Shown here: positions 1 to 53,140 of the stretch, in pieces
How positions within the stretch are numbered: position 1 is the first letter of the stretch
Layout: each line of letters begins with the position of its first letter
From: Candidatus Hadarchaeales archaeon
GTDB lineage: Archaea; Hadarchaeota; Hadarchaeia; Hadarchaeales; JAWBSP01
DNA length: 53,140 nt
Assembly (NCBI GenBank): GCA_038842485.1
Contig: JAWBSP010000007.1
Location: 1 to 53,140, forward strand
Reading direction: 5' to 3'
Translations under genes and position numbers: made by a program
Notes under the pieces: model-generated
What the model saw: the letters and a program-made list of their open reading frames with translations, nothing else
What the model was told of the DNA's origin: nothing
Databases searched by the model: none

Positions 1-281
1 TGAAGACTGACAATCAACCCCCATATGATGTATTGATCAATGTTCTCGGAGAGGTCCCTTATACCGGTTTTTATGGGCTTCTGGAGGGCGATCCAAGCGG
101 GATCTTTCTCTAGGGGTGGTAATTCCTCAAATTCCTCAGCGAACTTCTCGCATTTTAGCGCATGCTCGATCATCATTCCTAGAGCTTCCTGAATTGTGAT
201 TCTCTCCCCCCGTTTAAGGTGCTCGGCAAGCAACCTCTCGAGTTTTTCTTTTTGTCTATCCTGTACCTTAACCACTGCCAT
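1..281 (-). CDS. Probable antitoxin (VapB-like), no stop codon before the window edge
   Basis: Manual translation from ATG 281: MAVVKVQDRQKEKLERLLAEHLKRGERITIQEALGMMIEHAL...KTGIRDLSENIDQY. The 'DLSENIDxY' tail resembles archaeal VapB-type antitoxins. A TTG-TCA-GTC-TTC (MSVF..., PIN-like start) begins at 13. Confidence 0.5.
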   Translation of the reverse strand, partial: MAVVKVQDRQKEKLERLLAEHLKRGERITIQEALGMMIEHALKCEKFAEEFEELPPLEKDPAWIALQKPIKTGIRDLSENIDQYIIWGLIVSL

Positions 282-361
282 TGGAAATGTATACTTTATA
301 CTAGATCTTGAAACAAAAAGAGGGTCGTATAGGTTTTCCGCTCGAGATGCGAGTATGAAGG

Positions 362-1750
362 ATGGTCAAGATGGTTAGGGAGAGAAAAGTCCCCATGCCC
401 GAGCAGCCGCCCGAGCAGCGCATCAGGAATTTCCGGGAGGTGCCGCTAGGCTACACCCCGGAGCAGGCCATGGAGGAGGCCGAGAGGTGCCTTCAGTGCA
501 AGGACCCGCCATGCATGAAGGGTTGCCCAGTTTCGGTGAAAATACCTAAGTTCATCTCGCTTATAAGAAAGGGCGACTTCGAGGGGGCTATAGCCGTCGT
601 GAGGGAAGACAACTCCCTCCCAGCCATCTGCGGTAGGGTCTGCCCATATGAGAACCAGTGTGAGGGGGCATGCATCTTGGGGAGGAAGTACGAGCCGGTT
701 GGGATAGGCTTCCTAGAAAGGTTTGTGGCAGATTACGAGCGCGAGAAACTTGGCTTGAGGGCGGAGCAGGCCAGCTCAACTGGAAAGAGGGTGGCAGTGG
801 TGGGCTCAGGTCCGGCCGGACTAACGGCTGCCGCGGACCTGGCAAAGCTCGGGCACGAGGTCACCATTTTCGAGGCACTCCACGAACCTGGTGGCGTGCT
901 AATGTACGGCATTCCCGAGTTCAGGCTGCCCAAGCAGATAGTTAGGGCAGAGGTCGATTACGTTCAAAGGCTTGGGGTTAAGATTCTGACCGATGTGGTT
1001 GTAGGGCTTACGGTGACCGTACAGGAACTTCTGGAAGAGTTCGATGCTGTTTTCGTCGGGACCGGCGCCGGCCTTCCGAAATTTATGCACATCCCCGGCG
1101 AGAGCCTGAACGGGATCTTCTCCGCCAATGAGTTCCTCACGAGGGTGAACCTCATGAAGGCCTACCTCTTCCCCGAGTACGACACCCCCATAGCGGTGGG
1201 GAAAAGGACGGCCGTGATAGGTGGGGGGAACGTTGCCATGGACGCCGCGAGGACCGCTCTGAGGCTTGGGGTTGAGCGCTCCATGGTGGTGTACAGGAGG
1301 ACGGAGAGGGAGATGCCGGCGAGGGTAGAGGAGATAAAGAGGGCTAAGGAGGAGGGAGTGGAAATTCACGAGCTCATCGCGCCAGTCGAGTACCGAGGGG
1401 ACGGCTCGGGATGGGTCAGAAAGATGAGGTGCATAAGATTCAGGCTGGGAGAACCGGACAGCTCCGGAAGGCCTAGACCGGTGCCCATCCAAGGGTCTGA
1501 GTTCGACTTTGAGGTGGACTCAGTGGTGGTCGCCATAGGCCAGGACCCAAATCCCCTCTTACCCCAGAAAACGCCCGGCCTCAAGGTTTCGGAGTATGGT
1601 ACAATAGTGGTGGACGAGGAAGGGAGAACCTCCATGGAGAGGGTGTGGGCTGGCGGGGATATCGTCCATGGCGATGCAACCGTCATCCTCGCTATGGGAA
1701 CGGCCAGGAGGGCAGCCGCCTCCATCCACAGGTTCCTTTCCGTGCAGTGA
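362..1750 (+). CDS. GltD/SudA/NfnB-family NADPH-dependent Fe-S flavoprotein
   Basis: CLQC..PC..GCP and CGRVCP...CEGAC Fe-S motifs; GSGPAG FAD motif; GIPEFRLP; GGGNVAMD plus YRR NADPH motif. Confidence 0.9.
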   Translation: MVKMVRERKVPMPEQPPEQRIRNFREVPLGYTPEQAMEEAERCLQCKDPPCMKGCPVSVKIPKFISLIRKGDFEGAIAVVREDNSLPAICGRVCPYENQCEGACILGRKYEPVGIGFLERFVADYEREKLGLRAEQASSTGKRVAVVGSGPAGLTAAADLAKLGHEVTIFEALHEPGGVLMYGIPEFRLPKQIVRAEVDYVQRLGVKILTDVVVGLTVTVQELLEEFDAVFVGTGAGLPKFMHIPGESLNGIFSANEFLTRVNLMKAYLFPEYDTPIAVGKRTAVIGGGNVAMDAARTALRLGVERSMVVYRRTEREMPARVEEIKRAKEEGVEIHELIAPVEYRGDGSGWVRKMRCIRFRLGEPDSSGRPRPVPIQGSEFDFEVDSVVVAIGQDPNPLLPQKTPGLKVSEYGTIVVDEEGRTSMERVWAGGDIVHGDATVILAMGTARRAAASIHRFLSVQ

Positions 1751-1820
1751 GAACTCCCTCGCTTAACCTCTAGTCCAAGCATTTTGGAAGGGGCCCGTTC
1801 CGGTGGAGGATTGCAGACAG

Positions 1821-2159
1821 CTACAGAGTTAGGATTCCGACAATCAGCACGATTATTCCAAAGAGTGTCTGAGTTCCGCTAATAGCTTTCGCTACTTTTT
1901 GGAGCTTTTCTCCCAGTCCTGGAAGAGCACCTACAACGCTTATGGCTAAGACAACGCCGGCTAAAATGGCGAAGATGGAGGCAATCACCGTTCCTGAGAG
2001 TACGTTTAGCAGGGTCAGGACGCCGACGATCAGTGAAATCAGTCCGATGGGGGTCTGATAAGCAGCCATGGCTTTGCACATTTTCTCGAGATATTTTCCG
2101 ACCGCAGGAACAAGACGCACGACACCCGTCAATAACACGAGCCCCGAGATGATGTCCAT
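1821..2159 (-). CDS. Small uncharacterised membrane protein made of two internal repeats
   Basis: 112 aa from ATG 2159, highly hydrophobic, two clearly similar halves. Confidence 0.75.
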   Translation of the reverse strand: MDIISGLVLLTGVVRLVPAVGKYLEKMCKAMAAYQTPIGLISLIVGVLTLLNVLSGTVIASIFAILAGVVLAISVVGALPGLGEKLQKVAKAISGTQTLFGIIVLIVGILTL

Positions 2160-2249
2160 TAGAGCTGCCGCATGCATTTTTTTTGATGTATGAGGGCATA
2201 AATAGGACTGAAAAGGGAGCATCAACTGCGTTTTAAGTCACTGGGCAAA

Positions 2250-2789
2250 ATGAACGATTTGATAGAAGTAAGGTGGCACGGAAGGGGGGGGCAGGGCGCC
2301 GTCACAGCCGCAAGACTGCTGGCGGAGGCGGCATTCAGGGAGGGGAAGTATGTTCAGGCTTTTCCTTTCTTTGGGGCCGAGAGAAGGGGAGCCCCGGTGC
2401 TTGCCTTCACTCGGGTAAGCGAGACCCCCATTAGCGTTCATACTCAAATTTATTCCCCTGATGTGGTGGTCGTGCTGGATCCCACCCTACCCAAAGTGGT
2501 TGATGTTGCGGCGGGCCTGAAACCTGGGGGCCTGGTGGTTCTTAACGGCAAGGAACCGGTTCAGGTGCCGCATGCGAGGATTTTCTGCGTGGATGCTAAT
2601 AGCATTGCGCTGGAAATTTTGAAGGCCCCCATCACCAACACTGCCATGTTAGGTGCGGTCGCCAAGGCAACCGGCTTGGTCAAGTTGGAGAGTGTTTGCG
2701 AGGCCATCCGCTCCTATTTCCCTCCGAGGCTGGTGGAGAAGAACATCGAGGCCGCCCGGGTGGCACACGAGAGGACGGTGGAAGCTTGA
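2250..2789 (+). CDS. porG: 2-oxoacid:ferredoxin oxidoreductase gamma subunit
   Basis: [16 protein letters not shown] and [10 protein letters not shown] motifs. Confidence 0.95.
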
Positions 2790-4420
2790 TTTCGAGGCTT
2801 CTTCCGGGAGCAGTCATTGAACGACCGGGGAGTTCGGTGGCAACCAAGACGGGGAGCTGGAGGCACATCAGGCCAGAGAGGAGGGAAAAACTCTCACCCT
2901 GCAGGAAGGCGTGTCCCATTGGAAATCACATCCCTCGGGCCCTCGATCTACTAGCCGAGGGAAAGCTCCAGGAAGCTGCCAAAGTTTTTGTTGAAACCAA
3001 TCCCTTCCCTGCCATCTGTGGGAGGGTCTGCTATCATCCCTGTGAGCAGGAGTGCAACAGGAAAGAATTTGATGAGCCCGTTGCCATCCGCCTGCTTGAG
3101 AGATTTCTGGGTGACCTGATTCAAGAGGAGGCTCGGCCCAGAAAACCTCCTTCCGATCCTGAGGTTGCTGTGATTGGCTCCGGGCCAGCCGGTCTTTCTT
3201 GCGCCTACCATCTCGCCAAGCGGGGGTACGGAGTGGTGGTGTTTGAGAAGAAACCGGTGATAGGTGGCATGTTGGCGGTGGGGATTCCAAAGTACCGCTT
3301 GCCGAGAGAGATTTTGGAGAGGGAGGTCAGGAGGCTAGAAGGAATGGGGGTGAAATTCCTGACGGGCAGGGAGGTGAAGGATCTCCGGGAGTTGAAGGAC
3401 TTCAAAGCGGTTTTCATCGGTGTTGGAGCAACCAGGGGTGTAGAACTGGGGGTTCCGGGCGAGGACGCCGAGGGGGTGTATCAGGGAATAGAGTTTCTTG
3501 AGAACCTCAACCTAGGGAAGGAGGTGAAGGTGGGGGAGAGGTGCTTGGTGATAGGTGGGGGCAACACTGCCGTGGACTGTGCGAGATGTGCGAGAAGGCT
3601 CGGCTGCTCGGTGACCATCGTTTACAGGCGCTCTAGGGAGGAGATGCCTGCCACCGAGGAGGAGGTGGAGGGTGCGCTGGCCGAGGGGGTTAAGATCGAG
3701 TTCCTTGCCGCCCCCGTTGCCATCCTCACGAAGGGTGGCCGGGTGAGTGGGGTGAGGTTCGTCAGGATGAAGCTAGGGCCGCCGGATGAGTCGGGCAGAA
3801 GACGTCCCATCCCCATCGAGGGCTCCGAATTCGAACTGCCGGCAGATTCCGTGATTGCAGCCATCGGCCAGAGACCGGATCTGAGCTTCCTTCCGCCCGA
3901 GATTGAGGTAAAGCATGGGAAAGTGGTTTGCGATGAGTGGGGAAGAACGTCCCTGAAGGGGGTCTTCGCGGGTGGAGACGTGGTGTATGGGTTGCCCGAG
4001 AGGGTCGCCGATGCGATCGGGTCCGGGAGAAGGGCGGCCGTAGCTATAGATTGCTACCTCAGCGGCAAGACACCAAAGGCCGAGGAGCCCTCGGAGAAGG
4101 TAGAGTTCAAGAACCTGAACCTAGCGTACTTCACCCACCTCCCCCGGACGGAGGTGCCCCAGCTCGGTGGCGAGGAGAGAATAAAAACCTTCAAAGAAAT
4201 CGAGGGGGGATTGAATGCCAGTGCGGCGAGGCAGGAGGCGGAAAGGTGCTTCAGCTGCGGCTTCTGTAACCAGTGCGACAACTGCTGGGTTTTCTGCCCG
4301 GAGATGGCCGTTCAGAGGGAGGACTCAGAATATGAAATCGATTTGGATTTCTGCAAGGGGTGCGGTCTTTGCGCTGCCGAATGTCCAAGGCGTGTAATAG
4401 ATATGGTTCCGGAGGGGTAG
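2786..4420 (+). CDS. 2-oxoacid oxidoreductase delta subunit with an inserted GltD/DsrL-like FAD/NADP(H) module
   Basis: TTG 2786 overlaps the porG stop. N-terminal [22 protein letters not shown] is PorD-like. The middle is a GltD fold ([22 protein letters not shown]). The C-terminus is a 2x[4Fe-4S] domain ([26 protein letters not shown]). Confidence 0.85.
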
Positions 4421-4421
4421 G

Positions 4422-5594
4422 ATGAGGCTTCTTCTCAGCGGGAACGAGGCCGCGGCGCTCGCTGCAAAGTTGGCTAGGGTGAGGGTTATCGCCGCATACC
4501 CGATCACCCCCCAGACGGCAGTGGTTGAGAAGCTGAGCGAGTACATCGCCGATGGTGAGCTGGATGCTGAGATGATAAGGGTTGAGTCCGAGCACAGCGC
4601 CCTGAGTGCCTGCATCGGGGCGGCAGCGGCGGGTGTCAGGAGCTTCACCGCAACCTCCTCTCAAGGCCTGATGCTAATGTCCGAGATTCTGTTCGTTGCT
4701 TCAGGTATGCGGGTGCCCTTGGTCATGGCGAACGTCAACCGCTCCCTCTCCGCGCCCCTCTCCATCTGGTGCGATCAACAGGACTCGATGGCTGTTAGGG
4801 ATTGCGGCTGGATCCAGCTCTACTGTGAGAACAACCAGGAAATCTTGGACTTCCTCCTGCAGGCCTTCAAGATCGCGGAGCGCACTCTCCTGCCAGTCAT
4901 GGTCTGTTACGATGGATACATCCTCTCCCACATGGCAGAGGTGGTGGAGGTTCCCGAGCAGGCCCACGTGGATGAATTCCTCCCCCCCTATTCCTATCCC
5001 TACCAGCTGGATCCGTCGAAACCGTTGACGCTTGGCCCGGTGGGGGTGCCGGAGTTCTATGAGGAAATCCGGTTCACCCATCACGAGGCCCTGCTCAAAG
5101 CGGAGGAGGAAATTGGGAGCGTCATGAAGCAGTTTGCCCAAAGGTTCGGGAGGCAGTACAGCCCGGTTGAAGGTTATCGCCTTGAGGATGCTGAAGTAGT
5201 GTTCGTGTCCATGGGGTCCCTCTGTGGCACGATAAGGGAGGTGGTGAATGCCTTGAGGATGGCGGGGGAGAAGGTGGGGCTCGTCAAGGTGACATTGTAT
5301 CGGCCCTTCCCGGGCGAGAAGCTGAAGCGGATGCTAGCTGGGAAAAAAATCGTTGCGGTGCTGGAAAAGGACATCTCCGCGGGTGCGACGGGGGCTCTTT
5401 ACTCAGATCTGGCCACATGCTTCGTGGGCGAGAAGTCGCCATACATGCTCAACTTTATTTGTGGGCTGGGGGGGAGGGATGTAACCAAGGAGGATCTGAG
5501 GGAGGCGGTGAAGATTTCGCTGCGTGCGGCCGAGGAGAAATCTGAGAAAAGAGTCATGTGGTTGGGATTGAGGGAGGCAGTGGTGGGAGTTTGA
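4422..5594 (+). CDS. porA: 2-oxoacid:ferredoxin oxidoreductase alpha subunit
   Basis: [21 protein letters not shown] and TATSSQGL motifs. Confidence 0.95.
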
Positions 5595-7555
5595 AGGAAC
5601 TGAGAGAGGAACTGCTGGCTTCCGGCCACAGGGCGTGCCCCGGTTGCGGGGAGATCCTAGCCATCAGGTATCTGCTGAAAGCACTTGGGCGCAACGTGGT
5701 GGTGGTTTCCGCGACAGGCTGTATGGAGGTCGTCACCACACCCTACCCTGAGACCTCTTGGAAGGTTCCCTGGATTCATGTGGCTTTTGAGAACGCAGCG
5801 GCGGTTGCCTCTGGCATCGAGACGGCGCTCCGGCTGCGAGGGAGGGAGGACATCAAGGTGCTCGCAATCGCGGGGGATGGCGGAACCGCTGACATCGGTC
5901 TGCAGGCGCTTTCGGGGATGGTGGAGAGAGGGCACAACGTGCTCTACATGTGCACCGATAATGAGGCCTACATGAACTGTCTCGATCCTTCGACGCTCGT
6001 GTACACCGCAAGTGGACTCAAAAGGGTCTCGGAGGTGCGGGTGGGCGAGGTTCTCTACGCCTTTGATGTGCGGACGCAGAGGCTCGTGAGCAGGAAGTGT
6101 TCAGGGGTTTTCCCCAACGGAGTTCACGACCTTTATGAGGTCCTCACACCTCACCGCGTCATCCGGGCAACCCCCAATCACCCCTTCTTGGTCTTGGAGA
6201 GGGGAGGGAGAGGAGGGAGGAACCGGCTGGTTTGGAGAACTTTGGAGCAACTTCGTTTAGGGGATGAAGTAGTCGCTTTAAAGAAATTGCCCTGGGGGAG
6301 GTCCCAGCTCTTCAACTTCAGACCGACCAAAGTTGGGGATCCAAAAGTTACCCACCTCCGCGAGGTTAGGATACCCTCACGCTCTTCACCCGAGCTTCTC
6401 AAGTGGCTCGGGATATGGGTCGGTGACGGGTGGGTAAGGACTGGAAGGGGTGAGGTGGGGTTTGCCCTCCCAGTGGGGAAAAAGGGAAGGGCCGAGATCC
6501 TTGCTCTCACACCAAAGATTTTTGGTGTCGAACCAGATGGGGACGAGAATTACCTCTACTTGCGTTCCATAAACATAGCGAGGTTCATCGAATCGCTCGG
6601 TTTTGGGAAGGGGGCGAAAAATAAAACCATCCCGGGGTGGGTTTTCACTTTGCCACCAGAAGAGCGGAGGAGCTTCGTGGAGGGTCTCATGCTTGCTGAT
6701 GGGTACAGCACGGGGGGCAGCCACAGGTGCGTTTCCGCCAGCTATGAACTCCTTCGCAGGCTTAGGCTGCTCCTACAGACACTTGCGTTTAGGGTCGGAA
6801 AGATCCACTGGCAGGTGAGAAAGAAGGGAGAGAAATGCGCCAAGAGGCCCTTGCTCAGGGATACAGGTTGGGGATACATATGCTTCAGCGAGAGGGGGGA
6901 GCCAGACGTAGAAAACTACCCCTCTCAATGCAGATACAGGAATTTCCTAGCGGGGAACGAATACTTCACCATGGAACCTATTGTGGGGATCGAATATGTT
7001 GGGAAAGGTCAAACGATAGACCTGAGAGTGGAGGGAGAACACAATTTCCTGGCCGAAGGGATGGTTGTTCACAATACTGGAATCCAGCGGAGCGGGACCA
7101 CCCCCCTCCGGGCTTGGACCACCACCACGCCCATCGGGAAGAAAAGCAGGGGGGAGGAAAGACCAAAGAAGGACATGGTTTCGATTATGGTTGCCCATGG
7201 AATACCGTACGCTGCCACGGCCTGCGTCTCCTTCCCGGACGATTTCCTCCAGAAGGCTAGGAAGGCCGCCTCGATGAAGGGTCCCAGCTATCTTCACGTG
7301 CTTTGTCCCTGCCCGACGGGTTGGAGGTTCGATTCGGACAAGACCATCCTGCTCGGAAGGCTGGCCGTCCTCACGGGAATGTGGGTCCTATACGAGGTTG
7401 AAAGGGGTGAGAGGAGGCTGACCTTCCGGCCCGAGAAGCGCCTGCCCGTTTCCGAGTATCTGAAGCTCCAAGGCAGGTTCAGGCACCTCACCGAGCAGGA
7501 AGTGGCCGAGATTCAGGGAGCGGTTGATGAGGCCTGCAGGCAGTGGGGTATCTGA
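5591..7555 (+). CDS. porB: 2-oxoacid:ferredoxin oxidoreductase beta subunit, intein-containing
   Basis: TTG 5591 overlaps the porA stop. [30 protein letters not shown]|TGIQRS and CPCPTGW motifs; interrupted by a 366-aa insert. Confidence 0.93.
5978..7075 (+). mobile_element. Intein with LAGLIDADG homing endonuclease in porB
   Basis: Begins CLDPST, block [17 protein letters not shown]-like WLGIWVGDG and [10 protein letters not shown], ends [12 protein letters not shown] followed by Thr. Removal restores YMNTGIQRS. Confidence 0.95.
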
Positions 7556-7578
7556 TTTTTTAATGTTGTGCGAAACTG

Positions 7579-9525
7579 ATGATGTCCGTTTGGGTGGTTG
7601 AGGATCCCCACGAGAAGGACGTCTTCTGGCCGAGCGAGGAGATGAAGAGGAGGGCTTGGGTTTCCGATCCCCGAATTTACGAGGAGGCGGCCAAAGATCC
7701 GGTCGCTTTCTGGGAGAGGCTTGCTAGAGAGGGTTTGGAGTGGTTCAAACCTTGGGAAAAGGCACATGAGTGGGATCCACCACACGCGCGGTGGTTCGTG
7801 GGGGGGAAGATCAACGCAAGCTACAACGCGCTCGACCGCCATGTTAAATCGGGCAAGGGGGAAAAGGTTGCGCTCACGTGGATTCCGGAGCCCCCAGCGG
7901 AGAGTCCTCTCAAACTTACCTACCGGGAGTTGTGGGAACTCACCAACAAGTTCGCCAACGCTTTGAAACAGCTTGGGGTTAGGAAGGGGGACCGGGTGGG
8001 TATCTATCTGCCCATGATTCCCGAGCTATACCCCGCAATCCTGGGATGTGCTAGAATAGGGGCGATCCACACGGTCGTTTTTTCGGCTTTTTCTCCCGAA
8101 TCCTTGCGCGTGCGGCTTGAGGATTCTGAGGCCAAGGTCCTCATCACCGCTGACGGGTACTACCGGAGGGGCAAGATCGTGAATCTGAAGGCAAACGCTG
8201 ATGAGGGTATCAAGGGGACCAAGGTTGAAAGGATGGTGGTGGTGAGGCGGGCGGGCAACCCAGTAGATTGGACGCCCGGTAGGGACCTCTGGTGGCACGA
8301 GTTGATAGAAAAGGCTGACTCCTACTGTGAGCCCGAGTGGATGGACAGCGAGGACATGCTATTTCTCTTGTATACTTCCGGAACCACCGGTAGACCCAAG
8401 GGAGTCATCCACACCACTGGTGGCTATCTAACCCAGGCCTACTGGACGACTAAATGGGTTTTTGATCTGCACGACGACGACCTCTTCTGGTGCACCTCAG
8501 ACATAGGGTGGGTCACGGGGCACACCTATGCCTGTTACGGCCCGCTGTTGAATGGGGCGAGCTTTCTCATCTACGAGGGGGCGCCCGACTACCCCACGCC
8601 GGACAGGGTATGGGAAATAATTGAGAAGAACAGAGTAACCGTCTTCTACACGGCCCCCACCCTCATCAGGATGCTTGCGATGCTGGGGGATGAATGGCCA
8701 AAGAAACACGATCTCTCCAGTTTGAGGCTTCTGGGAACGGTTGGGGAGCCCATTGACTACAAGGCTTGGATGTGGTATTTCAAGGTTGTAGGCGGGGGGA
8801 GATGCCCAATTACCGACACTTGGTGGCAGACCGAAACGGGTGGAACTCTCATAATGTCCCTCCCCGGCATAGGGCCCTTCATTCCCACCGTGGCGGGAAA
8901 AAGCTTTCCTGGAACGAAACACACCATTGTGGACGAAGAAGGGAAGGAAGCGGACGTTGGATATTTAGTTCAGGTTCCCCCCGTTCCTCCAGGCATGTTT
9001 AGAGGACTCTGGAAAGCGGAGGACAAATATAGGGAGACCTACTGGGAGAAATACGGTTACAAGTTCTACTTGGCGGGCGATGGCGCTCTGCGGGCTCCGC
9101 ACGGTTGCATCAGGGTCACCGGGAGGGTGGATGATGTGATGAAGGTGGCTGGGCACAGGCTTGCCACGGCTGAGGTGGAAGATGCCGTGAACCATCATAG
9201 GTGGGTCTCAGAGTGTGCGGTTGTGCCGAAACCCCATGAGGTAAAGGGTGAAGTGCCAGTAGTCTTTGCCGTCCTCAAACCGGGGGCGACGCCCTCCCCC
9301 GAGCTGTCGGAGGAGATAAAAAAATTGGTTAGGAGCACCATCGGTCCGATCGCCACCCCAGAGGAGGTCATTTTTGTTCCAGACCTCCCCAAAACCAGAA
9401 GTGGCAAGATCATGAGGAGGATACTGAAAGCGCTCCTGACGAACTCACCCGTGGGAGATACCACTACCCTAGTGAATCCAGAGGTTGTTGAGAAGCTCAA
9501 ACAGCTTGTGGGATACAAGGGCTAG
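7579..9525 (+). CDS. acs: Acetyl-CoA synthetase (AMP-forming)
   Basis: YTSGTTGRPKG, DTWWQTETGG and PKTRSGKIMRR motifs. Confidence 0.95.
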   Translation: MMSVWVVEDPHEKDVFWPSEEMKRRAWVSDPRIYEEAAKDPVAFWERLAREGLEWFKPWEKAHEWDPPHARWFVGGKINASYNALDRHVKSGKGEKVALTWIPEPPAESPLKLTYRELWELTNKFANALKQLGVRKGDRVGIYLPMIPELYPAILGCARIGAIHTVVFSAFSPESLRVRLEDSEAKVLITADGYYRRGKIVNLKANADEGIKGTKVERMVVVRRAGNPVDWTPGRDLWWHELIEKADSYCEPEWMDSEDMLFLLYTSGTTGRPKGVIHTTGGYLTQAYWTTKWVFDLHDDDLFWCTSDIGWVTGHTYACYGPLLNGASFLIYEGAPDYPTPDRVWEIIEKNRVTVFYTAPTLIRMLAMLGDEWPKKHDLSSLRLLGTVGEPIDYKAWMWYFKVVGGGRCPITDTWWQTETGGTLIMSLPGIGPFIPTVAGKSFPGTKHTIVDEEGKEADVGYLVQVPPVPPGMFRGLWKAEDKYRETYWEKYGYKFYLAGDGALRAPHGCIRVTGRVDDVMKVAGHRLATAEVEDAVNHHRWVSECAVVPKPHEVKGEVPVVFAVLKPGATPSPELSEEIKKLVRSTIGPIATPEEVIFVPDLPKTRSGKIMRRILKALLTNSPVGDTTTLVNPEVVEKLKQLVGYKG

Positions 9526-9536
9526 CAGAGATTTTG

Positions 9537-11342
9537 ATGAACCCGTGGGGGCTCTTCGTTTCTGAAGTTGAGGAGAAGCTTCGGTCTGCCCTCGCTGAGC
9601 TTGGTTTAGAACCCCCAGTTCCGCTCAGCGAGACGCTGGAGGAACCCCCCGATCCCAAACTTGGTGACTTGGCATCTAACGTCTGTTTTGAGCTGGCGAA
9701 GAAACTAGGCAAGAAGCCGGAGGAGGTTTCGGAGACCTTGGTCAAGCTCATGAAGCCGGGGGGGTTGGTGGGGAGCATCGAGAGCGTGAGGGGCTACCTG
9801 AATTTTTTTGTCAACGTTTCAAAGCTGGCTGCAACGACAGCCGAGTGTATTGAAAGATTGGGAGAGAGGTACGGGGAGGGTGAGAAGAGGGGGAAAGTGA
9901 TAGTTGAGCACACCAGCATCAATCCCACCAAGCCGTTGCACATAGGGCACGGGAGGAATGCCGTGCTGGGAGACACGATTGCGAGGATCTTGAGGAAACT
10001 CGGCTACACGGTGGAGGTTCACAATTACATTGACGACTTGGGGCTACAAATGGCGGAAACCTTGCTGGCATGGGAGAAGCTCCCTCGACCCAAGACGAAG
10101 TTTGATCACGCGCTGGGTCTGATGTATGTCGGGATCCAGGAGCTTCTTCAGAAAGAGCCCGGTCTGCAGGAGGAGGTGAGAAAGATCCTGCGGGATCTTG
10201 AGTCGGGCAGGAAAGCGGTGCGCAGAAGGGCCAGAGCGATTGCCGAGGCCTGTGTGAGGGCGAACCTGCAGACCTCCAGAAAGCTTGGCGTTCAGTACGA
10301 CCTTCTAGTCTGGGAGAGCGATCTCGTGGACATGGGGCTCTTGGATGAGGTGCTCGAACTCCTAAAAGAGTCGGGGAGCCTCAAGCAGGAAGGTGGAGCC
10401 TTGGTTCTTGACTTGGAGAAGTTTGGGCTGGGGAGCAGAGTGTTAGTCAGGTCGGACGGCACGGCTGTTTATTTCGCTCGCGACATAGCCTATCAGCTCT
10501 GGAAGTTCGGTAGGAGCCGGAAGAGCCTCAGGTTCAAACCTTGGTTCGGAATCTATACCACCAGCCCCGATGGGAGAAAGAGCACGAGGTTCGGTAGGGC
10601 TCAGAGGGTGATAAACGTCATCGGGGCGGAGCAGAGAGACGTTCAGCGCTCGGTTTTTGCAGCTTTGAAAATTCTGGGGTTTGAAAGGGAGTTCGAGAAC
10701 TCTTTTCACCTCGCGTACGAGCACGTATGGTTACCCGCGGGCAAGTTCTCGGGAAGGAGGGGGACGTGGGTTGGCCACTCGCTGGACGAAGCCATCGAGG
10801 AGGCCGTGGCGAGGGCGGAGGAGGTGCTCAGGAAAAGGGGGCAGAGGACCAGTCCGGAGTTCAGGCGCAGGATTTCCAAGATCGTTGGAACGGGTGCTTT
10901 GAGGTTTTCCCTCCTTTCGACCTCTCCCGAGAAGAAGATCACCTTTAGGTGGGAAGAGGCCCTCAATTTGGAGAAAAATAGTGGGCCTGCTATTCAATAC
11001 TCCCACGCAAGAGCCTGTAGCATCCTCAGAAAGGCGGGCCGGCGGCGAGACCTGGAGCCCGACTGGCAGAGTCTGCAACTGCCGGAGGAGAAGGAGCTCG
11101 TGAAGCTCCTTGCCAAGTATCCGCAGGTTCTCCTCAAAGCGGGGGAGAGGCTCAGACCTAATCTATTGACCGAGCACGTGTCTAAGCTGTCCTCTGTATT
11201 CAATTCCTTCTACGAGAAAGCACCGGTTCTGAAGGCTGAAAAGGGACTGCGGGAGGCCAGGCTTAAGTTGGTTGAGTACACCAAGTTGGTGCTGGCGGAT
11301 GCTCTCCACCTCCTGGGGATAGAAGCACCGGCGAGGATTTAG
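9537..11342 (+). CDS. argS: Arginine--tRNA ligase
   Basis: EHTSINPTKPLHIGHGRN class I motif; QYSHARACSIL anticodon-binding domain. Confidence 0.95.
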   Translation: MNPWGLFVSEVEEKLRSALAELGLEPPVPLSETLEEPPDPKLGDLASNVCFELAKKLGKKPEEVSETLVKLMKPGGLVGSIESVRGYLNFFVNVSKLAATTAECIERLGERYGEGEKRGKVIVEHTSINPTKPLHIGHGRNAVLGDTIARILRKLGYTVEVHNYIDDLGLQMAETLLAWEKLPRPKTKFDHALGLMYVGIQELLQKEPGLQEEVRKILRDLESGRKAVRRRARAIAEACVRANLQTSRKLGVQYDLLVWESDLVDMGLLDEVLELLKESGSLKQEGGALVLDLEKFGLGSRVLVRSDGTAVYFARDIAYQLWKFGRSRKSLRFKPWFGIYTTSPDGRKSTRFGRAQRVINVIGAEQRDVQRSVFAALKILGFEREFENSFHLAYEHVWLPAGKFSGRRGTWVGHSLDEAIEEAVARAEEVLRKRGQRTSPEFRRRISKIVGTGALRFSLLSTSPEKKITFRWEEALNLEKNSGPAIQYSHARACSILRKAGRRRDLEPDWQSLQLPEEKELVKLLAKYPQVLLKAGERLRPNLLTEHVSKLSSVFNSFYEKAPVLKAEKGLREARLKLVEYTKLVLADALHLLGIEAPARI

Positions 11343-12256
11343 TAGCGAATACTTATTCCTTGGTCAGGTTTTTGGTAGAGCTCCTTTCTGCTGGCCTCTA
11401 GCAGTTCCGGTTTCTGTCCGAGGAGTTCGGCGGCACTTTTCACCTCATGCCCCGTTTTTCTTGCCTCCACAGCAAGCCTCTGAAGGTACTCTTGGGAGTC
11501 GAGGGATCGGAAGAGGTGGTGGTCTACGATTGTCAGGGGGATCTCTCTCACCAGTTTGAGAAGGTTGCTGGTGGCTGTCTCGATCTCCTCCTTTTTCAGC
11601 CGGTACCCTGCCAGATATAGGGGTGGTCCTCCGGCGATGAGCACGGAAGGCTCCCATTTTAAGATAAGTTCAACGCTCTCCTGTCGAGTTCCTTGAAGAT
11701 CTGGGGCGTAGACGAGACAGGAAGCGGGCTGCCTTAGGGCAAACATAAGTATCTTGGCGGAGGTGGAGAGGCCATGCGGTTGGGGGGGAGAGACTTCAAG
11801 CACGACCCGGCCCCACTTGAAGCTTTTCCCGTCCGCTGTTAGGAATTCCTTACAAATCCCGCGGTTGAACTTCTGGAAGAGGTACCCCCGTTTTCTCTGG
11901 ATGGGAGGAAGATCTTTAAAGTCCTTCGCCAGTAAAATTTTCCCCCTGTACAACTTTTGTGCGAACTCGGGGGAGCTACCGATCCATTGCCAGTCCTCAA
12001 AGTGCGGGGTATAATGATCGAAGTGGTAATGGCTGACCACCAAAATTTGGGCCCTCCTAGAGGCCTTCAAGATTCTTTCCCTCGCCCTGGAGAGCGCCAA
12101 GTACTCCTTCTCGTGCGGCGGTAGGGAAAATCTGGGCCCGAGGGCGCATCCAGGGTCAAATAGGATTTTTAGGCCCCCCGTCTCGACGTACGTACACATC
12201 CCCCTCACCCCCAAGCTCTCGAACGCTAGGGGCAGGATTTTGAACTCCTTCACCAC
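11339..12256 (-). CDS. Metallo-beta-lactamase-fold hydrolase (UPF0282-like)
   Basis: AFESLGVRGMCT, SHYHFDH and DHHLFR motifs. Confidence 0.85.
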   Translation of the reverse strand: MVKEFKILPLAFESLGVRGMCTYVETGGLKILFDPGCALGPRFSLPPHEKEYLALSRARERILKASRRAQILVVSHYHFDHYTPHFEDWQWIGSSPEFAQKLYRGKILLAKDFKDLPPIQRKRGYLFQKFNRGICKEFLTADGKSFKWGRVVLEVSPPQPHGLSTSAKILMFALRQPASCLVYAPDLQGTRQESVELILKWEPSVLIAGGPPLYLAGYRLKKEEIETATSNLLKLVREIPLTIVDHHLFRSLDSQEYLQRLAVEARKTGHEVKSAAELLGQKPELLEASRKELYQKPDQGISIRY

Positions 12257-12299
12257 CAGATGGGGGGAAAAGGATAAAAGGGTTGGAGCAAATTAGGAC

Positions 12300-13013
12300 G
12301 TGCCGCACTTGAACTATCTCTGGAGGCCGAAGTTCAGGGGACGGCCCCTCCTGATTGCGGGCTTCCCAGGTATAGCCAGCGTGGGGAAAATTACTTTAGA
12401 GCAGCTCATTCGCTCCCTCAAGGCGGAACTCTTCTTAGAGCTTTACTCGGAGTACCTTCCGGAGTGGGCCGTGAAGCGCGAGGACGGAGTACTGGGAGGC
12501 ATTGGGGCAAACTTCTACTACTCCTGTCCTGAGGGGGTCGAGCTGATACTCCTCACCTCCGATGCCCAAGCCATCACTCCCTACGGACAGTACATGCTCA
12601 CCGAGCAGATTCTGGAGATCGCACAGGAAATGGGGGTTCAGAGCGTCATTACGGCTGCTGCATATGTGCTGGCGGCTCGGGAAAGGAGGGAAAAAGTGGT
12701 CGGGGCGGCCACCACCGAGGGAGCAACCGAACGGCTGAGGAGGCTGGGCGTTGAGATTCTGGAGGGAGGGGTGATAGTGGGAATGAACGGTCTCCTCCCC
12801 TGTCTCTCACAGCTCAGGGGGATGGAGGGCATCTGCCTCTTAGGTACCACCAGGGGAGGTTTGGTGGATGTGGAGGCGGCCAAAGCCGTGTTGAGGGTCT
12901 TGGCAAAAATGATCAATGTCAAGATAAGTTTAGAGAACATGGATGAGAGATTTTCTCTTCCCCCCTTCATACAGTTTGAGTTCCCCCGTGAGGAGAGCGA
13001 GTATATCAGGTGA
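12300..13013 (+). CDS. PAC2-family proteasome assembly chaperone-like protein
   Basis: LIAGFPGIASVGKI, IVGMNGLL, GICLLGTT; C-terminal YIR. Confidence 0.85.
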   Translation: MPHLNYLWRPKFRGRPLLIAGFPGIASVGKITLEQLIRSLKAELFLELYSEYLPEWAVKREDGVLGGIGANFYYSCPEGVELILLTSDAQAITPYGQYMLTEQILEIAQEMGVQSVITAAAYVLAARERREKVVGAATTEGATERLRRLGVEILEGGVIVGMNGLLPCLSQLRGMEGICLLGTTRGGLVDVEAAKAVLRVLAKMINVKISLENMDERFSLPPFIQFEFPREESEYIR

Positions 13014-14334
13014 AGGTCGCGGCGAAAGAATCAACGCGAGTTTTCTCCGATATCTCCCCCGCCAGGTTTTTTCTCATCAGTTCCCTTACCTCCTCGGGCT
13101 TTCTAGTTCTCCCCAGGACCCACATGAGCTTCACGTAGGCCACCTCTGGCAGCATGTCCTCGGCCGGAATAACCCCCAGCTGGAGGAGGTCCCTTCCGGT
13201 GGAGTAAACCTTCATATCCACCCTCCCCCAGAGGCACTGGGAGGTCATTACCAAACTCACTCCTTCTTCCGCGGCTTTTTTGAGGGCGGGGAAGAGACTC
13301 TGGGGGACGTGCCCCAATCCTGTCCCCTCTAGGACGATTCCGTGATACTTATTATCTATCAAACTCTCCACGATCTCGGGCCCCATCCCGGGATAGACCT
13401 TAACAAGGGCAACCCTCGGATCAAGTCTAGAGTCCACCCATACTCTGCCTTCTGGGGAGGCTTTTCTGTAGTCTGACCTGAGTAGCTCCACCTTAGCTCC
13501 CCTCACTCTTCCTATGGGGAAATCGTTAACCGAGATGAAAGCATCCCTGCGACTGGTGTGGCACTTTCTAACTCTAACCCCCCGGTGTATGAGGCAGAAA
13601 TCGTCCGAAACGGACCCATGCATGACCACGCAGACCTCGGCGATGTCAGAGGTGGCGGCGGCGACCGCGGAGATCAGGTTGAGGGCGGAGTCGGAGCTTG
13701 GACGGTCGGAGGAGCGCTGCGCGCCCGTCAGCATCACGGGCCTGAATAGGTTCTGGAGCATGAAGGAGAGTGCAGCGGCGGTGTAGCCCATGGTATCGGT
13801 GCCATGCGCAACCACCACCCCCTTAGCCCCCTCGTTTATCTGCTTTGCCACCTCCTCGGCAATTTTGATCCAGAGGTCTGGTGTCATGTGTTCGCTGAAA
13901 ACGTTGCACACCTCCACTACCTTTATTCTTGCGATTTCAACGAGTTCGGGAACCGAGGTGCAGATTTCCTCCGGGGTGAAGGCCGGAAACACTGCCCCTG
14001 TTCTGTAGTCCACCCTCGAGGCTATGGTTCCACCTGTTCCAAGGATGGCTACGAGGGGCTTGCTCTCATCCTGCCGGAGGGTGGGCAAGGATGGGGGCGG
14101 CGGTCTGGTGAGCGTGCCCTCCTCAAGCTTTTTTATTCGGATCCCATCAATGGAGATCCCAATGTTGTAGCCGTTGGGAAGTTTCAGCACGAGGTGTTGG
14201 TCGTCCCCTAGCTCGCTCCTAGGCATCACGATCCCCTCGTAGACCCTCCCGTTCTTTTCGACTTTTACTCTATCACCCGGTTTGACACCCGCTTCCTTCA
14301 GGAGCTCAGAGGCCCTCCCTCTATATCCGTACAC
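13006..14334 (-). CDS. gatD: Glu-tRNA(Gln) amidotransferase subunit D
   Basis: KLPNGYNIG N-domain, GTGGTIASRVDY, HGTDTM, GAQRSSDRPSSD. Confidence 0.96.
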   Translation of the reverse strand: MYGYRGRASELLKEAGVKPGDRVKVEKNGRVYEGIVMPRSELGDDQHLVLKLPNGYNIGISIDGIRIKKLEEGTLTRPPPPSLPTLRQDESKPLVAILGTGGTIASRVDYRTGAVFPAFTPEEICTSVPELVEIARIKVVEVCNVFSEHMTPDLWIKIAEEVAKQINEGAKGVVVAHGTDTMGYTAAALSFMLQNLFRPVMLTGAQRSSDRPSSDSALNLISAVAAATSDIAEVCVVMHGSVSDDFCLIHRGVRVRKCHTSRRDAFISVNDFPIGRVRGAKVELLRSDYRKASPEGRVWVDSRLDPRVALVKVYPGMGPEIVESLIDNKYHGIVLEGTGLGHVPQSLFPALKKAAEEGVSLVMTSQCLWGRVDMKVYSTGRDLLQLGVIPAEDMLPEVAYVKLMWVLGRTRKPEEVRELMRKNLAGEISEKTRVDSFAATFT

Positions 14335-14431
14335 CGAAAACTCTGAGGGTCTCCTTTTAGCAAAATTGTATGGCTGGAATTCGAGGTAAAGTATCCAAAA
14401 CTCACCCTAATATCCGTACTCCCAATTTCAG

Positions 14432-15526
14432 ATGGGAAGTTCTTTTGGACAGATGTTTCGCGTCACGACCTTCGGAGAGTCTCACGGCTCGCACGTTGGG
14501 GTGGTGGTGGAGGGGGTCCCCGCGGGGATGCCCCTAACCGAAGCCGAGGTTCAGAAGGAGCTGGACAGGAGGAGGCCGGGACAATCCGTTGTTACCACTC
14601 CTAGGAAAGAGCCCGATCGGGTCAAGATAGTTTCGGGAGTGTTTCAAGGCAGGACCTTGGGCACTCCGATTTGCATGCTGGTGGAGAATGTCGGGGCGGA
14701 GGAGGGGTGCTACGAGGAATTCAAAAGCAAACCCAGACCGGGGCATGCTGATCTTTCCTACTGGTTGAAGTATGGTCATGTTGATTACCGGGGCGGGGGG
14801 AGAGCCGCGGGGAGGGAAACGGTGGGCAGGGTGGCGGCGGGTGCGGTGGCGAAGAAGCTACTACTCACTCACGGTGTGAAAATTCTAGGACACACGGTGG
14901 AGGCCGCGGGGGTGTCAGTGGGGAGGGAGGTGAGCTGGGAGGAGATTGAAAGGAATGTGGAGACAAATCCGATGAGGTGTGCGGATCCAGAGGTGGCGAA
15001 GCGGATGGAGGAGGAAGTTCTGAGGGCCCAGCAGGCGGGGGACAGTACGGGGGGGATTGTGGAGGTGATTGCCCTGAATGTCCCCGCGGGACTGGGTGAG
15101 CCTGTCTTCGACAAGCTTGACGCGGACATCGCCAAGGCCATGATGTCCATCGGGGGGGTAAAGGGGGTGGAGATAGGGGCGGGATTCGCACTCGCGAGAA
15201 TGAGGGGTTCCCAGGCCAACGACCCCATTGTGCTCAAGGGAGGTGTTCCGGTGCTTCAGACCAATCGTTCGGGAGGGATTTTGGGAGGCATAAGCGTGGG
15301 CGGCAGCATCGTGGTGAGGCTCGCCGTGAAGCCCACCCCTTCCATCTCCCTGCCTCAGCGGACGGTCGATCTCTCTAGCATGGTGGAAACGGAAATAAAA
15401 CTGAGGGGGCGTTTTGATCCCAATCTCTGTCCCCGAATTGTGCCGGTGGCCGAGGCGATGATGGCACTGGTGCTGGCGGACCACATGCTCAGGGCGGGGA
15501 AGATAGATCCCAACAGATTCTCTTGA
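14432..15526 (+). CDS. aroC: Chorismate synthase
   Basis: [22 protein letters not shown] and KPTPSI motifs. Confidence 0.96.
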
Positions 15527-16383
15527 GGGGGGCTGCTTCTTCCTGCGCTTCGGTCACGGTGGTTAATGCCATGGCAACGGGGAAAGGTGCGGCCTTTGGG
15601 GTGGAGCTCAGGCTGAGGGCGGAGGTCGAACTCGATCGGGGTGCGCGCGTGATCAGGGGAGAAGCAGGGGGGGAGAACCCCAAGCTCGTGGAGCTCTGCG
15701 TCAAAAAGGTTCTCGCCAGATGCGGGGAAAGGTGCGGGGGAGTGGTTAGGACCTTCTCCGAGATTCCTGTGGCGGTTGGTCTTTCGAGCAGCAGTGCGGC
15801 GGCAAACGCGGCGGTTCTCGCCACTTTTGCAGCTTTGGGAGTCGAGCCTAGACCGAGGGAGGTTCTCGAGCTAGGGATAGAGGCCTCCTTCGAAGCGGGT
15901 GTGACTCTAACGGGTGCCTTTGATGACGCCGCTGCCTCGCTACTTGGGTGCGGGGTGGTTACGGATAACCTGCGGCGGAAGATCCTCAAAAAATTTAGCA
16001 TCCCCCCCTCCCATCGCGTGCTGATTTTTGTCCCTCCCTCGAAGCTATATACCTCTGCCGTGAAGGGCTCCATGTTCAGGGGAGTCAGGGATTTCGTGGA
16101 AGAAGCCCACAGGCAGGCCCGCTCAGGCAACATCCTTGGGGCCATGACCCTAAATGGTCTCATCTACTCCCACGCGTTGGGATACAGTCCGCAAATCGCT
16201 CTCGATGCCATTTCTAAGGGAGCCCTGGCAGCGGGTCTCACTGGCAAAGGTCCGGCTGTTGTGGCGATTTCGCTCCCGGAGGATGCTGGAAGGATCAGGA
16301 AAGTGTGGGAGAGAAGGAAAGGGAGAATTATCGTCACTAGTCCTTCTAACGTGGGTGCCAAAATTGAGCGAGCAGAAGCTTAG
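15523..16383 (+). CDS. aroK: Archaeal (GHMP-family) shikimate kinase
   Basis: [31 protein letters not shown]; overlaps the aroC stop. Confidence 0.92.
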
Positions 16384-17152
16384 GGAACTCAGGGAGGAGA
16401 TTGATAGAACGGACGAGCAACTGCTTCAGCTGCTCTCCAAGCGGATGGAACTGGCGGGCCAGCTGGCGCTCCTGAAGAAAAAGATGGGGTGGGAGCTGCG
16501 AGACGAGAAGAGGGAGGAAGAGGTGATAAGGAGGGCGAAATTGCTTGGCAAGAAGCTGGGACTTGACGTAGGTTTTGTCGACACATTTATGAGATTACTC
16601 ATCAGCGGTAGCTTTGGGGAAGAGCTCCGGAGAGTGGGGGGGTTGAGATTCTGGTCGCAGATTGAAGCTGCTTTCAGGGGATATCCCGGTGAACTGGCGG
16701 TTGTCAGGGTCCTTTTCATGCACGGGTTAAGGGTCAGCGAGGATGGTAGGGTCATGTGTGGGGAAATGCGCATTCCCTCCCTTCAGCTCGCTAGGGCGGC
16801 GGGAACTGATAGGAGAACCGTTAAGGCAGCTATTAGCAGGATTTTAGCGGACAAAACTCTTCGGGCCGTCTTCACCCATCTTAAGCCTATACCTCATCTG
16901 AAGGATGTTGGGAAGGAATTGGGCTGGGGGGTTCTGGAGGTGATACCTAGGGATGCGGCCAAGCCAGGGATAGTGAAGCAGGTTGTGGAGTGCATTTCCA
17001 ATAGGGGGATAAGCATCCGTCAAGTAATCGCGGACGATCCCCACCTGGTTCCGGAGCCCCGACTGGTGATTATCACGGAGGAACCACTGCCCGATGAGGT
17101 TATTGGGGAGATAAGAAAGCTTCCGTCGGTTTACTCAGTTCTCCTCTACTAG
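16364..17152 (+). CDS. AroQ chorismate mutase fused to an HTH+ACT (COG2150-like) regulator domain
   Basis: [33 protein letters not shown] is AroQ-like, followed by LARAAGTDRRTV (HTH) and PGIVKQV..ISNRGISIRQVIADDP (ACT). Start codon approximate. Confidence 0.8.
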   Translation: MSEQKLRELREEIDRTDEQLLQLLSKRMELAGQLALLKKKMGWELRDEKREEEVIRRAKLLGKKLGLDVGFVDTFMRLLISGSFGEELRRVGGLRFWSQIEAAFRGYPGELAVVRVLFMHGLRVSEDGRVMCGEMRIPSLQLARAAGTDRRTVKAAISRILADKTLRAVFTHLKPIPHLKDVGKELGWGVLEVIPRDAAKPGIVKQVVECISNRGISIRQVIADDPHLVPEPRLVIITEEPLPDEVIGEIRKLPSVYSVLLY

Positions 17153-17429
17153 CCCTGCGAGTTCGAGATCTGTCCATAGCTTAAACCCTGAGAGATCGTA
17201 CAGGCTCCTCCACGTTCAGGAATGCTCCATTCTCCTTATGGCCGTGGGACAAAACCTGAGGGTCCTTCTGAGACTGATGGCCGAGCAAGACTTGGCGAGT
17301 TAGCTCTCATTTCTCCAAATCCAGCTCCTCTTGGAACCGAGCAGGCGGAAAAGTTTGGGCCCCCGCCGATTTATTCGACAAGCCCCGCGGTATCGAAAAG
17401 GATAAAAGTTAATTAGGTACTGTCGATTA

Positions 17430-17927
17430 GTGGAAAGTTCGCAAGTACCCAGGCTGTTGTGGACGGTCCCCAGCAAAGCTTACCTTGTGGCGGCTTCAGC
17501 CGAGGGACCCTTTGAACTTGTTGCCTTCGACAACGCTCTGAGGAAAGCGGGAATTGCGGAGTTAAACCTGGTTCAGGTTTCCAGCATCCTGCCGCAGAAT
17601 TGCGAGATCATCGAAAACTCCCCACTGCCGAAACTGGAGCCAGGTTTGATTGTTCCGATTGTCATGTCAAAAATTTCCAGCTCGACACCAGGGCAAAAGA
17701 TTGCGGCTGCGCTAGGTATTGCGGTGGGGGAGAACTCTCACGGCATGGTCTCGGAATATCACGACATAGGAGTTACAGAGAGAACTGCTGCTAAGACGGT
17801 GGAGGCCATGGTGAAGTACATGATGGAGAACCGAGGGCTAACCCCCCGCAGGGTTACCTCGATTTCAGCGGGACACGTCGTCAAAGCTCACGGGGCCGCT
17901 CTCGCCGGGCTGGTGTTCTTACCCTGA
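17430..17927 (+). CDS. pdaD: Pyruvoyl-dependent arginine decarboxylase
   Basis: AFDNALRKAGI..LNLVQVSSILP with the Ser-Ser autocleavage site; BRE/TATA-like GAAAAGGATAAAAG upstream. Confidence 0.88.
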   Translation: MESSQVPRLLWTVPSKAYLVAASAEGPFELVAFDNALRKAGIAELNLVQVSSILPQNCEIIENSPLPKLEPGLIVPIVMSKISSSTPGQKIAAALGIAVGENSHGMVSEYHDIGVTERTAAKTVEAMVKYMMENRGLTPRRVTSISAGHVVKAHGAALAGLVFLP

Positions 17928-17970
17928 GGTTTTGTTGACGTCCGGTGTTAGCGAAGCAAAAGTTAGAAAC

Positions 17971-19635
17971 CTAGTCGAACTCTCCTCCGCCTGTTCCGCC
18001 CTCTTCCTCTTCCTTCTTCTCTTTTTCGGGTGGTCCTTTCAGCTCCTTTTTAGCTGCTGCGATGACATCGTCGATCCTTAAAATCATTACGGCCGCATCG
18101 GTAGCGGACTTGATGGCCTGTAGTTTTACCCTAAGCGGCTCGTAAACATTCAGCTCCCTCATGTCTGCCACTTTTCCTCCAAAAACATCTACTCCCATGT
18201 ACTTGCCTTCAGGTCTCGCATGTGCTGCCCTCAGCTCCACTAGGGTGCTCACCGCATCCATGCCAGCGTTTGTTGCTAGTGCCTGCGGGATTACCTCCAG
18301 CGCATCAGCATACGCGCGCACGGCGAGGGCTTCCCTAGCACCAACGGTTTCGGAGTATTTCCTGAGGTGTTTGGCAAGTTCAATTTCCATGGCACCTCCC
18401 CCGACCAGCAGTTTCCTGTCCTCCACAGCCGCAGCTACCACACACAGGCTGTCGTGCACTGCCCTCTCCACTTCATCCACCACATGCTCAGAACCTCCTC
18501 GCAGGAGGATGCCCACCGCTTTGGGATCTTTACATTCCATCACGAAGATGAGTTTTTCCTCACCGATTTTTCTCTCTTCCACCAGACCAGCGTGTCCGAG
18601 TTCTGCAGGGGTGAGATCCTCGAGGGAGGTCACGATTTTTCCTCCCGTTGCTCTAGCAAGCTTCTCCATGTCTGATTTTTTCACCCTCCTAGCGGCCATG
18701 ATTCCCGCTTTTGCAAGGTAATACTGGGCAGTATCGTCGATTCCCTTCTGGCAGAAGACCACATTGGCGCCAGTGGCGGCAATCTTTTCTACCATGTTCT
18801 TGAGTATCCTCTCCTCCTCTTCAAGGAAGCTTGTGAGCTGCTCAGGCCGTGCGACCCTGATTTCTGCGTCCGTTTCGGTTTTCTTTACCTCTAAAGCACA
18901 ATCGAGGAGAGCAATTTTCGCGTTTCTCACCAGCTTTGGCATCCCCGGTCTCACAACTTCCTTGTCTATTATCACACCTTCGATCAGCTCAGAGTCCCTA
19001 ATGCTTCCGCCAGGTCTCTTCTCTACACCAATGTAATCGATGTCTACTTTGTAGCCCCCGTCGTAGCGGTCGGCGATTCTCTTTACAGCCTTAACAACAA
19101 GCTCCGCCAAGTGCATTTTTTCGGATTCCGCTTTCTTGCCTGTCATGGCGGTGATCGCAATGTTCTTGAGCAATGCTTCATCGTCAGGCGATATTGGGTC
19201 AGCGAACTGCTTGAGGAGTTCCTGCGCCTTTGATGCGGCCAGCATGAATCCCCTCGATATGATGGTGGGGTGGATTCCTTGGTCTAGCAGTTTTTCTGCC
19301 TCCTCCAGCATTGCTCCTGCAAGAACCACTGCTGTGGTGGTCCCGTCCCCAGCCTCATCGTCTTGCGTTTTTGCTACCTCCACCATCATTTTGGCGGCAG
19401 GGTGCTCCACATCCATCTCCTTAAGGATGGTTGCACCGTCGTTTGTGATTACCACATCCCCCAAGTTGTCCACCATCATCTTGTCCATCCCCTTTGGTCC
19501 AAGGGTGGTCTTGACAGCCTCCGCTACCACTCTGGCAGCCATAATGTTCATTCGCCTAGCGTCTCTCCCCACCAATCTCCTTGAGCCTTCAGGCAGAACC
19601 AAGATGGGTTTTCCCCCCAGTTGTGCGACCGCCAT
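17971..19635 (-). CDS. ths: Thermosome (group II chaperonin) subunit
   Basis: [26 protein letters not shown]; start set at ATG 19635. Confidence 0.97.
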
Positions 19636-19715
19636 ATCCGGATTAAAGAGACTCTCCCTTTTAACCTTTTCGGTGAGGTGGGGGAGAGTATTTAAGAGGT
19701 TGTCTGACGGTAGTA
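19636..19715. promoter_or_regulatory. Divergent promoter region for ths and alba
   Basis: Minus strand CGAAAAGGTTAAAAG about 25 bp before ths; plus strand TATTTAAG about 25 bp before alba. Confidence 0.6.
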
Positions 19716-20009
19716 ATGGCAGCAGAACAAAAACCCCAAGAAAATGCGGTCTTCGTGGGGACGAAGCCAGTGATGAACTACGTGTTAGCAGTGATAACAC
19801 AGTTCAACGAAGGAGCGTCACAGGTCTGCATCAAGGCCAGGGGTAAAGCGATAAGCCGTGCCGTGGACACGGCCGAGGTGGTGAGACAGAGGTTCCTGCC
19901 GGATGTCGTCGTCCGGAATATTTCCATTGGGACAGAAACGGTACAGGCAGAGGACGGGAGTAAGCTCAACGTCTCCACGATAGAGATCACGCTGGCAAAG
20001 GGCAAGTAA
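19716..20009 (+). CDS. albA: DNA/RNA-binding protein Alba
   Basis: [15 protein letters not shown] and [12 protein letters not shown] motifs. Confidence 0.97.
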
Positions 20010-20049
20010 GCTGGCTTTTGGGCTCTAAGGATATCTGACAGGATTAGAG

Positions 20050-21354
20050 ATGGGAAGGTTGAAAATTACCCACTCGAGCGCGTCCATCACACCCGCTCTC
20101 GAGGGCACAAAAGTCACGGTTGGAGGGTTTGTAAAAAGTATAAGGGATCTGGGGGGCATACGTTTTTTTGTCCTGTATGACATGGAGGGGGAGCTTCAGG
20201 TCACCGCCTCCAAAGCCACCACCAGGCCGGAGGTCTTCACCAAAATAGGTTCCCTTACTCCAGAAAGCACGGTTGTGGTGGAGGGCAGGGTTAAAGTGGC
20301 GGAACAGGCACCCGGAGGAGTGGAGATCGTACCGGAGCGAATAGAGGTCCTGAGCCAGGCCGTGGTTCCCTTACCCCTCGATCCTTCTGGGAGGATCAAA
20401 TCAACCCTTGAAACACGACTCGGTGCAAGGGTGCTGGATCTCAGGCATCCCGTCAGAAGGGCGATTTTTAAGATAAGACACATCACGCTGGATGCGATTA
20501 GGAAGTTCCTCTCCTCCAATGGGTTTTTGGAGGTACATACCCCGAAGATAGTTGCCACGGCCACAGAAAGCGGGGCCGCGCTTTTCCCAGTTGCATACTT
20601 CGAGAGAGAGGCCTTCTTGAGCCAGAGTCCGCAGCTTTATAAGGAGATCCTCACCGGCTGTTTTCAAAAAGTGTTTGAGATAGGGCCCATCTTCCGGGCG
20701 GAGGAGTTTAACACGCCTAAGCATCTCAACGAGACCATTTCCGTCGATATAGAGGCCGCGTTTGCCGACTATGAGGAGGTGATGCAGCTCCTGGAGAAGC
20801 TTATTGCTGCGGTGTTTCAAGAGGTGGGGGAAAGAGCGAGGGAGGAGTTGAAGATTGTTGGAGTGAAGCTCAGCACACCAAAAATCCCGTTTGAGAGATT
20901 GACCTATCGAGAAGCGCTTGAACTTCTAGAGAAGAAGGGGGTAAAGGTGCCTTGGGGGGAGGATCTGCCTACTCCAGCAGAGAAAGCATTGGGGGAGGGA
21001 AGGGATTTCTACTTCATAACCCAGTGGCCAGCGGAGGTCAAACCTTTCTACGCCATGCCATGCGCTGAAAATCCCTCCCTCACCGAGACCTTTGACCTGA
21101 TGTGGAGAGACCTAGAACTGGCCTCGGGGGGGACCAGGATTCATCAGGCCGAGATGCTGGAGGAAAGGCTCAGAGCGAAGGGACTGAATCCGGAGAGCTT
21201 CGAGTCTCATCTCAAAAACTTCAGATGGGGGCTCGTACCTCCTCACGCAGGTTGGGGTCTTGGATTTGATCGGTTACTGATGGTTCTCACGGGAGAAGAT
21301 AACATCCGAGAGTGCGTGCTCTTTCCTAGGGATCGACACCGGTTGGTGCCCTAA
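20050..21354 (+). CDS. aspS: Aspartate--tRNA ligase, archaeal type, probably non-discriminating
   Basis: OB-fold N-domain with QAPGG (Pro typical of non-discriminating enzymes), LSQSPQLYK, FRAEE, PPHAGWGLGFDR. Confidence 0.93.
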   Translation: MGRLKITHSSASITPALEGTKVTVGGFVKSIRDLGGIRFFVLYDMEGELQVTASKATTRPEVFTKIGSLTPESTVVVEGRVKVAEQAPGGVEIVPERIEVLSQAVVPLPLDPSGRIKSTLETRLGARVLDLRHPVRRAIFKIRHITLDAIRKFLSSNGFLEVHTPKIVATATESGAALFPVAYFEREAFLSQSPQLYKEILTGCFQKVFEIGPIFRAEEFNTPKHLNETISVDIEAAFADYEEVMQLLEKLIAAVFQEVGERAREELKIVGVKLSTPKIPFERLTYREALELLEKKGVKVPWGEDLPTPAEKALGEGRDFYFITQWPAEVKPFYAMPCAENPSLTETFDLMWRDLELASGGTRIHQAEMLEERLRAKGLNPESFESHLKNFRWGLVPPHAGWGLGFDRLLMVLTGEDNIRECVLFPRDRHRLVP

Positions 21355-22089
21355 TCAGCCGATGTACCAGGTCTCCTCTGGTCGTGGCGTTTCTCTTCTT
21401 TCTATTTCTTTCCTCATTCTTTCGACCCACTCCTCCATCGCTTTAGCCTGTTGATCAAGCGTGCTCAAATCGAGCTTCAAGGACAAGAGTTCTGAAAGGG
21501 TCTCCAGAACAAGTTTTGCGGATTGGCTGTCCAATACGGGGTTTCCGGCCTCTGCCAACAGGCAGGCCCCTTTCATGCCTCTTACCCTCGCTAGCGAGAC
21601 GAGAAGGCCCGTGAGACCCACGATGGGACCCACTTGGAGTTTGGAGTTCCTAGAAATCTGAAGTTTGGGTTGGTTGGGAATCACCACAACTCTTGACTTT
21701 CCCTTCCAAGGGGAGGCTGGAATGAACCCGCCCAGCATGTATATCTCTTCAACACCTTGGGCCTCCATTGCCTCTAGGATCTTAGAGGCCACTTCATAGT
21801 GTCCTTCCGGGCTTGTAATCGGGCAGTCACCAGTCAAAATGAAATAGTCTCTCCCCTCCGCCTTGGCCCAGTAGAAGCTATGCGCGGGGAGTCTGAGTAG
21901 TCCGTTTTTTTCTAGGATGGTGTAATGGGGGAAGTGGGGTGAGAGCTGCTCTGCGAACTTTTGGGCGGAGAGTCTGGAAATTAAAAAATCCGAAGCCAGT
22001 TTTCCCACCTGTCCCACACCCGGCAGGCCGCCGATGAGGATGGGATTTTCCGCCTCTGGTTTGAAGAGGAATCTAACCGTTGAGTCCAT
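21355..22089 (-). CDS. PAC2-family proteasome assembly chaperone-like protein
   Basis: GLPGVGQVGKLA; C-terminal YIG; conserved position after nop10. Confidence 0.88.
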   Translation of the reverse strand: MDSTVRFLFKPEAENPILIGGLPGVGQVGKLASDFLISRLSAQKFAEQLSPHFPHYTILEKNGLLRLPAHSFYWAKAEGRDYFILTGDCPITSPEGHYEVASKILEAMEAQGVEEIYMLGGFIPASPWKGKSRVVVIPNQPKLQISRNSKLQVGPIVGLTGLLVSLARVRGMKGACLLAEAGNPVLDSQSAKLVLETLSELLSLKLDLSTLDQQAKAMEEWVERMRKEIERRETPRPEETWYIG

Positions 22090-22249
22090 TTAGTTTTTTG
22101 GCTTCCATCTTCATAAGCCTTCGGTATTTTCCGTATCGGTCTTCGGGAGAGAATCTGGGCGGATGCGGTGATCCCGTTCTTTCGCCGCAACTTGGACACC
22201 TTTCCCTGAGTGTATAGGTACCACAGGCCACGCACTTTCTGAGTCTCAT
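22073..22249 (-). CDS. nop10: H/ACA RNP protein Nop10
   Basis: Manual translation (58 aa, below the ORF-track cutoff): MRLRKCVACGTYTLRERCPSCGERTGSPHPPRFSPEDRYGKYRR. Confidence 0.95.
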   Translation of the reverse strand: MRLRKCVACGTYTLRERCPSCGERTGSPHPPRFSPEDRYGKYRRLMKMEAKKLNGLNG

Positions 22250-23031
22250 CTTCGGAATTCCGCTTCCCCCCCCGCTTCCTTCATCTTCTGAATGATCATC
22301 TGAGCAGCGCGCTCCAGCAACTCCTCTGCCTCCTTGTAAGAGGATCCGGTTGCTACCACCCGATACCTTGGGGAACCCACTAGGTAAAACTCAAGCCCCC
22401 CGCCGCCTTCCAGGCTTTTCTTGGTCTGGATCAGGACGTTCTTTATTACCTCGATTCCATCACTTCTTATGCACCTTAAGGAGAGCTCTCCTGTGACCCT
22501 ACAGACGGTGGGTTTGATCATGCTCTGAGCAGCGGAGCACAGCGCTTTTGACCAGCTCTCTCCCAGTTTTAGTTCCTTCAAGCATTCCCCCCCTGTTCTG
22601 GCGATCTCCGTGAAGGCACGGTGGAGCGAGCCGAATCTCCTAATGAGTGGAAAGCCGGCCTCCTCGTAGGCTTTCTTCTCACCCCTTCTGAGTTTTTTCG
22701 CCACGAGAAGGAGAAGCTTCTCGGCGTTTCTTTCGGCCTCAAATTCGCTCAGTTTCAGTTTCTTTTCGGAGGAGGTCACCCTTCTGAGCGAGAGATCAAT
22801 GGATCCCTTTCTCTCATCCACGGCTAGGACCCTGCAAACTACCCTCTGTCCCTCTCTGACGTGGTCCCTAATGTTTCTTATCCAGCCCGATGCTATCTCC
22901 TTAAGGTATATCATCCCCTCCTTCCCGCCGTACTCCTCTAGGGTTACGAAGGCCCCCTGCTCGAAAACCTTGGTGACGGTGCAGACGACGAGCTCATTTG
23001 GGGAGGGGAATTCAGCCTCTTTTCTCACCAC
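22246..23031 (-). CDS. eif2a: Translation initiation factor 2 alpha subunit
   Basis: S1 domain (FPSPNELVVCTV, EIASGWIRNIRD, KGSIDLSLRRV) and GSPRYR. Confidence 0.95.
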   Translation of the reverse strand: MVRKEAEFPSPNELVVCTVTKVFEQGAFVTLEEYGGKEGMIYLKEIASGWIRNIRDHVREGQRVVCRVLAVDERKGSIDLSLRRVTSSEKKLKLSEFEAERNAEKLLLLVAKKLRRGEKKAYEEAGFPLIRRFGSLHRAFTEIARTGGECLKELKLGESWSKALCSAAQSMIKPTVCRVTGELSLRCIRSDGIEVIKNVLIQTKKSLEGGGGLEFYLVGSPRYRVVATGSSYKEAEELLERAAQMIIQKMKEAGGEAEFRR

Positions 23032-23182
23032 TCCTGATCACCCCCAGAATCTCGGCTTTCCCCCCTCTCGGTGTGCTGAGCACCCTCCCGCAGATCTGGC
23101 ATTTAACTTCAGTGCTGGCATGACTGAAGATGAACTGCTCGTTCCCACATTCACACCTCACAAGAAGGAACTTCCCCGGCAT
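23012..23182 (-). CDS. rps27e: 30S ribosomal protein S27e
   Basis: Manual translation (56 aa): MPGKFLLVRCECGNEQFIFSHASTEVKCQICGRVLSTPRGGKAEI. Confidence 0.95.
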   Translation of the reverse strand: MPGKFLLVRCECGNEQFIFSHASTEVKCQICGRVLSTPRGGKAEILGVIRSGEKRG

Positions 23183-23460
23183 CAGGCCTTGATTTCAAAT
23201 TTTTTTGACCTAAATCCAGTTTTCTGGTGAGATTTCTTGCACTCCACGCATTTGAGAACCAAGGCGACCTTCTTGGAGGTCTTGGCAAATTTTCTCTGTT
23301 CCGAGCGGGGCTGGCTTCCATACCCCCGCATTATTCTCGCGAACTGTCTCTGTCCCAAGCTCAGGGCTCTGGGTGGCCTCTTTTTCAGGGTTGAGACCTC
23401 ATGCTCAGTATGCTTTCTGCAATGGGGGCAGTAAGTCCTGATTTTTGGCGGTATCTTCAT
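23182..23460 (-). CDS. rpl44e: 50S ribosomal protein L44e (eL42)
   Basis: RTYCPHCRKHTEH, GYGSQP, KTSKKVALVLKCVECK. Confidence 0.96.
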   Translation of the reverse strand: MKIPPKIRTYCPHCRKHTEHEVSTLKKRPPRALSLGQRQFARIMRGYGSQPRSEQRKFAKTSKKVALVLKCVECKKSHQKTGFRSKKFEIKA

Positions 23461-23462
23461 AA

Positions 23463-24005
23463 CTACTTGTGCCCCTGCTCGAAAAGCTCTTCTATCCTCC
23501 TTTCTACCTCTCCAACCAGCTCCTCCCTCTTCTCGGGGGTGACCTCCAAAATGGTCACATTTGGAAGCCTTTTCACCTCTCCGATGAATCCCACTTGGGT
23601 CTTTTGGTGGAGGGCGGCAAGCACGATTTTTGGCGATTCGAGTGCCGTGCGGACAAACTGGCAGAAGGCTGGACTGAGTACCTCCATGGGTCCAATTTCG
23701 TCGATGATCACCACTTGCAGCGAGGGGAGGGTTTCGAGCGCCCTCCTGCTTATTTCCTCCAAGTTCTGAAGATTCACGCCGTACTTGCTCACCCGCGGAC
23801 CCTTCTGTCTCACATGCGCGAGTATTCTTTCCTCACCGCTTGTCAGCTCGATCACCTTGAAGCCGAGTCTGCCGGAGGAACTCCTAATCTCAGGGCAGTA
23901 CAATCCGCCGACTCTGAATCCTTTTTTTCTCAGACTTTCCACCACCCTCATGATTACTGAGCTCTTTCCCGAACCCGGTCTGCCCGTGAGAAGCAGGTTT
24001 TTCAT
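23463..24005 (-). CDS. THEP1/NTPase_1 family nucleoside triphosphatase
   Basis: TGRPGSGKS, IIDEIGPME, RVSKYGVN. Confidence 0.9.
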   Translation of the reverse strand: MKNLLLTGRPGSGKSSVIMRVVESLRKKGFRVGGLYCPEIRSSSGRLGFKVIELTSGEERILAHVRQKGPRVSKYGVNLQNLEEISRRALETLPSLQVVIIDEIGPMEVLSPAFCQFVRTALESPKIVLAALHQKTQVGFIGEVKRLPNVTILEVTPEKREELVGEVERRIEELFEQGHK

Positions 24006-24036
24006 CCTCCTTTTAAACTTCCGGGAGAAAAGCAGG

Positions 24037-24480
24037 ATGCCAAGAAAAGCGGAGGAAACCCGCGTTTATCACCCGGAGGAACCAAAGTCCGCATCCACAG
24101 GCGTGCGGAGGGAAAGAAGGAGTGTTGCCGGCAGCATCTTGGGCATTCTGGGGGGTCTCATGGGAATCGTCGCCGCGCTGGGGGGTTTCGTAACTTACAT
24201 GGTGGGAGAAACTGGTGCTATTCCAGAGAAATACATGGGCCTCTTGGTTCCAAAACATATAGCTTTCCCCGCAGTGGGGGTACTCTTTGCCTTGTTGGGA
24301 GTTGTGGCGGGGGCAGCCTCACTCGACAACCCGAAAACCGCCGCCAAGCTCATGATTGTCAGTGCGGTGGGAGGGGTTGCCACCTCGTTGATTTTGTATG
24401 CCCCCGCAACGATTCTCCTCATTTGCGGAGCCTACTTCTGTCTTACCCCTGAGGGACCACCGCGTTGGTTGCCGATCTGA
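24037..24480 (+). CDS. Uncharacterised membrane protein (about 4 TM)
   Basis: ATG 24037 with TTTTAAA at 24011; Gly/Ala-rich hydrophobic segments. Confidence 0.7.
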   Translation: MPRKAEETRVYHPEEPKSASTGVRRERRSVAGSILGILGGLMGIVAALGGFVTYMVGETGAIPEKYMGLLVPKHIAFPAVGVLFALLGVVAGAASLDNPKTAAKLMIVSAVGGVATSLILYAPATILLICGAYFCLTPEGPPRWLPI

Positions 24481-24512
24481 GTTGAGTTTTATATTTCTCG
24501 CCGTAACGTCTG

Positions 24513-25742
24513 ATGCGAGCCAAACTTAGCCTTCTAATACTGCTCGCCTCTGCGTTCCTAGCGCCATCGATTTTGGCTCAGCAGAGTTCATCCCCCCTCT
24601 GGAGTTACGGAGCCGAGGATGGGGTGACCTCGGTCTCGATTTCTGGGAACGGCAGTTGGGTGGTTGGCGGCGGGCTGGAAACTAGTGTGTGGGTTTTCAG
24701 GAGAGAAAGCGGCACTCCCACATGGCAGTGGCGGCTTGGGGGCTACTCATATATCAATTCGGTAGCCATTTCCGCGGACGGCTCGCACTTTCTGGTGGGA
24801 TGCAATGATGGTAAGGTCCTGCTTTACCGGTGGGCAGCCGGTCAAGCGACTCCTGTTTGGGAGCGTCTGGATGAGGGGAGGAGAGTTTCTCCCTATCCCA
24901 GAGCAGTTGCCATCTCGGGGGATGGGTCTTGGTGCGCGGTTGGAACCACCAACGGTGAAGTAATTCTCTTCTCCAAGGAAAGTAGAGAACCCAAGTGGAT
25001 TGAAAAGTGCGGGAGCCAAGTCTTCTCAGTCTCGATTTCTAGGAACGGAAGGTATGTGGTTGCAGCGACGGACAATGGTGCCTTCGTCTTTGACAACAAT
25101 GGGAGGGTTTTCTCTTCACCCACAGGATTCTCCGTCGCAACGGCAATTTCCGATGATGGATCAATACTGGCGGTAGGCAACCGCGACGGGATGATCAGAG
25201 TCATGAGGCCCGACGGTAGCGTAGTGAAAGAGTTTCTCCCAGCCCTCTGTGTGTGGGCACTGGACATGAGTTCGGATGGGCGGTACATTTTTGCGGCCGT
25301 TTCAGGACAAATGGGAGGGGAAAGTGTGGGAAAAGTTCTCAAGTATACTCTGGAGGGAGAGATAGAAAGCCTCCTAGAAACCAAAACCCCCATGTTTTGC
25401 GTGGCCGCCAGCTCTGACGGTTCTAGGGTCTTCGCGGCCGACGACAGGAACACCTATTTCTTCGAGAACGGGCGTCAGGTTTGGCGCTCAAATGTGGTGA
25501 AGTCATTGTATGGGGCCATCGAGTGCGTGGACATTTCGGATGCAGGTGATTGTATGGTTGCCTGCACTGCCAGATCCGATACGGAGCATAAAGTGTACTT
25601 CTTCACGGCCGAGCCCCGCGCGGTTGCCGGTCCCGGTCTGGGCAGAACCAACATGATTTTGGTTGCCGTGTGTCTAGTGGTAGTAATACTTGCCGTGATC
25701 TTGGTCCTCAGGAGAAGGATTTTGAAGGAGATGGAGACTTAG
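24513..25742 (+). CDS. Secreted WD40/beta-propeller protein with a C-terminal membrane anchor
   Basis: Signal peptide, repeated (V/D)AISxDG blade motif, hydrophobic C-terminal helix followed by RRR. Confidence 0.85.
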   Translation: MRAKLSLLILLASAFLAPSILAQQSSSPLWSYGAEDGVTSVSISGNGSWVVGGGLETSVWVFRRESGTPTWQWRLGGYSYINSVAISADGSHFLVGCNDGKVLLYRWAAGQATPVWERLDEGRRVSPYPRAVAISGDGSWCAVGTTNGEVILFSKESREPKWIEKCGSQVFSVSISRNGRYVVAATDNGAFVFDNNGRVFSSPTGFSVATAISDDGSILAVGNRDGMIRVMRPDGSVVKEFLPALCVWALDMSSDGRYIFAAVSGQMGGESVGKVLKYTLEGEIESLLETKTPMFCVAASSDGSRVFAADDRNTYFFENGRQVWRSNVVKSLYGAIECVDISDAGDCMVACTARSDTEHKVYFFTAEPRAVAGPGLGRTNMILVAVCLVVVILAVILVLRRRILKEMET

Positions 25743-27499
25743 GCAGCCAGCGAGAGAACCACAAAAGCGACCACCATCATGAGTATGGAGTGTTTTAGCC
25801 CGGAGGAGAGGAGCCCAGTCGAGAATTGTCCGGCGATGAGTCCGGAGAATAGCGCTTGCAGGAGGGTGGCATGCCAGATTACTGGAGGAATTCCCCCCTG
25901 AAATTGAACGGTGGGCACTCCACCAATGGTTCCAGTAGTGGCGACCCCACCCATCGTTTCGGCTATCGAGGTGAATCGGGTCAGCATGATCATGCAGAAC
26001 AGAAAAACGGCGAAGGATATGTATACAATCAGAGCGTACGAGAACATGGAAGCCCATCTCTCCCGTTTGAGATTTCTGAGTTGTGTGGCGTCCGAGGCGA
26101 GTATCTGTAGCACATCCCCGATGTCATCTCTCGTCGTACAGGCCCTCCTCACCACGGCCATGGTTCTGGATAGGTAACTGTTTCCGCACTCTCTCTCCAC
26201 CTTCTCCAGTCCCATCACGGACGACTCCCCCCAGTTGACCGCCCTGATGAGTTTCTCCACCTCTCCGCCGAGGGGCCCGAGCTCCCTGGTGGGTATGAGC
26301 CTGATGGCGTGGGCAGGTGTAAGACCCGAGGAAGCAGAACTCGCAAAGGAGTGGAGAAAGTCTGGCATCACCTCTATGGTTTTTGCCAGCCTTCTTTCCC
26401 ACATCCAGTGGAAAACCGCGAACGGGATGGAGAAGATGAGGAAGGCAAAAAACAGAACCTGAAGATCGATGGCCCCGAGGTGAAGGGCGAGGAAGACGAG
26501 GGAGGCTCCGCCGCTGAAGTACATTACCTGTGATGGACGGTTTCTGAGGGCTCGGAGGGGATTCCTGAGGATTTCGGGTGTGAGCTCCATGGCAAGCAAC
26601 GATCTTAGCATTTTTCTCTCCGAGGGGTCCTGCGTTTTAATCCCGACGAAGTATTTTTTCTTCTCCACTTTTTTGCTGGTTACGACCCCGAAACTCTTCG
26701 TGCTCAAGAGGATGATGAAGAGGAGTGAGCCCAGCGGAATCAGAGCGTACGCCAGCACGTAGAGGATGAGCGTGGACGCGCCATAAAATGCTGTGACCGC
26801 CATCAGAGTGATTATCAAAATCAGGGGCGCGAAGAGCATCAGGATGACGTAAAATTCGGCGAAGAAGGCGAGCGTTTCCAGATGCCTTTTCTGGTCGATC
26901 TCCGCTGCTTGGTAAAGTTCCCTGCACTTGTGCGAGAAATATTCGGATAGGTCCGCCCCCGTCACCACCACAGGGATGAGGAACTCGATGAGTCTCCTGA
27001 ACTTCTCAGAGGGTGTGCTCTTAGCCAAGTTTCTCAGGGCTTCGATTGGGTCACTTCCCAGATAATCCACCTCTCTGACAAAGGCCGCGGCCTCCACCGC
27101 AACCTCTCCGTAGTCCTCCTTTTCCTGAGCAAGTGTCCTGAAAATTTCCGGCACCTCAAGACCACCCCTGCTCAGGGCATACATAAAGGCCGTGGCGGAG
27201 GGAAGCATCATGTCGATTTTTATCTCCCTCCCCTTCGCGGCACTCCATGGATACCAGAGGAAAATTTTCCATGTGAGATAGGCTAGGAGGGGAGAGAGGA
27301 CGGCCACGAGAAGCTTCGGGATCCACCCCGCTCCCGCCAGGCTCAGGATGGTGAAACCCACCGAGAACTCAAGGATCCCAACTAAAATGGAGAGGGAAAA
27401 AGCCCTTGAAAGGTAGTCTTCTAGGGAGACAGGCTTTCTCAACTTCCTGAGGGTCTGGCGCAGGCCGGAGTACTTTTCAAGGCTCACCGGTGGCAGCAT
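25739..27499 (-). CDS. Type IV pilus platform protein (PilC/TadC/ArlJ-like, two T2SSF domains)
   Basis: Multi-TM; DYLGSDPIEALRNLAKSTPSEKF; second domain MPDFLHSFASS..SGLT. Confidence 0.9.
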   Translation of the reverse strand: MLPPVSLEKYSGLRQTLRKLRKPVSLEDYLSRAFSLSILVGILEFSVGFTILSLAGAGWIPKLLVAVLSPLLAYLTWKIFLWYPWSAAKGREIKIDMMLPSATAFMYALSRGGLEVPEIFRTLAQEKEDYGEVAVEAAAFVREVDYLGSDPIEALRNLAKSTPSEKFRRLIEFLIPVVVTGADLSEYFSHKCRELYQAAEIDQKRHLETLAFFAEFYVILMLFAPLILIITLMAVTAFYGASTLILYVLAYALIPLGSLLFIILLSTKSFGVVTSKKVEKKKYFVGIKTQDPSERKMLRSLLAMELTPEILRNPLRALRNRPSQVMYFSGGASLVFLALHLGAIDLQVLFFAFLIFSIPFAVFHWMWERRLAKTIEVMPDFLHSFASSASSGLTPAHAIRLIPTRELGPLGGEVEKLIRAVNWGESSVMGLEKVERECGNSYLSRTMAVVRRACTTRDDIGDVLQILASDATQLRNLKRERWASMFSYALIVYISFAVFLFCMIMLTRFTSIAETMGGVATTGTIGGVPTVQFQGGIPPVIWHATLLQALFSGLIAGQFSTGLLSSGLKHSILMMVVAFVVLSLAA

Positions 27500-27501
27500 T
27501 T

Positions 27502-29160
27502 TTAGCTGCCTCGGGCCACCGACCTGATCTCCTGGAAGGCCCTTGGTGGATTGTAGTAATAGAGGTTTATGAGTCTAGAAACCTTCTCGTACTCGGTTAT
27601 ACCATGTTTGGCCAAGGTCTGGAGAAATTTGGCCCTGCGCTCGTACTCCTTCTCCAGCTCAAGCCTGTCCATATTCCTCATCCTACATATCTCTCTCCAG
27701 CTCGGGGGCTCAGCTAGTTCCTTGAAGGAGTCGGTTGGGGGATCCCAGCAGAAAAGTTCCACCAGCTTTACCTCCTTGGTGTGAGGACTCACCCCCACAA
27801 TTTCCGCCACCAGCTGATTCCTTCTGACCCTTTTTCTCCCCAAGTAGGCTAGGGTTTGCACGCAAATGATGTCAAGGGCCGAAATCATGGTGTGAGGAAC
27901 ATTCATGGGCTCGCTTTCCAACCGGAGAATCGCCTCTTGGATGCTGCCAGCATGCATGGTGCAATAAGTGGTGTGCCCGATGGAGAGAGCTTGGAACATA
28001 GCCATGGCTTCTTTTCCTCTAACCTCCCCCACGATTATACACTCGGGCCTCTGTCTCACCGCCTGTCTTACGAGTTCATGCATGTCGATGGTCATCGCAC
28101 CGGGAGCCTCCCTAGTCACCATGGGAACCCAGTTTTTCTGGTAGAGCGAGAGTTCGCGCGTCTCCTCTATGGAAACTATCTTGGCGTCTGGTGGTATGAA
28201 AAACGCTAGGGCGTTAAGGGTTGAGGTTTTCCCGGCCGCCGTGCCTCCTATCACCATAATGCTTTTCCTGTTCTCGGCTGCTATCCAGAGGTAGGCGAGC
28301 ATCTCGGCGCTGAAGGTCCCGAAGTTGATGAGGTCGACCGGGGTGAAGGTTCCGCCCATGAACTTCCTTATGGAGAGAGAGCTACCCTTGGCGCTTATCT
28401 CCGTTTGGAAAGTGGCCTGGAGCCTGTGTCCACCGGGGAGGGTTGCGTCGACCATGGGCTTGGAGAGCGAAACGTGTTTCCCGCTGCGTTCCACCAGCCG
28501 CATGACATAGGCGTTGAGTTCATCCTCTTCAAAGCAGAGATTGGTTTCCACGTTGTAGTATTTTCTGTGATATAGGAAAACGGGGACGTTGGGGGCATCG
28601 CACGAAATGTCCTCCACCTGTGTGTCTCGGAAGATGGGGTCAAGCTTGCCGAAACCCAAGATTTCCCTTTTCAGAAAATAGAGCAGCTTATGGTACATTT
28701 TCGGTTCCTTGATCTTTAGCTGCTGGGCCAGTTTCTCGAACTCTTTTACTAGGACTTTCTCCGGCTCCCCAGAGACTTGGTAGGGCAACCTGTCGTACAG
28801 CTCTTCTTTCATTTTTCCCAGCAATGCGCGTTCTAGAGGGGTGAGCTGGGGTTCCACCACTTGGTAGAGGGTTTTGCCAGTTTTTTTGTCCTCCAATATG
28901 ACGACAAAGGCATAGGGCTCATCCAGCCAATATCGCTCAAGTTCCGTGTGGTCCTCTAACAGCTGAAAGGAGAGAAGTGGGCCGAACTTGATGGGGTCAT
29001 AGGTAGAGGGTGGGGGAGAGAGATGGTCGCTCTCCCTGAGTATTTTTTCCCCGAACTTCAGTTTTAGTTCTTCTAGTTCTTCATCCTCCCTTAATCTCAG
29101 TCCTGCTCCTTTCGCCACTAAAAAATCGGGGTCTCGGATTTTATCTCTAGCGAAAAACAT
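27502..29160 (-). CDS. Type IV pilus assembly ATPase (PilB/ArlI/VirB11 family)
   Basis: GGTAAGKT, SIEETREL, RQRPECIIVGEVRG, GHTTYCTMHA. Confidence 0.93.
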   Translation of the reverse strand: MFFARDKIRDPDFLVAKGAGLRLREDEELEELKLKFGEKILRESDHLSPPPSTYDPIKFGPLLSFQLLEDHTELERYWLDEPYAFVVILEDKKTGKTLYQVVEPQLTPLERALLGKMKEELYDRLPYQVSGEPEKVLVKEFEKLAQQLKIKEPKMYHKLLYFLKREILGFGKLDPIFRDTQVEDISCDAPNVPVFLYHRKYYNVETNLCFEEDELNAYVMRLVERSGKHVSLSKPMVDATLPGGHRLQATFQTEISAKGSSLSIRKFMGGTFTPVDLINFGTFSAEMLAYLWIAAENRKSIMVIGGTAAGKTSTLNALAFFIPPDAKIVSIEETRELSLYQKNWVPMVTREAPGAMTIDMHELVRQAVRQRPECIIVGEVRGKEAMAMFQALSIGHTTYCTMHAGSIQEAILRLESEPMNVPHTMISALDIICVQTLAYLGRKRVRRNQLVAEIVGVSPHTKEVKLVELFCWDPPTDSFKELAEPPSWREICRMRNMDRLELEKEYERRAKFLQTLAKHGITEYEKVSRLINLYYYNPPRAFQEIRSVARGS

Positions 29161-29222
29161 GTACTAAGCTTCTGGCCAGACGTACCCTTCACAACAGGCA
29201 CATGGCGAAATCGAAGGGCGGT

Positions 29223-29930
29223 TCACCCACCGGCTGTGAGTCTGAGAGAAATCTGCTTGAGCGCCTTGGAGGCGGCAGACTTTGGTTTCATCAGAATGAT
29301 GGGTCTGCCGGCCGCGACGGATTTTCTAATTTCCTCCTCTTCTGGAACGGCACCCACCATTTCCACTCCCAACTGTTTTGCGATTTGGGAGGGCTCATCC
29401 CCTCTCCCGAAAAAGCCCTTCCTCACCCTGTTTACAATAACTCCTAGAACAGGTCTGTCAAGGAGCGAGGCGACGGCTTTGGTCTTGAGGGTAGCCGAGA
29501 TGGAAGGAGACTCCGGTGTAGTGACGAGGATTATGCGGTCGGCGCACTTGAGGGGTATGATGGAGTTCCTGCTTATGCCGGGCGGGGTGTCGAGGAGGAT
29601 CACTTCGTAGTCCTTTGAGATTTTTCTTAAAACTTGCGGAAGGCGTGCTATCTCCGCCTTAAGGAAGCCCTTGAGGGAGAGTCCTGCCGGAAGTACATCC
29701 AGCTTCTCCCTAGAACGATAGATGCAGGACCGGGGGTTTTTCTCCCCAGCAAGAAGGTCATGAAGGGTGTTCTTAACTTCCTTTAACCCAAGATGGAGAG
29801 CTAGATTGCCCGATGCCAAATCGGTGTCGACTAGCAGGGTTCTCTTCTGGTCGGAAACCGCAATCCCAAGGTTGGCCGCGAGGGTGGTTTTACCGACCCC
29901 TCCTTTTCCAGAGGCGAGCGCATAAATCAT
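29223..29930 (-). CDS. minD: MinD-family ATPase
   Basis: ASGKGGVGKTT, DTDLASGNL, LLDTPPG. Confidence 0.9.
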   Translation of the reverse strand: MIYALASGKGGVGKTTLAANLGIAVSDQKRTLLVDTDLASGNLALHLGLKEVKNTLHDLLAGEKNPRSCIYRSREKLDVLPAGLSLKGFLKAEIARLPQVLRKISKDYEVILLDTPPGISRNSIIPLKCADRIILVTTPESPSISATLKTKAVASLLDRPVLGVIVNRVRKGFFGRGDEPSQIAKQLGVEMVGAVPEEEEIRKSVAAGRPIILMKPKSAASKALKQISLRLTAGG

Positions 29931-29978
29931 CATTTGTTAAAAACAGCTTGGCTTATACAGCTAATTTTTTGTTTCTTG

Positions 29979-30125
29979 ATGGGGCGGGTTCCAAGCGAGA
30001 AGGCAAAAGGTTACAGGTGCAAGAATTGCTCTTACATTTTTTCGGAACCCTCCCTCTTTCTTGAAAAAGGGGACAAACTCTTGCTGTGTCCATTCTGTCG
30101 CTCGCGTGAGATTCAGAAGTTGTAG
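29979..30125 (+). CDS. Small zinc-ribbon protein (48 aa)
   Basis: YRCKNCSYIF...CPFCRS; ATG 29979. Confidence 0.65.
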   Translation: MGRVPSEKAKGYRCKNCSYIFSEPSLFLEKGDKLLLCPFCRSREIQKL

Positions 30126-30132
30126 AACGCTA

Positions 30133-30921
30133 CTAGATTCCTAGAATAGATTTCACGGCCTCTGCGTGGAAGCCGTCTGCACCCACCGAAACTTCAAAAA
30201 CTTGTCCTAGGGCCGAAGTGGAGACCCCGGCAAGCGCAAGGACGGTAAGGGTGTGCCGTTCGGTTCCCCCCACCTTCTCTATGTCAAAGTAAAGGGTGCC
30301 ATCCGAGCTCGAGAGGATATCTTCCTCCATAGCAGGGGGTAGAGCACCTTTCCTGAGGATACCGCAAACCATTCCCTTCCAGCTGTGAGAGGCCACCCGC
30401 AACCCCTCCATGAACGACAGAAACTCCATCGGTTTGTCCTGCAGTAGTCTAGCCACATCGGTGAGGGTGTAGATGAAGATCTGGGAGTCAGGCCCAATCT
30501 TTTTCAGCGAGTTCACTACCTGAAGAAGAAACTTTCTCGTATCCGGCGCTTTTTTCTTCTCCCACATGGCCCCGATCAGGGAGGAGTACTCTTTGCTGTA
30601 GTCCAAAAATTTCACGTTCCTCTTGAAGAGCTCGAAGAACCTCTTGTTGAAAGTGCTCTTCACGGAGGATAGGATTTCCTCTGCTGACTTGGAGAAGGTG
30701 GCGTACCAGATTTCCTTAGGTATCTTCACCCTCGGTGGGGGAGTCAGATGTCCCTCTTTCAAGGCAGCGTTCACGAAGGCAGTAGTTGCTAGGAACTCGG
30801 ATTTGTAGGCTTGGGGCGGACCGTAGAGCAGGATCAGGGAACCTACCCCGATTCCACCACCTGCTAGGAGATCGATAGACTTGACCCCCGTTGGGATGAC
30901 CAACCCCCCTTCTTTCGGCAA
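30133..30921 (-). CDS. KaiC/RAD55/ArlH-like RecA-fold protein
   Basis: IPTGVKSIDLLAGGGI.VGSLILLYGPPQAYKS and SSDGTLYF. TTG 30921 preferred because the longer ORF overlaps the pilin gene. Confidence 0.8.
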   Translation of the reverse strand: MPKEGGLVIPTGVKSIDLLAGGGIGVGSLILLYGPPQAYKSEFLATTAFVNAALKEGHLTPPPRVKIPKEIWYATFSKSAEEILSSVKSTFNKRFFELFKRNVKFLDYSKEYSSLIGAMWEKKKAPDTRKFLLQVVNSLKKIGPDSQIFIYTLTDVARLLQDKPMEFLSFMEGLRVASHSWKGMVCGILRKGALPPAMEEDILSSSDGTLYFDIEKVGGTERHTLTVLALAGVSTSALGQVFEVSVGADGFHAEAVKSILGI

Positions 30922-30977
30922 TCTCAAAAATGGGCGTGTTGGAATAAAGCCCTTTATTATTTCTGCGCTTCTTTTAG

Positions 30978-31370
30978 ATGGATGCCATAGGTGTTTCACC
31001 AGTAATTGCGACAGTTCTGCTAATAGTGGTAACCGTGGTGCTGGTGGGTGTAGTCGCCATGGTAGCCATGGGCATGGTGGGGGGGATTACTCCTCCAAAA
31101 AACACCTCTCTCCTTCTCGAGAACGTTGCGATTGGCAGTCAAGGTTTCATAGTGAGGCACAATGGGGGGGATCCGATTCCCTTCAAGGACTTGGAGGTGA
31201 GAGTAAATGGACGGCTCGCTACTTACGAACGAGAGAATGAGAACATGCAGAGCTTTGTGGTGGGGGACTATATCGAAGTACGTCTTCAGCAAGAACTCAA
31301 ATTTATGGATTACATAGTCGTCATCTACAAACCAGCCAACCAGATTATTGTCTCGACTAGAGTTGCCTAG
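30978..31370 (+). CDS. Archaeal type IV pilin (DUF1628-like)
   Basis: G|VSPVIATVLLIVVTVVL pilin N-terminus and HNGGDPI motif; TTTATTAT about 25 bp upstream. Confidence 0.88.
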   Translation: MDAIGVSPVIATVLLIVVTVVLVGVVAMVAMGMVGGITPPKNTSLLLENVAIGSQGFIVRHNGGDPIPFKDLEVRVNGRLATYERENENMQSFVVGDYIEVRLQQELKFMDYIVVIYKPANQIIVSTRVA

Positions 31371-31375
31371 CGACT

Positions 31376-32917
31376 TTGAGGCAGCTGATTCATAACGGCG
31401 TCTTCATTCCGGCGTATGAGGTCAAGGGATTCAAGCTCAGGTTAAGGGGCTCCGAGCTTCCACTGACCCCAGAGCAAGAGGAGATGGCGGTGGCCTTCTG
31501 CAAAACTCCCCCCGAGCGCCTGCAGGATCCCGTTTTTGTGAAGAATTTTCTGAAGGATTTTTGCGCTTCACTGAACGTGAAGGCAACGTTGGAGGATTTC
31601 GATTTCAGCGAAATCAGGAGGTGGCTGGAGGAGGAAAAGGCCAAAAAGGAAGCCATGAGCCGGGAGGAAAGGAAGGCCCTGTCCGAGCTTCGGAAGAAGG
31701 AGAGGGAGGAGAGGAGACAGAAATACGGGTTTGCTATCATCGACGGTCAGAGGGTTGAGGTCAATTTCATGGTTGAGCCCCCATGCATCTTTGTGGGAAG
31801 GGGGAAGCATCCTCTAAGGGGAAGGTGGAAACCCAGAGTGAAGTACTCGGATATCACCCTGAATCTTTCCCCTGATGCACCCACCCCCCCAGTTCCCGAC
31901 GGTACGAGCTGGGGCGGGAGGGTCTGGGAGCCAGATTCTCTCTGGATAGCTAGGTGGAGGGACAAGCTCACGGGAAAGATGAAGTATGTCTGGATTTCCG
32001 ACACGGCACCCCTCAAGCAAGAGAGGGAGAAACAGAAGTTCGAGCTCGCTAAGAAGTTCAAACCCTCGAAAATAAAGGAGCACATAGAGAAGGGGCTCTC
32101 TTCCCCCGATCCCCTCCTGAGGAAGATTGCGACCGTGGCTTACCTAATCGACCTGCTGAAAATAAGAGTGGGGGATGAGAAGGACCCGGATGAGCTAGAT
32201 ACCGTGGGTGCGACGACTCTCAAGAAATCCAATGTGAAAATAGTGGGGGAGAGAAAGGTAGAGTTCGACTTCCTAGGGAAGGGGGCGGTGAGGTTCCACA
32301 AGACCATCGAGGTCCACCCGCAAGTTGTCAAGAATCTTCAAGAATTCATGAACAACGACTCCGACAGGTTGTTTCCAGACATTAGGTGCGAGCAGGTGAA
32401 CGAGTTCCTGGGTCAGATCGTCCCGGGCATAACGGCCAAGGTCTTTAGGACTTATTACGCCACTGAGGAGGTGAGGAGGACGCTGGAGGAGCAAGGTGTG
32501 AAGAAGACCGACCCGGAGTACAAAAAAGTCTTCGCCGCCAAACTGGCAAACCTAAGGGCCGCGGAGATCCTGCACCACAAAAAGACCCCTCCTAAGAACT
32601 GGAAGGAGAGGTTGGAGCGGAGGGCGGAAAAAGTGCGTGCGCTTGAGGAGAAAATTAGGCTACTTCAGCAAAGCAAGGTTCGCCGAAAGAAGGAGAGGCT
32701 GGCAAAACTTAGGGAAAAACTCAGAGAGCAGAAGCTTAGGCTAGAGCTCATGAGGCGGACGAGAGATTACAACCTTGGCACCTCCCTGAAAAGTTACATC
32801 AATCCTGAGGTCTATGCGAGCTGGGCGAGAAAGGTGGGGCTCGATATCAAGAAGATTTACCCCAAAACCCTCCAGAGAAAGTTTGCCTGGGCCCTAGGTA
32901 CCGAGCCGCCAGCTTGA
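31376..32917 (+). CDS. topIB: Eukaryote-type DNA topoisomerase IB
   Basis: HNGV..P, EPP.IF.GRG.HPLRG, RVGDEK, DTVG, FDFLGK, TAKVFRTY, LGTSLKSYINP (catalytic Tyr474). Confidence 0.93.
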   Translation: MRQLIHNGVFIPAYEVKGFKLRLRGSELPLTPEQEEMAVAFCKTPPERLQDPVFVKNFLKDFCASLNVKATLEDFDFSEIRRWLEEEKAKKEAMSREERKALSELRKKEREERRQKYGFAIIDGQRVEVNFMVEPPCIFVGRGKHPLRGRWKPRVKYSDITLNLSPDAPTPPVPDGTSWGGRVWEPDSLWIARWRDKLTGKMKYVWISDTAPLKQEREKQKFELAKKFKPSKIKEHIEKGLSSPDPLLRKIATVAYLIDLLKIRVGDEKDPDELDTVGATTLKKSNVKIVGERKVEFDFLGKGAVRFHKTIEVHPQVVKNLQEFMNNDSDRLFPDIRCEQVNEFLGQIVPGITAKVFRTYYATEEVRRTLEEQGVKKTDPEYKKVFAAKLANLRAAEILHHKKTPPKNWKERLERRAEKVRALEEKIRLLQQSKVRRKKERLAKLREKLREQKLRLELMRRTRDYNLGTSLKSYINPEVYASWARKVGLDIKKIYPKTLQRKFAWALGTEPPA

Positions 32918-34138
32918 TCTATATCTTGCCTGCTCTTCGGTCTCCCTTTCGATTTTCCCTCCCAAGCTCAGGAGCTTTAGCTCAGCAACCCTCTTGTCAA
33001 GTTCCGCTGGTACCTGATATACCCTAGGCTGGAGCTCTCTTGCATGCTGGGCGAGGTATTTGGCGGAGAGGGCCTGCAGGGAGAAGCTCATGTCCATGAT
33101 CTCCACCGGATGCCCGAGCGAGCGCTGCCCTGCCAAGTTGACCAGTCTCCCCTGACAGAGCAGGAAGAGCCTTCTCCCGTCTTTGAGTGTGTATTCCTCC
33201 ACATCCGGCAGAATCTGTTTTTGGGTTGACATCTCCCTGAGTGAGGGAAGGTCTATTTCCACATCGAAGTGCCCCGCGTTTGCCAAGATGGCCCCGTCCT
33301 TCATCCTCTCAAAGTGCTCTCTCCTGATGACCCTGAAATTGCCAGTGCAGGTGATGAAGATGTCGCCGATCTCGGCGGCTGAATTCATATCCACGGCCTG
33401 GAAACCGTCCATCTGTGCTTCAAGGGCCCTTGTGGGATCGGTTTCCACCACATAGACAATGGATCCCATCCCCCTTGCCCGAGAGGCTATACCTCTTCCC
33501 ACGTGTCCGTACCCTATCACCACCACTCTCTTCCCCGCCAGCTGGAGGTTGGTAGTTGCCATGAGTGCTTGGAGTGTGGATTCGGCCGTTCCGAAGCGGT
33601 TATCGAAGAGCCTCTTTGAGGGAGAATCGTTGACCGCAATAACCGGAAACCTCAGCACCCCCTCCTCTTCCATTCTCCTCACCCTGTTGACCCCGGTGGT
33701 AGTTTCCTCGCAGGCGCCCAAGATGTTTGTGACGTTCAGCTGGTGAGCAAGCGAAATGAGATCTCCGCCGTCGTCAATGAGGATATCTGGCTTGGTCTCC
33801 AGAACGCTTCTGAGGTTCTCGAAATACTCCGCGTTGGTTTCTCCCTTCCAAGCGAACACCTGAAAGCCTTCCTGTGCTAGGGCAGCAGCACACTCATCCT
33901 TGGTGGAGAGGGGGTTGCAGCCCGCTATCGCCACCCGAGCACCCCCAGCAGCGAGCGTCCTCACGAGCACGGCAGTTTTGGCCTCCACGTGGAGAGCCAT
34001 TCCTATCCTCAGGCCCTCGAGCGGTCTCTCCTTTTCAAACTCTTTCCTGATTTGAGCCATCACCGGCATGTGGAGGGAGGCCCACTCTATTTGTGCCCTT
34101 CCTTCTTGAGCCAGTGCCTCGCTCCTAACTCGCGACAT
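32894..34138 (-). CDS. ahcY: Adenosylhomocysteinase
   Basis: LHVEAKTA, CNPLST, DDGGD, EETTTGV, FDNRFGT, GHFDVEID. Confidence 0.96.
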   Translation of the reverse strand: MSRVRSEALAQEGRAQIEWASLHMPVMAQIRKEFEKERPLEGLRIGMALHVEAKTAVLVRTLAAGGARVAIAGCNPLSTKDECAAALAQEGFQVFAWKGETNAEYFENLRSVLETKPDILIDDGGDLISLAHQLNVTNILGACEETTTGVNRVRRMEEEGVLRFPVIAVNDSPSKRLFDNRFGTAESTLQALMATTNLQLAGKRVVVIGYGHVGRGIASRARGMGSIVYVVETDPTRALEAQMDGFQAVDMNSAAEIGDIFITCTGNFRVIRREHFERMKDGAILANAGHFDVEIDLPSLREMSTQKQILPDVEEYTLKDGRRLFLLCQGRLVNLAGQRSLGHPVEIMDMSFSLQALSAKYLAQHARELQPRVYQVPAELDKRVAELKLLSLGGKIERETEEQARYRSSWRLGT

Positions 34139-35411
34139 CCTCAACCAGCTCCTCGGCAGCTCTTCTGGCGCGCTCCATCACTTCCTCCTCCTGTAGGGTC
34201 AGAACCTTCCTTCCCTCCATGAGGATTCTTCCATCCACGATCACGGTGTGAACGTCTGAGCCCCTTGCCGAATAAACCAAGTTCGAGCAAATGTCATGGG
34301 AGGGGGTCAAATGCGGTGCCTTCAGATCGACCAAGATTAGATCTGCTTTTTTCCCAGGCTCGATGGTTCCCACATCTTTCATTCCCAGCGCCCTAGCTCC
34401 TCCGACCGTGGCCATTTTTAGAATTTCTCTGACCTTCAGACAGGAAGGATCTTCCTTCCTCCACTTTTGTGCAAGGGCACACAGCTTCATCTCCCAGAAC
34501 ATGTCGAGGGCGTTATTGCTGGCGGGGCCGTCGGTCCCAAGTGCTACCTCTATTCCAGCATCCAAAAATTCTCTAACGGGTGCCACTCCCGAAGCCAGCT
34601 TGAGGTTGCTGGTGGGGTTGTGCGCCACCTTCACTCCCGCAGCAGCCAGAGCATTGATTTCCTCCTTTTCACAGTGGACACAATGAGAGGCTAGGATCCG
34701 GGGAGTGAGGAATCCTATTTCTTTAAGGTGAAGGATTGGCGGTTTCCCCGTTCTCTTTATACACTCCTGAACTTCTTCCAGTGTTTCCGAGAGGTGGATG
34801 TGTATCCCAACGTCGTGCTTCTCCGCGAGCTCTTTAATCTCCATCAGGCAATCATCCGAGCAGGTGTATGGGGCATGGGGTCCGAACATCACCTCTATCC
34901 TGCCCCCAGCTGCGCCCCTTTTCCTCAAGAGATCCTCCCCTTTTCGTATCTCAGCTTTCCTCCGATCGGGGTCCCCTAGCTCGATGATCCCATAGGAGAG
35001 GGAGGCCCTCAGGCCCGATTCCTCCACAGCTCGTGCTACTTCCTCCATGTGAAAGTACATGTCAGCGAAGCAGGTTGTGCCAGACTTGATCATCTCGAGG
35101 CAGCCCAGCAAGGCGCCCGCGTAAACGTGCTTCGGTTTGAGTCTGCGTTCTAGGGGCCATATCTTTTCCTCCAGCCACCTCTTGAGGGGGAGATCCTCAG
35201 CGTAGCCCCTGAGAAGGGTCATAGCCAGATGGGTGTGGGCGTTTACCAGCCCGGGCAGAATCAGTTTTCCCCTAGCATCCAGTAACCTCTCCGCCTTTTC
35301 TCTCACTTCACCCACCGAGACTATCCGGTTTCCTTCAATAGCAATATCCGCCTTGACTGTCTGAAAATCTGGCGTGAGAACCAGTCCGTCCTTTAGGATA
35401 AGTTCAGGCAA
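34125..35411 (-). CDS. mtaD: 5-methylthioadenosine/S-adenosylhomocysteine deaminase (amidohydrolase)
   Basis: NAHTHLAM, PHAPYTC, HIHLSET, GTDGPASNN; adjacent to ahcY. Confidence 0.85.
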   Translation of the reverse strand: MPELILKDGLVLTPDFQTVKADIAIEGNRIVSVGEVREKAERLLDARGKLILPGLVNAHTHLAMTLLRGYAEDLPLKRWLEEKIWPLERRLKPKHVYAGALLGCLEMIKSGTTCFADMYFHMEEVARAVEESGLRASLSYGIIELGDPDRRKAEIRKGEDLLRKRGAAGGRIEVMFGPHAPYTCSDDCLMEIKELAEKHDVGIHIHLSETLEEVQECIKRTGKPPILHLKEIGFLTPRILASHCVHCEKEEINALAAAGVKVAHNPTSNLKLASGVAPVREFLDAGIEVALGTDGPASNNALDMFWEMKLCALAQKWRKEDPSCLKVREILKMATVGGARALGMKDVGTIEPGKKADLILVDLKAPHLTPSHDICSNLVYSARGSDVHTVIVDGRILMEGRKVLTLQEEEVMERARRAAEELVEDVAS

Positions 35412-36027
35412 GCTTGGCGAGTTCCTTGGCGATGGTACGCCCGAATTCCGACGCCGCTCCCGGCCCGTTGGCAGTTATGATGTTTCCATCCACCACCACG
35501 GACTTGTTTACGTATTTGGCGCCTTTTTCTTCCAGCATTCGTCTGAATTCTCCGTCCCAAACGGTGGCTTTCCGGTTCTCCAGCAGCCCCGCGTTGGCGA
35601 GTATCACTGGAGCAATGCAGATGGCGCACACTTTTTTCCCCAGCTCGGCTGCTTCTTTAGCCAACGAGAGCGCATTCTCATCCCCGAAGTAAACTTGGCA
35701 TCCTACCCCACCGACGAACACAATAGCGTCCCAGTCCCTCGCATTTGTCTCCTCCAGCCTTAAATCTGGTCTCACCCTACCTCCAAGCATCCCCACCGCG
35801 GTCCCCTTACTGGTACTGGCCACTCGCACCTCGATTCCGGCCTTTTCCAGCTCACTTCTCGTGTCGAAGAGTTCTTCGTCTCTAAAGTTTTCGGGTGCAA
35901 TCACCATCAGAACCCTCTTTCCAGGCACCCAGATCACCTCCTCCCTTCTATATAGGAATGCCCAAGCTAAAATCTGTACTAAAAAGGCCACGACTAGGAA
36001 GAAGGAGAGCCATTTTTTATTTTCCAC
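35404..36027 (-). CDS. DJ-1/PfpI family protein with an N-terminal membrane anchor
   Basis: FRDEEL, FVGGVG, AICIAP (catalytic Cys), ITANGP; hydrophobic residues 6-26. Confidence 0.88.
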   Translation of the reverse strand: MENKKWLSFFLVVAFLVQILAWAFLYRREEVIWVPGKRVLMVIAPENFRDEELFDTRSELEKAGIEVRVASTSKGTAVGMLGGRVRPDLRLEETNARDWDAIVFVGGVGCQVYFGDENALSLAKEAAELGKKVCAICIAPVILANAGLLENRKATVWDGEFRRMLEEKGAKYVNKSVVVDGNIITANGPGAASEFGRTIAKELAKLA

Positions 36028-36364
36028 TTTTCCTCGTTCTCCGTTTATCCTCTGCTAGCCTGAGAATCAAGAGGTTGGAGGTGTGGATGCTCAGCGGGAC
36101 CTCGGTTCCGTCGGCTTTTCTCACCGAGGCGCCCTGAACCGTGACGCGTCCGCGTTTCGTGTCAACCGAAAGAACTTCCCCCTCGAGGCCCTTGAAGTCC
36201 CCCTTCACCACTCGAACTCTATCCCCCTTCCTCACTCGCAGGGCTCTCTTCCCGATTTTAGCTCTCAGCTCCCTGCTCAGAGGGGCGTGAAGGAATTTCC
36301 CCCTTGCATGGAGGGGAGCATGGTAGAGACGCATCCTCTGCTTCCTGGGTTGCGCGCTAACCAT
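36017..36364 (-). CDS. rpl24: 50S ribosomal protein L24 (uL24)
   Basis: SAQPRKQR, VRKGDRVRVVKGDFKG, IHTSNL. Confidence 0.95.
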   Translation of the reverse strand: MVSAQPRKQRMRLYHAPLHARGKFLHAPLSRELRAKIGKRALRVRKGDRVRVVKGDFKGLEGEVLSVDTKRGRVTVQGASVRKADGTEVPLSIHTSNLLILRLAEDKRRTRKSGK

Positions 36365-36789
36365 CACACCACAATGGAGGCTATTCCCGCAACTTTTGGC
36401 CATCTCTCGGCAGCTTCCCTAGCAATGGGACCCCTTATCTGCGTTCCGCGTGGGCTCCCATCTGGATTGATCAAAACCGCACTGTTGTCCTCAAACTTTA
36501 CCCTTATGCCATCGGTCCTCCTGTATTCCTTTTTCTGTCTCACTATCACCGCCCTAACCAGCTTCTTCTTGAATTCGGGCGTCCCCTTCTTGACGGCCCC
36601 GACTATCTGGTCTCCCACCCCTGCTTTCCCCATCCTGCGCCTAGATCCCTTGTACCCCACGACCGAGACGATTTGAAGTTCCTTCACCCCCGTGTTGTCG
36701 GTGCACAGGATTCTGGCTCCCACGGGCAGGACCCTAACAGGGGTGACGGGTGAAATTCCAAAGGACTCTCCTGCTCTTTTCTTACCCAT
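36364..36789 (-). CDS. rpl14: 50S ribosomal protein L14 (uL14)
   Basis: [27 protein letters not shown]. Confidence 0.97.
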
Positions 36790-36791
36790 TT

Positions 36792-37112
36792 TCAGCCCTC
36801 CTTTTCCACCACCACGAAGGATTTGGTTTTGCTGAGCCTTCTACATTCCGCTATCTTGACCTTGTCACCCACCTTAGCCCCTATGCAGGGAGGATTGTGG
36901 GCATGGATCTTTGAGGTTCTCCTCTCGTACCTCTCGTACTTCCTCACCAGATGCATTCTCTCAATGGCCACCGTCACCGTTTTTGCCATTCTGTCACTTA
37001 CTACCTTCCCCTCTAGGATTGCTCCCCTCACCTTCAGGCCCCCGTGAAAGGGGCACCTAGGGTCGTTACAGGTTTCTTGCGGAGGCTTGACGTTTAGACC
37101 GATGTCTCTCAT
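36792..37112 (-). CDS. rps17: 30S ribosomal protein S17 (uS17)
   Basis: [28 protein letters not shown]. Confidence 0.97.
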
Positions 37113-37378
37113 AGATTCTTAATTCTCTCCTCGGGCCTCATAATGGTTTTCCTCCCGTCCACCTCAACCTCCTCCCCGTTAGGCAGGGTGAATTTTAAGA
37201 CCACCACGTTTTTTGGAATCCGTATGACCCTTTCCCCCTCCTGAAGGAGGATGGTTCTTCTGGTTTCATCCACTATCACGCCGCTCCTCCCCCTGAGCGT
37301 GGGATCCCTGCTATCCACAATTTTGACCTTCAGGCCTATCCACTCATGTCTGAGAGCGTTGGATCTGGTGATGGGGAT
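37109..37378 (-). CDS. rnp1: RNase P protein subunit Rpp29; apparent ATC start codon
   Basis: (M)[35 protein letters not shown]; conserved position between aIF1 and rps17. Confidence 0.88.
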
Positions 37379-37386
37379 GGTATCAC

Positions 37387-37695
37387 CTATCTGATGTTTA
37401 TCGACTCTGGGGGGAACCCCAGCTCCAGGAGTATGTCTCTCACCTTCTCTTTGTTTCCCCCCTGTAGTTCCAGCAGATTGTTTTTGAAGGTTCCCCCGCA
37501 CGCCAGCTTGGATTTGAGCGTTTTAAGCAATTCTTTGGGGTCTATCGACTTGGAATCAACCCCCTCAACGATTACCACCTTCTTTCCGAATTTTCTTTCT
37601 TCTGTGTAAATGTTTATCCTCTGCTGTTCCTTGGCTATTCCCTCGCAGATGCAGAGCTCCTTGGGAAGACCGCAGATCTTGCAGACCTCAGACAT
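37387..37695 (-). CDS. sui1: Translation initiation factor aIF1 (SUI1)
   Basis: CKICGLPKELCIC, LKSKLACGGT, ELQG. Confidence 0.96.
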   Translation of the reverse strand: MSEVCKICGLPKELCICEGIAKEQQRINIYTEERKFGKKVVIVEGVDSKSIDPKELLKTLKSKLACGGTFKNNLLELQGGNKEKVRDILLELGFPPESINIR

Positions 37696-37913
37696 CAGTC
37701 CTTTCTCTTCTTTCTCAGTTCCTCCTCTTTTATAACTGTTAGCACCCTGGCTATGGCTCTCCTGAGTTCCCTTATTCGCATGGGATTCTCGGTGGACCCC
37801 CCAGCGGCCGTCCTGGCTCTCTCCCTGCTAAGCTCTTCCCTGAGCTCCCTGAGTTTCTCCTTCATTTCCCCGATGCTCATCCCCCTTAGCTCATCCGCTC
37901 TCAGCCTCGCCAC
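37695..37913 (-). CDS. rpl29: 50S ribosomal protein L29 (uL29)
   Basis: LRADELRGMS, ENPMRIRELRRAIARVLT. Confidence 0.95.
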   Translation of the reverse strand: MARLRADELRGMSIGEMKEKLRELREELSRERARTAAGGSTENPMRIRELRRAIARVLTVIKEEELRKKRKD

Positions 37914-38520
37914 TCTCGCTAACCTCCTTTTTTCTGCCCAATGCTTTCAGGTCAATACCTTCCGGCAACATCACCTTCACCTTCACCCCGACGGCTCCGG
38001 GTTTTATGAGGGCTTGGGCATACCCTGTGCTCACAAACTTCTCAGAGTGCTCTCCCGATTTGCTGAGATACCCTTGAAAGAATCTCTCCGACCTTGCTCT
38101 CTCACCCGCGATTTTCCCCGAAATCCTAATCTCAACCCCTCTTGCTCCAGCCGCCATGACCCGCTTTACGTAGGCGTGACCCAGTCTTCGAACGCTCACC
38201 CCTTTTTCCAGGGCCGACGCAATCCTCCTCGCTAGAATGGGCGCGCATAGATCAGGATTCATTTCGAGAACCTCTATTTCAGGTGCCCTCACCCCGTACT
38301 CCTTCTCCAACGTTTCGGTGAGCTCTTTTATGCTCTCTCCTCCCTTCCCGATGACCATTCCCGGCCTCTCCACATACAAGGTTATCTTGGTGCCCGTTGG
38401 CGTCTGCTGTACATCCATCCCTCCATATCCTGCCCTCCCGAGTTTCTCAGCGAGGAATTCCTCCACTTTGGCCTTGTTGAACCCGTACTTGATAAACCAG
38501 AGTTCGGATGAGGAAGGCAT
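37891..38520 (-). CDS. rps3: 30S ribosomal protein S3 (uS3)
   Basis: KH domain RPGMVIGKGG; GARGVEIRISGK. Confidence 0.96.
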   Translation of the reverse strand: MPSSSELWFIKYGFNKAKVEEFLAEKLGRAGYGGMDVQQTPTGTKITLYVERPGMVIGKGGESIKELTETLEKEYGVRAPEIEVLEMNPDLCAPILARRIASALEKGVSVRRLGHAYVKRVMAAGARGVEIRISGKIAGERARSERFFQGYLSKSGEHSEKFVSTGYAQALIKPGAVGVKVKVMLPEGIDLKALGRKKEVSESGEAESG

Positions 38521-38963
38521 TACTTCAGCACTATTTCCACGTTGGTCAGCTCTTGGTGGAAGGGGGTGGCTCTTGCAAAGGCGCGCGGTAGGTAGCCTGG
38601 TATAACTATTCCCTTCTTGGCGCAGGCGTGAACGATCCTCAATTTCTCTACCTCCATCCCCTTGTAGATGGCATTGCTCTCAGCGTTCTGGAGGAGCTTC
38701 AGGAACTCCTTGGCCGCCTTAGCTGGAAACCTCCCCGCGCCACCGCAGCCGCTTCTGTGACCCAGCTTCTTTTTGTGTTTCCGGAAGGGCACCGCAACCT
38801 CCCCTCGGATTACTCTCTCCAGAAATTGCTTGCATTCTTGAAGTCTCATCCCCTTTATGGCCCTGCAAATTTCCTCCGCGTGTTTACGGGATATCCTCAG
38901 CTCCCTCCCATACGCTGAGGCGTAGGGCTCTTCGAACTTCATTGAGTAGCGGTGGTGTGGCAT
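38520..38963 (-). CDS. rpl22: 50S ribosomal protein L22 (uL22)
   Basis: ISRKHAEEIC, GRFPAKAA, NAESNA, PRAFARA. Confidence 0.96.
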   Translation of the reverse strand: MPHHRYSMKFEEPYASAYGRELRISRKHAEEICRAIKGMRLQECKQFLERVIRGEVAVPFRKHKKKLGHRSGCGGAGRFPAKAAKEFLKLLQNAESNAIYKGMEVEKLRIVHACAKKGIVIPGYLPRAFARATPFHQELTNVEIVLK

Positions 38964-39355
38964 TACTTCAGCGGGATAAACATGGAACTCCTAGTGGCCC
39001 CAATGCCGGGTGTTCCATGAATCACCTTTTTTCTCGTCTGAGAGAACTCCCCCAGTCTGTGCCCGATCATCTCTGGAAGAATCTCAAACACCACAAACTC
39101 TTTTCCGTTATGGACAGCCATTTTGACTCCTACCATCTCGGGGAGAATAATCATGTCTCTGCAGTGAGTCTTGATTGGCTCCTTTATCTCCTTCCCGTAT
39201 TTCCTGATTTTCTCGAGGAGCTTTTTCTGCTGCGGTGTGAGTCCCCTAAGTAAGCTTCTCCGCTGTCTGGAGGGCAGGAGTTCCGCAAATTTCTCGAGGG
39301 GCATCTCCCGGAGTTCTTCCAGCGAATACCCTCGGTAGGTAAACTTTTTTGGCAT
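38963..39355 (-). CDS. rps19: 30S ribosomal protein S19 (uS19)
   Basis: [27 protein letters not shown]. Confidence 0.97.
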
Positions 39356-40071
39356 TATCCCTTCCTCGTGCCCGTTCTTCTTGCTCCGATGAGTCCAACC
39401 TTCTGTCCCGGCGGTGCGCCCTTCCTTACCAGCTTAGATCTTCCCGTGTGTTTTCTTCTTCCTCCCCCAAAGGGATGATCCACGATGTTCATAGCGACTC
39501 CCCTGACTCTCGGGTAAGGTCGGCCCGAGGCCTTCATCCGCCAGTAGCGCTTACCGGCCTTCACGAAGGGCTTTTCTTTTCTTCCTCCCCCAGCGACCAC
39601 TCCCACCACCGCCCTGCATCTAGGGTCGAAGGCACGAACCTTACCAGAAGGTAGCTGAACCACAACTTGGTTCCCCTCTTTTCCGACCACAGAGGCGGAT
39701 GTACCGCTGGCTCTCACAAATTTGCCACCGTCACCCGGTTTAGATTCGATCATGTAAACCTTCGTTCCCTCGGGTAACTCGGAGAGAGGAAGGATGTTGC
39801 CAGGGGTGACAGGGGCCGCTGGTCCCACCAGCACGCTTTGACCGACTCTCATCCCATCGCAGGCGGGGAGGTAGAACTTTGTCCCATCGCTGAGTCTCAC
39901 GTAAGCATAGGGAAGGGATAGTCCTGGGTTGTGTTGGATGTCCAGCACCTCACCCTCCAGAGTTTCCTGGGATAGAGGCGGGAGTTGGGCTTTCCCCAGC
40001 CTCCTCCAGGACTTGGCAGCGTAGGTGGGAGATCCCCTGCCTATCCTCTGTGCTCTTATACGCTTCCCCAT
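39355..40071 (-). CDS. rpl2: 50S ribosomal protein L2 (uL2)
   Basis: [25 protein letters not shown]. Confidence 0.97.
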
Positions 40072-40331
40072 CAGATCACCCCCAGCCTAGCGGCCAGCTC
40101 GTCGGCAGAGTACTCTGGGGAGAGCCTAACATAAGCTTTTTTACCATCGTAAGTCTTTACCGTTCGCACCTCTTTAACCTTCACCCCATACAGGATTTCC
40201 ACCGCCTTCTTGATGTCCTGACGATTGGCATCAGGGGCCACCGCGAAGGCGAGAGTATTCTCGGACTCCACCAGTCTTACGACTTTTTCCGTGGCTAGGG
40301 GAAAGAGGATGACTTTTTGAGGATCCTTCAT
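40071..40331 (-). CDS. rpl23: 50S ribosomal protein L23 (uL23)
   Basis: PLATEK, ENTLAF, KKAYVRL. Confidence 0.95.
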   Translation of the reverse strand: MKDPQKVILFPLATEKVVRLVESENTLAFAVAPDANRQDIKKAVEILYGVKVKEVRTVKTYDGKKAYVRLSPEYSADELAARLGVI

Positions 40332-41098
40332 TTTAACGCCTCCAGCGCTTGGATAGCGGGCTCGGACCAGATGGTGAGCCTCCCCGGCACACCTCCCGGG
40401 GCCAACTTCTCCACATTGAGTTCTTTCACCTCCACCACCTCCACGCCCGGCAGATTTCTCGCCCCCAATCTTATTCCGCGATCCTCCGCGACCACTATCA
40501 GGGGCCCCCTAGGTTCCCTGTACCTTCTACCTCTTCTCTTCCCCTTCCCCGCTCTAATCTTGGTTCCTTTTTTAGCTCTCTCCACATCCGACCAAACTCC
40601 CAATCTCTGAAGCACGCTCTTGACCTCACTAGTTTTTTTCAAACCCTCAAACTCCCGGACCACCACCAGCGGGAGCTCGGAACTCTTGAATCGGTGCCCT
40701 CTTGCGAGCACAAGATCCTTGTTTGAGGTGGAGGCGATGGCGGACTTCAGTGCCAGGAGGTACTCCTTTTTGTTTATTTTCTCAACCACTCTCTTTTCAG
40801 GTTTGGGAGGATGTGTTCTTCTCCCCCCTACCGTGAAGGGAGCGAAGGCCCCCCTGCCGGCTGCTGGATATCTACTCCCCTTCACTCTTCTGACCCTAGC
40901 CACACCGAATCCCTTCCCCCAGGTTTCAGCCGAGGTCCTCTTCCCAGCCATGGGGTCCACTCCTTTGGGTTGGAAGGTTCTAGAGACCTCTGAAAGGAAG
41001 GCTCTCCGTATCAAGTCAGGCCGGATTTCAGTAGAGAAGACTGGTGGTAGCTGTATCTCACCAGCCAGTTTCCCGTCTAGGGAGTAAATCCCAACCAT
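40328..41098 (-). CDS. rpl4: 50S ribosomal protein L4 (uL4)
   Basis: RPDLIRRA, TSAETWGKGFGVAR, LAPGGVPGRL. Confidence 0.96.
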   Translation of the reverse strand: MVGIYSLDGKLAGEIQLPPVFSTEIRPDLIRRAFLSEVSRTFQPKGVDPMAGKRTSAETWGKGFGVARVRRVKGSRYPAAGRGAFAPFTVGGRRTHPPKPEKRVVEKINKKEYLLALKSAIASTSNKDLVLARGHRFKSSELPLVVVREFEGLKKTSEVKSVLQRLGVWSDVERAKKGTKIRAGKGKRRGRRYREPRGPLIVVAEDRGIRLGARNLPGVEVVEVKELNVEKLAPGGVPGRLTIWSEPAIQALEALK

Positions 41099-41099
41099 T

Positions 41100-42104
41100 T
41101 TATTTCCCCTGCTTGGAGGAGAGGCTCACGTAGGAGATGGTGGGAGGGGTCACCGTGGTAGTTGGGGGTCGGGCGGCCTTTCTGAGAAGAACGAACCTCT
41201 TCGAGGGTCCGGGTACCGAGCCTGAGAGTATCAGGTACTCCCCCTTCACGGGTCCGTATCGGAGGAAACCGCCCGCTGGAGTGACCTCGCCACCATTCTC
41301 TCCTATCTTCAGGATTCTCTTGTTGTACTCCGTTCTCTGGTGGTAGCCCATCTGGCCTGCTTGGGGGACCGACCACATCACTTTTGCGGGTTTCCAAGGT
41401 CCCAAGGTCCCCACCTGCCGGATTCCACCCTCAGTCTTCCTAGGGAGGATCTTTATTCCCCACCTTTTCACCGGCCCTTGGAAGCCCTTGCCTTTTGTTA
41501 TCGAAATCACGTCGATATACTCCCCCTCCTTAAAAACTTCCGAGACGTGCATTTCCTTTCCCAGCAGTTTTTTGGCGTGTTCCCAGCTCTCGGTCGCCGC
41601 CATACCCCCCATTGGAACCTCAAAAATGTCGGGTTTTTTCTTGGGCAGAGTGGTCAGCCATGGTTGAGTACAGCACAGAAGCCTTATCTCAGATACCTTC
41701 CCAGCCTGAACGAGTGCATCCGCTTCTTTGAGTTCTTTTTCTGGATCCGTCTTCTTTGGGGGGGTTAGGGCCCTCTCTAGGTGTTTGGGAAAGTTCTTGG
41801 TCCAGATTTCCTTCACCACCCGCAGCCCCCTTGTTTCCCTACTGTAGATACGCAGCCCAAAGACGAAGACTGGTGGGACCTCAACCACCGTCGCCGGGAC
41901 CACAATGCTCTGTCCCGCAGTTAGGCTGTGCTTTCTGTCGTCGACCATGGTTACGTGGGTCATGCCGCTCTTGTATCCCGCTATTCCAAGCGGACCGGGG
42001 CTCGTCGTAGCGGGCCACCCCCTCACGTGTGGGGTTGGGGAGGGGGCCCTAACTCTAGGGCTATAGGCCAGCGAGCCTCTCCTTGGATGGTGGGCTTTTG
42101 GCAT
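41100..42104 (-). CDS. rpl3: 50S ribosomal protein L3 (uL3)
   Basis: PRRGSLAYSPR, GYKSGMTH, KGKGFQGPVKRWG, GQMGYHQRTE. Confidence 0.97.
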   Translation of the reverse strand: MPKAHHPRRGSLAYSPRVRAPSPTPHVRGWPATTSPGPLGIAGYKSGMTHVTMVDDRKHSLTAGQSIVVPATVVEVPPVFVFGLRIYSRETRGLRVVKEIWTKNFPKHLERALTPPKKTDPEKELKEADALVQAGKVSEIRLLCCTQPWLTTLPKKKPDIFEVPMGGMAATESWEHAKKLLGKEMHVSEVFKEGEYIDVISITKGKGFQGPVKRWGIKILPRKTEGGIRQVGTLGPWKPAKVMWSVPQAGQMGYHQRTEYNKRILKIGENGGEVTPAGGFLRYGPVKGEYLILSGSVPGPSKRFVLLRKAARPPTTTVTPPTISYVSLSSKQGK

Positions 42105-42107
42105 CTT

Positions 42108-42920
42108 TTATCTGAGGAGGAAGTTGAAAATAGCTAAGGTGGCGGTCAGTGCCTCCTCCGTTCTCACGGTTGAGGTTCCCTGTCCCGGGATGGTGTTGAC
42201 CAGAAAATCAAAGTAGGTCGACACCCTGTCCCCGCAAATCTCATAGAGTCCAGTGTAGGGCCCCCCGAAGGCCAGTGCCATCCCCCCTCTTTTTTTGGCT
42301 TCTGTCAGGAGCTGTGCCTGGACTTCTGCTAGGGGACGGCCGTACCTAGAAGTTCCAACTTTTAGGTCCCCTCCAACCGCTTCAAGGGCGTCTTTTATGT
42401 TCGGCTTGTACTCCACCGTGTAACCCCAGTATTCTTGTGGGGAGGTGTGCTGTACCACGATTTCGTTCTTTCTCTTCAGCACCAGCTTAACCGTTACCCT
42501 CTGGCCAGCTTTGAGTTTCTCGGCAATAAAGCCCTTCTGAGGTAGGCCGAGCTCCAAGATGCTGCCATCCTTCGTCGACATAAGCACCACCGCTTCTCTT
42601 ACATCGCCCACCGCTTCCTTTTCTCCAGCCAGGGGATGGTGCGGGGTTCTCAGGGGCGGCAGGATTCCGGCATAGCGCAGCTGGGGTTCGCTTTTGAAGA
42701 GGATTTTCCTCAGGTATTGCGGGGTTTCCATGTATTCTAGAAGTCTGGTGATTACTTTTGCATCCTTCTTGGACGCTGGATGTCCATCATCGTAAACGAT
42801 AACTCTCTCCACCCTGAAAACAGCCAACGCCCTCCCCACCACCCCCGTCTTTATGGTTTTGTGGAGGAGGTTTGGACAATCCGCGAGTAGAGAGCCTGGA
42901 AGCAGGACCGAGAACTTCAT
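42108..42920 (-). CDS. SPOUT-family RNA methyltransferase (DUF171-like)
   Basis: YMETPQYLRK, GILPPLRTPHH, NTIPGQGTSTVRTEEA. Confidence 0.9.
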   Translation of the reverse strand: MKFSVLLPGSLLADCPNLLHKTIKTGVVGRALAVFRVERVIVYDDGHPASKKDAKVITRLLEYMETPQYLRKILFKSEPQLRYAGILPPLRTPHHPLAGEKEAVGDVREAVVLMSTKDGSILELGLPQKGFIAEKLKAGQRVTVKLVLKRKNEIVVQHTSPQEYWGYTVEYKPNIKDALEAVGGDLKVGTSRYGRPLAEVQAQLLTEAKKRGGMALAFGGPYTGLYEICGDRVSTYFDFLVNTIPGQGTSTVRTEEALTATLAIFNFLLR

Positions 42921-44359
42921 CCCTTCGCCACGCCCATAGGTACGAGCCTCACCACCTTCCTCGAAATTCCTGCCCTGTGGGTAACCTCCACCACCTCATC
43001 CACTGATTTGTATGCCTCAGGAGTCTCCTCGGCTATGACCGAAATGCTGGCAGCCCTCACCACTATTCCCTTTTGCTCGAGCCTCCTCTTGACCTCTTGG
43101 CCCGAAAACTGCCTCAGCGCGGCCGCCCTGCTCAGGTGTCTGCCAGACCCGTGAGCCGTGGAGCCGAAGGTTTCCTGCATGGCCAGCTCGGTTCCCACCA
43201 ACACGTAGCTCGCCCTCCCCATGTCTCCAGGGATCAGAACCGGCTGTCCAACGCTTCGGTAACAACTTGGCACATCTTGGTGATCCTTAGGAAAAGCTCT
43301 CGTGGCACCCTTCCTGTGAACCACCACCAATTTACTTTCGCCATTCACCCGGTGTTTCTCCACCTTGGCAATGTTGTGGGCGACATCGTACACCAGCTCA
43401 AGTCCCTGAGCCTCCGCATCTCTTTTTAGAACCTGCTCGAAGGATTGCCTGACCCAGTGGGTGATCATCTGCCTGTTGGCCCAGGCGTAGTTTGCAGAGC
43501 AGCACATCGCAGAGAAGAAAGCCTGACCCTCTGGGGAGGAGAAGGGGACGTTAACCAGTTCCCTGTCTGGCAGCTGGATGCCGTACTTGTGTATCGATCT
43601 TTCCATGGTTCTGAGGTAATCGGAGCAGACCTGGTGGCCCAAGCCCCTCGAACCGGTGTGGATCATCACGGTCACCTGCCCCTCATGTGTCAGCCCGAAC
43701 CTCTTCGCGATCTCGGGTTCATATATTTTCTCGACCTTCTGCACCTCCAAGAAGTGATTGCCACTCCCCAGGCTTCCAAGTTGGGGGAATCCCCTGCGCT
43801 TTGCCTCCATGCTCACCCTGCTGGGATCTGCCTCCTTCATGCAGCCCCCCTCCTCAGTTCTCTCCAGATCCCTCTCCCAGCCGAACCCATTTTCAACCGC
43901 CCACTTTGCCCCGTTCCTCAGAACCTCATCCAGCTGTGATAGGGAGAGACGGACGTGACCGGTGCTGCCCAGACCGGAGGGAACGTTTCTGAAGAGGGTT
44001 GAAATCAGTTCACCCAGAATGGGTCGTACATCCTTTTCATCCAGGTTGGTTACCAGCAGCCGCACCCCGCAGTTCTGATCATACCCGATTCCTCCTGGGC
44101 TTATCACACCAGTTTCGGCATCGGTCGCCGCAACCCCTCCTATCGGGAAGCCGTAGCCCTGATGACCGTCGGGAAGGGCTATCGAGTACTTATAGATTCC
44201 CTGGAGGGAGGTGACGTTGACCGCTTGCTCGAGGGTCAAGTCCCTACCCATCTCTTGGATCATTTTAGAGTCGGCGTAGATTCGGGCGGGAACCCTCATC
44301 CACGGCTTGTACCCTAGCGGGATTTCCCAGCGCACCTCGTCTATTTGCTTCAGCTGCAT
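42917..44359 (-). CDS. rtcB: RNA-splicing ligase RtcB
   Basis: PDGHQGYGFPIGG, DQNCGVR, GSGNHFLE, HTGSRG, HNIAK, HGSGR. Confidence 0.96.
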   Translation of the reverse strand: MQLKQIDEVRWEIPLGYKPWMRVPARIYADSKMIQEMGRDLTLEQAVNVTSLQGIYKYSIALPDGHQGYGFPIGGVAATDAETGVISPGGIGYDQNCGVRLLVTNLDEKDVRPILGELISTLFRNVPSGLGSTGHVRLSLSQLDEVLRNGAKWAVENGFGWERDLERTEEGGCMKEADPSRVSMEAKRRGFPQLGSLGSGNHFLEVQKVEKIYEPEIAKRFGLTHEGQVTVMIHTGSRGLGHQVCSDYLRTMERSIHKYGIQLPDRELVNVPFSSPEGQAFFSAMCCSANYAWANRQMITHWVRQSFEQVLKRDAEAQGLELVYDVAHNIAKVEKHRVNGESKLVVVHRKGATRAFPKDHQDVPSCYRSVGQPVLIPGDMGRASYVLVGTELAMQETFGSTAHGSGRHLSRAAALRQFSGQEVKRRLEQKGIVVRAASISVIAEETPEAYKSVDEVVEVTHRAGISRKVVRLVPMGVAKG

Positions 44360-44380
44360 TCAATTTTTCGTGCGAGACTA

Positions 44381-46264
44381 TTAGAGCAGGGTGAGGGTCC
44401 TGAACGCGATTCCGCCGACGAAAACCGCGAGGATTATCCTGAAAAGGGCAAAGGAAGTGGCCTTCTTAAATCCAACCTCCTTGACCATCGCAGCATAGGT
44501 CGAGATGCAGGGCAGATAGAGCATCGAGACCAGTCCCAGAACAATCATCTGTTGTGCGTTGAGAACTGAGGAGAAATTGGTCGTTCCGAGCACCGTGGCG
44601 AGCAGGACAAGGATGAGCTCTTTCCTGAGTATTCCCATGATCAGAAGGGCACCGGTTATGGCTGGGAGGCCTAGCCATTTCTCGGTGACGGGGCTGAGAA
44701 CCTTGCTCAGGGTGTATATGCTGCCGGTTTCGAAAAGAGTTGTCAGCACCACGTTTCCTAGGATTACTAGAGGCAAGGCGAGCTTCAGGAAATCCACGGT
44801 TCTTCCCCAAGTTTGCTTTAGCACCGTCCGGAGATGGGGGATTCTATACGGTGGCATTTCCATTATCATACCCATGGGCTCCCCAGGGAGGATTCTCGAG
44901 AGCAAACGGCCGATGAGCAGGATAATGCAGAAATCAAGGGCGTAGAGCAGGAGAGCGATCCTAATCCCCAAAAACCTCCCAACCAGACCCAGGATGATCA
45001 CAGAAGTTGCGGCGCAGGGAACCATGCTGACGATCAGTGCAGCGAGAATCTTTTCCCTTTCGGTTTCCAGAATCCTGCATCCTAGGCAGGCGGGCACATC
45101 GCAACCGAAACCCAACATGGCCGGGATGAAGGCCTTCCCATGTACCCCAACCCTGTGCATGAGGTTGTCCATGAGGAAGGCCGCGCGGGGAAGGTAGCCC
45201 GAATCCTCCAGCAGGTTCAGGAGAAAATAAAACGGCAGGATGTAGGGCAGGGCGACGGAAGCCGCGGCAAGCAGTCCTCCCAAAACGCTTCTCGGTAGCA
45301 AGGGGAGCCCTTCACTCTTGGAGGACAGCCGGTCAAAGATCACAGCGAACTTTCCCCCAATCTGGAAGACGATGTAGAACAGAGATGCGACGACTAGGGC
45401 GAGGATGAGGTAGGCGGGGACGGGGTGGGTGGTTATCCTCTCAATCTTGCGAGAAAGGGTTTCCCTTGCCGGGTGGAAGGACTGAACCTCCCTTGCGATC
45501 CGGCTGGCGAGACTGTACCTCTCTGAGGCAACAACGAGGGATGCCTGTTCTCCGTGCGCTCGCTCGAGTTCGCTTCTCATCCTTCTCACCAGCCGCATGA
45601 TTGCAGGTTGCCGCTCTGTAACCAATTTTTCGATTTCCTCGTCTCCCTCCAGCAGTTTGAGCGCGACCCATTTGGCTGGGTACTTTAGATCCGGAATTTT
45701 ATCGAGGAGCTTCTCAAGCCTTGCGCACTTGCTCTCGAGCTCTGGGCCGTATTTGGGAAAACTTGCTCTCTTGCCGCAGCTTTCAAGGGTCCGCTCCAGT
45801 AGCCGGTGGAGGCCCTCCCCCCTGATGGCCACGGTGGGAACTACCGGTACGCCAAGGAGCTCTTCCAGTTTTCTGGTGTTGATCTCTATTCCCTTCTTTT
45901 GCGCCATGTCGATCTGATTCAGGGCAACCACCACCGGTGCCTCCATCTCGAGAAGCTGCAGGGTGAAGAAGAGGTTCCTCTCGAGGGAGGAGGCATCCAC
46001 CACGTTTATCACCACGTCCGGCCTCTCGATGGCGATGTATTCGCGCGAGATCCTCTCCTCCAGCGTGAAGGCGCTGAGCGAGTAGATTCCCGGGAGATCC
46101 AGTATGTCGATGGTTCTCCCGCGAAAGTGAAGCGTTCCCTCCGCCTTCTCGACAGTCTTCCCGGGCCAGTTTCCGATGTGCTGGTGGAGACCGGTCAGCT
46201 GGCTGAAGATGACCGACTTCCCCACATTAGCGTTTCCGGCGAGGGCCACCCTCACAACGGGCAA
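44381..46264 (-). CDS. feoB: Ferrous iron transport protein B
   Basis: GNANVGKS, NWPGKTVE, DLPG, LEDSGYLPR, GFGCDVP. Confidence 0.95.
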   Translation of the reverse strand: MPVVRVALAGNANVGKSVIFSQLTGLHQHIGNWPGKTVEKAEGTLHFRGRTIDILDLPGIYSLSAFTLEERISREYIAIERPDVVINVVDASSLERNLFFTLQLLEMEAPVVVALNQIDMAQKKGIEINTRKLEELLGVPVVPTVAIRGEGLHRLLERTLESCGKRASFPKYGPELESKCARLEKLLDKIPDLKYPAKWVALKLLEGDEEIEKLVTERQPAIMRLVRRMRSELERAHGEQASLVVASERYSLASRIAREVQSFHPARETLSRKIERITTHPVPAYLILALVVASLFYIVFQIGGKFAVIFDRLSSKSEGLPLLPRSVLGGLLAAASVALPYILPFYFLLNLLEDSGYLPRAAFLMDNLMHRVGVHGKAFIPAMLGFGCDVPACLGCRILETEREKILAALIVSMVPCAATSVIILGLVGRFLGIRIALLLYALDFCIILLIGRLLSRILPGEPMGMIMEMPPYRIPHLRTVLKQTWGRTVDFLKLALPLVILGNVVLTTLFETGSIYTLSKVLSPVTEKWLGLPAITGALLIMGILRKELILVLLATVLGTTNFSSVLNAQQMIVLGLVSMLYLPCISTYAAMVKEVGFKKATSFALFRIILAVFVGGIAFRTLTLL

Positions 46265-46265
46265 C

Positions 46266-46868
46266 TCAGTCCCTCCTGAGCAAAATTTTTTCAGCCACTC
46301 CTCTCCCTAGTGCGAGTTCCGTTCCACGCACGGAAATCAGAAGGGGCCCCCTGAAAAGCGAGGATCGGAGAACTCTAACCTTTGTTCCTGGAGTCAGTCC
46401 CATGGCGGAGAGTCTCTCGCAGAGTCCTCTTCCGCCCACCAATCTCTCGACCACGCCTTCCTCCCCCTCCAACAAAGCCGTCAGTGGAAGCAATCTCTTT
46501 GGTACGTGCAGCTTCTCCCCCTCGGTTTTTCTGTGGATTGCCCTTTCGAGCTCGTCGGGCAGGTGGTGCTCCAACTCGCACGCCTGCTCGTGAACCTTGG
46601 CCTCAGGTATCCCCATCTGTCTGAGGAATCTCTCGGCCACTCGATGCTTTCTCAGAACCTTTCTCCCGATCTTCTCTCCCTTAGCCGTTAGGGAGACTTC
46701 CTGATAGGGGACATAGGAGATGTAACCCAACTTGAACAGCTTCTTCAGCATTTGCGTTACGCTGGCCGGGGCAATACCGAGAACCTTGGAGAGATTACCG
46801 GTGGTCAAGGGGCGGTTGCTCTCCTTTAAGCGGAAGATCGCTTCAAGGTACTCTTCAATCCTCTCCAT
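46266..46868 (-). CDS. DtxR/IdeR/MntR-family metal-dependent repressor with a C-terminal FeoA domain
   Basis: EEYLEAI, ASVTQMLKKL, RKHRVAERFL, ACELEH; RLSAMGLTPG FeoA domain. Confidence 0.92.
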   Translation of the reverse strand: MERIEEYLEAIFRLKESNRPLTTGNLSKVLGIAPASVTQMLKKLFKLGYISYVPYQEVSLTAKGEKIGRKVLRKHRVAERFLRQMGIPEAKVHEQACELEHHLPDELERAIHRKTEGEKLHVPKRLLPLTALLEGEEGVVERLVGGRGLCERLSAMGLTPGTKVRVLRSSLFRGPLLISVRGTELALGRGVAEKILLRRD

Positions 46869-46907
46869 TTTTTAGGTTAACCTAAAAAATTTTAGGCTAA
46901 ACTAATT
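46867..46907. promoter_or_regulatory. Tandem DtxR-type operators
   Basis: Perfect 24-bp palindrome ATTTTTTAGGTTAACCTAAAAAAT (46867-46890) and an imperfect copy TTAGGCTAAACTAA (46892-46905); centres 20 bp apart. Confidence 0.85.
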
Positions 46908-47025
46908 TTTGATGAACTCCGTTTTCCGTCGGTGTTTGTTCGCTTAACTACGTACCTACGTAGTGATGGGCAAACTCCTTTGTGTTGTAGGAGTTTAAAG
47001 ATTGAAAACGAGACGGCGAGGTGGG

Positions 47026-47235
47026 TCAAGAGGTGGAGAGAAGTCTGAGCTCTTCTAGGTTCCTCTGGTAGTCCTCCTCTTTTATTTTTCCGATGATCAG
47101 ACCGGCGTGGACGATTACGATTTCTCCTTCCCTGACCTCCTGCACAGCCACCGCTCTCTTTTCGATTCCCCCGAAGTCCACCACGACCTTTTGACCTTCT
47201 ACTTTTTTGACCCTACCCGTCACGCCCAAGCACAT
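47026..47235 (-). CDS. hypC: [NiFe]-hydrogenase maturation chaperone HypC
   Basis: MCLGVTGRV, VDFGG, VIVHAG. Confidence 0.92.
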   Translation of the reverse strand: MCLGVTGRVKKVEGQKVVVDFGGIEKRAVAVQEVREGEIVIVHAGLIIGKIKEEDYQRNLEELRLLSTS

Positions 47236-48340
47236 CCAAACCACCGAATTTTGCCCAAATGTTGCAAGGCCCCTCCGCCGAAACCATGCAAGGGCCGATG
47301 GGAGAGGCAGGGGTACAGACCCGCTGGAAGAGCTGGCAGTCCGCCGGGGTTGCCGCCCCCACTATGACCTCCCCGCACCTGCATCCGGGGTAATCGTTTT
47401 CGGGGGGAGGCAGGGGGTCAAGGCCAAAGTGCTGGAAGGCATCAAAGTCTTTGAACTTCTCCCTCAGGAGCAGACCGCTCTCCGGGATGACCCCAAGCCC
47501 TCTCCAGCAGGAATCGGCAACCTCAAAGGTCTGCGAGATCTTTTCCTGTGCGGCCAGATTGCCATCCCAGCTGACGGCTCTTTTGTATTCGATTTCCACC
47601 CCCGCCTTCCCTTCCACCCTCATCCGTACGATCCGCAGAATGGCCGCCAGCACATCCAGCGGCTCGAATCCTGCCACTACGGTTGGAAGGCCAAACTCTT
47701 GGGGAAGGAATTCCCAGGCCTTTGCACCTATAACGGTCGAAACATGTCCCGGCGCTATGATTCCGTCGAGCGGAAGCAGTCCCCTTTCTTGGTGATAGCG
47801 GATGGCGAACCTGGCCGCTGGTGGTGTCAGTTTGACCAAGCTCATCAGCTTCAGGTTCCGAGGGACCTCGCCACTGAGAAGCAACGAGGAGTAAATGGGT
47901 GCGAGGGTTTCAAACCCGATTCCGAAGAAGAGAGCCTCCCCTCCCAATTTCGAGGCATCCTCGCTCGCCTCAAGAAAACTGTAAACCAGCTTCACTCTCG
48001 CCCCACTCGCCCTGGCTTCCTCCAGGCTCCGGCATCCGTCCACGGGTTTCAGCGCCGGTAGCCGGTAGGAATCCCCATAGGTGTAAACGGTTACTCCCCC
48101 CAGAGCGAGACGGATGGCCTGTTCCACATAATAAGAGGGGGTGACGCAAACCGGGCATCCTGGTCCGGCCACCAGCTCGACGTTTGGGGGAAGCAGGGTC
48201 CGCAGGCCGAAGTGAACGGTGGTCCACTCGTGGGTCCCGCAAAAGTTCATTATCTTGAAGCGTCCGGATCCCGCTAGCGAGCGTATTCGGGAGCAAAGAT
48301 TTCGGGCTAGCTCCCGGTCCTCCCTCAGTTCTCTCAGCAT
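47213..48340 (-). CDS. hypD: [NiFe]-hydrogenase maturation protein HypD
   Basis: CGTHE, GPGCPVCVTP, GFET, PGHVS, PIGPCMVSAEGPC; ATG 48340. Confidence 0.95.
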   Translation of the reverse strand: MLRELREDRELARNLCSRIRSLAGSGRFKIMNFCGTHEWTTVHFGLRTLLPPNVELVAGPGCPVCVTPSYYVEQAIRLALGGVTVYTYGDSYRLPALKPVDGCRSLEEARASGARVKLVYSFLEASEDASKLGGEALFFGIGFETLAPIYSSLLLSGEVPRNLKLMSLVKLTPPAARFAIRYHQERGLLPLDGIIAPGHVSTVIGAKAWEFLPQEFGLPTVVAGFEPLDVLAAILRIVRMRVEGKAGVEIEYKRAVSWDGNLAAQEKISQTFEVADSCWRGLGVIPESGLLLREKFKDFDAFQHFGLDPLPPPENDYPGCRCGEVIVGAATPADCQLFQRVCTPASPIGPCMVSAEGPCNIWAKFGGLDVLGRDG

Positions 48341-49335
48341 ATCCTGGGGATGGGATCGCCGGCAGGCATGGGCACCACCCTCCTCCCCCCCACGCTTGTC
48401 CTGAGCGCGACCATCCCGGGATGCTCCTCCGTCACCTCCCCTATTAGAGCGGCTCTCTCCCCCCTTCGGGTTCTCCTGATCGCCTCGAGCACTTTCTCGG
48501 CATCCCCGGGGCGAACACCCATCACCACTCTTCCCTCGCACGCCAGGGTCAGCACATCCAGACCTAGCAGATCGCAGAGGTTCCTCACCTCTTCCGAAAC
48601 GGGAAGCAGGCTCTCCTCCAGCTCTATGCCCACGCCTGACTTTTCCGCCAAATCGTTCAGGGCCGCGGCCAGACCTCCTCTTGTGGGGTCTTTCATGGCG
48701 GTGACCTCACCGGCCCGCATGGCAGCCTCGACCACCTCTAGGACGGGCGCGGCATCGGATTGAATGGGCCCGAACCCATACCTGCAGGCAAGGATGCAGG
48801 CCCCATGCTCCCCGATGGTGCCGCTGATGAGAATTTTGTCCCCAGCTCTCAGACCGGAGTTCTTGACAACTCTCTCTGCAAGCCCCACACCCGTGGTCGT
48901 TATTACAGGACCGTCGACGCCGTTTTTCTCCGCGACCTTCAGGTCCCCGGTGATGATAGGAACCTTCACCTCAAGGGAGACTCGGTTGATCGATTTGCAG
49001 ATTTCCAGCAAGTCCCTTTTCTCCATCCCCTCCGGCAGAACCATGGAGCACGCCATGGCTAGTGGTCTGGCACCCATCACCGCAAGGTCGTTAACCGTCC
49101 CGGAGACGGCTAGGCTGCCTATGTTCCCGCCTGGGAAGAAGGTGGGCCTCACCGTATAGGAGTCGGTGGTCAGCACCAAGCTCTTTCCCTCTATCTCCAC
49201 CGTGGCTCCATCCTGAAGCTCGTCCAACCCAATCTCCCCAGCTCTCCTCAGCGACAGCTCCTTCAGTACGAGTTCCCGAATGAGCTCCGACATTAACTTC
49301 CCGCCGGCCCCATGAACCCAACTTATCCGCTCCAC
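48334..49335 (-). CDS. hypE: [NiFe]-hydrogenase maturation protein HypE
   Basis: HGAGG, TTDSY, GTVNDLA, KDPTRGG, C-terminal PRIC; GTG 49335 with a GGAG SD. Confidence 0.95.
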   Translation of the reverse strand: MERISWVHGAGGKLMSELIRELVLKELSLRRAGEIGLDELQDGATVEIEGKSLVLTTDSYTVRPTFFPGGNIGSLAVSGTVNDLAVMGARPLAMACSMVLPEGMEKRDLLEICKSINRVSLEVKVPIITGDLKVAEKNGVDGPVITTTGVGLAERVVKNSGLRAGDKILISGTIGEHGACILACRYGFGPIQSDAAPVLEVVEAAMRAGEVTAMKDPTRGGLAAALNDLAEKSGVGIELEESLLPVSEEVRNLCDLLGLDVLTLACEGRVVMGVRPGDAEKVLEAIRRTRRGERAALIGEVTEEHPGMVALRTSVGGRRVVPMPAGDPIPRIC

Positions 49336-49394
49336 AACCTTCTCCTTTCCCCAGCTTATGAGAAGCCTATTCCCTGTGGCCCCAAACCAAAATT

Positions 49395-49667
49395 TTACTT
49401 TTTCAGTCCCAGGCTTGCCAGCCAGAGGATCAACACAGGGATGAACATCAGCAAACCCAGTAGCGCCCCCGACTCCACCCAACCCTCCGTGGCGACGCTC
49501 AGGAATTCTCCTCCCTCCTTCCACCACCCTATGAGATGGTCGACCAGAATCATCAGCGTGGCGCCCCAGAGCATCAGGGAGAGGAAGCCAAGTTGGTACC
49601 TGCCCCCCAGCGCGAACTTAGCAGCAGTTGCGGCGATTGCCAGCAGCGCAGTGGTTACGAGCCACAT
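49395..49667 (-). CDS. Uncharacterised small membrane protein (3 TM), paralog of its upstream neighbour
   Basis: 90 aa; LWGATLMILVDHL; ATG abuts the upstream stop. Confidence 0.8.
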   Translation of the reverse strand: MWLVTTALLAIAATAAKFALGGRYQLGFLSLMLWGATLMILVDHLIGWWKEGGEFLSVATEGWVESGALLGLLMFIPVLILWLASLGLKK

Positions 49668-50000
49668 CTACTTCCGCGTGAGTACCCCCAATCTCGGTCC
49701 AATCCTTGCCCTTTCTGCTATTTTTAGGTCAACGAGCACCATTCCCGACCAAACGGCAAGGATGAGAAAAGTCATCGGGACCCCCACCGTCAACATTTCG
49801 GGCAGGACCTCATGAATGCCGGCGGTTAGGAAAGGTGGGTAGGGGACTATTTCGCCGTGTGCAAGGTGCTCGATGGCTAGCATGAGGACACCCCCCCACA
49901 GCAGGGCGTTGAGCCAGCTCACTTTGAGCTTTTCTGGAAACTTCCGTGAAAAAGCCGTGGTCAGAATCGCCAGCCCCATCGGGACGAGGAAGCATGCCAT
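49668..50000 (-). CDS. Uncharacterised small membrane protein (3 TM), candidate metal permease subunit
   Basis: 110 aa; MACFLVP N-terminus; LWGGVLMLAIEHLAHGE; TATA box about 25 bp upstream. Confidence 0.82.
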   Translation of the reverse strand: MACFLVPMGLAILTTAFSRKFPEKLKVSWLNALLWGGVLMLAIEHLAHGEIVPYPPFLTAGIHEVLPEMLTVGVPMTFLILAVWSGMVLVDLKIAERARIGPRLGVLTRK

Positions 50001-50003
50001 CCG

Positions 50004-50031
50004 GTATTATTTTTTACTATTTAAATATTAC
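50004..50031. promoter_or_regulatory. NikR-type operator overlapping a TATA box
   Basis: GTATTA-N16(AT-rich)-TATTAC, the same 6-16-6 geometry as the E. coli NikR site GTATGA-N16-TCATAC. Minus-strand TTTAAATA at 50018-50025 lies inside it. nikR is divergent. Confidence 0.8.
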
Positions 50032-50198
50032 AGTCAAGCCACGAGCGAGGCACTCAAGCACGGGACAAGACTGTAGCACAACCCTCGGCTCCTCGAACCG
50101 CGCAAACGTTGACCGGTGTTTCTGGAGTCTATTCCGGAGTTCATCTAGTTAGCAAATCCGAACGTTGGTTGCTATCTTTCCCCTGCATAAGAAATACG

Positions 50199-50606
50199 AT
50201 GGAAAAGCTGACTCGGGTGAGCCTGACCCTGTCCGAGGATCTTCTGAAAGAGCTTGACGAGTTCCTTTCTAGGACAAAATACGCGAGCAGGTCGGAGGCC
50301 ATTAGGGATGCCCTCCAAGCCTTCCTGTCCGAGCAGAGACAGTTGAGGGGGGAGAAGGGGGAATGTGCCGGAGTTGCCATCCTTCTTTACGACCACGAGA
50401 CCCCCGGCTTGGTGGATAAGCTTCTGGACCTTCAGCATTCAGCGGGGGGCAGAGTTATGGGCAGCCACCACATCCACTTGAGTCCTGAGGAGTGCCTCGA
50501 AACGATTGCCCTGAAGGGGGAGGCGGGCGAGCTTGGGGAGCTTGTCACCAAGATGGGGGCTCTGAGGGGGGTCAAATTTGCCAAGTTCGTTCGAGTGAAG
50601 GGCTGA
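50199..50606 (+). CDS. nikR: Nickel-responsive transcriptional regulator NikR
   Basis: RHH domain RVSLTL...SRSEAIRDA; Ni site QH...HIHL...CLE; ATG 50199. Confidence 0.92.
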   Translation: MEKLTRVSLTLSEDLLKELDEFLSRTKYASRSEAIRDALQAFLSEQRQLRGEKGECAGVAILLYDHETPGLVDKLLDLQHSAGGRVMGSHHIHLSPEECLETIALKGEAGELGELVTKMGALRGVKFAKFVRVKG

Positions 50607-52096
50607 TGTCCGTCTTCGTGGCGGTTGATCTCGGTGCCACTGCCGGAAGGATTTTTTCCGGAAGGCTGGCGGGGGATAGGCTGGAGATCGAGGAAATCTA
50701 CAGGTTTCCCAACATCCCTGTGAGGATTGGGAGGAGCCTCTTCTGGGATGTTTTGAGCCTCTGGAGGGAGGTGAAGCAGGGCATCTCCCTGGCGACCTCA
50801 AGGTGCGGCGAGGTTTCCTCCGTCGGGGTGGACACTTGGGGGATAGACTTTGCCCTGCTGGGAAGGGACGGGGAGCTGCTCGGAAACCCCCACCTGTACA
50901 GGGACCCGCGAACGGAGGGCATGATGGAAAGAGTCTTTCAGGTGGTGCCGAGGGAGGAGGTCTACTACCGGACGGGAATCCAGTTCATGAGGATAAATTC
51001 CCTCTATCACCTCTACTACCTCTCCCTCCACAACCGCCCCCTCCTTCAGGCGGCGGACAGACTGCTAATGATACCGGACCTGTTCAACTACTGGCTCTGC
51101 GGGGAGAAAGTTTGTGAGTTCACCGACGCCACCACCACCCAGTTCTACAATCCGAGAAAGGGGTGGTGGGATGTGGAGCTGCTTCAAAGGCTCGATATCC
51201 CCACGCATTTTTTGGCCGAGATAGTGCCCCCGGGAACCAAGCTGGGAATGGTCAGTGAGGCCCTTACCTCCGAGCTGGGGAGGTTTGAGGTGGTGGCAAC
51301 GGCCTCTCACGATACTGCCTCCGCCGTTGCGGCGACACCCCTGGAGGGTGAGGATTCCGCGTACATAAGCTCCGGCACTTGGTCCCTAGTGGGTGCCGAA
51401 GTTCCTGAACCGGTCATTAATCCGACCTCCATGGAGTACAATTTCACCAACGAGGGAGGGGTCTTTGGAACCTTCAGGCTCTTACGGGATGTGCAGGGGA
51501 TGTGGCTGCTGGATGAATGCAGAAGGATCTGGTCAGCCCAGGGAAAGGAGCATCCGCCCGAAAAAATTGTGGAGCTTGCTAGCAGGGCCGAGCCCTTCCG
51601 CGCGTTTATCGATCCCGACGATCCAAGGTTCGTTTCCCCCCTTAACATGGTGGAGGAGATCGCTGGTTATCTCAGGGAAACGGGACAGCCGGGAGCGGGG
51701 GGAGTCGGGGAAATGGCGAGGATCATTTACGAAAGTCTGGCCTTCAAGTACAGGCTCGTGCTGGAGCAGCTGCAGGCCCTCACGGGAAGAAAAATCCGCA
51801 GGATCCATGTGGTCGGGGGTGGATCGAAAAACTGGCTGCTCAACCAGCTCACGGCCGACTTCACCGGATTGGAGGTAGTGGCGGGGCCCACAGAGGCCAC
51901 CTCCATAGGAAATCTGCTGATGCAGGCGGTGGCGGCCGGTCTACTTGGGACTCACCGTCAGTTGAGGGAGGTTGTCAGGAATTCCTTTCCGCTGAAGGTT
52001 TACACCCCTTCCGGCGTTGAGGTCGACGAGGCTTATGAAAGGTTCTTGAAGGTCACCGGTTTGGCCCGAACTTCGCCCTCAGTCCGCTTGAACTAG
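50606..52096 (+). CDS. rhaB: Rhamnulokinase-like FGGY sugar kinase
   Basis: AVDLGATAGR, GVDTWGIDF, YRDPRT, HDTASA, SSGTWSL, TNEGG. Confidence 0.8.
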   Translation: MSVFVAVDLGATAGRIFSGRLAGDRLEIEEIYRFPNIPVRIGRSLFWDVLSLWREVKQGISLATSRCGEVSSVGVDTWGIDFALLGRDGELLGNPHLYRDPRTEGMMERVFQVVPREEVYYRTGIQFMRINSLYHLYYLSLHNRPLLQAADRLLMIPDLFNYWLCGEKVCEFTDATTTQFYNPRKGWWDVELLQRLDIPTHFLAEIVPPGTKLGMVSEALTSELGRFEVVATASHDTASAVAATPLEGEDSAYISSGTWSLVGAEVPEPVINPTSMEYNFTNEGGVFGTFRLLRDVQGMWLLDECRRIWSAQGKEHPPEKIVELASRAEPFRAFIDPDDPRFVSPLNMVEEIAGYLRETGQPGAGGVGEMARIIYESLAFKYRLVLEQLQALTGRKIRRIHVVGGGSKNWLLNQLTADFTGLEVVAGPTEATSIGNLLMQAVAAGLLGTHRQLREVVRNSFPLKVYTPSGVEVDEAYERFLKVTGLARTSPSVRLN

Positions 52097-52437
52097 AAGG
52101 ACTTGCAATAACAGATTCTCAGCTTTTCACCGTAAACTTTAGGTTCCGGGAGCTTCTCGGCTTCCTCGGGTGAGATTTCATCAACCCTGAGCCAGCCATG
52201 CATCATGGCGTTGGCGCGCATGCCGACGTCGATCTTGCGGAGGCAGAGGGCCATGTCTTTTTGTAGGCTGTGAGCACTTTTTTGGAGCTTCAAAATTTCT
52301 CTCAAGAGCTTGTGGGTGGAATGAGTGCTTTCCTCCACTATTTTCCTAATGACTTGCTGGGTCGAGTGGGCGGTAATCAGTTGCGTGGCAATGATGGAAA
52401 CCCCAAGCATTAGCAGGCTGAGCACCTCAGGCATCAT
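52093..52437 (-). CDS. Hypothetical protein with an N-terminal TM helix and coiled-coil
   Basis: 114 aa; GAGGT SD-like element upstream; hydrophobic N-terminus then a heptad-like helix. Confidence 0.6.
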   Translation of the reverse strand: MMPEVLSLLMLGVSIIATQLITAHSTQQVIRKIVEESTHSTHKLLREILKLQKSAHSLQKDMALCLRKIDVGMRANAMMHGWLRVDEISPEEAEKLPEPKVYGEKLRICYCKSF

Positions 52438-52539
52438 TTTTCTTTACCTCTCTGGGTTAATCCCATTGAGGATGTGGTGAGGCGCCCCCTTTTAAAGGGG
52501 AAATTACCAGTCCGTTCTCAGGTTTGAGTGAAATGCTGT

Positions 52540-53140
52540 TTAAACCTTTGGGGGGCTGAGCGTTCTCTCTATGCTCTTGAGCCCGGTGATGCACTCCTCG
52601 GCGTAAATATCGAAGAGTTCCGGGCAAACCTGTTTAGTTAGGGCGTCGTACGGGTCAGCCAGCGGTGGGAGGGGTTCCATGGCCAGATAGCGCTCGTAGC
52701 CGATCTCTTTCAAGGCCCGCAGAATGGATTTAAAATCGGTGTGTCCCCTGCCGACCGACTGCCGGTTGCTGTCGGCCACGTGCATATGGATGAGCATCCT
52801 CCCCGCCCTTCTGATCGCCGAGGCCGGATCCGCCTCCTCGATGTTCATGTGGAAGCAGTCCAGCATGATCTTTACGTTCTCAGCCGCCACTTCCTTGGCG
52901 AATTCGAGGGCCTGCTCGGCGTTGTTGAGGAGGTGCGTTTCGTACCTGTTTATCGGCTCCACCGCTATCTCTATTCCCTTTTCCAGCGCATACTCAGCCA
53001 CCTTTCGGACTGATTCGACCGCCCACTCCCGCTCCTTTTCTCTGGGTGCCAGCGGCTTGGTCTTCCCAACTGGTGAGGGCAGTACCACCACGAGCGGCGC
53101 TCCCACGGCGGAGGCGAAATCCGTGCACCTGCGGAGGTAT
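52540..53140 (-). CDS. Sugar phosphate isomerase/ketose 3-epimerase family (TIM barrel), 5' end outside the window
   Basis: EPINRYE, DCFHMNIEE, HMHVADSNR..G.GH, ME metal-ligand motifs. Confidence 0.88.
   Translation of the reverse strand, partial: YLRRCTDFASAVGAPLVVVLPSPVGKTKPLAPREKEREWAVESVRKVAEYALEKGIEIAVEPINRYETHLLNNAEQALEFAKEVAAENVKIMLDCFHMNIEEADPASAIRRAGRMLIHMHVADSNRQSVGRGHTDFKSILRALKEIGYERYLAMEPLPPLADPYDALTKQVCPELFDIYAEECITGLKSIERTLSPPKV

Follow-up and report, generated by a model that had tools for sequence, protein, structure and literature searches.

ORF-A and ORF-B, a paired family of small archaeal and bacterial membrane proteins with a predicted place in the NikR regulon and a probable role in nickel uptake

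In a Candidatus Hadarchaeales archaeon two small membrane protein genes lie between a gene for a nickel-responsive repressor and the maturation genes hypE, hypD and hypC, which raises the question of what the two proteins do. NikR represses nickel importers, and Hyp proteins build [NiFe] centres. The window, that is, the whole stretch of DNA analysed, covers 53,140 nucleotides (contig JAWBSP010000007.1, positions 1 to 53,140). A first-pass annotation made from the letters alone had proposed that the two genes, here called ORF-A and ORF-B, encode a nickel permease or membrane metallochaperone. The features of the locus are the following.

49395 to 49667, minus strand: ORF-B, 90 aa, a three-helix paralog of ORF-A with W34, G35, D43 and W82 invariant
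49668 to 50000, minus strand: ORF-A, 110 aa, three transmembrane helices, with a Met-Ala-Cys N-terminus and a cluster formed by E44-H45-x-x-H48-x-E50 and E68
50004 to 50031, no strand assigned: NikR-box-like operator GTAATAT-N14-ATAATAC with an AT-rich, TATA-like element inside, ending 3 nt before the ORF-A ATG
50193 to 50606, plus strand: nikR, ribbon-helix-helix nickel-responsive repressor, divergent from ORF-A (NikR_C 1e-21, RHH_1 5.5e-8)
48334 to 49335, minus strand: hypE, GTG start at 49335, 59 nt past the ORF-B stop codon (AIRS and AIRS_C domains)
47213 to 48541, minus strand: hypD, coordinates of the longest ORF (PF01924 HypD, 4.9e-120)
47026 to 47244, minus strand: hypC (PF01455 HupF_HypC, 1.8e-15)
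46266 to 46868, minus strand: DtxR-type metal repressor-FeoA fusion (Fe_dep_repress, Fe_dep_repr_C and FeoA domains)
44381 to 46264, minus strand: feoB, ferrous iron transporter (FeoB_N 1.9e-63, Gate, FeoB_C), context only

This layout is the one that had been read from the letters. The ORF calls gave two abutting frames, with the ORF-B ATG immediately after the ORF-A stop codon, and hydropathy gave three hydrophobic stretches in each protein. The divergent nikR also matched the NCBIfam NikR models (down to 2.1e-34), and the three hyp genes follow ORF-B on the same strand. A purine-rich Shine-Dalgarno-like element can be read at the hypE start, and the true hypD start lies further inside the longest ORF, as the HypD match does not set in before residue 78. 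Domain annotation of the neighbours agreed with the earlier statement that no ATPase gene adjoins the pair in the window. The DtxR-FeoA gene belongs to the same metal-related gene run and probably lies outside the nickel unit; an FGGY kinase gene is another neighbour. The acidic-His pairs pointed out earlier (E44-H45 in ORF-A, D43-H44 in ORF-B) are present in the window proteins, as are Cys3, H48, E50, H63/E64 and E68/M69 of ORF-A.

ORF-A and ORF-B belong to a large unnamed protein family without a match to a characterised family. The first-pass annotation had not recognised them as NikMNQO, NiCoT, HupE/UreJ or NikABC, and neither protein matched Pfam or NCBIfam at E<=1. Their profiles had no PDB sequence match at E<=10, and the protein atlas returned 'hypothetical' clusters only; a characterised non-metal family was thus not found in any of these four collections. 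Among 1.84 billion representatives the family comprises 297 clusters (50% identity) at a cut-off of E<=1e-3, or 113 if E<=1e-10 is required. ORF-A homologs form 1097 90%-clusters at E<=0.01 and ORF-B homologs 193, with a further 2380 of 128-408 aa, and the carriers are many anaerobic archaea and bacteria, among them the cultured Anaerovorax odorimutans DSM 5092 (locus L077). The thousands of conserved homologs dispose of the reading of either gene as a spurious ORF. Part of the family exists in a single-gene form. Full-text searching, judged from titles and abstracts, found no description of the family. Zhang (2009; PMC2667541) names only Nik/CbiMNQO, NikABCDE and NiCoT as importers detected in archaea, and a 2024 paper (PMC11247825) lists NiCoT, UreH, HupE/UreJ and ABC systems as the known nickel importers.

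The two proteins are related to each other and occur together. BLASTP aligned residues 24-46 of ORF-A with 23-45 of ORF-B (ungapped, 8/23 identical, E 8e-4), so that the gapless alignment earlier drawn over the first ~45 residues was recovered over 23 residues only. The paralogy deduced from it held, since profile-profile comparison with hhalign gave a probability of 96.9% (E 2e-10, 86 columns), which identifies ORF-A and ORF-B as true paralogs. The gene neighbourhood was surveyed in 80 loci, seeded with peptide patterns that included the N-terminal motif. An ORF-B-type gene adjoins the ORF-A-type gene in 77 of the 80, in the order A>B in 29, B>A in 26 and divergently in 22, although the set includes close relatives (e.g. 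rumen Clostridia) and such counts are not independent events. In addition, an HMM scan of 150 representatives yielded seven natural A-B fusions, all of which carry the B domain as a unit of its own at the C-terminus and in which a short charged linker replaces the first helix of ORF-B, as would be required if the C-terminus of ORF-A lies inside. Adjacency and fusions together support ORF-A and ORF-B as one functional unit, probably a heteromer, in line with the heterodimer suggested at the outset. Prediction of the A+B complex from 62-row alignments per protein gave scores of 0.12 and 0.17 against a mark of 0.32, which speak neither for nor against binding, and an AlphaFold2 model of one natural fusion (P0311) reached a mean pLDDT of 75.2 and a pTM of 0.55.

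NikR operators are inverted GTxxxAC half-sites about 14 bp apart. The operator upstream of ORF-A is a degenerate copy with two mismatches to GTRNYAC-N14-GTRNYAC, a level also met by 72 of 1220 control windows; a looser pattern found 28 sites with <=2 mismatches in the 943 kb of the genome, among which the window site is not unique. The TATA box that had been placed inside a NikR-type operator corresponds to the AT-rich, TATA-like element at 50004-50031. A ~93%-similar strain is alignable to the window up to exactly 50031; its contigs come from two runs labelled metatranscriptomic and flagged as probably DNA. A same-genus locus (L001) has a site with one mismatch at the equivalent position, and three further loci (L006, L007 and L031) have perfect palindromes there. 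The motif was defined on nikR-adjacent loci, and in part on the published archaeal NikR-box consensus, and then tested on loci without nikR nearby. Of 49 such loci, 21 had GTRNYAC-N13-15-GTRNYAC with <=1 mismatch in the region upstream of the pair (18 of them perfect); among the 1220 control windows 11 had a match of this quality. Between the half-sites the operators are AT-rich and resemble a TATA box, and NikR bound there would therefore block the promoter. The adjacency of nikR and the predicted operators point to the pair as a member of the NikR regulon.

On the best explanation, the two proteins are the subunits of a nickel uptake permease that needs no ATPase, belongs to a new family and is repressed by NikR; a probability of about 0.6 is given to this reading, in which transport and its direction are deduced from genes, motifs and context. 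The interpretation first proposed is supported, those of its suggested checks that were carried out here having all gone its way, with metal binding and transport still conjectural. The organism's own genome encodes a [NiFe] hydrogenase large subunit and gave no match to CbiM (PF01891), NicO, HupE_UreJ or SBP_bac_5 (PF00496; NikA-type), which counts for an uptake role as a missing-transporter argument, although at 88.9% completeness the lack of known importers is not proven. Across 65 genomes of the class, the family was present in 24 and CbiM in 13, with one genome holding both (Fisher p=0.022, phylogeny ignored), and NicO in none. The genome with both has two nikR genes, one adjoining each system. 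In 14 of the 21 class genomes in which nikR and the family co-occur, the two genes are ~1.2 kb or less apart, and elsewhere nikR adjoins CbiM, ZnuA-type or Peripla_BP_2-type uptake genes. The family therefore occupies the nikR-adjacent slot of the known importer CbiM, which also counts for nickel uptake. A role of ORF-A as a NikL, NikN or CbiN accessory subunit is out, as 12 of the 13 CbiM-carrying genomes have no match to its profile.

Neighbourhood analysis, which the first-pass annotation had suggested as a check, placed the homologs in metal contexts, with nikR, LarC, CsoR-type sensors, Fur, ZnuA-type and FecCD-type genes, and FeoB. Twelve of the 80 loci have nikR next to the pair; they come from at least six phylum-level lineages and include one bacterium. 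In nine loci the pair follows LarC. LarC, which inserts nickel into the nickel-pincer cofactor, gives a linkage that counts for nickel uptake, and the lar cluster of Lactobacillus carries its own nickel importer. Fur is a neighbour in six loci, and further neighbours are ZnuA-type/ABC-3 sets, FecCD/Peripla_BP_2 sets and FeoB. These neighbours make other metals conceivable in some lineages, and they are what favours a divalent-metal permease of broader or other specificity (Fe, Co, Zn, Mn or Cu), for which NikR would be one lineage-specific arrangement among several. Such a permease would also fit the candidate ligands, as Cys, Met, His and Glu are not nickel-specific, and the window itself with its DtxR-FeoA regulator and feoB downstream. 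No other regulator, however, recurs as often or is spread as widely as the nickel-specific NikR, both by adjacency and by the boxes at the 21 further loci. The LarC linkage is nickel-specific too, and the Fur family includes nickel-responsive members, so a broader specificity is considered unlikely, if the best of the alternatives.

The direction of transport is the second point at issue. In Clostridia a CsoR-type sensor adjoins the pair in 10 of the 80 loci; the neighbour is of the CsoR/RcnR type (PF02583, 5.9e-27), with a His-rich N-terminus and Cys50/His75/Cys79, and resembles the InrS/CsoR sensors that derepress efflux. Sensors of this type as a rule turn efflux genes on in the presence of metal, so in the clostridial context efflux would fit as well, judging from the genes alone. 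The pair might then serve to export or detoxify nickel (or nickel and cobalt), or act as a channel that works in both directions and has a lineage-dependent role, and its small size and lack of an ATPase would suit a channel. NikR boxes over the promoter nevertheless predict repression at high nickel, the opposite of efflux logic, and in sister genomes the same nikR-adjacent slot is held by CbiM and ZnuA-type uptake systems. The Fur and ZnuA-type neighbours fit uptake too, the conserved candidate ligands face outward, and the absence of a known importer from the organism's own genome (at the completeness stated above) also argues against export. Efflux is accordingly thought improbable, a shade more so than a broader metal range.

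The conserved residues bear on how nickel might be bound. Thirteen positions of ORF-A, M1-A2-C3-F4-L5-V6-P7-M8, E44, H45, H48, E50 and E68, are invariant in 62 of 62 aligned sequences, and of 385 A-type proteins sampled with less bias, 322 have the Met-Ala-Cys start and 336 have EHxxHxE. The invariant columns of ORF-B are those listed above. Conservation of the proposed ligands was therefore upheld for the Met-Ala-Cys start and the Glu/His residues of ORF-A, which are nearly invariant, and not for H63 and E64, which vary among homologs, nor fully for H44 of ORF-B, found in 55 of 70 sequences. AlphaFold2 placed the helices of ORF-A at 2-16, 27-47 and 62-99 (mean pLDDT 86.8). By charge counts, K+R averages 0.24 in loop 2, where D+E comes to 4.4-4.9, and stands at 2.7-5.2 in loop 1 and the C-terminus. 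This distribution would put the N-terminus of each subunit outside and its C-terminus inside, with the conserved residues of ORF-A and D43 of ORF-B on the outer face. A lipoprotein signal in ORF-A is out, with the Cys at residue 3 and no signal peptide. Foldseek of the ORF-A model against PDB gave nothing at E<=0.001 (best E 4.1), and the highest Z in a wide VIA-align search was 7.4, on GPCR helix triplets, with 5.8 on Vtc1, matches that are generic for helical models. No metal transporter was prominent among these structural matches, from which novelty of the fold does not follow.

The conserved polar residues cluster at the outer face and, N31 aside, no conserved polar path crosses the membrane, so that the pair could bind metal or pass it on and yet not translocate it. 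In that event it would bind nickel as a receptor, sensor or chaperone anchored in the membrane, from which the metal might go to another transporter or to the machinery that matures the membrane-bound hydrogenase; the hyp genes behind the pair in this genus and the ABC ATPase genes in the fetched flanks of 21 of the 80 loci would suit it. Yet among the loci inspected the hyp genes follow the pair in this genus only, the ABC sets (ZnuA/ABC-3, FecCD or ABC-2) come from no fewer than three distinct complete families and thus offer no constant partner, the recurrent neighbour clusters of many loci include no transporter gene, and an outward-facing site cannot directly serve cytoplasmic Hyp proteins, which makes this the least probable of the three alternatives.

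Comparison with known systems sets the family apart. A functional parallel is NikM/CbiM, a NikR-associated nickel uptake component, as the pair would be, which takes the same nikR-adjacent position in sister genomes. In both, the extreme N-terminus is strictly conserved and probably reaches the metal site; in NikM the N-terminal amine and His2 coordinate nickel. There is no sequence relation (PF01891 unmatched at E<=1), and the differences are considerable: three helices per subunit against about seven, no CbiQ or CbiO partner, Met-Ala-Cys in place of the Met-His of NikM, and a heteromer of two paralogs as the likely unit. HupE/UreJ and UreH likewise are small membrane proteins that work without an ATPase and have links to hydrogenase or urease genes. 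HupE also resembles A and B taken together in size (~200 aa and six helices in total) and in having His and Asp/Glu signatures at helix ends. Its six helices, however, form one chain, whereas the present family is split into two three-helix paralogs or has a single-gene form, ORF-A has an N-terminal Cys, and PF04955 was unmatched at E<=1, at the HMMER level, beyond whose reach a remoter kinship would lie. The NiCoT permeases (HoxN/NixA/NhlF, NicO, a family that also takes in RcnA-type efflux) are, as the pair would be, secondary nickel/cobalt uptake systems, often regulated by NikR, and share with it a His and acidic signature in a transmembrane helix (HX4DH in NiCoT), but they have eight helices in one chain against three stretches per protein here, and PF03824 was unmatched by ORF-A and ORF-B at E<=1. 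The locus also differs from NikABCDE in having no SBP_bac_5, permease and ATPase genes. A precedent for small few-helix proteins that move metals is given by MerT/MerF, with two to three helices and ~80-120 aa, which move a thiophilic metal via Cys near the outer face. ORF-A and ORF-B had no Pfam match to these at E<=1; ORF-A has a single Cys at position 3 in place of Cys pairs, and the context is nickel rather than mer, with a pair of paralogs.

The uptake permease may be pictured as follows. When nickel is plentiful, NikR would repress the pair. With the initiator Met removed, the N-terminus of ORF-A would probably be Ala-Cys, lying at the outer face beside E44, H45, H48, E50 and E68, where helix 2 ends and helix 3 begins, and beside D43 of ORF-B. 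These outer groups may capture external Ni2+, by analogy with the N-terminal metal site of NikM/CbiM, and the six-helix A/B unit would pass the ion inward down the membrane potential. The imported nickel would then supply the [NiFe] hydrogenase, whose maturation genes lie directly downstream. A larger proposal is offered tentatively, its parts taken together falling somewhat short of an even chance. The family would then be a new minimal class of metal transporter, a 3+3-helix heteromer (a homomer in the single-gene subfamily) that captures Ni2+ through the processed N-terminus (amine and Cys3 thiolate) and a Glu/His cluster at the subunit interface and imports it free of ATP. Many uncultured anaerobic archaea (Hadarchaeia, Bathyarchaeia, Brockarchaeota and Methanomassiliicoccales) and bacteria, among them Dehalococcoidia, Omnitrophota and Clostridia, might rely on it as their main nickel importer, and it might be an independent re-invention of the N-terminal nickel hook of NikM and Ni-SOD.

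Nickel is used by hydrogenases, CO dehydrogenase, methyl-CoM reductase and urease and in the nickel-pincer cofactor. The family described here is unannotated, has thousands of members, and appears to be NikR-controlled in many lineages without known importers. If it is a nickel importer, an annotation gap would be closed for anaerobic archaea and bacteria, and metagenomes would gain a new marker of nickel demand. The invariant N-terminal Ala-Cys would be a new natural nickel-binding motif, and hydrogenases expressed in foreign hosts could be supplied with nickel by a very small module of two genes.

The stretch of the window from nikR to feoB is a single run of metal-related genes. It includes two adjacent small membrane proteins, ORF-A and ORF-B (A and B), which the first-pass annotation had proposed as a nickel (or cobalt) permease or membrane metallochaperone. 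The abutting ORFs, the divergent nikR, hypE-hypD-hypC following after 59 nt and the TATA box inside the operator, all noted there, were confirmed in the sequence.

50193-50606, divergent from ORF-A: nikR (NikR_C 1e-21; NCBIfam NikR models to 2.1e-34)
50004-50031: operator-like GTAATAT-N14-ATAATAC, enclosing an AT-rich TATA-like element and ending 3 nt before the ATG of A
49668-50000, minus: ORF-A, 110 aa
49395-49667, minus: ORF-B, 90 aa, directly after ORF-A without spacer
49335, minus: GTG start of hypE, 59 nt after ORF-B, with a purine-rich element ahead of it
Downstream of hypE: hypD and hypC
44381-46868, minus, after hypC: DtxR-type repressor fused to a FeoA domain, and feoB

ORF-A and nikR are separated by 192 nt. 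Because the operator, with the TATA-like element inside it, ends so close to the ATG, the ORF-A mRNA is probably leaderless, and Met-Ala-Cys would be the true N-terminus. The most economical reading is that A and B would be the paralogous three-helix subunits of a nickel importer under NikR repression (probability roughly 0.6).

Neither ORF matched Pfam or NCBIfam at E ≤ 1, profiles of the A and B families matched no PDB sequence at E ≤ 10, and the protein atlas returned only unnamed clusters. Each protein has three hydrophobic stretches, and AlphaFold2 placed helices of A at residues 2-16, 27-47 and 62-99 (62-row alignment; mean pLDDT 86.8, pTM 0.75). The BLASTP similarity of A and B is weak (8/23 identical, E 8e-4); profile-profile comparison gave 96.9% probability (E 2e-10, 86 columns), and judged by sequence the two are paralogs. 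In alignment averages, loop 1 and the C-terminus carry 2.7-5.2 Lys+Arg per sequence, and loop 2 carries 0.24 Lys+Arg against 4.4-4.9 Asp+Glu, with 2.6 His as well in A. By the positive-inside rule, these charges would place the N-terminus of both subunits outside and the C-terminus inside, so that they would pack in parallel.

A phmmer search of 1.84 billion representatives gave 297 clusters at E ≤ 1e-3, 113 of them passing E ≤ 1e-10; in word-seeded searches the 90%-clusters numbered 1097 for the A type and 193 for the B type. A further 2380 have lengths of 128-408 aa and are for the most part A forms from bacteria in which the cytoplasmic loop is long; nearly all source names read 'hypothetical protein'. 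Carriers among the listed matches include Hadarchaeales, Freyarchaeota, Omnitrophica, Moraniibacteriota, Gracilibacteria, WOR-3 and Aenigmatarchaeota, with Bathyarchaeia, Methanomassiliicoccales, Archaeoglobaceae, Dehalococcoidia and Clostridia in addition. In 62 aligned A sequences the N-terminus M1-A2-C3-F4-L5-V6-P7-M8 is invariant, as are L30, L34, W35, G36, E44, H45, H48, E50, P56, L58, E68, G73 and W84; H63 and E64, listed by the first-pass annotation, vary among homologs. Since the N-terminal peptide was among the seeds for the loci behind this alignment, conservation was checked again in a set of 385 A-type proteins that other searches had yielded. Met-Ala-Cys starts 322 of these and 13 more have a different residue ahead of Cys; the motif is internal, behind an over-called start, in 20 and missing in 30. 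EHxxHxE is present in 336 and PF[LF]T in 364. With few exceptions a small residue (Ala, Gly, Ser or Val) precedes Cys, which would fit a need for removal of the initiator Met. Invariant columns of B are L29, W34, G35, D43 and W82, and its H44 occurs in 55/70 sequences. The metal site would face outward, with the processed N-terminus of A (Ala-Cys) and its Glu/His cluster as ligands and D43 added by B. In NikM/CbiM the nickel site lies at the N-terminus, which the proposed site of A may recall; A and B differ from NikM/CbiM in having no homology to it, no T component and no ATPase.

Of 80 homolog loci, 77 have an A-type and a B-type gene side by side (29 A>B, 26 B>A with one ambiguous, 22 divergent); two of the other three are at a locus edge, and the third has an ORF in the B position that still clusters with the family. 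Natural fusions with a separate B domain behind A were found in 7 of 150 representatives by HMM scan (P0251, P0290, P0309, P0311, P0315, P0352 and P0380). P0390 is also an A-B fusion, and P0391 looks like a read-through keeping the first helix of B. In the fusions a short charged linker takes the place of that helix. This is the only fusion design compatible with the C-terminus of A inside the cell, and it is consistent with an N-out/C-in topology of both subunits. A third subfamily of ~105 aa, from other genomes of the same class, is encoded by a single gene without B partner, usually with nikR divergent and adjacent and with an upstream NikR box (L084:3726-4046, L087:3799-4110, L088:3714-4037, L095:1333-1641 and L098:2425-2745, minus; L089:3788-4108, plus). 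These proteins start with Met-Val-Cys, join the Asp-His of B to the downstream His-Gly-Glu of A at the end of helix 2, and are presumably a homomeric form of the family. At L087 (3461-3799, minus) a 112-aa ORF without Pfam match is flanked by the single-gene homolog on one side and on the other by sulfhydrogenase-like genes (Fer4_22, NAD_binding_1, Oxidored_q6).

The motif GTRNYAC-N13-15-GTRNYAC, derived from 12 nikR-adjacent loci, was searched upstream of the pair in the 61 non-redundant loci of the alignments. At ≤1 mismatch it was found in 12/12 nikR-adjacent loci, which is circular as the motif was derived there, in 21/49 loci without nikR nearby (18 perfect) and in 11/1220 length-matched control windows from the same loci. 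Spacers of the sites are AT-rich and TATA-like. The site in the window has 2 mismatches, a level met by 72/1220 control windows; it matches the same-genus locus L001 and a local form, GTAATAT-N14-GTAWTAC, found ahead of single-gene homologs (4/8 with an upstream site at ≤1 mismatch, 7/8 at ≤2). Contigs of a ~93%-similar strain from two hot-spring runs are alignable to exactly 50031, the outer edge of the operator; across 50031-50283, 115 other letters replace 251, and the match resumes inside nikR. Outside the window, contig C13 of the same genome (G000) has three copies (~8944, 10773 and 25185) of the palindrome GTGTTAC-TATA/TATGG-GTAACAC / GCAACAC, of the NikR-box half-site type but with a 4-5 nt spacer.

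Among 65 genomes of the class, the A profile matches 24, with three further single-gene homologs below threshold, CbiM 13, NikR_C 49 and NicO none. The family and CbiM occur together only in G038, whose two nikR genes lie one next to the family gene and the other next to CbiM (anticorrelation, Fisher p=0.022, with kin not independent). Where nikR and the family are both present (21 genomes), they lie within ~1.2 kb in 14, within 4 kb in two more and on different contigs in five; six genomes have CbiM adjacent to nikR or near it. The remaining neighbours of nikR comprise uptake genes (ZnuA-type or FmdE+Peripla_BP_2), hydrogenase-like genes and unrelated genes. The uptake genes, seen where nikR has neither the family nor CbiM beside it (L105:489-2351, L107:3589-5470, L109:3612-4487 and L110:2040-2762), may be further nickel uptake systems. 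The organism's own assembly (943 kb, 88.9% complete) encodes a [NiFe] hydrogenase large subunit on another contig and gave no match to CbiM, NicO, HupE_UreJ or SBP_bac_5.

All ORFs of the 80 loci were clustered, and one representative per cluster was scanned against Pfam. Recurrent neighbours were ABC ATPase (21 loci), NikR (12), CsoR/RcnR-type sensor (10), LarC (9), ECF S-component (8), quinolinate phosphoribosyltransferase and the largest methyltransferase cluster (7 each), Fur (6) and FeoB (4). The loci with NikR adjacent belong to Hadarchaeota, Aenigmatarchaeota, Brockarchaeota/Thermoproteota, Methanobacteriota/Thermoplasmatota, Bathyarchaeia and one Elusimicrobia bacterium. The ABC ATPases are partnered by ZnuA/ABC-3, FecCD/Peripla_BP_2 or ABC-2. 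In Dehalococcoidia (L039:1663-7657) Fur, ZnuA, ABC ATPase, ABC-3 permease and methyltransferase precede the pair, with nadC (quinolinate phosphoribosyltransferase) convergent downstream, as also at L049, L053 and L071. Some neighbours are linked to other metals, which counts against nickel import and for a broader or other metal specificity, the leading alternative though itself unlikely. Rumen and other Clostridia have a tight same-strand cluster of ECF S-component, LarC (PF01969), CsoR-type sensor, A and B (L058:3825-6738; likewise L056, L057, L063, L066, L067 and L072), which seems to be an operon supplying the nickel-pincer cofactor. Its sensor combines a His-rich N-terminus with a Cys-His-Cys pattern, and CsoR-type sensors of this kind usually induce efflux genes; efflux, which would fit this operon, ranks next and has a small probability. 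The operon, the neighbours linked to other metals and the lack of a polar route noted below make up the main evidence against nickel import. A binding role without translocation, suggested by the lack of an obvious polar route across the membrane in A and B, is the least probable.

In the literature searched, with passages of two comparative papers (PMC2667541 and PMC11247825), the nickel importers named are limited to NiCoT, UreH, HupE/UreJ and ABC/ECF systems; PMC2667541 has only three of these families detected in archaea. No description of the A/B family was found in a literature search with subscription journals and supplements outside its scope. Overall, a nickel importer under NikR control is already known as a kind of system; the novelty lies in the A/B protein family and in its architecture.
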